From assembly GCF_032191835.1 (NCBI RefSeq), contig NC_083234.1, positions 26,660,001 through 26,724,000 on the forward strand: a stretch of DNA of 64,000 nucleotides. Reading direction: 5' to 3'. Each line of letters opens with the position of its first letter. Position 1 is the stretch's first letter. The position numbers and the translations under genes were made by a program. The stretch is from Heteronotia binoei. Lineage: Eukaryota. The notes below the pieces were generated by a model, which was not told the origin of the DNA, did not search any database, and worked only from the letters and a program-made list of their open reading frames with translations. Shown here piece after piece: positions 1 through 64,000 of this stretch.

Positions 1-206
1 GCTACCAAGCCACCAGAAATACAGAAAAACACAAACTACAATGAGTTTTTTAAAAGTCACCAGGTAGGCTCAGGGTGCTCTTCCCTGACAAATCCTTAAT
101 AGGAGGGGCAACAGCTGAAATGCATCCACACAAATCTGGGGAGACCTCGCTGCGATCCAAACAAGCCAGTGATGGAAGTGTTTGATTTCCCATGTTGACC
201 ACCTAC

Positions 207-375
207 CATTGAGCTCTGGCGGAAGGTACAGGTGGTAGGTGCTGTAGATGTCATTGGACATTTGAAGCTGTAGCTCTGTGTGTTTCTTAAGGAGCTCGGA
301 AATGCTCTCTTTCTGGAAGGGAGTCTTTTCCAAAATCACCACGGCATCAGTCCCATCCCCAGAAGCACTATTCAC
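207..375 (-). CDS. DCPS: m7GpppX diphosphatase (scavenger decapping enzyme), coding exon 2; the gene continues beyond the left edge
   Basis: Translates [21 protein letters not shown]...[20 protein letters not shown], matching vertebrate DcpS. Acceptor tctag|GTG and donor AATG|gtaggt; 169 nt. Confidence 0.96.
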
Positions 376-1715
376 CTAGAGAAATAAGAATGTAAGGATT
401 ATCTTGCTGGATTGAACCAAGACCTGCCTATGCTGATATTCTGTATCCTACAACAAGCAGCCAAATGGCTCCGTAAGCTCACAAGGAGGGTATCCCTTCT
501 CTAGCCCCAACACAACGGCACACTGAAGTAAGGAAAACAATGAGATAAGGTATTCATAGCTAACCATTGTTGATAGATGCTCTCGCTATATATGTGTCTC
601 ATCCCCCTTTTTAAAAGCCCCTTGCTGGGCATCTCTTCCTTGTTCGGAATGTGCAAGACCTGTTATCAGTAGGTGGAACCCAGACAGTGGCAAAACCTAT
701 GCTAGACCATGTTCTACTGACACAAGATAATGTCAAGGTACACAGTAGGGGCAGGACCTAGAAACTGAAAAGCATTGTGTGCTCACGTTATGCCCGGAGC
801 CCAAGTAGGTGGAGTTGCAGTAACATATGAGTACAGCATGTCCACACGGTAAACCTCTGCATTGTATCATACAGGACAGAGGCATCACTGTGGCTTCTAG
901 GTCACCCTGTAGTTCTGCAACTCAGCAATCTGGGGAAAGGCAACATCTGTGTGCTTGGGGGTACTAGAGACTCCAAAGCCTACCCTTGGTGGTCTCGCCT
1001 GGCAACACCTGAAACAGAAAACAGTTTGATGAAGATTTAAGGCAGACCTTGCTGCAATCCATGAGGTGTGATCCTGTGTTGGAAAATTCAATTTCCCACA
1101 CCAATCCCTTACCATTGAACACTACTTCCATCACTGTGCCATTCACACAGAAGCCTTCAACTCTTCTGGATCCAGGACCCAGTGAACACAAGCAAGCGAC
1201 AGGAAGCCATATGACTACAAAGCCACATGACAGGAAGAGGTGGAGTGAGAATTATGAGCCATGAACATCAAGGCCAGGATCACAGTCAGCTGACCAAGAA
1301 GCCACAGAAAAGATGAGCATCAGGTGTTATACTCTGGTGAGCAATAAGCCAAAAGTCAGTCTATGGAGAAATCTTTTTCACCACTGAGTGACTTCACAAC
1401 TGTACTGCTCCTCAATGAATGCAAAGAGAGGCTGGAAGCACAGCACTGTAGCTCTCTAAGTTTCTACAATAGCAGCAGGTCCCTCCAAAAAGATAGCAGT
1501 TCTATAGCGACTGCCAATCCAGCAAGTCTCTAACCCAACTGAGAAACCTGAGATGGACGGAAAACCACTGCATTAGAAGACCTTCAGAGAAGGAGGGACA
1601 CAGTAGAATGACAGATGGGTCTTATGGTTAGGCGAGCTTTCGTGCACAGCTATTTTGCATGTGCCAGTCCCAGAAAGGAAGAAGGCATGGTTTATGAACA
1701 CAGACATGAGTCCTG

Positions 1716-1940
1716 ATGGATGGCCTAGGTTGGCTCAATCTCATCAGATTCCAGAAGCTAAGCAGCATCAGCTGCTGGTCAGTACTAAGTACAGGTCTGT
1801 ACTTGGATGGGAGACCACTAAGGAAGTCTAGGGCTGCTCTGCAGAGGCAGGCAATGGCAAACCACCCATATTCATCTCTAGCCTTGAAAACCCTCTGAGG
1901 ACCCACCATAAGCTGGCTACAACTTGACAGCAATTCCCAC
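1716..1940 (+). mobile_element. 5S rRNA-derived SINE (5S-Sauria-like); related copies at ~8917-9095(-), ~44130-44310(+), ~46050-46225(-)
   Basis: 5S-like head (gaagctaagcag...tacttggatgggagacc) followed by an RTE/Bov-B-like tail (ggcaatggcaaaccacc...cttgaaaaccc). Confidence 0.7.
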
Positions 1941-3694
1941 CACCAGATTCAGCTCCATACAGAACTGACAGCCTAAAGTGTCACCCAGTTCAGTACAGAA
2001 CCAAGCTCTGGTACGGTTCAATAAATAAACCCATCACATCTAACCTTGGTGATTCAAGCACCCTGTTATTCCAGTTTACTATCCGCCTGCCCCATAACAA
2101 TTTTATCTTCATGCACAAACCCCACATGCGACCTAGAGTTTTATTCACCTTCAAGTCTTCTCAAAAACCTTCCCATCTGGAATTTACCTGCTACTTTGAA
2201 ATTACAGGGTTGCCTTTCCATTTCCCGACACTTCATCATGGGGCTCGGTTATCTCAGAGGTGGATTTACAGGGGGCAGTAAAAGAGCTGACCGAACTGTA
2301 TCCTCGCACTTGGGGAGAACCTTCTTTCTGATCACTGTACAGCTGTAAATGTTGAATTAAAAGAGTACTTGCAAATTTCCTATTTTTATGGCCCCTGAGT
2401 GACAAGTCCATCCATCTTATTTACAGCATTTGAGTTAACTGCTAGTTTGCAATTCAATTCCACTTTAAACACTAAACATGAAAAACTGATCTCCAGGCTA
2501 AAAGCAATAGATATGCTAATAAGAAAAATAATCTAAGCCTCGAGATGGGCAGACGGTGCTTTGTCAGAGGGAACAACTGCAACTTGTGCCCTTTGCTGCG
2601 TTTCCTCTCCCGTTCGGCACCAGAAGCGCACTCTCGACATCTTTCAGTTATTCCCAGCTGCTGAGTCTTGCAGCTCATCTGCTCACATCTCCAATGCTGA
2701 ACCTCAAAATCTGCCACAGCAAGAGAAAAAGAGGTTTGAAAATGGCAGGAAACCTTCCACCTGGCTTGCCTTGGGATGGCTACCTAATGAGTGGGCTTTT
2801 CTCTCTGACAGGAAGCAAAAAACCACATCTGAGCCTCATTTGAGGGCTAGCAAGAAACTTTCCACTCAGATTGGAATAGCCAATATTCTTGCTGGTTATG
2901 ATCCTTACAACACTTGACTAGAAGGCTACCTGCCTGACACATGATAAGCCTCTACCTCAGATCAAGGATCTGATGAAGCACCAAATCCCAATGCCTAGCC
3001 AAACATACCATTTTGGTGTGGGTCCGAATAGCTGTGCATGAAGAACGTAATGCGGCCAGGAAGCAAGCAAAACATCAACAGGAAAATCCCCTACAAAACT
3101 AAAATCTTGACTCAGGTGGGTAAGTATTGATCTGAAGCAGCAACAAGCAAAGTAGCAACACAGTATATTACAAAAGAAAACAACAGCAACGGTGTATATA
3201 AACAATAAAGAATTTATAAGCCAATATAGAAAAGTCTTTTATTTGTTATTTGTGTATGGAGTAGCTATGGAAAACAAATACGAGACTTTTTCTATATTGG
3301 TTTCTAAATTCTTTATTGTTTATATACACAGTTGCAGTTGTTTTCTTCTGTATTGGTCTGAAGCAGCAGAAGAAAATCTGAGTCCAGTGGCACCTTTAAG
3401 ACTAGGGGTGGCCAAACTCACTTAATGTAAGTGCCACATGTCAGACGTCTGAGAGTTGCATGACATGAACATCAGATAATGGATGGATGGAAAGAAAATA
3501 GAGCGGGAGGGGGAGAGAAAGAAACTTTAACTTTAAATGCATTCTCCAAGTTACCGGCTGGTTGGCTTGGAGAAGTGATTAAAAATGCCTTTCCCAAGTA
3601 TTCTAATGGGGTGGTGGGGGAAAGCCACACAATATGGGGGCAGGGTAAAAGCCCAACGGGCTGGAACAGCCTGGAACAGGCATAAAACAACATA

Positions 3695-5040
3695 GACTGT
3701 CACAAAAAACACTGGCATGCATCACAGACACTCCAGAACAATATTCTAGAACAGAAAAAGCGGAACTCACACATCCTTATTACCCCGTTCCGGGCCAGAA
3801 TGCCTCCAGAACACCACGGAACAGGCCGGAACGGGCATCAAAGAACCTGGGCTGCCACAAAAAACACTGGCATGCATCACAGACACTCGAGAACTATATT
3901 CTAGAATAGAAAAGGTGGAACTCGCACATCCATATTACCCCGTTCCGGGCTGTTCTGGAAGCATTTTGGCCCGGAACGGGGTAATAAGGATGTGTGAGTT
4001 CCGCTTTTTTTTTTCAAGCAACCTGGCCTGCTACAAAAAAACACTTGGATGCATCATGGACACTTGAGAACAATATTCTAGAACAGAAAAAGCAGAACTC
4101 ACACGTTCTTATTACCCCGTTCCGGGCCAAAAGGCCTCCGGAACACCCCGGAACGGGCATCAAGCAACCTGGGCTGCCACAAAAACACTGGCATGCATCA
4201 CAGACACTCGAGAATAATATTCTATAACAAAAAAAGTGAAACTCACATGTCCTTATTACCCCGTTCTGTGTCAAAATGCCTCCGGAACAGGCCGGAACGG
4301 GCATCAAAGAACCTGGGCTGCCATAAAAAACACTGGCATGCATCACAGACACTCGAGAACAATATTCTAGAATGGAAAAAGCGGAACTCACACGTCCTTA
4401 TAACCCCCTTCCGGGCCAAAATGCCTCCAGAACACCCTGGAACAGGCCAGAACGGGCATCAAACAACTTGGGCTGCCACAAAAAACACTGGCATGTATCA
4501 CAGACACTGGAAAACAATATTCTAGAATGGAAAAAGTGGAACTCACATGTCCTTATTACCGCGTTCCGGGTCAAAATGCCTCCAGAACACCCTGGAACTG
4601 GCTGGAACGGGCATCAAACAACCTGGGCTGCCACAAACAACACTAGCTTCCATCATAGACACTCAAGAACTATATTCTAGAATGGAAAAAGCGGAACTCA
4701 TACGTCCTTATGACCCCGTTCCTGGCCAAAATGCCTCTGGAACACCCCGGAACAGGCCAGAATGGACATCAAGCAACCTGGGCTGCCACAAAAAACACTT
4801 GGATACATCACAGACACTTGAGAACAATATTCTAGAACAGAAAAAGTGGAACTCACAAAAGGCCTCCAGAACACCCTGGAACAAGCATCAAGCAACCTGG
4901 GCTGCCACAAAAAACACTGGAATGAATCACAGACACTCGAGAATAATATTCTAGAACAGAAAAAGCAGAACTCACATGTCCTTACTACTCCGTTCTGGGC
5001 CAAAATGCCTCCGGAACAGGCCGGAATGGGCATCAAACAA
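3695..5040 (+). repeat. ~155-bp tandem array (left arm of foldback element)
   Basis: Unit starts ctgccacaaaaaacactggcatgcatcacagacactcgagaac near 3697, 3852, 4028, 4174, 4319, 4473, 4627, 4783 and 4903. Confidence 0.95.
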
Positions 5041-6644
5041 CGTGTGAGTTCCTTATTTAAGGATGTGTGAGTTCCTTATTTGTGAATTCAACCAAAAACA
5101 ATGAAGAGTTTGAAAGCTTTGAACCACAAAATAAGGTCTGGACCCCCATATATCAAACGCTCACTTGTTCAGGGGACTTTGCCCTTCGAGAAGACAAGTG
5201 CTGCCTCATGGTCCAATAAGCGGTTCTTGTGCCAGCTGCTCCAAAACAAGGTGCCCTCAGGACACTCAAAGAGGCAGACACTGAGGACTGGCTGACCCCA
5301 AAACAATATTTGGACCGCCCCAAGTGACACTGTCCCCTGCAAGAAGACATGCAGTGGTTGCTGGTCCAAACACTGGTTCCTGCGCCACAAGCTTCCATTT
5401 GGAGGGCCACCTAGAGGCCTCTATTCCAAAGGAGATTTGAATAAGTAACTATTTTAACTGTTTGCCCTCTGCACCCCAAAAGGAAATATGGACCACTGTA
5501 TTCCATACACCCCCACGTTAAGGGATCTCTGCCCTTTGAGAGGACATGTGCTGCTTCATGGTCCAAAGAGCGGTCTTGTGTCAGCTTATCCAAAACAAGA
5601 TGCCCCCAGGACACTCAAAGAGGCAGATACTGGGGCCAGGTTGTACCCCAAAACAATATCTGGACCACCCCAAGTGACACATTCCCTTGCTCGGGACACT
5701 ATCCCCTGCAAGAAGACATGCAGTCATACCGGTCCAAACACGCCCAGTCCTGCACCACAAGCTTCTGCCTAGAAGCCTCTATTCCAAAGGAGATTTGAAT
5801 AAGAAACTACTGCAAAGACCACTGTAAACGCCTGTCTTCAAAGTGCTAATGTACCACACCCAAGTCCCAAACATCATTCTAGTTTGCTCTTTCAATTTGT
5901 TAATTTCACTATTTTGCCGTCAAAATAATGGCAAACTAGAATGATATTTGGGACTTGGGTGTGGTACATTAGCATCAAAGATGAGGTAAAGAATCCATTG
6001 AGCCCTGATGGGTCCATCACAGTGAACTTGAGAATGAATTCAAATTTAGAAATTTCAGTTTGTTACCATGAATTGAAGCTTGGAAGACCGTTAATACCTA
6101 TTCAGAACCAAAATGACTTTGACCCTAAGGGGGTCTGCAAGCTGGCACATCACTGGGAGAGGTTCCTTTATCTAATGTACTTTGAAAGACAGGCCTTTAT
6201 GGTGGTCCCCCAAAACAAAGCGTGTAGTGCCATACTTTTTAGAAGCTGGCCTGAGCTCTCTGGACCATGAGGCAGAACATGTCCTCTCGAAGGGTATAAT
6301 CCCCTGAACAAGGGGGTGTATGGGATGTGGTGGTCCATATTGCTTTTTCGGGTGCAGAGGACAAGCAGTCAAAACAGTTTCTTATTCAAATCTCCTTTGG
6401 AACACAGGCTTCTAGGTGGCACTTGCAATGGAAGCTTCTGGCACCGGAACCATTGTTTGGACCAGGCAGCACTGCATGTCTTCTTGCAGGGGACAGTGTC
6501 CCGAGGGAGGGAATGTGTCACTTGGGGTGGTCCAGATATTGTTTTGGGGTACAGCCAGTCCCCAGTGCCTGCCTCTTTGAGTGTCCTGAGGGCACCTTGT
6601 TTTGGAGCAGCTGGCACAAGAACCGCTTATTGGACCATGAGGCA

Positions 6645-7243
6645 GGTAATAAGAACGGGGTAATAAGAACGTGTGAGTTCTGCTTTATCCGTTCTAGAAT
6701 ATAGTTCTTGAGTGTCTATGATGGAAGCTAGTGTTGTTTGTGGCAGCCCAGGTTGTTTGATGCCCGTTCCAGCCAGTTCCGGGGTGTTCTGGAGGCATTT
6801 TGGCCCGGAACGGGGTAATAAGGACATGTGAGTTCCACTTTTTCCATCCTAGAATATTGTTTTCCAGTGTCTGTGATGCATGCCAGTGTTTTTTGTGGCA
6901 GCCCAGATTGTTTGATGCCCGTTCCAGCCTGTTCTGCAGTGTTCCGGAGGCCTTTTGTCCCAGAACGGGGTAATAAGGATGTGTGATTTCCGCTTTTTCC
7001 ATTCTAGAATATAGTTCTCGAGTGTCTGTGATGCATCCAAGTGTTTTTTGTGGCAGCCCAGGTTGTTTGATGCCCGTTCCAGGGGCATTTTGGCCCGGAA
7101 TGGGGTAATAAGGATGCGTGATTTCCGCTTTTTCTGTTCTAGAATATTGTTCTCGAGTGTCTGTGATGCATCCCAGTGTTTTTTGTGACAGTCTACGTTG
7201 CTTTATGCCCGTTCCGGGCTGTTCCGGCTTTTACCCTGTCCCC
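6645..7243 (-). repeat. Inverted ~155-bp tandem array (right arm)
   Basis: Reverse complement of the same unit, about 4 copies. The terminal variant unit (tagactgtcacaaaaaacac) is shared with the left end. Confidence 0.93.
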
Positions 7244-7559
7244 ACAAGATGTGTGAAAGCACCACATGTGGCTCCCAAGCCACAGTTCAGCCACCCCTGT
7301 TTAATAATAATAATAAATTTTTATTTATACCCCGCCCTCCCCGCCGAAGCAGGCTCAGGGCGGCTCACAAGACATAAGACCAACAAAGTTTTATTTTGGG
7401 TATGTGTGCATTCTCACATGAAAGTTTATACCCAGAAGGTCTTGAAGGTACCACTGGACACAGACGTTGTTTTAAACAATCTGACACTAGCTCCTTTTTA
7501 AAAAATGTTTGCGTTACGGCGGGGCACCGAATTGCCAAAACACAAAATGTTGCCATTCT

Positions 7560-8100
7560 TACACACACGCCTCATGAAGCCTTCGCCTCTCCTTTCCCCT
7601 CCTTTATGCTGACGTCACCAAAACAGGCGGGGCCAAATGCTGATGCGTCTGCTACCCCGCCCCTCGAAGCGGACTGATCCGTGCCGGCTCCCAAAGCGCT
7701 TATACTAAACCGCTGGTACCTGGCCGTGTAGGAAGATGGTCTTGTCCCGCGCAGACTCCCTGAGCACCTTCCGCACAGAGAGGTCCGCCAAAGGGAACCC
7801 AGCGGCGGTAGTACCTTCCTTTTGGGACTCAACCGTCCCATTCTCACCCTCCTTCTCCTCCCGTTTCCTTTTCAGCGTAGGGGATTCCGCCATGGCGTTG
7901 TGGAGGGGGTGGGAAAGCGGGAAATCGCGCGCATGCGTCGTCACCCTCAAACTGTCGCCTCGGCACGCACCGGCTTAAGGTTGCCGAATGACGCCCTCTG
8001 CTGGTAGGAGGCTACTAAGGCGAGCCTAGCTATGGCTTTTACACATGCGCAGTTATTTTCCCCGGGAATGCGATCTTGATACAAACGCTAAACAGGCAAT
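7560..8100 (-). promoter_or_regulatory. DCPS CpG-rich promoter/first-exon region
   Basis: CpG-rich. NRF1-like GCGCATGCG at 7929-7937, palindromic CRE TGACGTCA at 7610-7617, GC boxes near 7626 and 7656. Confidence 0.7.
7720..7893 (-). CDS. DCPS: DCPS coding exon 1
   Basis: ATG at 7893: MAESPTLKRKREE...RKVLRESARDKTIFLHGQ. Donor CAG|gtacca, phase 0, joins exon 2 in frame. Confidence 0.95.
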
Positions 8101-8142
8101 GCTAGATCCAAGTGGGCAGCTGTGTCGGTCTGGAGCAGTTGA

Positions 8143-8270
8143 ACAAAGCAGGAGTCAAGTGGCACCTTTAAGACCAACTGAGTTTTATTCAGGACGTAAG
8201 CGTTCGTGTGCTAAAAACACACTTCTTCAGATGAGGGGATCAGGTATAGTGGGCTGAAGTCTGCCATTCA
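8143..8270 (-). mobile_element. Penelope-like pseudo-LTR remnant with degenerate hammerhead core; related remnants at ~3360-3404, ~7375-7465, ~12385-12520, ~27970-28065
   Basis: Minus strand reads ctgaagaagtgtg...cacacgaacgcttac...aataaaactcagttggtcttaaaggtgccacttgactc, the same family as 52620-53100. Confidence 0.6.
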
Positions 8271-10417
8271 ACCTGCAGCAAGTAGGGTTACCAACTACAA
8301 CTTGGAGAATTCCTGGAGATTTGGCAGAATTTGGGAAAGGCAAAATTGCAATTGGCAACACTGTGAAACCATAAAGCCCACCATTCAAAGCTGCCGTTTG
8401 TTTCAGGGGAACTGATCTGTAGTCTGGAGATCAATCTCAGTTCCAAGATAATTCCAGGATCCACCTTGAGGTTGGTAACTCTAGCTGAAGAGGAATATTT
8501 ACAGTCCAAACTACAATTGTTTGTGAGTAACTGTTGCAGGCCAAAGTTGGTAGCTTCAAAGTAGCCTTCAAAGTTTTGTCAAGTATTCGATTGTGGACTA
8601 ATTTCAACTGCTGTTTCCAGTCCTTGCAACTGAAGCAAAGCTAATACAACCTTGGCAACCCAAATTATGAAAAGGGGAGGGAAAGAAATGGTAGGAGTAA
8701 GAACAAGATTGGCATTTATTATTAATCTTCATATGGCAGATTTGAAAAAAAGACTGAAGACTCATATACAGTGCAATCCTAAATTGAGTTATAGCCTTCT
8801 AAGCCTGTTGGAAGATTGCATTGATATTCCTAAACAGAAGCATATTATGAGGTAGTCTAGTATAAGCATAAAAAGAGGCAACTAGAAAAGAAACAGCACG
8901 TTTGTAAAGGGCCATCAAGTCGCAGCTGACTTAGGGTGACCCTATAGGGTTTCCAAGGCAAGAGATGAACAGAGGTGGGTTTAGCAATGCAACACTGTAT
9001 TTCCTTGGTGGTCTCCCATCCAAGTATTAACCAGGCGTTACCTTGCTTAGCTTCTAAGATCTGACAAGAATGGGCTAGCCTTGGCCACCCAAGTCATAGC
9101 AGAAGAAACATATGTAGGACCAAAGCCCACAAAGGGAGGCCAGACACATTTTAACACAATTCAACCATCAATCCTGTCACACTGGATCAAGTAAACAGAG
9201 CCAAATCAGAACAAAACACTGCGTATAGTCAAACCATAGAACACTAATGCACGCCGAAGCATATACATAATATATCAGAATTCCATATCCGTACATAAGT
9301 ATTCCCTTAAAGCCCAAAGTCCTGAATCACAAAGTGTCCAAGAACATGCATTTAACAACAGTCCATATTGCAAATTCCAAAGATGATACTCCAGAGTTCC
9401 AAACAAGATCTTGGCGGTGCTTCAATGTTTTCTAGTCAAGCTTTCTCAGTGGAGAAGCATCGCTGTACATCAGGCACAAACTGGACTTCCAAAGCCAAAC
9501 ACTTGCGTCATTCAACACAGAGGACAGATAATCTTTCTCACTCTTCCACCAATTAATGAGCCTTCTGATAATGAGTGAAAGTCCTGTGGAGTATCATCTT
9601 TGGAATTTGCAATATGGACCACTGCTAATTGGATGTTTTTGGATACTCTCTGTGATTGAGGACATTTGGCTTTAAGGGAATACTTCTTATGCATGGATAT
9701 GGAATCCTGATATATAATGTATATCTTTTGGAGGGCAATATACTACCTCTTTGGCATTTAGTGTTATATGGTTCCACTACACACAGGCTGCAGGAACGAT
9801 GAAGCCTGACTTTTATTTCCAGCTATGAAGCCCACCCTACAGAAACCAGATGCAAAAAAGAAAAGAAAATGCTGCTTCTGTCCTAAACACGGCACCAGCC
9901 TTTGATTCAGAAACATTAACAAGCTGGGGTCTTAATTTCATGCTTTGCTGCTGTCACTGTGACACAGGAACATAAACTGGACAAGTGAGGAAGAGCTGCA
10001 AAACAGCCCTTAAGGATGCTGAACTAAACAGTTTGGGACCATCCCGCCCAGTATGACTCCCCCTCACCTCCTTCAGTCAAGATCAAAGGGTCTTCTATAG
10101 GTACCTGGCCCATTAATAGCTTGCTTGTCAACCACCAAGGCACAGACATTTTAAGTGCTCGCCCCTTCTCTCTGGAATCCGCTTCCTGGGGAAGTTTGTG
10201 CCCTGCTGGGTCTTCCATCATTCTACAGAGCTGGCAAAGCTGGTTTGTTTCATGCAGTCTTTGGGTAATGTTGCAAATTGGGGAAATGGCTAGTCATTTT
10301 AATTCTAATAGCAGTTTATTGTATTGTTTTATTTTGGTTTTATTGTTCTATTTAACATTTTTATTTGCATTTATTGTATTTTGAAATGTTAACAGTTAAC
10401 ATCTCCTGTGGGGAGAG

Positions 10418-11144
10418 TGTTAAGCCAATTGCCCTAAAAATAGGGTTCTGAGGAATTTAGCGTGGTGGGCAATCAGCCTTTTAGTGAGATCTTGAGAACC
10501 TATTATACGGAAGGTGTCTGCTTTGAGAGTTAACCTCCAAGTAACGAGACAAGATGGTCTAATAATAATGGGGTGTTTTATTTAAGGAATAAGGGCAAAC
10601 ATACAAGGGTATAAAATCATACAACATACATACAGGCCTAAGAAAACAGATATGAAATTAATAGAGGGGTAACACAAGGGTAAAAACATAGGGTATATGA
10701 CCTGGTCCTGGTGGCTTAGGGTCCAGTCACCACTAGAAGATATAGACATGCACTGCGATGTGCCATGCCTGATGCTCCTTACTTAGAGTAGGGAGGGAGG
10801 AACAATCTGGTTACATATTGCTCAGGCATAGAGAGAGTGAGCATGGCTTTCTCTCTGGTTATATTATTTTTAAAAAGGAAAAGGTCCTCCCAAAAAGGGG
10901 CTGGCTTGTTGGTGGGCAGTATCTTGTCTATTCTGGGTACCTGATTGGATGCCCACCTCCAGCCAATGAGCAGACCTGACTCTGGTCACCTGAATGGATC
11001 TCCAGGTAACAGTGGGACAGGGGGAGGCTCCAAAGTGGCAGTTTGGGCAAGGCATGAGTGGAAGCGTGGGTGGAGGGGATTAAACAAGCTATCCAAACTT
11101 ATCTAAAGGTGACAATAGAGGGCCAAATTGGTACCCAATCTATA
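10418..11144 (-). mobile_element. Possible solo LTR
   Basis: TG...CA ends are possible. On the minus strand a TATA-like sequence (~10860) precedes AATAAA (~10578). No TSD found. Confidence 0.3.
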
Positions 11145-13436
11145 CAAAGAACTTCTGGCTCTGTGGAAGACTGGTCTTGCTCTTCTGGCTAGCACAGTCC
11201 TTTGTCTGAAGTTCCGTTTGACAAAGACTTGGGCAGTCTGGCAGGATCCATGCCTAAGCTAAGCTTGATTGCCTTATGTAGATGTAACAGCTGTTGTGTA
11301 CGTGAGCCTCTCACTTCTCTGTCATGGAGTCTAGCACTGCAGGAAGATGGTCGCCGATGATGTTAGCCGACCAACATGGCTTTCATGGTCAAGGCTGGAA
11401 ACCGCTTGCCTGGATAGTTTCTGGCGACGCGACTTCTTCCACTGCAACGGTCGAGATGTTGCATGCACAGAGCGGCTGGAAACCCATCTGTACTTCTGGC
11501 TAGCACTCTTCCAGAGATATAGAGTGCTGTTGTAACGCTGAGGCTGTTAGTATTCACAGAAGTCTCTTATAAAATGGTAGATAAAACCCACGTTTCACAG
11601 CAGATGTGTGTGAGTTGTATCTCCAGGCACCCTGGCAACCAAATGGGTGATTACGATGTCCATATATAACTGAAATTAGGGGTCTCTTGCTTACAAGAGT
11701 GTGTGGGGTAAAAGTAAATAAACAGAATTCTGACACCATTTGTTTTATTGTAATGTAACAGGTTTTCCAAAAAAAGTCATGAGGATTAATGTTGGTTTGG
11801 CCTCTGGTATTGGGAACTGTCTTCTCAGAACTCACACATCAAGTTCAAAACACACGCACTTCACATACAGCACAGTCTGGTGTACGTCTAATACTTTTAC
11901 CATCAAACACAGAACTTTGTTGGGCCCTCAGGAGCCTTAAATATATAGTCTAAAAGAACATGTTTCCATTGCCTTGTACATCAGTGAATATTCTCAGACA
12001 GAGCAGGCTGTGCTTCTTCCAGAGAGCGGGATGCCAAAGAAATGAGATCCACCGTTCAGTGGTGAGATGGGCCAGTGGGAAGGAACAACATGCTTCTCGT
12101 ATCCCATGTGAGCAAAGGCATCCTTTAGTCTAGCTTGTATCAAAAATGCTTCCGCCCAATAGTCCAAAGTATCAATGTTTAGTCCGTGTTCCAGTTAGTG
12201 GCTTCTGCTTGCATTTTGACACAGGTCCTGTAGATCTAAAAGATATAATAAAGGCAAGGATTAGGGACTTTCGATCATGTTGTTGAAAAACTCAAATAGA
12301 AGTTCAAACATCTTCAAAGCTTTGGTGTTCGGTTATTAGGAACAGCCACTGCTTTCCAGCATTGCGGGGTAAGCAATTGCCAGGTACAGGAGCTTGTATC
12401 TGACAAAGGGAATTTTGACTCTTTAAGGCTTACATATCCTGCAAATCTCGTTGGACTCTTTAGGTGTTACTGGACTCAAATCTAGCTGTTCTACTGCAGT
12501 CCAACACAGCTACCCTCTGGAAAGAATTTATGTTGCAGTTCCTTCTTAAATAGCCAGAGAAGAATAATTAAACCTTAACAAAGGTTCCATACGAATCTTA
12601 TTATAAACCCTAGACCTGTCCTTTCTTCACCTTATGTAGACTAACAGTGTAATCTTAAATATCCCAGTATAAGCCTACTGAAAATCAGTGGAGTAATTAT
12701 GCACAGAGATGTGCAAGTAATTTATATTAAATGCAGCGCTAAAACTTGAGTGCCCCATGCAGCTTCCACCATACTGTTGCCACCAAATAAATATGCTGTA
12801 AGCCAAATGACACTGAAAAAAGACCATCAAATGTTATACAGCTCTCTATTAGTCAATCTGCAACATAAATTTTACAATATAGTAACTTTCATTACATATT
12901 ATATAGAAACATTCAATGTATTCATACACAATTAAACAACATCTGTGGTCAAGGAATATGCATTAAGCTGAAAGTTTCCCCATCTCAATGTAACAAAATT
13001 GCGCTGAAAATGTTCCTTACAAACTCTTAAAGCGACTTGCTCAATAGTAATGTCCATTTAATGACTTTCCTTATTCTGCACTGGAGAAGATCTCTTCTAA
13101 ATAGCTTGCCTCCGTTAGACAAGTATACCTGGATGAAAAAGGGAATACTTCCACAAACTTATCAGCAGGAATGCTTCCACAGACTGATTTACAAAACAGC
13201 AGGATGCGCTCCTCCAGATGGAAAGCGGTTTTGTTAATGACTTCTTCAACTTGCTTCCAGCAGTGAGTATACTTACAACCATTCCTGTTTGGAACCCAAC
13301 GTGAATGAACAAAACTTCAATAATGTGGACCCAGCCTGCTATTATTAGAAAACAAAACCACTTCCAATCCAATGGAAACAACTCAATAACAGGCTGCCAC
13401 ATGGAATGAAGCATCCCCCCCCCACTGCTTACTTAC

Positions 13437-14036
13437 AGTGCATCACTGTCTCTTTGACCTGCCCAAAAACTTTCTCCTGGACCGAGACATTGATGTAATA
13501 GATGCATTTGAGCTCCCTCGGATAGTCTCTGCGGTCAATGTCCTTCAGCACAGGGATGATGCGCCCATTGGCCATCGGTGCCTCCATCAAGGCCTGGTGC
13601 ATTTGGTACACGCACCAAGGATCCTTGAGGAACCCAGAGGTGATGAGCAGCACCCAGCAATGGCTGTTCTGGACAGCTTCACACAGTTCTGAAACAATGG
13701 CTCCCCCCGGGACCGCATCCCGCAACTGAAGAAAGCAACGGAAGTGCTCAGGTTGGCTCTCCAAGTAGCAGACCATCTGCTCCACAAATTCAAGGTCCCC
13801 CTCGCTGTGGCAGATGCACACATCGTACAGTTTGTTCCAACGTGCGCTGTCCGAGCTGCTGATGTTCATGCAGAAGGTGGAGGATGTCTGTTTCGGGCTA
13901 TTCACTGAACTGTTGGCTAGAGAGTTCGAGCTCTGCACCAGATGAGGAGAAGGCGAAGGTGGAGAAGCACTGTCCGCAGAGCTTCTTGAGAAGTCTGAAC
14001 TTTGCCTGGACTTCTGCAGGAGCCACTTGAACAAAC
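13437..14036 (-). CDS. TIRAP: TIR domain-containing adaptor protein (Mal), main coding exon
   Basis: Contains YDVCICHSEGD (box 1), CFLQLRDAVPGGAIVSELC (BB loop), DPWCVYQM and YPRELK. Acceptor tggcag|GT; donor CAC T|gtaagt. Confidence 0.96.
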
Positions 14037-14282
14037 CTGCCAGTAAAGAATTGGATAAAATGAACCGACAAAACTGTAACAGAATACTGTAAGAACCATC
14101 TTGCTAAATCACATCGAGATCTGTGTTCTGTTTCTGGCAACAGCCAGCCCAATCTTTCTGTAAGTTCCCTAGCAGGACATGGTGATGATGATCACCTTAT
14201 TTGTCCCAAGCACCTGGTAATCAGGGCATCGCTTCTGTACACAGAGCTGTTAAAATAAATCTCCAGGCTTTTACAGCTGAGG

Positions 14283-14700
14283 ATATCTGAAGCTGCCTTA
14301 TACTGAATCAGACCTTTGGTCCATCAAAGTCAGTATTGTCTTCTCAGACTGGCAGCTGCTCTCCAGGGTCTCAAGCTGAGGTTTTTCATGCCTATTTGCC
14401 TGGACCCTTTTTTGGAGATGCCAGGGATTGAACCTGGAACCTTCTGCTTCCCAAGCAGATGCTCTACCACTGAGCCACCATCCCTCCCCATGAACATATG
14501 AAGCTGCCTTCTACTGAATCAGACCTTCGGTCCATCAAAGTCAGCATTGTCTACTCAGACTGGCAGCGGCTCTCCAGGGTCTCAAGCTGAGGTTTTTCAC
14601 ACCTATTTGCCTGGACCCTTTTTTGGAGATGCCGGGGATTGAACCTGGGACCTTCTGCTTCCCAAGCAGATGCTTTACCACTGAGCCACCGTCCCTCCCC
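14283..14700 (-). mobile_element. Two head-to-tail tRNA-derived SINEs; more copies at ~17596-17785(-), ~34275-34475(-), ~45385-45530(+), ~46553-46750(+), ~50970-51170(-)
   Basis: Head ggtggctcagtggtagagcatctgcttgggaagcagaaggtcccaggttcaatccc (A and B boxes); LINE-like tail ...tctgattcagtataaggcagcttcatatg. Confidence 0.85.
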
Positions 14701-15535
14701 TATATATGTGCATGCATCTGAATTTTGGCGTTAAACCTTCAAATTCTCCTCCTAGAATGTCAGCTTTAAAAAGGCAAACACCTTCCAGGGTGAGCAAGTC
14801 CAGAACAGCATCTCTAATCAATGACATGACCCATGTCTGAAACTGACCTTACATACTGTTCAAGATCTGCACAATGAAATACCACCTATTCCCCCAACAC
14901 CATTGTTTTTCCACATAGGATAGCAAATACAATCACAAACAAAACACATGTCATCCTACTACCCTCCCCTCCCCAATGCAACTCATCAACAGAAATTAAA
15001 GGGAGAGAAAAGGAAAAAGAAAGAGAGCTGCACTGATTTAAGCATATTCTGCTATTGGGACAAATGGACTGGAGTATTTATTTCCAAGTTCCACTGGGAA
15101 TGGGGGTATCAAGATTGTGTTTTGTTTGGCTTCTAAAAAGTTGTATATAATGGTAATAGGTCTACAGAGAATTTCCAAGGACTGGAGCAGAGAAAGGGGG
15201 TCAGCTTCCAAGTCTGCAAAAGACTTAGGTCCAAAAACAGAGGTCAGACAATGTTTTAACTGAGTGTATCGTCAACTAGTTATGACTGAGAGACTAAATT
15301 CTGTGCACAGAGAGCTGAAGGGTTTGAAATCATCATTTGGGCCAATCAACAGAGATAAGAACATTACACCACTAGATTCCCAGTTTTTTCCAACACCTAC
15401 CATTGTTGGTCCTCATCTTAATCTGAGGAATTTTCCAAATAGTTAGATCCCTTTGTGTGAATGAGTCAGAGTCCAATTAAATGTGTCCCACCTATTAGAC
15501 TGAAAAGTCATTTAAAACAGAAAGCACTTACTCAC

Positions 15536-15542
15536 CAGCCAT
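15536..15542 (-). CDS. TIRAP: TIRAP start exon coding part (ATG GCT G)
   Basis: ATGGCTG|gtgagt, phase 1, splices in frame to give MAGLFKWLLQK. An upstream in-frame TAA lies at 15642-15644. Confidence 0.8.
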
Positions 15543-15889
15543 ATCAGGATTAAGCTTCAGGTGGGAAGCATCTGCAAATCTCTTCCTTTGCAAGTAACGG
15601 GCCAGAAAAGAGGCTTGAGAAGGGATGTTCCGTTCCTCCACTTACACTGGGACTTGACTCAGGTCAGCTCTTGCTGCATCTGGGGCACCATTGAAAGGAT
15701 GAAAGCAAACTGAGGGTCACTTAAAATAAGCCACAAGCTTAGTCCAAAATGAACACACATTGAGGAGAGCAGTAGTATTGTATGAAATGCAGCTTTCAAA
15801 CCAGAGCCTAGCGATTTGACCCAAACCTACCACACTACTCCCTTATCTGCTGCTGAAACTAATCCCTTCACAAAGGCATAGGCTATGGG

Positions 15890-16042
15890 CAGTGTTCCCT
15901 CTAAGCTGAGTGTGAGCTAGCTTACAGTTTTTTAGCCTCAGTCTTAGTGAATTAATTTATGCAGTAGCTCACAACTTTAATGCCAGTAGCTCACGAAGTA
16001 TAACTTCTGCTCACAAGATTCTACAGCTTAGAGGGAGCATTG
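15890..16042. mobile_element. hAT-type MITE; related copy at ~46312-46505
   Basis: TIR cagtgttccctctaag / cttagagggagcattg; 8-bp TSD gctatggg/gctatagg. Confidence 0.8.
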
Positions 16043-19000
16043 GCTATAGGGCACCTGTGGGTAACATATGGCTTTTAGGCAATATTAGCAAAAATGTGGG
16101 CTGTGTAGAGATTCATTAATGCCATTTTTGTGAGTTTTTTCTTTAAAAACATTCCAGTTGCAGAAATGATTTTTGAGAATACTACTGTAACCCGCTGTTC
16201 AGACAACCAAAAAAACCCAATCAGTTATCATTAACATGTTTGGCTTCTAAAAAATTGTATATATTGATAGTGTGTCTACAGAGAACTTACAAGGACTGGA
16301 GCAGAAAAAAGGGTCAGCTTCCAGAGAAAAGGGATCATCTGCAAAAGCATGTATTGCTGTATCTAATAGTTAACTGGATGGTCTCTGCATGGATAGCAAA
16401 AGCTGCCTAACAGGTGATTCCTTGTGAGACAAGATAGGGATCTTAATTTGCTTCAAGTCTATTCTCACCAACCTGTGATATTCCAGCTTCCAATCATTTT
16501 GCACCCCTCATAAATCTTGAGAAAGATACCAACTCCGCTGACGGGAGGAGAGATAAATCTCTCCTGCTGCAAACAGTTGACAAAGACTTTGAACTTGCTA
16601 CAACTGATCATATACAGCTAATTGCTAAAACTGTTGAATCTACTTGACTACCTCTGCCCTTTCCATTGCTGTCTTTTGTATACTGGAAACCAAGATCTGA
16701 CCCTGGAAATAGTATCTTCCATCTTATACATTAGCTGGTATTTTTTCCCCTTCATATCCATGTTGATGAAATAAAACATTTCCTGATGGATATCAGACTG
16801 AGTTTCTCAGAATCTTACAGGGGATTGAAGGGAATAATGGAGAAGGAAAGGATGGTCAAAGGTTGGAATGTAACCTCCTATGCAAACGCTGAGTATATCA
16901 GATTGCCACTTGCTTAGGATTCATAGTGGGGGCAGCTGCAACCTTTATGGGATGTTTGTTGGTTACTCAAGGATATTTGGTTAGCCACTGTCAACCATCC
17001 AATGCAGAACTAGATGGATGCCAAGGTTGTATTTTGCCTAGGGCCCCCAAAAAACCTTCAGTCAGCCTTGGATGGGTATAACAAGTGAATTTGGACTTGT
17101 GAGTCACCATACCAAAAAAAGTTGGGAACTGCTGTCTTAGAGAATCCTGGACAAACAGCTTTGGGGATAGGCTGGGAAGTTCCTAATCGTTCCCTTTTCT
17201 CACTGGTGATTCCTTGTGAGTCCCCAGCTTATTATACTAACTTAACAATACTAAGAATGTACAACTGAAATGAACACACATTCTTGCCTTTTACATCCAT
17301 GCTTGCATCTCCACCCCTTTTGTTCCAGATTTTAAGACATAAGCTTTCCATGGTGGAGATCATCCTCCTCTGTCCAATACAGTCTCTAGACCACAATACT
17401 TGTTGATGGTGCTATATATAACATAATAAATGATAGCCCTGTGTGGCAAATACTAGTCTCCTTATCCCAAAAAGAAAAAGTTGAATAACCTGTTACTAGG
17501 TTGGCATCATTTGCTAAGAGTAGGTGATGTCTATTGCCTCCTATCCATAGATAAGCTCCATAGGTTCAGATATACTACACATGAATACACACCTGAAGCA
17601 GCACAATACTGAATCAGACCATCAGGGTCAGTATTGTCTGCTCAGAAAGTCAGTGGCTTTCCAGGGTCTCAGACTGAGGTCTTTCACATCACCTACTGCC
17701 AGGTCTTTTTTAACTGGAGATGCTGGGGACTGAACCCTCAGACCTTCTGCACACAAAACACAGGCTCTTCCACTGAGCCACAGCCCCTCTATTTTCAAAA
17801 AAGATTTATTTCAACAGTTTTAACACAATTATTAAAAACTAAGAAATAAATACGATACAATAAAAAGTCTAGAAACTGGCCAGTTCCTCCAGATTGTCTG
17901 CAGATGACGGAATCATCAAGAGCAGTCCAAGGAGCCCAGAGTTCAAGCCCCCGCCTTTGCTACTGCGTAGACCTGTCATTCAGACATAGTACCTGAGGCA
18001 CCTACCAAGAGGATCTCCTCATTCATGGGACATAGGGAAGGAGGGGCAGTCTTTGAGGCCATATGGGGGCTAGAGCTATTCAGGACATTCCAAACCAGAT
18101 TGAAAAATAGCAAGGAGTCAGGGGAAACCTTGGCAAACTGGTATAACATTGCCTTCAGCAACAGATCACATTTCACAAAGCAGGGGCTACAGCATTCTAT
18201 ACTAGTTAAAGCTTCTAAGCAGTTCTCAGGGGCAGCCCCACGGGAAGCAAATGGCAGTAGAAAGGTTAGAAGTGCGCAAGCTTAAGCTTTCATCAGACTG
18301 CAGATCACAGCCTTCCTGTCAGGAATGAAAGGCATACCTGATCATTATCAAAACCTTGGGTGTATCACCAACACTCCTCCCTATGGGTCACTAGCCTAGT
18401 TGACACTGTGGGCATTTCCAAAATTTCGAAAAAAGGCAGCAGGAGCCACCACAAAACGGCTGCCGTAGGAGCAAGGACCATATACAAAATAGTGGGAGGT
18501 TCCACATCACACATTCTTTGCCAATGGAAGAGGTTATCGCTGAGCCCGCTTGCGGGGAGGGTGAGATACAAATCCAATAAATGAAATGAAATGAATGGCT
18601 GCTAACTAGCAACCCAAAGATGATGCCAATGAGGCAGAGGGAAGCCAGGACTGAGGAACAGAAAGAGTTGGGTGGGAAAGCAATGGGTGCCAGGAAATAT
18701 ATCATGAGGCTTCCATGACACACTAGTTGAGATCACCATTCCACATATATGCCAGTGTCCTATGTCTTTAGCCATGCAGACAACAGAAATTCACCATGCT
18801 GAAACTTTTCTGTCCATATGCCCTCCCCCTGCAAAAATCAAAAACCTGACTTGCAGGTACAGGGACAAAGAATGCTTCTGCAGAATTTCCCCAGGATATA
18901 TCACTTTGTTAAAGGCCAGAAGCTGGCAACTTAAACTCACAGACAAGGATGCATAAGGGGTTTAAGAACAAAGAGTCTAGAGAAGGTGTTGAACTCATTT

Positions 19001-20289
19001 GTTATCTGACATAAATGAGACCTTGTTAGGCCAAACCATGTGTGTACCTATTTAAGATTAGGTAGCAGAAACATAAACTTTGGCTGATTCCGCATTAGCC
19101 TTTGCTCCGGCTTCAGCACTGTGTTTCCCCCAGGGCAGATGTTGGTTTCCACATATCTTGACCCAGGGCGGCAGTTTGACCCGCCTCCAAAGCGGTGTCA
19201 CCCTGCGTTTAGGAGATTGTCATTTTGCGAGAAGTTTAATTTTTGATGCAGGTTCGGGGCTTGAGATGTGCGGAACTCACAGCAAATGTGCTGTCAAACG
19301 TACGCATCAGTAGTACACACCCACATAATTCCATGCCCAAGATTCCACCCAGTTATTACGTCACACTTCCTTAATTTTACTTCCTTTGAAAATTATCCGC
19401 CATTATCCGATAAAAAAATATTTTTTTAAAAAGAAAGCAGGTTTCGCATTACAATGCTCTAACATATAACAATGTAACACGATTTTTTTCTTTTACTGAA
19501 TAAATCCCTTACTTTCACCCGCCCGTACTCTTTATGGTATTCCACGTGATTTTGACAATGTGTCATTGCATTGTGATTACAGGCGTGATTAATGCTGCCC
19601 TCCATTATCTGGGAAGTACTCCGCCATGCAATTTGTTCGTTCATAAATTTCTTCCCCCCTCCAACTGAAATAGCTCTGTACTATTATAATTTTTTTTTTG
19701 CCAATAATACCTTTACAATGCAAGCAAATAAATAGTGATGTTCCGCAAACTACTTTTAAGATCCGTGATTGCCGCCTTTATCGATTCCCCCCTCCCCAGC
19801 CGTATGGCCTCAAACGGGAATTTGATTATGTTTATAGCCCTTTGTTGATGTGCTGGGGAAAATATTTTTGATATCCCCGCCCCCCCCCCCCCCTTAAGCA
19901 TCTGTTTTTAATTTGTTGTAGCTTTTAACTGAAAACTGTGTGCTTAGAATTCCAAGTGTGTATTGCAGAACCACTGAGACCAATCCACCATTTCCTGCTT
20001 TAGACAACAGACCAGGGGGCAGATTAATGGCGGTGGCCTCAGCACGATTTAAGGGCTCGCGAGATCTTAAGATCACATACGAGAATCCAGTGCCTCTCTT
20101 TTCCAAGCCAGCCAATAAGCGTGTAACACCACACACGCTGGCCAATCAGATCCTACATATGGTCTGGTGGGAAAAAAGAATGGAAGGCTTGCAATGACAT
20201 TGTGGGAAGAAGACAGATCACTGCTCTGCTGTCTTCCATTCCTCTTGGAGTACTCAGTGGTCGATCAGAAGCCATTGTTAAGCTTGGTG

Positions 20290-22105
20290 ATGGCGTCAGG
20301 TGGCAAACATTCTGGAGTTCGGGGTGTTTCTTGGAGGGAGCGAGAGACCGTGGACCTGCTTGCGATCTGGGGAGAGGATAAAGTACAGAATGCACTGTTT
20401 GCATGTCACAAAAATATAGATCTATTTGAGTGGATCTTCAAACAAATACATGCCCGGGGACACAAGCAGTCTGCCACTGAGTGCAGGACAAAGACAAAGG
20501 CTTTGCGTCAGCAGTGCCGCTTAGTTGTGAGCCATAACGCAAAGTCTGGTGCCTTTCTGCGTTCCTGTCCCCATTTCAAGACTCTAGACCACATACTAAG
20601 CAAAGACAAAGGTATAAAAACACCTAACATGAAGAGGGCTAGTAAAACGATGCTTTTGAGGCGAGAACAAAACAAGTAGAATTTGCCGGCCTCGGACTCT
20701 GAGGAAGTATTAATGCAAGACCTATTCATGATTAATCCCAAATACATCAGTGCATCCTCTCCCAATCCTGGTCCAAGTCTGCCTAATGATGAGTTTCCAT
20801 TTTCCAGAAATGCATCCTCAGGCGGGGATCGCAGAGCGGGTGAGTGTGGCAGGGAGTTGTTCGACGCGGCTGGTATTTTAAAAATTGAAAGTGTCATGTT
20901 TTCGTTGTAACATAACAACGCAATCAAAATAGGTTATGCATGCACGATCTGAGCTAAGAGGTGCTTTCCACCATTCCCTCTAAGCTTTTCAGTTCAGTGA
21001 GCAACAGAACTACTTTATGAGATGCTGATATTAAATTTCCGCGCAAGCATGCTGCATGAATAAGTTTTCTCTAGGGCCAATATTACTCAACTAATAGCCA
21101 TAGCTAAGAAGCGGCACTGATACTATGCAATATTATTCTACGTTATTATTTTAAGGAAATGTTATATGCACCATGCAATGAAAGGACCAATTCTTGTGAT
21201 CTGATTTAATATACCTACCTGATCATCAATAGGTGGGAGCACAGAATTATCTGATGCAGCACCAGAGAAGATGTGGAGAAGATGTGTTCCAAACAATAGA
21301 GCGTGAAAATGTGGAAGGTTTGTGATTCCCATGTTTTTTATCATGTGCTGGTCCAAAAAATTATGCTGCGATTTAAGTTGAGACCACATGCTGGGGTGTG
21401 CTTTCTGTATGTATGGGCATTCCAAGGGATGAGCACCTTGACTTTTTCTTGAAGATTTACACATCCTTCATTATTTCCTAGTTCACTTAATTTATAAACC
21501 TCACCCTGTTTAATCAGGTGTTTAATCAGCTGTTCAATCCCCTGACCTAAAATTCATGTTGGGTTTTTTGTCTCTAAACCAATTTAGGTGAAGTGGTAGC
21601 GCAGGAAGAGGCCACGGATGAGGCAGATACTGGCAAGGAGGACAGGGAGATTGATAATGCCCGGCAGCAACGTGTCGCCATGCTTAACACTGTTGCAAAG
21701 ATGATGGAGCAGGGGGGAAAAGACCACACAGAGGCAATCGAGCGCATGGACAGATGGGTAGAGATGGAGGAGCGGAAGATGCAGATGAATGAAAGAAAAT
21801 TCACAGCACTGCTAGCAGAGGGGGAACATGACAGGAAGTCTCTGGAAGATTCCATGCAGAAGAAAGTTGATGCAATTACGTCTGCTGTGGGTGCCCTATG
21901 TCACTTGGGAGAGATCTTTGCAGGGATAACACCCCAAATCACAAACAAGGAAAAAACATGTGCTTGTTCTTCCGCATCTGGCAGTGCAGAGAAACCTGAT
22001 GCTTGGTGTGCTAACAAGCACCAACGTGGAAGGTTGCCATCAGACATGGATTACCCTGTACTGGCACCGGATACCCTGCCAGAGCAAAAGCATCCTCGGC
22101 TATGA
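20290..22105 (+). pseudogene. Harbinger Myb/SANT-like gene 1 (exons 20290-20839 and 21588-22105; ~355 codons; in-frame TAG at 20677)
   Basis: SWRERETVDLLAIWGEDKVQ...IFKQIHARGHKQSATECRTKTKALRQ...CPHFKTLDHIL is a trihelix Myb/SANT signature. Phase-1 intron CGG|gtgagt...tttag|GT joins in frame. Acidic linker and C-terminal coiled-coil-like region. Confidence 0.85.
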
Positions 22106-22408
22106 TGAACTGGCAAGTGGCAGGACCTATGCTGGTGGCAGGGATAAAAAATGTGCATGCACTGGCAAGGAGAGAGTGCTGTTTGAGCCCTAACCTAATT
22201 TGTGAAGCCATAGTGTGCTTAACATATCCTTCAGCCAGGAAACATTGTTCCCAAGCTTCTGAATGTGTTGTTTTTATGCTTCTTGTTTGGCTTAAATGTT
22301 TTATGTTGGTTGTTTTCCTTTTTGCTTGATGTATATTAAAAACTTATTGCAAGCATGCAGCATTAAAACTTTGAAGTGAAGGGAAGTTCATAAACAATAG
22401 AAAACTTT

Positions 22409-24740
22409 TTATTTACATAACAGAACATTTAACATGCCGCAACGCATTCTTTTATGAAGTCTGTTATATCCTCCCCCCCGCCCACCATCCACCCGCTCTG
22501 CAATTGTTGCCCTGAGTGCTGCCAGCTCCCTCTTCATCTGCCGCTGCCTCTGTTCAACGCTGCCCAAACGTTGATGTGGCGCGTTCACTGCAAGGAATAG
22601 AAAATGAACATGGTGAGTGATGGCTATCGATCTTGCTGAAAGCATACTTAACCGCTCTGGTTTCATGTACTGTGGCCTCGCGTTGTACTCACAGGAGGAC
22701 TGGAACCTCTGTTCCATTCTGCTTAAAGCAGAGAGGACAGCGTTGTCAGACGCTCCAGCAGCAACCTGCTGCTGCAGTCCAGAGGGCCCTACAATGAAGA
22801 AGGTTTGGAGTTTTGTAAAGTACAACACAGGTCTGATGTGGCACAGACAAAGCAATGTCATAGATCACTGAATGAATAATTATCATACCTGGTTCATCAT
22901 CTGGCCTCTCAGGTTCTTCCAGATATCCAGAGATGGCAGCCGCAGCGGCAATCAGCATGTCTATGCCACCCCCCCCTCGGAGTATATCTGGATGCATGCT
23001 CTGAAAAAACAAGGAGCACACACAACTTTTTAGGCTTAGTCCACATTGACAGTTGTTGTAATGTAATGCGATCAAACTGATTTCATTTCCATGCTTAAAC
23101 TGCCTTCAAAATTCATTCCGCAGTACCTGAGACGGGCATTGACTCCTCCCGCCCCTCCTCCTGCTCCTCTTCCTCATCCTGTGGCTTAGGAACATCCTCT
23201 ATTGGCCGCGGTGGCTCAGGAGGTTCTTCATCCTGCTCCAATCGTCGCCTTTGCTTATGCTGTCGCACCGGCTGCCTCCTGATGGTGTCCACTGTGAATG
23301 AAGAACTGATAATTAGGGCAGTGCCCAAGATCTGAAAATAATATCGACAGCAACCTTTCTTAATTGTCAGACACATGTCCCAAATATTGTCTGGCCTAAA
23401 GTACACATCAGGGTAAGGGAGGTGAGGGTGGTTGGGCACATTCCTAAGTAATTATAAGCGACGGAGCTGCTCATGGATTGCAACATTGCAAATGCCACCC
23501 ATATAAAAAGCCAATGGTATGTTTGATTCTACGGTTTTGTGTGCATGGCTTTCTGTTCCCCCACTCATCAAGCGAGGCCACCTTTGAAACTCGTGGGCAG
23601 TCATCCATGGCCTCAGGAACCATCTCTGCATTTGCCTGATTTCACTATCATTGTGTTGCTTAAAATGTCACTGCATTCAAATCAACTCACATGTTAGCAA
23701 TGCTTCCATCACTCTTCTTTCAAATTAAGCTACCAAGCATCATGAAAGAATGGCGAAAGGTGCCCAGGATAATGTTTTCAGTATTACATTCCATTTATTT
23801 CATTCCCCTCCCTCTCTCCTCTCTTCCTTCCTCACTTCTTACCCTCCCCCTCCTTCCCACATTACTCCTTTCCTTCCTTCATTTTTCATTTTCTATGTAA
23901 TCTTTTATTTCTCTCTATTTTTCTTTCAATCTTCCTTACTTCCTTTAGCTTTCATTTTTTCTTCCTTTCTCCCTTTCCTTGCATTCACCCCCCTCCTTCT
24001 TCCCTTCCATCACACTCCATTGTAAACGCCTCCCCCTCTTTTATTCCCATCCCCCCCCAAGTTATATCTACAGTGATTTGTTGTGTATCAAAAAGCACCT
24101 GATGTCTAATGTGGTCATCATGCGTAGAAGGTTTGGCCACCCATGGTCTGAATTGAGTGCTCTAGTTCTTGGTGAAATTTTTAAAGGGGAAATAATTTTG
24201 ACACCTGACTGAAGGTTTCATGTTCCTGATTGTTAGTATATGAATCTGCACACTGGGTATGCTTGTTGTGGGTTAATTGCAAATGTGATTGCCCATCATG
24301 TGCACATTGTGTTAGCCGAACACAAAGTTTTGGTGTCCAGGTGCCATGAAGAACAGATATTGGCACTGCTTACCAAAATGGTGATGATCTTCCCACCGTG
24401 GTCTTCCCGCCGCATTCCAGAGCTCCATCATCCGGGAGTGGAACTGCGTCTGGCAGCTCTCCCTAGGAATGCCTCCCCAAGCCTCAAGGCTTGCCATGAA
24501 GTCGCACTTTATGCGTTTAAATTTGGAGTGACATTGGTCTGCATTCCTATTGAAGCCACGTCTGGTCATCCTCCAAGCAATGGCCTAATATATTCTCCTG
24601 GTCTCAATGTGAGTGCTGGCCATTAGCTCTCTTACATGCCCTGAATCGCCCACTAGGTTCAATAGGAGTTCCACCTCCTCTCTCTGCCAGAAAGTGCCTC
24701 GCCTCCTCTCCACTGGGCAGCCATTTTCTAAAAATCGCAT
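22409..24740 (-). pseudogene. Harbinger Myb/SANT-like gene 2 (exons 24740-24374, 23291-23127, 23000-22889, 22788-22693, 22587-22409)
   Basis: GTFWQREEVELLLNLV...*AIAWRMTRRGFNRNADQCHSKFKRIK...MMELWNAAGRP. TAG at 24585-24587, a probable frameshift in a G8 run near 22970, and four GT-AG phase-1 introns. Confidence 0.75.
23790..24060 (+). repeat. CT-rich low-complexity tract within a MITE remnant in Myb2 intron 1
   Basis: Near-pure pyrimidine run; the MITE-like end ggtttggccaccc lies at ~24130-24142. Confidence 0.7.
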
Positions 24741-25021
24741 TACAACGATCCTGCGAGGTAGTGAAACATGTTTAGTTTTTGAATTGACCAATGACTGGGT
24801 ACCCTGAAGCAGAAGCCTCAACCCTTTTTTATATATAGTCGTAGTTTTTGCTGTGTTCCTCACTGGTCTTTCCCCGACCCCCAAACCCATGCTTTCCCAC
24901 CAACCATGATGCCATAAGAACGTAAGAGAAGCCATGTTGGATCAGGCCAACGGCCCACGAGCAACGTTGTCAATGAGGCAACCTCTTCTACAGTATTCAT
25001 GTAATATATGTCAGCAGAGCA

Positions 25022-25411
25022 ATGAAGTCAGCAGGGAAGAACCAGCTGACTATCCCTGGACCAAAGGAGGCCAAACTTCAAAACACCCGTACACGGGCCT
25101 TCTCCATCGCAGCTCCACAACTATGGAACCAGCTCCCGGAAGAAGTGCGAGCCCTGCGGTGCCTTGACCAGTTCCGCAGGGCCTGCAAGACCTCTCTTTT
25201 CAGGATGGCCTTTGCTGGCTGAGAGACTGCTGTGAGTGACTTCGCTATTATCATTTATAAATGGAATTAGCACCTGGAAATCTGTTAATTGGAATGTTTT
25301 AAAGTTAATGTGATTTTAAACCCTGTATAATTTTATGAAATGTTGTTAGCCGCCCTGAGCCCACCTCAGCGGGGAGGGCGGGATATAAATAAAATGTTAT
25401 TATTATTATTA
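25022..25411 (+). mobile_element. L2-type LINE 3' fragment nested in the Harbinger
   Basis: TRTRAFSIAAPQLWNQLPEEVR...FRRACKTSLFRMAF followed by the tail gccgccctgagccc...ataaataaaatg(att)n. Confidence 0.8.
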
Positions 25412-25677
25412 CATTTATTTTTCAACAAAACGATGAACATTTCTCATAGTGGTACAAATAAGATAAAAAATGTAATATGAGACGGCAATGTTGTGAATTC
25501 ACACGCCTTATGGAGTGTTAGTATTTGTTCGTTATGTTTTTCCGAAATAACGCAATAGTACTTGATAGGAAAAATAAACGTTCATAGAGAAATAACATCA
25601 GCATATCAACGTGTACGGTGCTCATGCATATAATCTGCAATGGCTTGCCGTACCCGCTTCCCCTCCTCAAGTTTCCT

Positions 25678-27172
25678 TCAGTTTAAGGCCCTTAAATTTA
25701 TCTCCTCTTCCTCTGGCACCAGTATTGTGTCCTGCTCTATCATCAAGTCCAAATTTACATGCCCCTTCTCCTCGCAGATATTGTGCAGTATCGCACAGGC
25801 TTTAGCTATGGAGCTAACATTTGTAATGCAGACTTGTAGACGCGCTAAGAGGATGCGCCAGCATGCCTTCAGTCTACCGAAAGCACACTCAACATTTCTT
25901 GCCCTGCAGTGTTTCTTGTTGAAATTCCTTTGCACATCCCCCCGAGGAGAACGGAAAGGAGTCATCAGCCATGGCCTCATGGGGTATGCACACCCTGAGA
26001 ACAATGGCGGGAACGGTCACTGTTCCCAGATGAATCGTGGGATTTCCAGGAACAAACACTCTGGCATCCATCATAGTGCACAGGCTACTGTTCGCAAAAA
26101 CGAAGGCGTCATGTGAACTTCCACTAAATCCCACCTCTGCGTCAATGAATCTACCAGTGTGATCCACTGTTCCTTGGATAATCACGGAGCAGAAATTTTA
26201 CGATTACCAAATCCATTTATTCTTCCGCCCGGGGCAAAAATCGGAATGTGTCTATGGCAGCGATACAATGAGGCATGCCAGTTTTCCGAAACCAACCATT
26301 ATCTGAAAAAACAAAAAATAATCTTTAAGACAGCATCCCTGAAGTGTACGCGTGCACTGCTTCCCCGTCTGCCATGTTTACCGGCCCCCTCCCTCCCAGT
26401 AATCAAAGAAAAGGAAACATCAACAGAATGTTCAGCTTTGTAATCTCTATTTTGGTTTCTCTAAACGTTTCTAATTTAATTTTTCTTGACCACCACTACC
26501 CACAAGTGAACCGTGTAGTCTGTGGTGACATTATTATGTTACAATGAAATTATAACGAGCTGTTAAAAATTTTTTTACCTTGCCAATTTCATTCCCAAGG
26601 CTCACAATCTTTCAGAACAGCTTCTCCTCAAGAGCGAGACACACCTCCAAGAAAATTTCGCCAGCCGTAAATAATCCAATTCCGAACTGCTCACCCAATA
26701 GGCTATACGAGACACCGTTCGCTAAGTACCACATGCAGTCAGCGACACGCTTCATCGGTGGCACTGGGGACCTCATCCTTGTCTTCCTCACAAGGATTGG
26801 CTCGACGGCATGCACGCTCTCAAGGAACGTTGACCGTGACATTCTGAAGTGCGTTAGCCATTGCTTGTCGCTTCACACTTGCAGAACAAAATTCTCCCAC
26901 CAATCTACGGTTCTGGGGAATATCCAATATTGCTGTGGGAAGCGTAGGCCAGCAAGCTCGTGCCATCTCTGCAATCTCCGCCTGCGGGCAACAGTAAGGT
27001 GGCCAAGGCATGGCAAAGGTGGCGATGACGCTGAAGAGCAGAGATGGCTGAGATCCGTCTTCTTTTGCATGCATGGGTTGAATATCCTGCCATGGCACTA
27101 GTCGCAGCATTCAAAGCTAGAAGTATCAGCGCTGATTTGGGATAGCTGTCTAAGCCGGTGATCATCCATCAT
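25678..27172 (-). pseudogene. Harbinger (HARBI1-like) DDE transposase (exons ~27172-26579 and 26302-25678)
   Basis: Motifs WWENFVLQV*SDKQWLTHFRMSRSTF, AID(GTH)IPI (partly deleted), QGTVDHTGRFID...GSSHDAFVF, AYPMRPWLMTPF, ARNVECAFGRLKACWR and ACAILHNICE. Several stops and frameshifts. Confidence 0.92.
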
Positions 27173-28499
27173 GCACGGCACGCAAGCACGCAAACAGCGC
27201 TTAGAAGACAATTAAATAAAAATGGTGGATTGCCAACTTAGATTTCCCAAGGCTTAGATAAACTACCAATGGCAGGGCAAAAGGAAAACACGTGACTTTG
27301 CCAGTATTGTGCCTCTGGTATTACGCTGTAACGCAGGAAAAAACCACGATTGCGTTGTAACGTGAACACGCATCCGTGTAAAAAAAAAAAAAAAAGGAAA
27401 ATGCATGGATAAGTAAGGAGGGAGGGGGAAATTGCTCCGATTGTGGTAGAAACTCCGGGAGCAACAGTAATACGGAATCCTCTAGTGAGGAATTGGGAAA
27501 TCACACCCGCATAGAACAGCCCTGGAGCAAGAGGGAGCCAAACGGCAAATGCGGAATCAGCCTTTGTAAAGGACACAGACAAACACAATTAAACTTTAAA
27601 AAACACAACTTAAAACAAGCTTAAAATATTAGCACTTATTGATCTTAAGGGTGCTTTCTTTGTAGCTTTCCCATGGGATCCAGGGAACTGGGCAAAGGAA
27701 GCTCTGGCTCTTTCCCTCCCTCTCCAGAGGACCAGGAGGGGAAGGATCCTCAGCCAATGGAAAAAATAGAGGTTTTGCTCTGTAGCTTCTGTGCAATCGA
27801 GCAAGCCTTGTAAAGCAAGCTGAGATGCAAAAAAAAGTAAGAGAGAGGGAGAAGGAAGCAGACAAGAGACAGTTGCTCCGCGGCCTGATAGGAGCCCTCC
27901 TGGGGCCTGATTCAGCCCCTAGGCCGCATGTTGACACGCCTAGTCTAGAGGCACCAAGGAAGTATTATTCAAGGTATAAGCTTTTGTGTGCAAGCACATT
28001 TCTTCAGATGCTTTGTTGCTTTTAAAGGTGCCACTGGACTCAAACTCTGCTTTGCTGCTTCAAACCGAGAGGGGCGGGCTACCACCCTGAATCTATTCAA
28101 GGGGTTTAAGAATTCTCCTTGGCTTTCTTACACAACTTTGCCAAACTCCAAGATTCCCCACCCGGTAAGAAATTTAAGAACAGAAGAGATAAAATGAATG
28201 GAATATATTCCAGCCACCAACACCACACACCACCCCAGCTCCAAACTTAACTTACTTTCTCCCCCCTACTTGCCTGTTGCTGGGAACGGGAGCAGAAGCT
28301 GCAAAGGCAAACGCAGTTCTATTTTTAAAACAAAACTTTTTTTTAAAAAAAGTCCTAATTTTATAATGTTATGCGTCATATGCTTTGTTAGAGAACTCTG
28401 GCAAATAAGTTTGATTTCAAACGTCCGGGTTTTTAAAAAAAAAACCCTCACTGCTATTATCACACGGTGCGAATCGAACAAGGACACCTGAAAACTGGC

Positions 28500-29830
28500 A
28501 GAAAGTCAAAGCATTCCTAAGGAAATACCGTGCTATGTAGTTACCGCAGGCTGCGATCCAGTTTCATAGTGAAGCAAGTCTGCAAAGAACTGCGCTGCCA
28601 ACAGGTGCTGCAGCAGACTGATTCTCAGGTCGGATCTCTCTGCACCACGAAAAGGAATTGCAATCTCGAGCTGGCCAGAAAGATTTCCCAGTTCGGAGTC
28701 GATTCGGATATTTGCAGACTCCCGGCTGTGCTTCGAAGGGTGAGACCGAGCTCCGCTGCGTTTCAAAGGGGCACCGCACTTGTTGCACCCGGAAAACCCT
28801 CCACCCATCTACTCTTTCGGCCTGCAGCTCCTTCACAGCCCTTTCCATTTTTTTGGCATTTTAATTGCGAAAATAAACAACCCCAATGCATCATTATATA
28901 ATTGAGGGGGCAAGAACACGCCCCCCCCCTTAGCAGTAAAGTTAAGGCGATTTTTTTTTTTTAAAGTTACCGGGCCCTGGGTCGAAGCCGAGCGGGAAAC
29001 AGGATCGGGTTTTCAAGTGGCAGCGAGCTGGCAAACGGACTCTTCCTCCCGAGTTTGCAAACAGGAAGCAGCAGTTGCTCAAATCGTGGCTCGTCTGGGC
29101 AACCCACAGCGCCGCCTCCGCTCTTGGCAATGCCTGGAGACGGCAGAAGCGGTGGGGGAGAAGAGCTGGGGGGCGAACGGAAGATGCAGAAAGAGCCGCC
29201 GTTTCCTCTGCAGTTTCGCGGGTGGAAAACAGAACTGCAGCAGTTCCCCTCTGCTTAGCTGGAATTCGCATCGGATTTTTTTTCCAACTGGGAGGCGGAG
29301 GAGAGTCTGGATCCGGCGCTGCCGCTCCTCTAAAAAACGATCTCAAGCGGTTCCATTGAGTTCAACCGGCTTTCCTAGACGGATTGCAGCCTACAGGATG
29401 GGAATACGCAAACACGTGTGAGCGTTGCGCGCTCCTGCACTTTTTCTGTGTGTGTGTGTGTGTGCAAAGCAGATGCGTGCTTGAGCATATGTTAATCCGT
29501 TGCACCCCAAATGACCAGGAATTGTAGGGTAAATTGCAGTTGCTAACATCAATTTCATACAGAACGAACAGCATTTTACTGCGCAACTTTTCCACTAATG
29601 AATAGTTCATCCGACGAATTGAGCTCCAGTCCACGGTGCTGACGGATTCCCGGCTGGAGAAACCACCCCGGGCTGGTTCCTTTCTATAGTTCCGTTTTGC
29701 AAATTGGGAAGTGCTTCCAAACCAGACCCTTCCCCCACTCCACCCCGCGCGGAAATCATCATTACTTTGCGTCAGGACTACAATGCGGTACGCGGGTGTA
29801 GTGGGCGGAGGTCATTCATAAGTAAACAGA
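28500..29830 (-). promoter_or_regulatory. CpG island, probable TIRAP promoter and non-coding first exon(s)
   Basis: CpG-rich with no convincing protein. Minus-strand donor CCG|gtaact at 28971; ACTACA...TGTAGT plus a GC box at 29777-29808. It is the only island between TIRAP and FOXRED1. Confidence 0.55.
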
Positions 29831-30396
29831 AGCCTTCTGGAAGCGAGTAAATTTGTTTTCAGTGGTGTGTGAACCTGAAAAGCTGCCCCAAACTGCAAAA
29901 TCGCACGGCCAGAAATTGGACGTTTTGCTTCTACCACTTCTCCCCCACACACACCGCCTTTCCAGATTTCTCCACTAGAGTATCTCGTTTCTCTAAAGCG
30001 CAAACTTATTCCTTCGGTTCTTTAAAAATAAATTCGTTACTTTAAATAATCTGCAATAACCACCATCCTGTGGCTGAGATTGCCATCCATTACAGCTAGT
30101 AGGAGGGGGAATCCCTTTGCCACTGACCTTGCATCAAGAGGAAGTTCTGCTTGAAAGCCTCTTGCGACACCACTTTACACAAATGTTTAGGATAGGACTG
30201 TATTACTAAATCTTATGTACATCTCATTGGGAATAAGCCATCGGCATGACTGCAGCTCAGTGCACATTTTCTCGAGAGTAGGCCTCACTGGATGCAGCAA
30301 AGGCTTCTTCTAAGGAAACTTGACTAGTTTAAAGCTGCAATTGATCTGAGCTATTTGAGGCACCAGTCAATGTCTTTCAGCAATCCATCTATTACC

Positions 30397-30864
30397 TAGG
30401 GATGCCAGGTCCAATTCAAGAAATATCTGGGGACTTTGGGAGGGAGCCAGGAGAAAGGTTGTGAAATGCATAATTAAGCTCCAAAGGGAGTTCTGGCCAT
30501 CACATTTAAAGGGACTGCACACCTATTAAAATGCCTTCCTTCCACTGGAAATAATGAAGGACAGGGGCACCTTCTTTTGGGGCTCATAGAATTGAATCCT
30601 CTGGTCCAATCTTTTTGAAACTTGGAGGGTGTAATAAGGAGAGGCATTGAATGCTATGCTGAAATTTGGTGCCTCTACCTCAAAAAACAACCCCTGATAC
30701 TCACAGATCAATTCTCCATTATACCCTATTGGAATTGCTCTCCATAGGGAATAACGGAGTGCCCAGCAGACATTCCCCTCCTGCTTTCTGTTGACCCTGA
30801 AGCAGGGGGAGAGGCCCTCCAAACCAGGGGATCCCCTGCTCCCACCTGGGGATTGGCAACCCTA
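30397..30864. mobile_element. hAT-type MITE
   Basis: TIR tagggatgcca / tggcaacccta; TSD ctattacc/ccattacc. Confidence 0.75.
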
Positions 30865-32617
30865 CCATTACCTGCTGGTCTCAGGCAGAGTTCCATTTCT
30901 CCTGTTCATCAATGTCAGCTAAGGAACATTGCATACAATGGAACTGGCCATCCCATTATGAAAGGAGGACCAGCTTGGGTGATCTGCATCTATGTACTGT
31001 GGTGGGAACTTATAGAAAAGACCCATTAACTGTAACTCCAGAGGGGTAGTCCATTGTAGAAAGAAGAAACAGGGCCACTGAGGCACTTCAAATGTTTTCA
31101 TTCAGTACCTGACCAGCAGTAGTGAGTTCATCAATAAAACTTAACCTTTCTGCAGGAATGTGTACCCTCCCATTTGTCTGAAGTCTGGTGCTTCTCTGAT
31201 AACCAGATTTTCTGGGGTAGCTTGATTGCTGATATGACTGTGTAAAATCACCCCTGCAATGGAGATCCCCGACAGCTCATGAGTAATCCATTTCTTCTAC
31301 GCATTTAGCAGTGGTTTCCCTTTCACACCTGATATGCATTGAAGCCCCACCCTCAGGATTCTCTGCAAGCCCTATTTTAATTTTTAGTTTTATTTTGAGG
31401 AGCATGGGAACACAGGACTGCATAGGAATATTGCAGTACCTTTAACCATCACCTGTCTGTGGACACCTCCACAATCCCCTCCCCCTAAACACAAAACAAG
31501 GAAAGAACACTGACATGCAAAGACACAGCAGCCCGCCTCTGCTTGATGTTTGCTTACACAGTAACTGAGTAACAGGCACAAAAAGAATTACACCCTTCGC
31601 TCGTTAAAGAAGCCAACTGGAAGTAGTCAATCACCCAGGCAGAATGGACAGGCTAGGTTGCTGGTGTGCTCTGTGGCTTAAATAACTTTTAACTATAGTA
31701 ATTACTTACAGGGATGTATAACACCACTTTAAAAAGGTCAAGGTAGTCCCCTGTGCAAGCACCAGTTGTTTCCGACTCTGGGGTGATGTCGCATCATGGC
31801 ATTTTCATGGCAGACTTTTTATGCGGTGGTTTGCCACTGCCACCCCCAATCATCTGCACTTTCCCCCCACTAAGCTGGGTACTCCACTTTAGGGGGCTCC
31901 AAACAACTGAGTAGAAATTGCACAACTGCTTTCAATTTTCAAAAGTTTTTATTAGTTTCAAAAAGTTGAGAATTAGGCAACAGAAAAGAAGGGAAAGGTA
32001 AAGACACCCTACCTTCTGATATTATTTTACAAATACTTTCCTGCACAGCTGCTTTCAGTAAGCACACAGTAAAAGCTTCAAACAGCATCAGAAAAGCCAG
32101 GCATTGGTTTCTATGCTCCCATCAACTGGGATCTACATTAAATCAGGATCTGGCCTCATAAATTTCAGACTTTTACCTTCTAGTCCTGAACTCATTTGAG
32201 GATTACAGCCCAGCCCAAGACAGAGCAGCCCACCAGGTCAAGAAAGTTACACACTACATCAAGGGTCCCTTGCAGGCACCTTTGGAATTTGACACTGGTG
32301 GGTGTTGCCACAAACTGGCTGTCACCGGAGGCACAGCCAGCCATAAAATGGGCTACTACAGCTTACCTTCGGTCACAGTGAAGATTCATGTGCTGTGTTA
32401 GCAGCTGCTGCCAAAGCAACCTTTTTCAAAATATGCACAATCAGATCTCCAATGGCCAGACAGAAGCCTGGCTGGACAAAAGCACCCCCCCACACACACT
32501 TTCTGTAACCACTTGGTGGCCATCATAAAAGGTCTCCACAGGCACCATGTCAGCACTCACAGGCATCCCTTCACTACAAGCTCTGAATACAATTATCAAC
32601 CCAAAACTGGATTAGAG

Positions 32618-32840
32618 CAGGGGTGGCCAAACTGTGGCTTGGGAACTACATGTGGATCTTTCACACATATTATGTGGCTCTTGAAGCCCCTACTGCCCTG
32701 TCAGTTGGCTTGGAAAATGCATGTAAAATTGCTTTCTTTCCACCTCTCCTCCCTATCTGTTTGCTTTCTTCCTTCCATCCCTCAAACACCTGATGTTTAT
32801 TCTATGTGGCTCTTACGTTAAGCAAGTTTGGCCACCCCTG
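32618..32840. mobile_element. hAT-type MITE (CAGGGGTGGCCAAAC family)
   Basis: TIR caggggtggccaaac / gtttggccacccctg; degenerate 8-bp TSD gattagag/ggttagaa. Confidence 0.7.
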
Positions 32841-34774
32841 GGTTAGAAAGTGCCTCCAGAGCAGACACACTGGAACTGGCCAGAAAGCCAAGAGAGAAAC
32901 ACCTGATTTTTTGCTTCCCTCTCTGCAAGGGAAGGAACAAGAGCACTGCAGGTGACTATCTGAGAGGCTGTGGTGAAGCTGCACTTCGGCATCACAGCAT
33001 ACTTATAGGAAACTTGGATCCTCCTCCTCTTCCTCCTCCAAATGATGCTTTTGGTGACTTTGGCTCGTTACCCGTTTTGTGCAGCTACCAATGGCATGCT
33101 GCCCTTCCTGGTGAATCCTCCCCACCCAAAACATGAGCAAAACTATCACAGGTCTTGGTCTTTGAGAGATGAAAGGGGCCTGAGCCTTGCTTATTTCCCC
33201 TGAGGTCCACCCACAGCATCACTTCTGCTCAAACCACTGAAGCCCTGTGAAAACACCCCACTTTCACCATGCTCTTAACCTCCCCGGAAAAGCGTAAGAT
33301 ACTGACGAGGTATGAACATCAGACCCTCCCACCCCTTTCATAGCCAACCTGTTGAAGAGTTCTGAGAATTCAAAAGCTTGCATATTTTGCTGCATTATTT
33401 TGGTTGGTCTTAATAAAGGCCTTTCTGAAAGAACTGGTGCCCACCCCACGGGAATAAGCGATGATCCACTACAAGCTTTTTAAAAACTTGATTTTTATCT
33501 GTCTGTCCTCAAGGCCAAAAAAGGCTCAAAGTCTACAATATTGTACCCAATTATTTCCATGTCCCACTGGGACTTGCTTCTGAGTAATTGCGCGTAGGAT
33601 TATGCCGCGGTAACAGTTGGGAGCGAATCCTCCATTGGGGATCAAGAGCAGCAGTTGCCAGTCCTATGAAGTCTCTTGCTTCAAAATCAAGGACTGGTTT
33701 CTCAAATACGATACAAAATACACCCTGTTACGGCAGGCTGTGCTTCTTCCCTTCTGAAGAAAAATAAATCTTTTGGTCTTGCGAGATGAGCATGGACACC
33801 TCGACTGTCTCCATGCTGGCAGATCAAGGGCTTCATGAAAACGAGTTTTCACCAGCCACTAGACATTCTATTTCGTTATCTGGGATCCAGTTCGTACATT
33901 AACAGAAGCCAAACTTCACTCTTTGGCAGCATCTGATAAATGCAGGCTTCCAGCTGCTTTCCGTTAATCAGCAGTGTAAAGGCCCAGCTGAAAGGAAGGG
34001 CACATTTTCCCCTGCAAAGAAGTAAAATTATCATTTGTTGTTGTTGTGCAGAACTGAAAACTGCTTGGGCCTCATTCTTCTGGATAGTCCTCCCCAAAGC
34101 AAACTGAAAACACCTCTGAAGTGGATCTGAACAAGAGCATTGCTGTAGAGAAGTGAGATGTCTTCAACCATTCCAGGGCTGAACTAAGCACAAAGCGGAA
34201 AATCTTAGAATGTCAGAGGGAGAGTCAGAGTCAGAGCAAGGTTTGAGGGTAGCAAGCTAAGGAGAGGCAACAGAACATATGAACATATAAAGCTGCCTTA
34301 TACTGAATCAGACCCTCAGTCCATCAAAGTCAGTATTGTCTACTCAGACTGGCAGCGGCTCTCCAGGGTCTCAAGCTGAGGTTTTTCACACTTATTTTAG
34401 TTGGAGATGCTGGGGATTGAACCTGGGACCTTCTGCTTACCAAGCAGATGCTCTACCACTGAACCACCGTCCCTCCTCAACTACCATTGCTGAACCCCAG
34501 GAAGTATACTGCAGTGAGGAACCAACCCAAAGGTCAGGGCTACAGCGGAACTGTTTCACCTGCTAAGAAACCTGGTGAAGCCATGTTGCCACTCTTCTCT
34601 GAATGCCAGGTAGGCAGCAGGGGTGGCACTCTTGCTCATTATACCTGTACACTAGCAGCAGATCCTTCCAAAAGGCAACAAAAAGGTGCCCCTATATTGC
34701 AGTAGGCATCTTTGGAACTATGGCACAGGATGGTGGGTGCACCTGCAAAATGGCTGCCACAGGAGGCAAATTTT

Positions 34775-34849
34775 TACTTTTTTTGTTTAATCTCTTGCAG
34801 GTGAAGAGTGCCTGGGCTGGTTGCTATGACTACAACACCTTTGATCAGA
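34775..34849 (+). repeat. Inverted duplicate of the FOXRED1 intron 10/exon 11 junction (35566-35642)
   Basis: tactttttttgtttaatctcttgcag|gtgaagagtgcctgggctggttgctatgactacaacacctttgatcaga matches the gene's ...tctcttttag|gtgaagagtgcctgggctggttactatgactacaatacctttgatcaga with about 4 substitutions. Confidence 0.93.
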
Positions 34850-35359
34850 CCTGCATGGGAAGCCCCAGAGCAGGGAAAAAGAAGGGTAATTTACAAATGG
34901 GCCCACAGGCACCATGTTGGGGATGCTTGCTGGAACAGCTCTGTGGCCCAGCAGCAATGGATTTGGTTCCCCAATGTTGTCTTGGAAAATGCTGAGAGAT
35001 CAAAGGTGGGATGGGGTGCCTGGGGAGAGCACAGCTTGAGGAGGATGCATTGTTACTTCTCAATGATACTCTAGGCTGCTTCTCATAGTCTCTATGGCCT
35101 TTAACACGGAGACTAGCAGAAATTCTTACAGCATGCCTTCTCCTGCTCAATTCCACAAGGGAAGAAAATTGGATTTGGGGACCTGCAATTCTCCGCCCTA
35201 GGCAAGTAAATGGGAGGCCTATCTTGGCTCCACAACGCCTGGATGTTCCCAACCCAGAAGGTGGAGGTATTTTTGAAGTCACTAATGTGGGTGAAAAGGA
35301 TGGGAGAACAAAAGTTGGGGGACTCACCATCTGAGCCTGTTCCCACTTGTCTGGCCCTG

Positions 35360-35614
35360 CTAGATGATATTCCTCTCTAGAAATTTTTCGCCTCTGATGA
35401 GCCTGTCAAAGGAGAATCTCTTGAGGTCGATGGTCTTGTACTTTCCATCCAGGATGAGCTCAGTGATGCATTTGCCCACAGCCAGGGAATGCTGCAGTCC
35501 GTGCCCACTAAAACCAGAGGCAAAGTAGATGTTCTGCACGAGCGGGTGTGTGCCAATCACAGGGTTCTGATCAAAGGTATTGTAGTCATAGTAACCAGCC
35601 CAGGCACTCTTCAC
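35360..35614 (-). CDS. FOXRED1: FAD-dependent oxidoreductase domain-containing protein 1, exon 11 (last coding exon)
   Basis: [17 protein letters not shown]...[10 protein letters not shown]...ERNII*; acceptor ttttag|GTG. Confidence 0.97.
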
Positions 35615-37079
35615 CTAAAAGAGATTAAACAAAAAAAAGTACAAATAAAGTCCTTGCCAAGGAAAGGTCACAGGCCAAGACTGGCAGAGGCTCTTTGGGG
35701 GAAAACATTAAAGGCTCCAGAAAGGAAGACCAGCTCTCAGATCACATAAGGGGGCTTTACTGACAGGGTTGCCCTCTGGATAGAGAATTCACCACGGCTT
35801 TTTTTTTTAGCAGGAATGCGCAGGAATATAGTTCTGGCTAGCTTGTGACCAGGAGGTGTAGCCTAATATGCAAATAAGTTCCTGCTGGGCTTTTTCTACA
35901 AAAATGCCCTGTATGAAACAATGGTGATGTCAGGGGGTGTGGTCTAATATGCAAGTGAGTTCCTGTTCGGATTTTTCTACCAAAAAGCCGTGAAATTCAC
36001 TATTGTATTGATTCACTAAATCCTGGTTAGCTGTTCCCAGGCTGAGAACATAGTTAAACAATGGGCGTGATAAATAAGAGCCCATGCCAGCTAGAAAGAG
36101 GCAGAAGTAGAAAGGCCTAAGCAGTTTGAGCTTTTCAGCTCGCTTTACAGTTTACTTCTACCCAAAACATGATTTGTGGTACAAGTTTTTAAGGTGCTGC
36201 ATGTTTTAGGCTACTTTTCTGCTCTTGGTCTTGTAATCATTTATTGTTACAGCTTTTATGGTGCCTTGTTCTTGTGTTTTTGCTTTGTAAGCCCCCTCGA
36301 GAAGACAGCATAGAAATTATCTCAATAAATAATACAAGCAAAGGCTGGAGAAGTCATGTAGTTGTATTATGGCTGCTAACAGAGTTCAGTAGTCTAAGTG
36401 TCTATTTATACTGTCGATTAATGTCAAACACAAAATCCCAAATTGCTACCCTTTGTCTTTCCTAGCTCTCTAAACTCAGCACATAAGCACTAAGGGCCAG
36501 TTCGCACATATTTATTCACCAGCTGATTAAACCACTCAGCTAACTTGCAACTGAATGTGTGACTGGGGATGGCTGAAAAGTATCTTAAGGCAAAAGTTCT
36601 ACCCGTATTGTGCATTTAAGCTGACTTGTTCAGGCAAGTTGACCTCTGAATGCTGCAGGCATCAAGTTCCATGTGTGATCCAACCACCTCAATTTCAGAA
36701 GTTACCTAAAAAAAGGCAAAAGCCTCAAAGGATACAGGGAACCTAACACCAAAATTGTCCCTGGCAACTACCCCTCCCACCCAAGTGGGGACAGGAACAG
36801 GTTGACATATTAGTATATTATGGGTTGCTGGCAGCACTTTGTTTGTAGAACAAGCCCAGCAGGAACTCATTTGCCTATTAGGCCACAACCACTGATATCA
36901 CCATTGTTTTACATAGGTTTTTTGTACAAAAAGCTCAGCAGGGACTAATTTGCATATTAGGCCACACCCCCTGACACAAGGCCAGCAGGAACTGTGTTCC
37001 TGTGCATTCCTGCTCAAAAAAAGCCCTGGTTGTTGGTACTGGATGTACTGAGGAGGCCTCCGGTACCTCCTCCTTGCTT

Positions 37080-37365
37080 GAGAGCCAGTTTGGTGTAGTG
37101 GTTAAGTGCACTGACTCTTATCTGAGAGAACTGGGTTTGATTCCCCACTCCTCCACTTGCAGCTGCTGGAATGGCTTTGGGTCAGCCATAGCTATTGCAG
37201 GAGTTGTCCTTGAAAGGGCAGCTGCTGTGAGAGTTTTCTCAGCCCCACCAGCCTCACAGGGTTTTTTTTTTTTTTCCGGGGGGGGGGGGGAGCAAAGGAG
37301 ATTGTGAGCCACTCTGCGATTCAGAGTGAAGGATGGGGTATAATCCAATATCATTATCTTCTTCT
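37080..37365 (+). mobile_element. Sauria-type tRNA SINE; inverted partner at ~37420-37692(-); others at ~42230-42360, ~43790-44028(-), ~44365-44590(+)
   Basis: Head gagagccagtttggtgtagtggttaag...ggtttgattccccactcctccac and a (tct)n tail. Confidence 0.75.
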
Positions 37366-37774
37366 TGTAAAGGCACAGCCCACAAGTCTACAGGTCCCAA
37401 TTACCAAAACCACAATTTGAGAAGAATTGCAGATGTATACCCCGCTCTTCTCCCTGAATCAGACTCAGAGTGGCTTATAATCTCCTATATCTTCTCCCCC
37501 CACAACAGACACCCTGTGAGGTGGGTGGGGCTGAGAGGGCTCTCACAGCAACTGCCCTTTCAAGGAAAACCTCTGCAGAGCTACGGCTAACCTAAGGCCA
37601 TTCCAGCAGGTGCAAGTGGAGCAGTGAGGAATCAAACCCGGTTCTCCCATATAAGAGTCCACACACTTAACCACTACACCAAACTGGCTCTCAACCAAGC
37701 AGCATTATTTGCATAGGAGCTTAGGAAGAAAGTCTCAGGGAAGAAGCTGGGGAGACAACCATTCATTGTTTTAC

Positions 37775-37879
37775 CTTTAGGTATTCAAAAGCAGGCACCC
37801 TGTGGGCCAGCTTGGGCCAGACTTTCTCTTGGAAGAAGTCATGATCTACCTCCAGGTCCTGGGTATCTGGCTCTTCTTC
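37775..37879 (-). CDS. FOXRED1: FOXRED1 exon 10
   Basis: [35 protein letters not shown]; AG/GT boundaries; 105 nt. Confidence 0.96.
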
Positions 37880-38430
37880 CTGAGAAGGGAAGACAGACAT
37901 TGTTTGTTACCCACCCTTCACGCCAGATAGCAATGTGGCCTTCCAAAGGCCGCACCACTTTAAGCATGGCTTGCATCCTGAACTTAAAAAGGCAGGGCAA
38001 CACCTTCCAAAAAGGTGGAGAATGACTTTCAACAACCTGTCTCCATATTGCAGAATGGAGCTCAAGTAGGCTTTGGCAGCGTAAAGGTCAACAAAACAGA
38101 ACTGCTCCAGAATGAGACAAGCAGCATAGTGTAGTGGCTTGAACAATGAGCTTTAGACCGTGGAGACCCAGCTTCAAATCATCTCTCAGCTACATGTATA
38201 AGCAGGAACACTGGGCCAGTTGCCATTTGGTGAAAACAAGGGATGGTCCATCTAAACTAGCCTGAGATCCTTGGAAGACACAATAAAAAAATTCTGGCCC
38301 CACCCTATCCTTACGTGGCTGCTTTCCTACATGTCAGGAGAAAGATGGAGTTTCATCAGAAGGGGCTCTTGGAGGTACTTCCACCACTACTTCCCAGCGG
38401 TTGGCTCCCATAAACCCACAGCACACTCAC

Positions 38431-38560
38431 CTCTGTGGGGCTTATGCTTCCAAGGTAGTTGCCACCTATGCCTTCCCTGCGGCAGTAAGCTCCTGTGGTG
38501 TCGATTAATATTGGAGTCTCTAAGCCAGGCCCATCAGGGCAATTCCAGACATAGACATAC
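38431..38560 (-). CDS. FOXRED1: FOXRED1 exon 9
   Basis: [43 protein letters not shown]; 130 nt. Confidence 0.96.
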
Positions 38561-39347
38561 CTGGGGACAACAGAAAACCCCCCAACAAAAATTCTGGGAA
38601 CATCCTGGGCTCAACTACAACCCAAGAGGGGAGCAACATTAGAAAGAAACAGCACAGAGCCACAGTGCTGGTAAGAACTGTGATCCTTCCATTTCAGTGT
38701 TCATTTCTGCTCTTCCCAACAGATGAAGCTGCCTTAAAAACTCATTCCTCCTCAATGGAAACCCCAAGCTACTGTTCTGTTCTCCTCCCTTTTATCCCCA
38801 CCACAATTCTGTGAAATAAAATGAGAGTAGGTGACTGGCCCAAGGTGACCCAGCAAACTTCTGTGGCTGTGTGGGCGTTCATACCTGGGTCCCCCAGATT
38901 GTTGTTTGCCACAGTAGCCCAGGGATCCTCAACCTTTTTGAGCCTGAGGGCCCCTTTGGAACTCTGACATGGGCACAGGCACAAAATGGCTACCGCAGGA
39001 GGCAGAGCCAGTCACAAAATGGCTGCCACAGCTTACCTTTAGTCATACACCGATCTTCATGCTGTGGCAGCTGCTGCAAAAGCAATTTTTTTTTAAAAAA
39101 TCTGTTCTGCCAGTCAAGTTTCTACTGGCCAATCAAAACCCGTTCTGGGCAAAAGCTCACCTAGCCCCACCCACTTTCTAGAAATCCTTGGTGGGCACAA
39201 GGAAAGGTATTGGCAGGCACCATGGCACACCCCCCCTCCCAGCACCACACTGAGGACCCCTGCTCTAGCCGCTACACCAGTTCTTATCTCCTCAAGGCAG
39301 GTAGGCATTGCAGCTCCCCAATGCAGTACAAGGGCTGTAAATGATAC

Positions 39348-39508
39348 CTTTTTTTAGGTTCCACGGGTAGCTTGATCTCTGCCAATGATCCTGGTGGCCC
39401 AGTCCCAATGCCGGCCAGTTCCGCCACTCTCCCTGACCAGGCTCCAGCTGCATTCACCACTAGGGAACACTCTATTGTGACATTATCTATGCTGTTGGGC
39501 ATTTGAAC
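39348..39508 (-). CDS. FOXRED1: FOXRED1 exon 8
   Basis: VQMPNS...VVNAAGAWSGRVAELAGIG...LPVEPKKR; 161 nt. Confidence 0.96.
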
Positions 39509-39869
39509 CTAGAAGGTATTTATAGGAGGAAGGAGCTGGTGTGGTTTTCAGCAGAGCAACCAATTCACAAATGTGTCACCTAGTCCAAAAACAACAGTTG
39601 GAGGAGCTTGTGCTTTCTCAGAAACCACCCCCCCCTTTGTGGAACAGCCTGTCATTATGATACACAGACACACTTTCTTTAGCAGCTTTTCACACACCTC
39701 ATTTTGCAAGACTTTTAGCAATTCATGGCTACTGTATATTAATCCTGAGAGTGTTATCAGACAATATTGATAAACCACTACTGGGATTCCTGCACAATAT
39801 CTTAGGTGTTCCTCAGTGTGTTTCTGGAATAGCTCTGACAGCCAAAGTTGGGGAGATGTCCTTTGAAGC

Positions 39870-40600
39870 AAAGGCCTGCAGAAGCGTGTTTTAACTGGAA
39901 TTTAGGCTATTAAAATCAAATCCGGAATCAAGCTTTCTTAGATTAGCTATGTTGGACTACCACATAAGTGACTGGAATAGACTACTGGATCACAAATCAT
40001 CATGCCTGGATACTACCCAGGATGCAATGGACACAAATAGTCAAGAACTGAACCAGCTCACTAGGAGATGTCTTAGAGACATCGATTATGAGAGTACGCT
40101 GATCAGGACCTGCAGAGTGGGTTCACTGTTCTCAGTTGGCTTTCTCCCACCAACAAAAATGCCAAATTATCTAATAGGCCTGAATGCTCTACCTTCAGCA
40201 GCGAAGCCAGGAAGATTCAGTAGAATTCCATACTCAGATAGACTCTGCAACTGTGGTAGCAACAAGACTGACTCTGTTGATAGCATATTTTTGATTGCCC
40301 TAAATTCTCAGAGCTGAATTGAGCTCCCCTATTATTTAATCAGAACTCTCTCTTCAGAAGCGAAACCATCCCAGCTACTCAGAGACAAAGATAAACAAAC
40401 CACTCTGCATGCAACAAAATTTCTGGCAGCTGTTGTTAAGTTACAGGATAACTTTTGGGTTCTCCTCCCATGGGATGAGGCTTTGCTGTTTATGAAAAAC
40501 AGTAAGAAGTAAAAGTAAAGTATATTGAGACTATGATTGAAAACCATGTATTTTGCCGCTGACTATATGCCACCATGAATGCAGGAGGGGGGAGGGGAAT
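39870..40600 (+). mobile_element. Degenerate non-LTR retrotransposon 3' fragment (RTE-X-like, tentative)
   Basis: LNALPSAAKPGRFSRIPYSDRLCNCGS resembles the C-terminal Cys-rich region of LINE ORF2; many stops. Confidence 0.5.
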
Positions 40601-41072
40601 AAATTTTCAAATAAATGACATAAATAAAATATTGGGAGTCTTGTTAGAAGTTCTCAAGTTGGTTTTGCAACACCCAGCACTGTCATACAGGCATGCAGCA
40701 TTGCTTCCATCACTTTGAGAGGTCTTCCCCTTCCACGTGGCCACTACCTCAGGAGGTCTGTGGATTTCACTTTGGCCCATCCACTCTGCACCCCACCCTT
40801 CTGCCACCAAAGGAGTTAAAAACCTAAGAACAATCAGAAGAGTGCTGCTGGATCAAACCAGCGGCGCATCCAGTCCAGCATCCTGTCTCACACAGAGGCC
40901 AACCAGCTACCCTAGAGGGCCAACAGCATGACACAGAAGCCAAGACTCCAATGTTGCATCTTGCTCTGGAATTCAGAGCCTGACAGTCATGGAATGTGGA
41001 GGTTCCCCTCAGTCACCATGGCTAGCAGCCACTGATAGATCTATTCTCCAACCTCCCTGAAGGACTACTTAC

Positions 41073-41149
41073 GTTAGTATACATGATCCGGGGGAAATTA
41101 ATGACCTTCCCATCCTCCGTCACCATTTCATTGGAAACACACTGGAAAG
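41073..41149 (-). CDS. FOXRED1: FOXRED1 exon 7
   Basis: SFQCVSNEMVTEDGKVINFPRIMYTN; ccccag|...|gtaagt; 77 nt, phases fit. Confidence 0.9.
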
Positions 41150-41551
41150 CTGGGGGAGGAGACACACACAGAAGCAGCTGCGGTTAGCACAGCAACACGA
41201 AAGGAGAAAGGAGTCTGTATGCATACATCCACAGTGGTATGCAAACAACTGTATCCCCTCCCCAGCTCGTGAAACCTAGAGGGCAAATTCCTTCCTCTGT
41301 TATCTTTCCATTCATAAAAGTCATTCATAAAAGAAAGAGCACAGGTGAGTCTGGGGAGAGTGCTCATGCTTCTGGCTACTCCATCAAAGCAGGTTAGGTT
41401 CCCAGTATAATAGCCCATTTCTCCCCTCTGAATGTGGCACAAATTTTACTTTTGTTTCCATAGGAGAGAATGGAGAATATTTTAACAGTACCGTAAATGT
41501 ATGCGACTGATCACAGCTGAGGAAGGAGGGAGAAAGAAATGGAAGACTCAC

Positions 41552-41653
41552 ACGTCACTTCTCCAAGACTCTGGTAGACACCCATCGATATTGCTTTGCG
41601 CCGCAAGGCATTGAGGAGACTCCAAGGGTCAAACCATCCTTCGTTTTCCAGGC
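41552..41653 (-). CDS. FOXRED1: FOXRED1 exon 6
   Basis: GLENEGWFDPWSLLNALRRKAISMGVYQSLGEVT; 102 nt. Confidence 0.96.
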
Positions 41654-42362
41654 CTAAAGCACAGAAGAGGATGCAAAAAGGAAATGTCCACTTAGACTCA
41701 CAACTGCTTGACACTTAAAGCAGCCTGCAAGTTGACTGTAACTTAAATAACACAATCCAAGAAGCAAAAAAATGTGCGTTGGGCAGCATTCTGGCCTGGT
41801 GATAAATAAAAAAACTCCTTGTAAAGGTACCTCCCCCTTAATGATTCCCCCATTTGTTTTTCCTTCCCAGTCTTCAGTCTAGCTATACACCAGTCATGAA
41901 AAGATGCCTCTGGACTATCCCACTAGCCACCTTACAAGTTCTCCTTTCCTCAAGGAAAACAGATGACTGGTGCAATCCTAAACAGGGTTACACCCTTCTA
42001 AACCTAAGTGCTTAGATTTGCATTAGAAATAATTTGGCTGTGCGGCTTGGTTACAGGCAAGTAAAACCAGGAAGTACATCGGGGGAGGAATGCATCAGAA
42101 ATATTCCAAGCCTTTTCCCTTTAATATTCTACCTTTCATTATTAAAACAATGGTAGCTTTCTATCCCTTTTTCCTACTCAGATGTAAGAAAAACACAATG
42201 GCTACAGTCTTCCCACTCTATAAACCCAAAGTATAGTGGACAGAATGTCGGACTATGATCTGGGAGACTCAGGTTCAAATCCCCAGTCTGTCCCAGAAGC
42301 TTGCTGGGTGACCTTAGGCCAGTCGCATACTCCTAGCCTACACTACGTTACAGGATTATTGT

Positions 42363-42533
42363 CAGGGGTGGAATTCTAGCAGGAGCTCCTTTGCATATTA
42401 GGCCACATACCCCTGATGTAGCGAATCCTCCAAGAGCTTACAAGGCTCTTTTTTGTAAGCGCTTGGAGAATTGGCTACATCAGCGGTATGTGGCCTAATA
42501 TGCAGATGAGCTCCTGCTAGAATTCCACTCCTG
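42363..42533. mobile_element. Palindromic hAT-type MITE
   Basis: caggggtggaattctagcagg...cctgctagaattccactcctg; TSD attattgt/gttattgt. Confidence 0.8.
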
Positions 42534-43462
42534 GTTATTGTGGGGATAAAGCGGAAGAGAGAGGAACAAGGCAAACTACTTTGGGTGTCCACTGGGGAGA
42601 AAAGCAGGCTATGAATGAAGTAAAGAATTAATAATAAATCTCAGCTTCTAGTGCGCTCAAGCCCTTTTGCTCATTGACTAGATGACTGCCAAAGACCCTT
42701 TCAAAAGGGAGGCAACCGCTACATTATAATATTGGCACCACATCATGGGCAGCCCGACCAGCATTTTGATACTGACATCTGAGCACCAACATAATAGCAG
42801 TAATAACGTCAGCAACATGTTGAGTGCCAATATAACAACAGTAGTGATGATAAACAAATACCGGATAACTAGCCTATAGTTCTATAGTTCTGTTATATTG
42901 TTGTTTTATTATATGGTCTTGTTTTTAAACTGAATTGTTGATTTTAAAATGCTGTTAGTTGCCCCGAGCCCGTAAGGGAAGAGCAGGATACAAATCTAAA
43001 AAAATAAATAAAATAAAAATATCAAAGATTTCAGGTTTTCACGGCTGGTAACATTAAGGTTTGTAGAATCTTTCGGGCTCAAGTGCCGTGTTCTACTGGA
43101 GAAAGTTTTTAAAATAAAAATAGCCTTTTAAAAGCTAATCGATACATGAAACAACATTATCCTCATTCAAGGACTTGTTTTACTTTTTTACTGTTTGGTA
43201 CTGAACTCCTCTCCTTCTCAGTGTTGTTACAGGATTTCTCCCACCCCACCCCATTTTGGGATATGGGCCAGAGTAAAACGAAGGCTGGACAAGAGACCCA
43301 CATGCAGACTGGAAGCTGGGGATGCAAAGGTGTGGGGGTCTCCCCACTCCTCTTGCACACACTAAGGACACAGAGATGCTGCCAAAAATGCTTCTTCTGG
43401 AGGCAGCAGCATCCGCATCAACATCCTGTTTCACAACAGACGGAGAATGAACAGTCCAATAC

Positions 43463-43557
43463 CATAGGAAGCCAAAGCTACGCCATCTGTATTCAACCAC
43501 GGAAATTTCTTTTTCAGTTGGGCCGGTGATAAGAGGGACACCTCAGCTCCTTCTGTC
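43463..43557 (-). CDS. FOXRED1: FOXRED1 exon 5
   Basis: [32 protein letters not shown]; 95 nt. Confidence 0.96.
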
Positions 43558-45088
43558 CTGAAAAGCCGGTAGAGAACTCTCATCAGAATGCGCTTGTTTG
43601 AGAGGAGGACCTCAAAAAGCTGCCTTCAGGAAATGCAACACAGCTTGGAAGTGTGCCTTGGGTGGGGAGAGAAGGGGGCAATCTGTGTCAAAAATAAGGG
43701 ATGGTAAGGAAACTTTAGGAGGCAAGCCTGATCTCATTAAATTTCAGGAGTTAAACAGGGTTGGCCTTTGGATGGAAGACCATCAAGGAGAAGAAGAGAT
43801 TGTATTTATACCCCCCCTTCACTTGGCGTCTCACGGCAGCTTACAATCTCCTTTTCCTTCCCCTCCCCACAACAGACACCCTGTGAAGTAGGTAGGGCTG
43901 AGAGAACACCTCTGAGAGAACTTGTGACTGACCCAAGATCACACCAGCAGCTGCATGTGGAGGAGTGAGGAATCAAACCTGGTTCTCCCAGATTAGAGTC
44001 TATTCTCTTAACCACTACACCAAACTGACTTCCATGGAAGACCTCTGTGTGCCTCAGAGGAGGGGAAACAGAAGGGGGCAATCTGTGTCAAAAATAAGAG
44101 ATGGTAAGGATACTTTAGGAGGGAAAGTGGCACAGGATAGCCTGATCTCATCAGATGTCAGAAATTAAACAGCGTTGGTCCTTGGATGGGAGACCATCAA
44201 GGAAGACCACTGCAGAGGAAGGCAATGGCGAACCAAGGCAGCTTCTCACCTGCCTTGAAAGCCCCTTGCTGGGGATGCCACAAGGTGGTTGTGATCTGAC
44301 AGCACTTATGTACATAATGATACTTTTCAGATCTGAATTTTCAAACTACCTCTGTGTGGAATTAAACAAAGCCAGTGTGGTGTTAAGAGTGTCGGACTGG
44401 TATCTAAGAGACCCAGCTTGGAATGTCTACTTGTGCTATGGAAGCTCACTGGATGAGCTTGGCCCAGTCACGCTCTCTAAGCCTAACCTACCCCACAGGG
44501 CTGTTGTGAGGATGAAATGGAGGAGAGGAGATTGAAGTACACCCCTTGGAATCTCCACTGGAGAGAAAGGCAGGGAACAAATGAATTAAATAAACAGACA
44601 TAATCATCAGGAGTGGGAGAAGAGTGATAATTCAGCGCCGCCCCCCCCCCCAACAATAAAGTTGGGAGAGATATAATTTTGTCTAACCCACCTGCTAAAA
44701 GCCCAGTTACCTAAAACTCATAAAAAGGAGCAACAGGAGAGTGCAAAGATGGACAATCATTTATGTGTTTTTTTTAGAACCATCAAGCCTACAGGGAAAT
44801 GAGTCTTCATTTGTACCATTCTTTAAATTCATCATCAAGGGTGGATTTTGTGAATTAAACTGCATGCCTGATTGAGAGGGGGAGAGCTCTTTCCCAAAGG
44901 GGTCAAGTCGCCATTTCACAAGGCAGCCTTTCTGTAGCCCCTCGATGTCTAGTCTAACCCTCATTATACTAACCAACATTCTCCGAGGTTTTGCCAGCGA
45001 AGAACAGACCTAAGACTCGGATGAAAAAGCATGCCCTGTGTTTTCCTAAACAATCACTGACAAATATAACGTAGGCAACAGCCTACAG

Positions 45089-45371
45089 CAGGGGTGGCCA
45101 AACTTGCTTAATGTAAGAGCCACAGAGAATAAATCAGATGTTTGAGAGCCGCAAGACAGGAAGGAAAATAGATGGAGGGAGAGGTGGAAAGAAAGCAATT
45201 TTAACTTTAACTGCATTCTCCAAGCCACCATCTAGCTTGGCTTGGAGATGTGATTTAAAGAGACAAATGCCTTTTCCAAGCTTGCTGACAGGGTGATGGA
45301 GGCTTCAAGAGCCACACAATATGTATGAAAAAGCCACATGTGGCTCCTGAGCCACAGTTTGGCCACCCCTG
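45089..45371. mobile_element. hAT-type MITE (reference copy of the family split by the foldback element); another at ~51339-51605
   Basis: TIR caggggtggccaaac; flanking duplication cctacag(c). Confidence 0.8.
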
Positions 45372-45764
45372 CCTACAGCAAAGGGCAGCAGCCACGGCTC
45401 AGTAGTGGACCATCTGCTTCAGATGCCAAAGATCTCCGGTTCAGTCCCCTGTATCTCCCATTAAAAGGGTCAGGTAGGTGGTGATGTGAAAGGCCTCAGC
45501 CTGAGATCCTGGAGAGTTGCTGCCAAACGATACCAGCGGTGTGAGGTTAAGGAGTTTAATGTGTGTTCACCTGAAGAGAATTCGAAGTCAGGAAGTAATC
45601 TGGATACTGGAGGTAGGAAGCTGGTTGCAGCTGAGATCAATTAGACTTGCCTTTGCCGAGTACCTCTTTGATCAACACATCTGTGCAGCTGTTGTCCTCC
45701 TTCCATCCCTTCTTCTTTCCGCCCCCCCTTTCCCTTTCACTACAGCCTCCTTCACGGTCCATAC

Positions 45765-45883
45765 CTTTGAATTTTTACATTCTCTTCCAACATAGCAGCT
45801 CCTTCCTCTGGGGCCAAGAAGAGATAACCCGAGGGATTAAACTGGACATCAACAGGCGGCTCGTTGAAAACACCAAGGTACTC
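45765..45883 (-). CDS. FOXRED1: FOXRED1 exon 4
   Basis: [40 protein letters not shown]; 119 nt. Confidence 0.96.
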
Positions 45884-47446
45884 CTGGAAATAAAAAGTGA
45901 CTCTGTCAATACTTCATAGACTGCTGTCTTTAGGAAGGGAGGGGACCCGATGGGTATTAACTTTGCACTTGTATAGCGCTAAGCACTAAGCATCTTGCAA
46001 AGACCCTCACAATAGCTCTGCAAGGTAGGCGAGCATTGGTGGTAGAAAGTGTAGTCAAGTCACAGCTGACTTCTGGTGACCCCGCAGGGTTTTCAAGGCC
46101 AGAGATGTTCTGAAGGTGGTTTATCATCACCTGCCACGCACAGCCACCCTTGGTGGTCTCCCATACGAGTACTAACCAGGGCCGACTGCTTAGTTCCCAC
46201 GATCAGGCTAGTATTCAGGTTAGGGCAGGCCAGTGTTACTACTACCCCTGTGTTACAGAGCAAAGGGTCATGGGTGAGAAAACAGCTGAATGAGTTTGTG
46301 GTGGACACAAGCAGTATTCCCTCTAAGCTGAGTTAGTGTGAGGTAGCTCACAGTTTTTTAGCTTCTAGCTCACGCATTTTTGCCTTAGCTTAGGAAGGAT
46401 GGCCCCTCAGCAAACTAATTTAGGCAGTAGCTCAGAACTTTATTGCCAGTAGCTCACAAAGCAGAATTTTCACTCACAAGAGTCCACAGCTTAGAGAGAG
46501 TATTGGACACAAGATGTGAACTGGCTCTCATTTCATACTCTTAGCCCATTGGAGGGCTGTGGCTTAACAGTAAAGCATCCACCTGGCATGCAGAAAGTCC
46601 CAGGTTCAATCCCCGGCACCTCCAGTTAAAGGATCTGGCCCACAGGTGATGTGAAAGACCTCTACCCGAGAACCTGGTCAGCCACTGCCACTCTGAGCAG
46701 ACAGTACTAACTAACCAAGGATCCAATTCAGTATAGGGCAGCTTCATGTGTTTATACACCAGAGACACCCTTTTAAAGTATGCAGGCACTGCTAGAACTT
46801 CAGAATGGAAGAGAGATGCAGTCCACACGTGTCTTTACACAAGAGAAGGGATATGAATCTAGAGAACTTCAGAATCACTTAAAAAGTGTAATGCTAGCTT
46901 TCCTCCATCATTTTTGAAGATAATATTCCACTGAAGAAATACAGCCATGGCTTTGATCAGGACAGTTTGCCTTTGTGATCTGCACATGTTTGTTTATTTT
47001 TTAAAGTCCTGCAACATTCTTAGTGGGGTTAGGAGCAAGACAGAAGTCAACTCCATCGTTTCCAGGGTAAGCGGATGGTGCGTCATCCACTGGGAGGCCC
47101 ATCCACAGAGCTGGTACCCCTACGTGGCTGCTACAACAATGGATTGCTTAATTAAGATAGCAGCAAACTGCAAACCTGCTCCTGATACCCAACCACAGGG
47201 TCTGACACACCCAGAGAAAGGCAAATTTCTGCTAACCAGACAGATGTAGTAGTATACAGGTTAGACATTTGTTCAGAAACACTTCCACAGCACTCTAGAC
47301 ATCAGAAAGCCAGCTACAAGCTGTCTACCCAGGAAAGGTGTCTTCTTCCCCTTCCTCCACATGTTCTGTTCTAGGGGATGGGGCAAGTAAGGATAAGAGT
47401 TCAGAGAAAAGCCAGGCACAAAGGCAAGCAAAAGTCACGGACATAC

Positions 47447-47557
47447 ATTGACTGAGCGCAAGAAGTTGGCTGAGAACTGGGACATCTTGATATTTTCAGG
47501 AGTTGAAAACTGCTGCCGTATCCCTCCCACAGACAGCACGGTAGATGCTTTGGTGTA
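47447..47557 (-). CDS. FOXRED1: FOXRED1 exon 3
   Basis: [37 protein letters not shown]; 111 nt. Confidence 0.96.
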
Positions 47558-48228
47558 CTAAAAGAAAGGGGGCGGGGGGAGAGGAGGAAGAAAGGTAGTG
47601 AAAGTTAGCTCTGCAGCTCAAGAACAAAGCCTCCCAAATACTTCCAAAGCACAAGCCATAAGCCCCCATTCAAACATCTTTGCTCGCAGGCAATACAAAC
47701 TCAAGAATACCCACTTTGCCCTGGAAGCTTGTTGGGTGACCTCCGGACAGCCATGCACCCTCATACAAGGTTGTTGTGAAGATAAAATGGAGGGCAGGAG
47801 AATGATATAAGTCGTTTTGAGTCCCCATTGGGGAGAAAGGTAAAAATGAATAAAATTGAAATGGAAAAGTTACATTTCCTAGCTTCTTGCACAGCCCGCA
47901 GGAGTCTTTAGGAACGCCATTGTTCTCTTTCTTGTTTATACACGCAACCAAGGCTTTTTTTGAGCAGGAATAGACAGGAACGCAGTTCCAGCTGGTGTCA
48001 GGGGTGTGTGGTCTAATATGCAAATGAGTTCCTGCTGGGCTTTTTCTACCAAAAAAGCCCTGACCACAATACAGTGAAAGGCCTTCTTGGCTATCTTTGG
48101 TCAAGTCCTCTTTACAGAAAAGAACTCACACTGTAGCAACCCATCAGACACACCTCCCATTCAACTTTACGCGTCAGACTTTCTCCTGAGCAAGGTCCCA
48201 TTTGGATTCCAAACCAGCAAGGACTCAC

Positions 48229-48449
48229 CTGGAGATCCCTCTCCACCACAACTACCCGAAGTGCATTTCTGTGTGGCTCTCGCATCTTCAGCCAGAAGGC
48301 GACAGACCAGCCAACTATCCCACCTCCAACAATGACTATGTCTGCCCGGTCAGGAGGGTAGTCTTTTGAAATGCCCAGAGGGTTCCAGTCGCTACCAGGA
48401 AGGACTTCTTTCAGCTTGTTGCGGAACTCTGCCATCTCCTTCCCAAACT
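48229..48449 (-). CDS. FOXRED1: FOXRED1 exon 2
   Basis: ADIVIVGGGIVGWSVAFWLK (FAD-binding GxGxxG)...VVVVERDLQ; 221 nt. Confidence 0.96.
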
Positions 48450-49417
48450 CTGTGTGCAAAAGAAAAGTCAGCTAACAACTGAGCTAATATTACTGGTTTC
48501 TGGAATCGGGGAAAAAATAAGTGAAGGCATAATTCTGTATGCATACCGCCAACTTCTGTGGAATGCTAGTCCCCCCCCCCTTTCTTGTAGTTTGCTGTTA
48601 CTTAGTTAACTAGATGGAAACAGTTCAACAAGTAGTATTCTGCATATTCAACAGAGATATAAAGCCACCATTTTTGCTATGAAAAAAAATGCCCATTAAA
48701 AATGCTTTAAATTCAGGGAATCTTTTCTACGCTGATTTGTTTCTCAAGGAGGCCCAGAACATTTTAGTCAAGACCCTGGTGCATTGCCAAAGATTTTGAG
48801 AAGTGTTCCACTCTGCATTTACACAGGGGTCCAGCCAGGCCTGCTGGACTCCTCTGTCAGCTCATTTGAACAACTGAGAATGTACTTTAGAAGCCACTAA
48901 GTTCAAGTCTTCACTCAGTCATGTAACTGACATTGCAGTTTTTAGATCAGTCACTCTCATTTCATTTGCAGGCAAAATGGAGGAAAGGGAAAACCACATG
49001 GAGTATCTTGAAGGGTAGATAGAACAAATTTAGAAGATCCCCGGTGTTGCTCTGCAGCTGCAAATCCCAAGGGGAAATCTGTGATGTGGAACAAGCTCCT
49101 GAAACCATGTAGCCAAGTGGGGTTTTTTTTGAAAAGTTGAACCCACCCCTTTGCCCATTACCCCACATTGGTTCAAAGCTGTCCAAAGATGGCATTTCCT
49201 CTGTGAATAAACAGGAAGTTACCAGGCAACTGAACTAAAGATATAAAATTTCCCAAAATGCTTAAGGGGAAAAGCTAAAATGTAGGCAATGCTTTCTTAT
49301 TTTACTGTTTTAACAGCAAAAATGCATAACATAACTTAATTTGCATATAATGATGTACAATCTATTCCTGTTCTTAAATAGAATTGAAACTTTGGCCTGG
49401 TTCATGATCTCTTAGAA

Positions 49418-49559
49418 CAGGGGTGGCCAATGGTAGCTCTCCAGATGTTTTTTGCCTACAACTCCCATCAGCCCAGCCAGCATGGCCAATGGCTGGGGCT
49501 GATGGCAAAAAACATCTGGAGGTAAAAAACATCTGGAGAGCTACCACTGGCCACCCCTG
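49418..49559. mobile_element. Palindromic hAT-type MITE
   Basis: TIR caggggtggcca; perfect 8-bp TSD tcttagaa. Confidence 0.85.
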
Positions 49560-51799
49560 TCTTAGAAGACCCTGAATCCAAAAAACCCCACATTACCTAA
49601 GAATGACCACCTCCACCATCTCTGAGTGACAGACTTGGGAAGTAAGCTAAAGGAGGTATCATTCACCTTATCTGGCATGGAAGCTTCCAGAGGCATCTGG
49701 CTATTGACCACTGGAAACAAAATACTGGATTAGATGGACTTTGAGTAGATCCAGCAAAATCCAGCTTCTTCCACTCTAGAACATGGGTTACGTTAGTGCA
49801 GACTAGTAATGCAGCAGGGCAGAGCACTGGTTAATAATGTACCAAATGAAACAGCAAAATCTTCATTGGCCTTGGTGGCTTTCATCAGACTCCATGATTC
49901 TCTTGCACTTTGTGCCCCAGTAACTGTACAATAATTGCTTAGTTGTGATAATCCAAGGAGAACTCTGAAGTACTGGCTGCATGGTCAGAACTCATATATT
50001 AAACTAGTAGATTAACAGAGCATACCCAGCAACAGTTAAATCAGTCAACAGATTTTAACATCAAGAACACATTCCTTCCCCCTCCCCCAAAAGAAGCCAG
50101 CTAGTGCCTCTCACAGAAGGCTTCTTCTGACACCTTTTCTACTGCAAGATAAAGTGGTAGAATCCAAAGGTTGTAAACTGGTCTGTGCCACTTCAGCGTG
50201 TGTATGTGAGAGCATATTTTAATGAAGTCCTATATGCAATCAGTAGTGGACAGAAGCTCTCTGAAAGGATACACACAACACAGAATGGACTATCCTAGAA
50301 CTACACACTATTTTTCCAATACTTTATTTGAAACAGGGTTTTTTAATACACAGGGAACATTAAAAATGGATCCCATGCTCTGCCGTAACACAGTTCACTT
50401 GTGCTCGGAAGCAACATCGTTCACTACAATTTCAGGATTTTACCACCACTTTCTGGTGCACCCAGAAATTGAGGCCTGAATTAAACATAACAATGAGACA
50501 AAAAGCTACATGTATGTGCTTAATTAGCCAAGGAGAGTTCTATGGCCTCCACAGATATTGCACTGGCTTGCTAACTAAGGCACAGGCACCTGTTTTTCAC
50601 AAGTACCACCGCAGCTGCAATGAGAGGTCAGGTGGATTCAAAGTCACACAGGCAACATCTTTTGCTTCACACAATATTTCAATTAAGCCTCAAATCCAGA
50701 TCCATACAGCCTGGAAAATGAGGTGGGATAAAAGGTAATGAAATGGAACTTCAGACAGGTGGGTTTTGTTTTGTTTTTTGGAACATCAGGTGTATATTTT
50801 GAATTTCCTCCATCATAGAATTTCAAGACAGTGTTGAAAGATGTCCCCAGCAGCCTCTCATCCAGGCACCAAGATCAACAAAGTTGCTGCCCTGTGAACC
50901 TTCAGAATATCCTGGGGTTGTTCTCTAGATGTTTTTTTTTTCAAAATGCAAAGACAACAGAACACACAAAGCTGCCTTATTCTGAATCAGACCCTTAGTC
51001 CATCCAAGTCAGTCTTTTCTACTCAGATGGGCAGCGGCTGTCAAGCGTCTCAGTCTGAAGTCTTTCTCATTACCTACTGCCTGGTCCTTTTCACTGGAGA
51101 TGCCAGGGATTGAACCTGGGACCTTCTGCATGCCCAGCAGATGCTCTCTACCACTAATCCACTAGTCCCTCCCTTAATTCAACTAGAACACTAGCAAAAA
51201 TAAAGAAAAGGTTCTGCCTCCACTTGCAGCAGCATTTTTAGTAGTAAAAGAAATTTAACAAGGCAGAACATCCTAAAGCAATGGGCAGCTTGGAGACACA
51301 AAATGCATTTTGCCATTTTGACCTCTTGCACTGGCACTGGGGTGGCCAACCTTGCTTAAGGTAAGAGCCACATAGAATAAATATCAGATATTTGAGAGCA
51401 AGGAATGAAGGATAGGAGAGGGAGAAAGAGGTGGAAAGAAAGCAACTTTAAATGCATTCTTCCAGTTCGCTTGGCTTGAAGAAGTGATTTAAAGAGACAA
51501 ATGCCTTCTCCAAGCTGACCAACAGGGTGGTAGGAACTTCAAGAGCCACACAATAAGTGTGAAAGAGCCACATGTAGCTCTCAAACCACAACTGGCCAAC
51601 GCCTGCCGTATAAGCAACCCCTGAAAACATGCTTCCCTCACTCCTCAAGCGTTGGTGCTTTTCCTGGTTTAGCCGTCCAACCATAGAACTAGAGCAGGGG
51701 AGTCCACCCTGGTTAAAAACCCCACTTGCTCCTCCTGTTGAGAGACCAGCCGTTCTCTCTCAGCTCACAGGATTGTTGCAGGGCGACATGCAAATCAAG

Positions 51800-52185
51800 A
51801 ATCATAGAAATGGAAGGCACCTCCAGTGTCATCTAGTCCAACCTCCTGCATAATACAGGAAACTCACAAATAACCTTCCCTTAAATTCACAGGATCTTCA
51901 TTGCTGTCAGATGGCCATCTAGCCTCTGTTTAAAAACCTCCAAGGAAGGAGAGCCCACCACCTCTCGAGGAAGCCTGTTCCACTGAGGAACTGCTCTGTC
52001 AGGAAGTTCTTCCTAATGTTGAGCCAGAAACTCTTCTGATTTAATTTCAACCCATTGGTTCTGGGGCCACAGAAAACAATTCCACCCCATCCTCTATATG
52101 GCAGGCCTTCAAGTACTTGAAGACGATGATCAAATCACCTCTCAGCTGCCTCCTCTCCAGGCTAAACATGCCCAGCTCCTTCCGG
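51800..52185 (-). mobile_element. CR1 LINE 3' fragment
   Basis: [24 protein letters not shown], ending in a (ttctatga)-type tail. Confidence 0.85.
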
Positions 52186-52319
52186 ACCATATATGCTGTC
52201 CTGGATTCCTCTGAAGGAGCAGGATAAAGGCAACAGAATACAGATTTTTTAAAAACCACACTTTTTAGTATATAGCCAAATGCACCCACAGCATGCATTT
52301 ATTAAGAAGATTTTATTAC

Positions 52320-52470
52320 CCCAGGAACCAGGAGGCTCACGGAAGCGGTCGCGTTGCCGGGACTTCCTAGTGCAGAATTGCCGGCGAGGCTCCACGAGGT
52401 TGACGGAGGGCCGCGCAGCCGCCGCCACCAGCGGCCGCAGCCGGCCGAGCATCACCCCGCCACGGATCAT
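52320..52470 (-). CDS. FOXRED1: FOXRED1 exon 1 (Arg-rich mitochondrial presequence-like; alternative ATG at 52452)
   Basis: MIRGGVMLGRLRPLVAAAARPS...; donor G|gtaata, phase 1. All 11 exons sum to 1527 nt, an intact frame. Confidence 0.85.
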
Positions 52471-52538
52471 CCCCAAGTCGGAATGAAAGCGCCATAAACG
52501 CAAAAGGCGCTGAAGGTCAACGCCCCGCCTCCAGGGCC

Positions 52539-52557
52539 CCAATTGGTCGAATCCACG
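52539..52557 (+). promoter_or_regulatory. ERSE (CCAAT-N9-CCACG)
   Basis: Exact match CCAAT tggtcgaat CCACG, ~70-90 nt upstream of the FOXRED1 ATG, next to a GC box and a second CCAAT. Confidence 0.7.
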
Positions 52558-52619
52558 CCAATTACTTTCTTTAAGCTACGCCCCCTCTGTAGCCGTCTCA
52601 CAGGTCTGAGAAGACAGCG

Positions 52620-53100
52620 ATGAAGCAGTAGAACAAAGTAAGACTCAAGCTGCACCTTTAAGACCATCAGCGTTTTATTCAGAATGTAAGCTTTCGTATT
52701 TGCATGCACACTTCATCAGACGAGGAATCAAGTACAGTGAGCAGCTACATATAGCTGGTAGGCAGCGGCTTAGAATGCTAAATGTTACAAATTTAAGATC
52801 CAATGACAGAATAGCAAAATTAACAAATTTACCTTTAAGACCAACAAAAGCTTTATTCAGAATGTAAGCTTTTGTGTGTGCATGCACACTTCTTCAGAGG
52901 AGGAATCAGGTATAGCGAGCGGAGCTACATATAGCTGGGTAGGTAGCAGCTTAGAATGCAAAATGTTACAATTTAAGATCCAATGACAGCATAGCAAAAT
53001 TAACAAATTGAGCAAACCTTTGATCTGGGTAGCATGAGCGTGAGAAATCAATAAAACAGTTAACATGTCAAATTGTGAGAATGTCTTAATCACTTCTGTT
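52620..53100 (-). mobile_element. Penelope-like tandem pseudo-LTR fragments with minimal hammerhead motifs
   Basis: Two ~185-nt tandem copies, each with CTGA(T/A)GA-A-stem-(G/A)AAAGCTTAC followed by aataaa...ggtcttaaaggt. Confidence 0.65.
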
Positions 53101-53487
53101 AATCACTCTATTGTTATAAGCCTGGTCAAAATGAGGGCATTTCTTTCTCACAAGTTTTCCCCATCCAACTAATTTAACTTTTATCATGCAACATATATAA
53201 TTTCCCATTAGAAAAAAATACATTAAAATATAGTGGAAGAGGGGTTTATGTAATGAGATAAACAGCCAATATCCCTATTTTGAGTATTTCAATACAAAAA
53301 ATTATTCTGATACACTATGCTAATAAAGAGACCAGCTGCTCCCCCCCCCCCAATAAAATCCTGCCCATCGCTTATCTCGCACGTCTCTATTGGAGGGAAC
53401 TCTACCAATCATCTCTTTGTTCTTCCTCACCCACCCCTTTATCCCATCACTAGCTCCAACGAAGGATTTGAAGGCACGTGTCTCTTT

Positions 53488-53498
53488 CGTGGTCCAAT
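53488..53498 (-). promoter_or_regulatory. ERSE-II (ATTGG-N-CCACG)
   Basis: Plus strand CGTGGTCCAAT is ATTGG-A-CCACG on the minus strand; exact match. Confidence 0.7.
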
Positions 53499-53677
53499 CA
53501 GTGATCAGAGAATGCGGGAGGCGTGCGCGCGTGGAGAAACAGAGATCCAAGTGGCAGAGAGACCTTTCGGATGGACTCTCTTTCCTCGCTCTCTATGGTT
53601 TGTTCCTCCGACGATGACGAGACCCAATCATCGATCTTCTTTTCTCCATCGGTCACCCATCTCTTTTCGACCGGCCG

Positions 53678-53723
53678 CTTCCGGCGGAAGTGACGCGTGG
53701 CGTTAGAGACTAATCTGACGTGG
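53678..53723 (+). promoter_or_regulatory. SRPRA core promoter: paired ETS sites and UPRE
   Basis: CTTCCGG/CGGAAGT at 53678-53691; TGACGTGG at 53716-53723; several CCAAT boxes upstream. Confidence 0.65.
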
Positions 53724-53822
53724 GTCAGGAAGTCGGGCTGGTTTCCCGGCGCCTCAGACCCGTTACCTCAACTTCTCCCCTTCCTTCCCCCGGGCGAGGC
53801 CCGGAGCCCCCCGGAGTCCACC

Positions 53823-53948
53823 ATGCTCGATTTCTTCACCATCTTCAGCAAAGGAGGCCTTGTGCTGTGGTGCTTCCAGGGCGTGCGCGGCCCCGCGGCG
53901 GCCTGCACTGCGCCCGTGAACGCGCTTATTCGGTCCGTCCTGCTCCAG
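53823..53948 (+). CDS. SRPRA: Signal recognition particle receptor subunit alpha, exon 1
   Basis: MLDFFTIFSKGGLVLWCFQG...VNALIRSVLLQ; Kozak-like ccaccATG; CAG|gtgaga. Confidence 0.97.
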
Positions 53949-55302
53949 GTGAGAGAGAGAGAGAGAAGTCCTTGTTTTTCTACCCCTCAAACAGTCAGGC
54001 CTTCGTTCGCTTGCGGCTTCTCGGGCTTTGAGGAGAGATCTTTTCTTCGGAGTTTTTTGTCCTCATGGAAACAACAGAAAATACTTCGCGTATTTCAGAG
54101 TGCTTCACGTACATTCTCGCTGTGGGCCTTGCAAGAGGCCTGTAAGTTCTATTTCTTAGACCAGTTTTGTGTTCTATTTGCCTTATGTGATCTCCAGCTG
54201 GAATTAGTGCGTACTTTTACTTATAGCTTTGGTGCATCAGTTAGTTATTCATACAAATTCTGTTTGCTTGTTTTTGGTAAAAGCATTTATACTGTTATCC
54301 ACATTTACCAATCGTAAAATGATATATGTTATTTGTTGTACCTGTGGTATGTTTTAATTTGTTCCGGGTTACTCTGTTCTTTGATGTTTCTAAATTACTC
54401 TTGATTGCTTAAATGTAGCAGACACATATTCTAAATAAAATAATTTTGTTTTTTTTTAAAAAAACAACAACACAAGAGGCCTGTAAGGCAGGCCAGTATT
54501 GTTCATCATGTATGGTAGAGCTGGTGTTGCACTGGCATACTTTGCCTGGTGAGCTTATGCAGTAGAAAAGGGCCAGAGTCCAGTAACACCTTATGTCTAG
54601 CAACATTTGTGGCAGGGGATGAGGTCTCATGAGTCAGTACTGCTCTCTTTTTCTGAGGATGAGCTTGTGGTTGAGGTGAGATTTGAACCAGTGGCCTCCT
54701 GGATCATAGCCCCCATTTCTCCTCCCTTCTGTGCTTCAGCCATATCTGTTTCCTGGGAAGTTATTTTGTGTTAGGTTTTGAAGGACACAGATCAGGGAAG
54801 AAATTGGATTTCTGCAATAAATAAGGATGCCAGGATGTTGACTGCAAAATCAGTAGATACATTAGTGTGTGCGCATGCATATTTGTACACCTTAAAACTG
54901 AACATATTATTGTCATGTTGCATGACGTTTTGGGGACCTTACAGTAAAGAAAGGAAATGATGGAATAAAAAATTTCAGCAAGGCGCAAGTTCAAAATGTG
55001 TAGGGCATTTAATTTCGCAGTTTACTGGAAATGAGTTGTGTTTTCCGTTGGGAAATGTATGGGAGTATCTGCACTTCTAAATAAGCCTGGCAATTAAATT
55101 ACAGGTTTGAATGCTAAAGTATAATATTCCCTCCAGAGAGATTTCTTATTTTAGCAATTTCCTGTTTTCTAGCAGCTGCCTCTTAGTTCAGAAAATAATA
55201 GTATATTAAATATAGTATATGTAATAGTGATTAGATTGTTTGGTATCAGTCTATGCACCTGCTGTGTTTCCAGGGATTTTGGAGGGGGCTTTGCAGTACA
55301 CA

Positions 55303-55486
55303 CAGGGCTTTTTTTTGTAACAGGAACTCCTTTGTATAGTAGGCCACATACCCCTGATGAAGCTGATCCTCCAAGAGCTTACAGGACTCTTTAGTACAGG
55401 GTCTACTGTAAGCTCCAGGAGGATTGGCTACATCAGGGGTGTGTGGCCCAATATGCAAAGGAGTTCCTGCTGCAAAAAAAGCCCTG
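55303..55486. mobile_element. Palindromic hAT-type MITE (CAGGGCTTTTTT family); partial relatives at ~35805-35995, ~36850-37027, ~47955-48062
   Basis: TIR cagggctttttt / aaaaaaagccctg; perfect 8-bp TSD agtacaca. Confidence 0.85.
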
Positions 55487-56694
55487 AGTACACATGAAAA
55501 GGTGGTTCTGTGTGAGGGAACAAAAAGTGAAGGCATCCCCTCTCCCAAGTTTTTTCTCCCTGGATTTCATTCTGTAGCCCTTCTTCCCTCTGCTATTTCA
55601 ATATAACCCATCCCTTGAGCTTATCGCAACCCTCTTTCCTTGTTCAAGAGCAGTAATGCAAAGGTCACTTATTTCCAAGTATTCTGGAGTATTTCTTAAG
55701 CTGGACTTCTCTGCTTGCCTGTGTATGGTTTCCCCACCTAACAATAATACGTTTTTCACTTTAAAGCATAAGGAGGAAAGTGCAGAGGGAGGGATAGTAG
55801 TACACCCTTGGTGGAACAGCAGTGTGTATTTGAGATATTTTATTTGCACATCATATCTCATACCATCAATCTGAAAGAACTCTTAGAACTGATTAGATGA
55901 GTCTAATAGATGTGCATCCTGTTGTCAGGATTCACGTAGTGGCTCCTGCCATGTTTTGCTTTGTTTTTTTCTGTTGCTGTCATATCATATATTGTTGTGG
56001 GAATGGGTTAGGCTATTATGTATCTCACGGAGAAAGTGTGGTCGCTGGGCCTTCCTCCATTGCTCTGTACCATCGGGAGCCTGGGAATAAGATAAGGAGA
56101 TTAGTTCCCTGTGAACAATGAAGAGTTATGTCTTTGAAGGCCTGAGAAGGGGGGAAGTGCTCTTGGTTTTGGGAATGCATTTAATGTCTGTAAGTTTCAG
56201 TTTCACTTCTAGCAAAGCCTCCATACGGAAAGGTTTAAACTGATAGCATGCCAATAAAGCTTCATCTATGCTTTCATAAGTAGAAATCTATCCGAGTGTT
56301 ACTTGGCAAAACCTCACACCTCATACTTGGCAAAACCTCACACTTTGGTCTGGGCTCAAATCTACACAGGAAGTTTAAAATGGTGCTTCTGATTTTCTTG
56401 TCATAGAGTTTTTGCTTAAACTAAACTAAACTAAACGTCTGTGATGTAGCGGCTGCTGCCACGATATTCTTCTGTCTTTGTTTCCTTTACACAAAGAGAG
56501 TTTGAGGCTGATGTGATGATTTGACTATCATTATCCTGTGTCTCAGGCAGGTAATCTTGATCTTGTCCTTCGGGTCCAAGCTTGATTCTTTAGCCATTGG
56601 ACCTCAATTTAGAAGGCTGTTTTCCAGCCAGAGTATACTCTTTGCGGTTTTTCTCTGCTTTGAGTTGCCATATGGTACTGCCCTGCAAACATGT

Positions 56695-56948
56695 CTGCCC
56701 TGCAAAGAGTGATTAACATGTGGAATTCACTGCCACAGGAGGTAGTGGCGGCCACAAGCATAGCCACCTTCAAGAGGGGTTTAGATAAAAATATGGAGCA
56801 GAGGTCCATCAGTGGCTATTAGCTACTGTGTGTGTGTGTGTATATATATATATATTAAAAACAATTGTTTTGCCACTGTGTGACACAGAGTGTTGGACTG
56901 GATGGGCCATTGGCCTGATCTAACATGGCTTCTCTTATGTTCTTATGT
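56695..56948 (+). mobile_element. CR1 LINE 3' end
   Basis: QRVINMWNSLPQEVVAATSIATFKRGLDK followed by a 3' UTR ending (ttatgttc)n. Confidence 0.85.
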
Positions 56949-57628
56949 TCCTTGTTTTAGAATGCACCTTCATGGGACATAGAAAATGTTTAGCAATATC
57001 CTGTTGTATTGGAACATTTCCTCAGGTTATCTTTTCTCAGCACACTACCTTAAATCCTTTAGAACTGTCTGAGATTCACCCTATGCACATACATGCACAA
57101 TGTTCCTATTTTGATTTCTTCAGAAGCAGACAAATTCTCCGTATGCATTTCACAAAGCCAAGATAGTTCAATAGAAGTTGTACCAAGAATGCTTACTGAG
57201 TGTTTTGTTATACTGGCAGGATAAATGACAATAAAGCTGGAATGTAGATTGTCATGAGCCATTGTGTTGTGAGCATAGGATAGTTGATCCTGGACAACAA
57301 AAAGTCTTGATCTTGTTTTGGCAAAACCTGTGTTGCTGGTTGAGTTGAAGGAGGTCAGAGGTAAACCAAATGACTTTGAAACGATAGATGTTTATAACCA
57401 GCTCTGGGAAAATCTAAGATACCTGGTTGCTTGGATACTTGCATTTGATACTGCCTCCTAGGATTTGAGGGGGAAAATGCTAGCCTTCCTGCACAGCAGA
57501 CAGAAAAAAGTAGGTCACTGGCCAACAAAATTGGAGCTTAATTTTTACGGGTTCTGTAATGTGGGCCTTATGTGAGTCAGCATGTCTTGCTAATGTACTC
57601 CTACCCCCCCACCCCCCTTTCTTTTCAG

Positions 57629-57712
57629 GAGCGAGGTGGCAGTAACTCTTTCACCCATGAAGCCCTTACGCTAAAGTACAAATTGGACAATCAGTTTGAG
57701 TTGGTCTTTGTG
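57629..57712 (+). CDS. SRPRA: SRPRA exon 2
   Basis: ERGGSNSFTHEALTLKYKLDNQFELVFV; 84 nt. Confidence 0.97.
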
Positions 57713-58036
57713 GTAAGTGTGCTACTGTGTTTGAGGCAAGAAACAAAAACAGGAGAGCTTCTGAAAGGCTGCAGAAGAACAAATAGTGTTTTGAAAGATT
57801 TTTTTCTCCTCCCATGGTTGCTGAGTCTGTCAGCTGTCATTCTGTTTCCTTTGATTTGGAAAACTCTGAATGGCACTGAGTCTTCCACTGCCCTTTGTCT
57901 TGATGGCTGCCTTTCAGAAATGTTCATTTTTCTTTGGCTTATTCACTGTTTAGAAAGAACTGTGCAAGAGCTGCCAATTTTTAGCTAATTAAAATGTTGT
58001 TGTCATTTTTCTGATAATATCACGGTTCTCTGGCAG

Positions 58037-58200
58037 GTTGGATTTCAAAAAATTCTGACCCTAACGTATGTGGACAAGTTGATAGATGATGTTCATAAGG
58101 AGTTCCGGGACAAATATCGCAATGAATTCCAGCAGAAGGGAACTCTTGGGCTTCTCAATGGCACCTTTGATTTTAAAGAAGATTTTTTACGCCTCTTACG
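58037..58200 (+). CDS. SRPRA: SRPRA exon 3
   Basis: VGFQKILTLTYVDKLIDDVHKEFRDKY...DFLRLLR; 164 nt. Confidence 0.97.
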
Positions 58201-59290
58201 GTAACATTAGGCTTTCAGCAGCACCAACGATCCTGTTTGTTGTCGTGTTCCAAGTGTTTTATATTCTGCAAGCTGAGGACTTGGGCTCAGTAGACGTGAG
58301 GAGTACAGGCAGAAGGGAGCTTGGCCCTACTAATAAACTGTGTCTTTGCTGTGTTTGGCTTTTCCCAAGCTCATCATGTCTTTTGGATAAAACTGGACTG
58401 CAGTTAGAAAAAAGCTGCCCATTAGCAGAGCTATATATGTATATATTTCCCTCTGGGTTCTGAGGCATTTATTAAACTAAGCCAAATGGCCTTCTGGTCT
58501 TCCGAGCTTGGTTCCTTACAGCCTGCAGTGATGCACTAAGAGCCAAGACTGGGTCTGCGCTTGCCAGTATCTCTCCACCAGCTTTCAGATTCAAGGTTGG
58601 CTGAAGGCATAGTTGTGGCCTTAAGAGATGACCAGTCATTCTTCATTAAGAATTGTCCACGTATGCCCAATACTGTGTTTAGGAGGGAAAGCAGCAGGGG
58701 CAGCACTACCAAGTAGGAAAACAAGAGGAGATAGATCTCAGCAGGGGCCAGGAGATGATGCATTGGAAGTAAGGTAGAAAGTTACTACAATCAGTGGTTT
58801 TTGAGTCAGTTTTTCAAGGTCAGCTAGGTCCCCTAGAAAGCAGCATGTGACTAATAGCTTTGTTTGCCCTCAAAAAAGCAGTTACTCTACTTGTGTTTGT
58901 TTTTAGCAGAGTTCTAAAAACACTTTGCTATCAGTAGCTTGTTTCTTAGCACTTGCTGAGATCCAGCACTAGCATTAAACCCTGATTTCATGAAAGGCTG
59001 GTTTTGAGTATTTTTTTTTGTATTCGCTAGGAAACTTCAATGGGGAGAATTACAAGGGGGGAAAAATCACCAAGTGCTAGCATTGTAGGGTCATAGTGTG
59101 TTTAATTTTTGAAAAAGAGATAGACGAAAGGTTTGTTGCTTCAGGGCAAGGAGAGAAACATGGTCAGATCATTCCATATGATGTTCCGAGGTCTCTAGGA
59201 GGAAGGTAGGGACAGAAATTCCAAACATGTATTGTTCTGCATGGTGATTAATGGGCACAGTTATTTAACCTCCCCCCCCCTTTCAACCAG

Positions 59291-59451
59291 GGAAGCAGAG
59301 GAGAGCAGTAAAGTCCGAGCTCCCACTGCCATGAAGACATTTGAACAGTCGGCAAAGTCCCAAAAAACAGTGAAGTCTATGATAGAAATTCGTGGGGAGA
59401 AACCAAAAGAGAAAACTAAGAACAAGAAAAACAAAGGTTCCAAAAAAGAAG
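59291..59451 (+). CDS. SRPRA: SRPRA exon 4
   Basis: EAEESSKVRAPTAMKTFEQSAKSQKTVKSMIE...; 161 nt. Confidence 0.96.
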
Positions 59452-59850
59452 GTGAGTAGGTAACTGCCATGCCTGTTTTGGTGTAGATCCATAAAGCTAA
59501 AATGTTAGGGATTTTTTTTTTACTGTTCTGCATGCCTCACTATACATACAGCTGTGTAAAATGCTCACACTCAAAGTTAAATAAATATGGACATCCTGAC
59601 ATGCAAATGTTCAGTAGCCTTAGTTGAGGAGGAAAAGCTTCAGATGTATATTATCGAACTCATTTTACTGAGTGATGCCTCCCTTTCCCCAATTCAGGCT
59701 TTTGTGGATAAAGTTGGATTTGCACAGTTGGACAAGCTTAGCAGCGCTCATTTGTTTTTCACTGTTTTCTCTTAAGGCCAGGACTGCCACTCCTCTGTTC
59801 TTCTGTACTGCTGTGTTTTATTCTAACAGTTCCATTTTAATAAGTTTCAG

Positions 59851-60007
59851 GAGCTGAAGTAGCTGCAGCCCCCAAAGTGCCGCCAGCTGTTAAGGAGGAC
59901 CTTCCTGTTGCAGCCGGAGACAGGGAGGAACTATCCAAGGATGAGATCCTGCAGAAGAACCGGGAGGAATTCTTCAGGAAACGCCTGAGGGGGGGAGATA
60001 AATCCAA
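59851..60007 (+). CDS. SRPRA: SRPRA exon 5
   Basis: ...ELSKDEILQKNREEFFRKR...; tttcag|...|gtaagc; phases fit. Confidence 0.92.
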
Positions 60008-61024
60008 GTAAGCGTGTTGCCTCTCCTTTGCCTCGGCATCCTGACACCCAGAATATGGATAGTCACTTCGTTGTAGATGTGTCCCTGAGCTGTAAGAGTT
60101 TACCATGACTTCTGGAAAACTAGCGATAGTAATGCTGGATGCGGAGGCACATGCTGGACTTATGTAATCTTCTTGTGGAAATGAAAGTTGTTTCATAGTC
60201 ATAGTTTCTCCAGCCACCATTGGTGGCCTTGATGGGGTGACCTCTTTTTTCTCTAAATGCTTTGGAACAGTAATGGCTGCTTTGCATGTCACAGAATTGG
60301 TGGGCATGTGCTATGTATAAACCAGACATACACTGTAATACATGTGATGGGAAACAAGCCTTTCTTTGATCATACACATCCACCAGTGGGATCTATGATT
60401 GGCCCTGGGTGCATGTGGTATCGATATATGCTGTAAAGAAAGTGTGTATCTTACGATGTGCATGTGGCATGACCTGCAAGTGTCAGAACATGTGCGACAG
60501 TCCTCATTAAGCTGCACTTCCCACATGTTCATGTACCTTAGAGTGTCAGTATTTTCAGGCCAAGTTTTCCCTGGGGTATTAAACCTGCATGTGGGCTCTG
60601 TAGCACTTCTGACTGCAGGCAGGAGCTTTTCTATGCATTAAAAATTCCATGCATGAAGAAAGCTTTCATGTCAGCATGCTAAGCTGGTACTTTTCTCTCT
60701 GATATGCAACTTTCTAGGTATTCTTTGTGTAGAGGAGCATCCAGTCAGAGATCCCCCCCCCCCCCCAAACAACGCAGCCATAGTTTTATCGCTTCAGTGA
60801 GAACAGGTCTTAAGGGTTTTGGACTGTATTCAGAAATAAGCTACTGTGGTGAATGTGGGGGGGAGACACATCTCTTAATTTGAGTTAGATATTGGAAAGT
60901 ATAACGGATCACGGAGTTTGACTTGCTCAGCAGGGTGGTTAATGAGCCCACAACGTTTGCTGCTATAGATTATGTGATTTCTCTCACTGTTAAGACCTAA
61001 TGGACTTTCTGTTCTGCTTTTTAG

Positions 61025-61178
61025 CAAGTCTCCAAAGCCGGACACCTCAAAAGACAAGGGGAAGAAGCCCAGAGTATGGGATCTAGGGAACTCTAATGCC
61101 AAAGTACTTGATTATAGTAATTCAGCTACCAATGGGAATGCAGATGCTTGTCCTGTGGAAGAGTACGACCCAGATATG
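61025..61178 (+). CDS. SRPRA: SRPRA exon 6
   Basis: KSPKPDTSKDKGKKPRVWDLGNSNAKVLDYS...; 154 nt. Confidence 0.95.
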
Positions 61179-62534
61179 GTAAGATCCAAAACACTTCTGG
61201 TTGTCAGAATGCAAAGTATCTGCTTGAGCCCCTGGGACAGTACTACAGATCTGCAGTAAAATGTCTCACTCTCTGAACTTCACTCAAGTGAACTAGAGCA
61301 TCTTGCATTCCAGAGGAAGTTTGGGATGCATACTCTTCACCTAATCTGGAAAGGTTTTCCAATCAGCGGTTGAGCTATTATATGCAAAAGTGGAACATTC
61401 AGGCTGTCAGATATGTAGCTGATAGTACAATCCTGTGCACACTTAGTGGAAGCTATCCTGTTCATAATGTTGATTGCATACACAGTAACATAAGTAGTTG
61501 TAAGCTACTCTGAAGAACATGTGCATAAGACTGCAGCCTTAGCATTGGAATTCATCTTATTGCCTGGCGTTTTCCCCTGTTGTAGTGTGAATCTGTGAAA
61601 CAGCTTCTAATATTTATAAAACAATGGTGACATATGGGACTTGAGAACTTGACGTTAGATGAATGGTGGGGTTCTTAAGGCCCCTTTTCCAAGAACGTTC
61701 TCATAAATGTTCTTGGAAAAGCTGTCTCATTTGCCAGCATAATGCATCTTAGCTGCTCATATGCACATGGCCTTAACAACCTCAATGTGTTCCAGTACTA
61801 TTTCTAGAGCAATTAAAGCAAAGGATGAACAAAAATACAGACTTCATTTTTTAAAAAGGGAGTTAATACCTGAACTCTTGTATGGTTTGGTAGTATGAAG
61901 TGGGATCTGCTCTTGCTCTTCTCCTTTCAAGGGAGACTCTGGGTCAAACTAGACAAGATGGTGCAGGTTCCATGGTTGGGGCTGTCAATTGTTTTTCTTT
62001 GTAAGTTACACCCAAGCAGGGAGATCTGTTTCTGGTTGGGACTGGGGAGACTGAAAACCCTCTGCAGAGATGCCATTCCCCATGAGAGCATATAGCCACC
62101 CTTATGTAGCTTGTACCCTTGCACTTCTTTGAGACTGTTTCAGGTCTGGAAAAAGGCACCCAAATGTGTGTGTGAGGATATGATTACCCTCCTTCCCCTG
62201 TAGCCCCAATATGAAACCAGTCTCCAGTACTCCTTTTTTATTTTCAAAGGGAAAAGAAGCTTTGTGGCTCTGAACACAGAATTCCCAGCATCTGGGCTGC
62301 TTCTAAGGTAGGAAGCAGAGCCAAGGACTCTGGAATGTCTTCAACTGACCATAAATGCTCTTAAAGAGAGAGGGAGAGAAGCAGCATGGTGTACTTCTAA
62401 CTCTTGGAAACAGGGCACAGATGCAAGGCCCACTCTCCAGAATATCCCTTCCAGAAATAATTAATACTGTTCATTTGGGTTCATGTAAACACTGGCGTAT
62501 GTAGGTTGACCCAGATTTCTCTGCCCTCAATCAG

Positions 62535-62641
62535 GTCCTTGTGGATCCTGATCATGAGCCTGGCCGTCTCCGTGATCTGGAATATGAGAGTGAAGAAGAA
62601 ATTGAAGAAGAGAAGGTGGTTCACAATTCTTCAAGTGCCAG
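62535..62641 (+). CDS. SRPRA: SRPRA exon 7
   Basis: VLVDPDHEPGRLRDLEYESEEE...; aatcag|...|gtgaga; phases fit. Confidence 0.88.
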
Positions 62642-63393
62642 GTGAGACCACGCTAGCCCTTTGTATGCATCTCACGTTCTCATTTCTAAAGTGCCTTCCA
62701 GTGCTATGTATATAGCTTCTGTGGCAAAGCAACTGGCTGAAGAATGAAGAAAGGTGGGGGTAGGAATAGAATAATAATGGGAATCTACCCACCTTGATCC
62801 TGTAGAGTTCTGATTCCACACAATGTATCCAGTATTTCTCACTATCATGAATGATGCATTCCCCCCCCCCCCCCAAAAAGCACCAGTTGGATAGATTCTG
62901 CCCAAGGCACACAGTGCTTCTTGGATGCAAGTTTTGCATGGCCATGAAACTTGACTAGCTGTTGTCCTTGGCAAGTTAATTCCCTGATCCTTTATTTTGT
63001 TCTCATGAAATGATTTGAGCTTGCTTTGTGCTTCACTGCAGACCTGGGCAAATGGAGTATCAATTATGCCCTTAGGTACGACTTCTAGGATCCTTTGTTT
63101 TAAAGTGAGTTTGCTTGCTGCAGACAATGAAGCTAGGTAAATTAAAGGCCTCACGTTTTTGTGCCAAGAGGTACTGAGTCTTACTAACACTCCCCTGTGC
63201 TGTACAGCAGTTGAATACTTCTAGGACCATCTTTTTACCAAGCCCATTATTAGATGTGCATGCAGTAACTGCATGCAAAGAGCTGCCATGGTGTTTTTTT
63301 GAAGGTCAAGTGGAACTGAATACTGACCTGGTTTTCATCTTATGCCAAGTTTCTTCATAAAGCTATGTGATAACAGCACCTTCTCTTTTCCAG

Positions 63394-63512
63394 CGTTAAG
63401 AAAGGTGGCCTTGGAGGCATGTTTGGGATGCTGAAAGGCCTTGTGGGCTCTAAAAGTTTAACCAGAGAGGACATGGACCCTGTCCTGGAGAAGATGAAGG
63501 ATCACCTGATTG
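63394..63512 (+). CDS. SRPRA: SRPRA exon 8; the gene continues beyond the right edge
   Basis: KKGGLGGMFGMLKGLVGSKSLTREDMDPVLEKMKDHLI; 119 nt. Confidence 0.96.
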
Positions 63513-64000
63513 GTATGTTTCTGTGTACCTCTGGAAGGACACACTGATAAGTTGACTTGGGCTGTCTTTTGTCATGGTGGCTCAGGCATTCTGGCCGGTC
63601 CTCCTGCATTGCAATTGAAAGGAGTTGAGTCTTGTTTGTTTCATAGGACAAAAGAGAAGAGACACCCTTACTTAGCTGAGCTTTAGAAGAAGTGTGGTAC
63701 TTCCAAATGGTTCAGTTGTTAGATGAAAGAAAAGAAACAAAGGAGGGAGAGACAGTGGGGATAGATGGGTTGGCTGACAGCATAACTTATGGTGTGGGTA
63801 ATGATGATGAAATGATTAAAGATGATGATTAAATGCATTCCAGATAGCATTCCAAGACTCTTCTTTCTCCATTTCCTCAACACACTTTCCTTTCTTCTTA
63901 CCAAAGCAGTCAGACGTACCATCTCAGAATATATATTGGTAGTTGTTTTGACTGTCCATGCTGTCAAAATTATCCCTTTGGCCCTCACAGTCACACATTA

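What the first reader, a model, noticed from the sequence alone, without database searches (positions are those of the whole stretch)
19082..27562. Three-gene Harbinger transposon: one transposase plus two different Myb/SANT genes
Seen: one pair of TIRs and a 3-bp duplication enclose TIR > Myb1(+) >< Myb2(-) < transposase(-) < TIR. I found no internal TIR that would indicate one element nested in another, and the Myb1 and Myb2 stops are only ~300 nt apart. Established: canonical PIF/Harbinger elements encode two proteins, a DDE transposase and one Myb/SANT DNA-binding partner (domesticated as HARBI1/NAIF1). Inference: this is a three-component Harbinger lineage in which the second, divergent Myb/SANT protein has a separate job, for example binding the other end, autoregulation or anti-silencing. 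This is the best candidate for an undescribed system in the window.
Basis: partly seen in the sequence, partly recalled or inferred. Interest (0 to 1): 0.85.

Follow-up and report, generated by a model that had tools for sequence, protein, structure and literature searches.

The report
Gecko Harbinger transposon with two Myb genes
This is a dead copy of a cut-and-paste (Harbinger) transposon lineage, found so far in geckos, that carries a second, very different Myb-type DNA-binding gene besides the usual transposase and single Myb partner; intact, recently mobile copies with the same gene set exist in the leopard gecko.

Summary
Observation confirmed. Window 19082-27562 is one 8,481-bp PIF/Harbinger insertion. 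It has 22-nt TIRs (20/22) and a TTT target duplication, verified against a paralogous empty site. The genes run Myb1(+) >< Myb2(-) < DDE_Tnp_4 transposase(-).

This copy is dead: all three genes have stops or frameshifts, one catalytic D is lost, and a SINE is inserted.

The three-gene content is not a one-off.
- Leopard gecko has three 10.2-kb copies, 98.7-99.5% identical, with homologous TIRs and 3-bp TSDs. Order and orientation match the window and every ORF is intact.
- A second Eublepharis family and a three-copy Heteronotia family also carry Myb1-type, Myb2-type and transposase genes. In Heteronotia Myb2 is inverted. One Eublepharis family holds an extra Myb2 paralogue.

Myb1 and Myb2 are deep paralogues (about 30% identity, 100/100 split). 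Between families dN is 0.15-0.38 while dS is saturated. These transposases form an all-gecko clade. An Elgaria relative has Myb1 plus transposase only.

What Myb2 does is not shown. No paper I found describes two Myb genes in a Harbinger; Repbase and Dfam could not be checked. The scan noted another such copy in this genome (s1-323894, unchecked).

The parts
19079..19081 (.). left copy of the 3-bp target-site duplication (TTT)
   Evidence: single TTT at the paralogous empty site L006:21796-21799
19082..19103 (+). left terminal inverted repeat
   Evidence: 22 nt, 20/22 with the right TIR; core ATTCCGCA is homologous to the gecko TIR core ATTTCGCA
20290..20790 (+). Myb1 exon 1 (Myb_DNA-bind_4 trihelix domain). 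In-frame stop at 20677-20679. The 3' boundary is approximate.
   Evidence: (E=2.3e-13); 54% identical to Eublepharis P0001; Myb1 HMM 184.8 bits against Myb2 HMM 24.1
21600..22105 (+). Myb1 exon 2 (long coiled-coil tail). Stop codon 22103-22105. The 5' boundary is approximate.
   Evidence: tblastn to the gecko exon 2; two-exon model with GT-AG and matching phase in L001
22409..22600 (-). Myb2 last exon (short leucine-zipper-like coil). Stop codon 22409-22411. Boundary approximate.
   Evidence: Same position and character as the C-termini of P0002, P0004, P0005 and P0178. The sequence match alone is weak (E=2.6).
23113..23439 (-). Myb2 middle region, acidic linker ORF
   Evidence: acidic linkers in the same position in P0002-P0004
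24369..24740 (-). Myb2 exon 1 (second, divergent Myb_DNA-bind_4 domain). In-frame stop at 24582-24584.
   Evidence: Myb2 HMM 134.7 + 60.3 bits with no Myb1 hit; 63% identical to the Heteronotia Myb2 domains
24913..25400 (.). secondary SINE insertion between Myb2 and the transposase. Not an original part of the element. Boundaries approximate.
   Evidence: contig depth in the thousands confined to this stretch, loose ends at 24913-24958; SINE-type ORF
25627..27112 (-). remains of the transposase gene (HTH_Tnp_4 + DDE_Tnp_4). At least 3 stops, at least 2 frameshifts, second catalytic Asp lost.
27541..27562 (-). right terminal inverted repeat
27563..27565 (.). right copy of the target-site duplication (TTT)

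Best explanation
The window holds a decayed copy of a PIF/Harbinger DNA transposon from a lineage, seen so far only in geckos. Its autonomous elements encode three proteins: a DDE_Tnp_4 transposase and two anciently diverged trihelix (Myb_DNA-bind_4) proteins.

Shown:
- The element is a single insertion with TIRs and a 3-bp TSD.
- The same gene set recurs in at least four families in two other gecko genera.
- One family is young and fully intact.
- Both Myb genes evolve under constraint.

Inferred:
- Myb1 is the canonical Harbinger partner. It is the type also found next to a related transposase in a non-gecko lizard, it is nearest to the ZSCAN29/MSANTD7-like chordate group, and it ends in a basic NLS-like tail. 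Its likely roles are nuclear import of the transposase and binding of the TIR-like subterminal repeats.
- Myb2 is an added, lineage-specific second sequence-specific DNA-binding subunit. My preferred reading (about 45%) is that it is needed together with Myb1 to assemble the transposase on the ends. The next reading (about 35%) is that it binds the second motif class, a palindromic CG motif upstream of all three genes, and controls the element's own expression.
For: - Single insertion: TIR, TSD and empty site.
- Same order and orientation in three Eublepharis copies, 10,189 bp and 98.7-99.5% identical, with sharp ends, homologous TIRs, TSDs TCA and TAT, and all ORFs open.
- Second Eublepharis family (L004/L011): about 70-77% aa identity to the first, perfect 17-nt TIRs, TSD TTA.
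- Heteronotia family with three copies, 92-97% identical, also carrying Myb1, Myb2 and the transposase.
- Myb1 and Myb2 form two clades at 100/100 support. Identity is 28-36% between types and 47-86% within a type. The two HMMs separate cleanly.
- Between the two Eublepharis families dS is saturated and dN is 0.15-0.38 for all three genes, a nominal dN/dS below 0.1.
- Transposase tree: the window sits in an all-gecko clade (SH-aLRT 99), sister to Heteronotia. Other squamates and turtles lie outside.
- Elgaria has Myb1 plus transposase and no Myb2 within 22 kb.
- The Myb1 domain scores better than Myb2 against platypus ZSCAN29. The Atlas places Myb1 with a chordate 'MSANTD7' cluster.
- Two cis-motif classes. 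TIR-core repeats lie in the first ~130 bp of both ends. AACGTT is enriched in the L001 locus (12 hits, 11 of them inside the element, against 3.2±1.9 expected for the whole locus) and clusters 5' of each of the three genes. A different CG palindrome sits in the same places in Heteronotia.
- Canonical roles of the Harbinger Myb partner: PMC9392472, citing Sinzelle 2008.
Against: - The window copy is dead, so nothing about function can be read from it.
- No transcript or splice evidence was obtained.
- The Myb1-tail with Myb2-tail complex prediction gave no verdict.
- In the L004/L011 family one 99%-identical copy has lost exon 1 of the internal Myb2. That Myb2 protein is annotated at one locus only, whereas the extra paralogue Myb2b is annotated at 27 or more loci. 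A particular Myb2 copy is therefore dispensable, at least when another is present.
- The Elgaria pair shows that a related transposase can exist with Myb1 alone.
- Gene order differs between families, so the layout is not itself conserved.
- dS saturation makes dN/dS qualitative only.
- Only a handful of loci per family were seen; no genome-wide census was possible.
Confidence: 0.78

Rival explanations
1. Myb2 is not a transposition cofactor. It is an element-encoded regulator (autorepressor, anti-silencing factor or copy-number control) or a captured passenger kept for reasons unrelated to the transposition chemistry.
For: - A palindromic CG motif lies upstream of all three genes in two unrelated families.
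- Myb2-type genes are gained, inverted and replaced among families.
- A related transposase coexists with Myb1 alone in Elgaria.
- Myb2-type domains are fused to KRAB in Sphaerodactylus.
Against: - Every gecko family examined keeps at least one Myb2-type gene.
- dN is as low as for the transposase.
- No binding or expression data exist either way.
Confidence: 0.35
2. The three-gene content is a one-off composite: one Harbinger, or a solo Myb fragment, nested in another in this window only.
For: Nesting is common among transposons. L005 in Heteronotia does look composite. An ancient nesting may well be how Myb2 was first acquired.
Against: - One TIR pair and one TSD, confirmed by an empty site.
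- No internal TIR.
- The same three genes in the same order in three Eublepharis copies with identical ends.
- The same gene set in further families.
Confidence: 0.03
3. The genes are a domesticated host cluster (HARBI1/NAIF1-like) rather than a transposon.
For: Squamates hold several domesticated Harbinger transposases (PMC3014272; PMC12262214). KRAB fusions of both the transposase and Myb2 exist.
Against: - The window copy is pseudogenised and bounded by TIRs and a TSD.
- The gecko relatives are multi-copy on different chromosomes, with sharp shared ends and different flanks.
Confidence: 0.02

Closest known systems
Harbinger3_DR and other vertebrate Harbingers (Kapitonov & Jurka 2004; Sinzelle et al. 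2008; fish survey PMC9179366)
   Same: DDE_Tnp_4 transposase with an N-terminal HTH, short TIRs, 3-bp TSD, and a separately encoded trihelix/Myb-like protein that imports the transposase and recruits it to the ends (PMC9392472).
   Different: Those elements are described with two genes. This lineage carries two Myb-type genes only about 30% identical to each other (sometimes three), each spliced and each with its own coiled-coil tail. The elements are 8.5-15.5 kb long.
PIF/Pong/Ping of plants (ORF1 + TPase)
   Same: Two-component logic: the transposase needs a separately encoded Myb-like ORF1 (PMC2836001, listed).
   Different: Different clade. Single ORF1. TSD TTA/TAA.
Harbinger-Snek of sea kraits (PMC8437027)
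   Same: A recently active Harbinger in a squamate genome.
   Different: Two genes; horizontally acquired from marine animals. That paper states Harbingers were not known from solely terrestrial vertebrates. The gecko families here are an exception.
HARBI1/NAIF1 and MSANTD genes; plant ALP1/ALP2 and HDP1/HDP2
   Same: Derived from the same two Harbinger proteins. They show that the transposase and the Myb partner bind each other.
   Different: Single-copy host genes without TIRs. The elements here are mobile or decayed transposons. KRAB fusions seen in Sphaerodactylus may be new domestications from this lineage.

Membership tests
PIF/Harbinger superfamily | DDE_Tnp_4 (PF13359) transposase with an N-terminal HTH | tested here: met
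   Window pieces: DDE_Tnp_4 E=3.2e-14 and 8.2e-6, HTH_Tnp_4 E=6.8e-5. Intact gecko homologue: E=2e-34. The DDE residues are present in the gecko protein; the second D is lost in the window.
PIF/Harbinger superfamily | short terminal inverted repeats | tested here: met
   22 nt, 20/22. Unique in the window. Homologous TIR cores in the gecko families.
PIF/Harbinger superfamily | 3-bp target-site duplication (usually TWA) | tested here: met
   TTT in the window, proven by the empty site. TCA and TAT in L001 and L003. TTA in L011. L002 shows none.
PIF/Harbinger superfamily | separately encoded Myb/SANT/trihelix protein | tested here: met
   Two of them, both PF13837.
Canonical two-gene Harbinger architecture | exactly one Myb-like gene beside the transposase | tested here: not met
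   Two Myb types in the window and in 9 gecko loci. Two Myb2-type genes plus Myb1 in L004.
Spy-type PIF relatives (no TSD) | insertion without target duplication | tested here: not met
   TTT is duplicated relative to the empty site.
Domesticated HARBI1/NAIF1-type genes | single-copy orthologous host locus without TIRs, intact ORFs | tested here: not met
   TIRs and TSD are present, the window ORFs are broken, and the relatives are multi-copy.
A catalogued Repbase/Dfam family | match to a deposited consensus | not testable with these tools
   No access to Repbase or Dfam. Literature searches found no description.

The most novel reading that the evidence does not exclude
Transposition of these elements needs all three proteins: an obligate three-component eukaryotic cut-and-paste system. 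Two different trihelix proteins, probably as a hetero-oligomer through their coiled-coil tails, would read two different cis-motif classes and together license the transposase. The system is naturally intact and testable in the leopard gecko, a laboratory animal.
Probability: 0.35. Interest if true: 0.75.

Novelty: new variant of a known kind. Interest (0 to 1): 0.58.

Why it matters
Harbingers are the textbook case of a transposase that cannot work without a separately encoded DNA-binding partner, and that pair has been domesticated repeatedly (HARBI1/NAIF1, MSANTD genes, ALP1/ALP2).

A lineage that has kept a second, very different partner across several diverged families (possibly tens of millions of years, not dated here) is a natural experiment. 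It can show how accessory DNA-binding subunits are added to a transposition machine, and it is a likely source of new host genes, such as the KRAB fusions seen here.

It also corrects two published views: that squamate Harbingers are only domesticated relics (PMC3014272) and that Harbingers are absent from terrestrial vertebrates (PMC8437027). The leopard gecko has full-length copies 98.7-99.5% identical with all ORFs open. The components for a vertebrate transposition assay, and possibly a tool, therefore already exist in nature.

Tried and rejected
- Complex prediction: Myb1 coiled-coil tail with Myb2 tail (L004 family) scored 0.30, under the 0.34 mark. No verdict; not evidence either way.
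- RNA evidence: the only run holding words of the element is a metatranscriptome. Laid on 20000-25999 it gave a few short, low-depth contigs (for example 20280-20589, 97% alike), huge depth on the SINE only, and no splice joints in the three genes. Neither expression nor introns are shown.
- Context look-ups failed for Paroedura P0009, Carettochelys P0034 and Eublepharis P0005. The turtle outgroup and a fourth gecko genus could not be examined.
- The Sphaerodactylus locus L007 is a KRAB-transposase fusion with no Myb nearby, so it is uninformative about layout.
- Heteronotia L005 has Myb1, transposase and Myb2 all on one strand, plus a window-like TIR at 12173. However, its Myb2 and a flanking Myb1 fragment belong to the L006 family, while its transposase is window-like. 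I treated it as a composite locus and did not count it.
- No TSD could be read for L002 or for the Heteronotia family ends.
- The protein Atlas gave only generic Myb_DNA-bind_4 neighbours for Myb2.
- Rfam found nothing in the SINE stretch and TRF found nothing notable.
- The search of earlier findings by sequence was blank.
- Repeat sharing between the window and the fetched loci did not place the host species clearly. The host is inferred to be a gecko only from the transposase tree, the TIR likeness and the shared flanking repeat.
Full report
**The observation**

The inverted-repeat scan finds arms 19082-19103 and 27541-27562, 22 nt and 91% complementary. Their first 15 nt are identical. With up to two mismatches this 15-mer occurs nowhere else in the 64-kb window, against 0.15 chance matches expected. 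TTT lies directly outside both arms.

A stronger proof of the boundaries came by accident. The left flank (18986-19081) and the right flank (27563-27636) align to one contiguous stretch of an unrelated interspersed repeat in a Heteronotia binoei locus (L006:21905-21726). The junction there holds a single TTT. So the 8,481 bp went in as one piece and duplicated 3 bp.

**Gene content of the window copy**

ORF listing, six-frame reading and Pfam give the following.
- On the + strand, a Myb_DNA-bind_4 gene (E=2.3e-13) with ATG about 20290. It has a second coiled-coil exon ending at the stop 22103-22105.
- On the - strand, a second Myb_DNA-bind_4 gene. Its Myb domain is at 24740-24369, followed by an acidic middle part (23439-23113) and a last exon ending at the stop 22409-22411.
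- On the - strand, a Harbinger transposase (HTH_Tnp_4 and DDE_Tnp_4) from about 27112 to 25627.

- Myb1 has an in-frame stop at 20677-20679 and Myb2 one at 24582-24584.
- The transposase has at least three stops and two frameshifts and has lost its second catalytic Asp.
- A SINE has landed at about 24913-25400.

**Is the three-gene content a property of a family?**

The Myb1 piece found one database relative, a 168-aa Eublepharis macularius protein (P0001, 54% identity). That exact protein is encoded at three places on two chromosomes (L001-L003).

tblastn with the window's pieces shows the same series at all three places: Myb1(+), its second exon, Myb2(-), transposase(-).
- The three loci are 98.7-99.5% identical over 10,189 bp, and similarity stops abruptly at both ends.
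- The ends are 15-nt TIRs whose core (ATTTCGCA) matches the window's (ATTCCGCA). Two of the three copies show perfect 3-bp TSDs, TCA and TAT.
- All exons of all three genes are open in all three copies.
- Myb1 exon 1 joins exon 2 through a consensus GT-AG pair in matching phase.

This is a young and probably still mobile element with the window's architecture.

Further families add to this.
- A second Eublepharis family (L004, L011) is about 70-77% identical in protein to the first. It has Myb1, Myb2 and the transposase in the same relative order. It has perfect 17-nt TIRs and a TTA duplication in L011.
- This second family also carries a further Myb2-type gene (P0178, 'Myb2b'). It lies between the transposase and the right subterminal region, and that region is homologous to the right end of L001.
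- A Heteronotia family (L006, L009, L010; 92-97% identical over about 10.7 kb) again holds Myb1, Myb2 and the transposase. Here Myb2 points the other way.

**Relationship of the two Myb genes**

HMMs built from each type score about 185-210 bits on their own type and 18-36 bits on the other. In a joint tree the two types split at 100/100 support with very long stems. Identity is 28-36% between types and 47-86% within a type. They are old paralogues, not recent duplicates.

Between the two Eublepharis families synonymous sites are saturated. dN is 0.16-0.38 for Myb1, 0.20-0.23 for Myb2 and 0.15-0.26 for the transposase. Both Myb genes have therefore been held by selection about as tightly as the transposase. 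The ratio can only be given qualitatively.

**Range of the lineage**

An exhaustive HMMER search with the gecko catalytic domain returned squamate proteins first, then turtles.

In the tree, the window's transposase lies inside a clade made only of gecko sequences (Eublepharis, Heteronotia, Sphaerodactylus, Paroedura). It is sister to Heteronotia L005/P0022. Elgaria, Pogona, Python, Sceloporus, Anolis and Salvator proteins lie outside that clade.

Other points on range:
- The one non-gecko context I could fetch (Elgaria, L008) has a Myb1-type gene and the transposase but no Myb2 within 22 kb.
- A profile search with Myb2 proteins found strong hits in geckos, plus three unnamed short contigs. 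Platypus ZSCAN29 was a distant hit, and it fits the Myb1 HMM better.

I infer that Myb1 is the ordinary Harbinger partner and that Myb2 was added in, or before, the gecko lineage. The host of the window is probably a gecko, but this is not proven.

**How it may work**

For canonical Harbingers, the Myb-like protein binds the N-terminus of the transposase, carries it into the nucleus, binds the ends and recruits the enzyme (PMC9392472 citing Sinzelle 2008).

In the intact gecko elements I see two kinds of repeated cis-sequence.
- Copies of the TIR core lie within the first ~130 bp of both ends.
- A palindromic CG motif lies further in. In the L001 element AACGTT occurs 11 times. The whole 20.7-kb locus holds 12, against 3.2±1.9 expected, and 0 of 100 shuffles reached 12. 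All 11 lie in three clusters at the 5' regions of Myb1, Myb2 and the transposase.
- In the Heteronotia family a different palindrome (CGATATATCG) sits in the corresponding places.

Two motif classes and two DNA-binding proteins suggest a division of labour. That is inference only.

Both Myb proteins end in coiled coils, long in Myb1 and short in Myb2. The one complex prediction allowed gave no verdict.

Facts that caution against calling Myb2 essential:
- L011 has lost exon 1 of its internal Myb2.
- That internal Myb2 protein is annotated at one locus only, whereas Myb2b is annotated at 27 or more loci.

Even so, every gecko family seen keeps at least one Myb2-type gene.

**Comparison with what is known**

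The element meets each defining feature of PIF/Harbinger that I could test: transposase family, TIRs, 3-bp TSD and a separate Myb gene. It fails only the canonical two-gene content.

Full-text searches found no paper describing a Harbinger with two Myb genes.
- The fish survey and the MSANTD paper speak of two ORFs.
- The Anolis survey found only five domesticated transposase ORFs.
- The sea-krait paper states that Harbingers were unknown in solely terrestrial vertebrates.

Repbase and Dfam could not be consulted, so a silent catalogue entry cannot be excluded.

An earlier first-stage note of this scan (s1-323894) reports another three-gene Harbinger on a different piece of the same genome. 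I could not read that DNA.

**Verdict**

The feature is real and well bounded, and it is a member of PIF/Harbinger. It is a new variant in gene content that recurs across families and species and is recently active in the leopard gecko. The function of the second Myb protein is open and directly testable with natural intact copies.

Noticed in passing
L004:1-14971 and L011:911-15735 (Eublepharis macularius): This family is about 15.5 kb long and holds four genes: Myb1, Myb2, the transposase and a second Myb2-type paralogue (P0178, 375 aa). L011 has a 0.9-kb deletion that removes exon 1 of the internal Myb2. The P0178 90% cluster has 14 variants at 27 or more annotated loci, against one locus for the internal Myb2 (P0002). 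This looks like one Myb2 paralogue replacing another.
   Followed up: partly
L006:5223-15963, L009:8279-18868, L010:9169-19633 (Heteronotia binoei): A three-copy family (92-97% identical) with the order Myb1> Myb2> <Tnp, so Myb2 is inverted relative to the window and Eublepharis. The TIR is roughly GGGTG[CA]GGTCA[GC]AC. No clean TSD could be read.
   Followed up: partly
L001:9359-10548, 15550-16250, 19128; L006:5613, 6305, 9986, 15486-15503: Palindromic CG motifs cluster at the 5' regions of all three genes: AACGTT in Eublepharis and CGATATATCG in Heteronotia. In the L001 locus there are 12 AACGTT hits, 11 of them inside the element, against 3.2 expected for the locus. They may be a shared promoter element or Myb binding sites. 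The window keeps GTAACG at 27328 and 27357, upstream of the transposase.
   Followed up: partly
L007 (Sphaerodactylus townsendi); P0010, P0175, P0176; P0047: KRAB fusions from this clade: KRAB plus transposase (P0010), and KRAB plus a Myb2-type domain (P0175/P0176) on the same chromosome. A further 1,125-aa model of unknown taxon combines KRAB, a Myb1-like domain, HTH_Tnp_4 and DDE_Tnp_4. These may be domestications, perhaps repressors built from the element's own DNA-binding parts.
   Followed up: no
L008:2148-2468 and 10295-12097 (Elgaria multicarinata): A Myb1-type gene (67% identical to the gecko Myb1 domain) lies upstream of a related transposase on the same strand, with no Myb2 in 22 kb. 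It is either a two-gene relative or a domesticated pair.
   Followed up: partly
window 24913-25400: A SINE is inserted between Myb2 and the transposase. RNA-run contigs pile up here to depths in the thousands (up to about 140,000 in one bin), with several internal deletion variants. The same SINE type lies just left of the gecko element in L001 (ORF 8909-9403).
   Followed up: partly
window 18986-19081 and 27563-27636: The Harbinger inserted into a copy of another interspersed repeat. That repeat is shared with Heteronotia (L006:21726-21905, 73-78% identical) and served as the empty site.
   Followed up: yes
window 23500-24100: A strongly C/T-biased stretch on the + strand (GC skew -0.46, AT skew -0.32) lies inside the Myb2 intron region. 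It translates to Lys/Glu/Arg/Gly-rich low-complexity peptide on the - strand. Its origin was not determined.
   Followed up: no
L001:13874-14740 and 14723-14913: The Eublepharis Myb2 gene contains about nine 87-nt (29-aa) tandem repeats of a Ser/Pro/Glu-rich unit. Next to them is a 95-nt inverted repeat, 93% complementary, with a 1-nt spacer.
   Followed up: no
P0032, P0034, P0173 (Carettochelys insculpta): Turtle relatives of the transposase are annotated as isoforms of tectonic-3, GLCCI1 and spindlin-1. These are chimeric gene models and hint at several recent insertions into genes in the pig-nosed turtle. The loci could not be fetched.
   Followed up: no
L005:7108-13189 (Heteronotia binoei): A composite locus. 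It has a window-like transposase and a window-like TIR (GGCCGTTTTCGCATTAGCG at 12173, - strand). Its Myb2 and an adjacent Myb1 fragment belong to the L006 family (84-86% identical). This suggests recombination or nesting between two three-gene families.
   Followed up: partly
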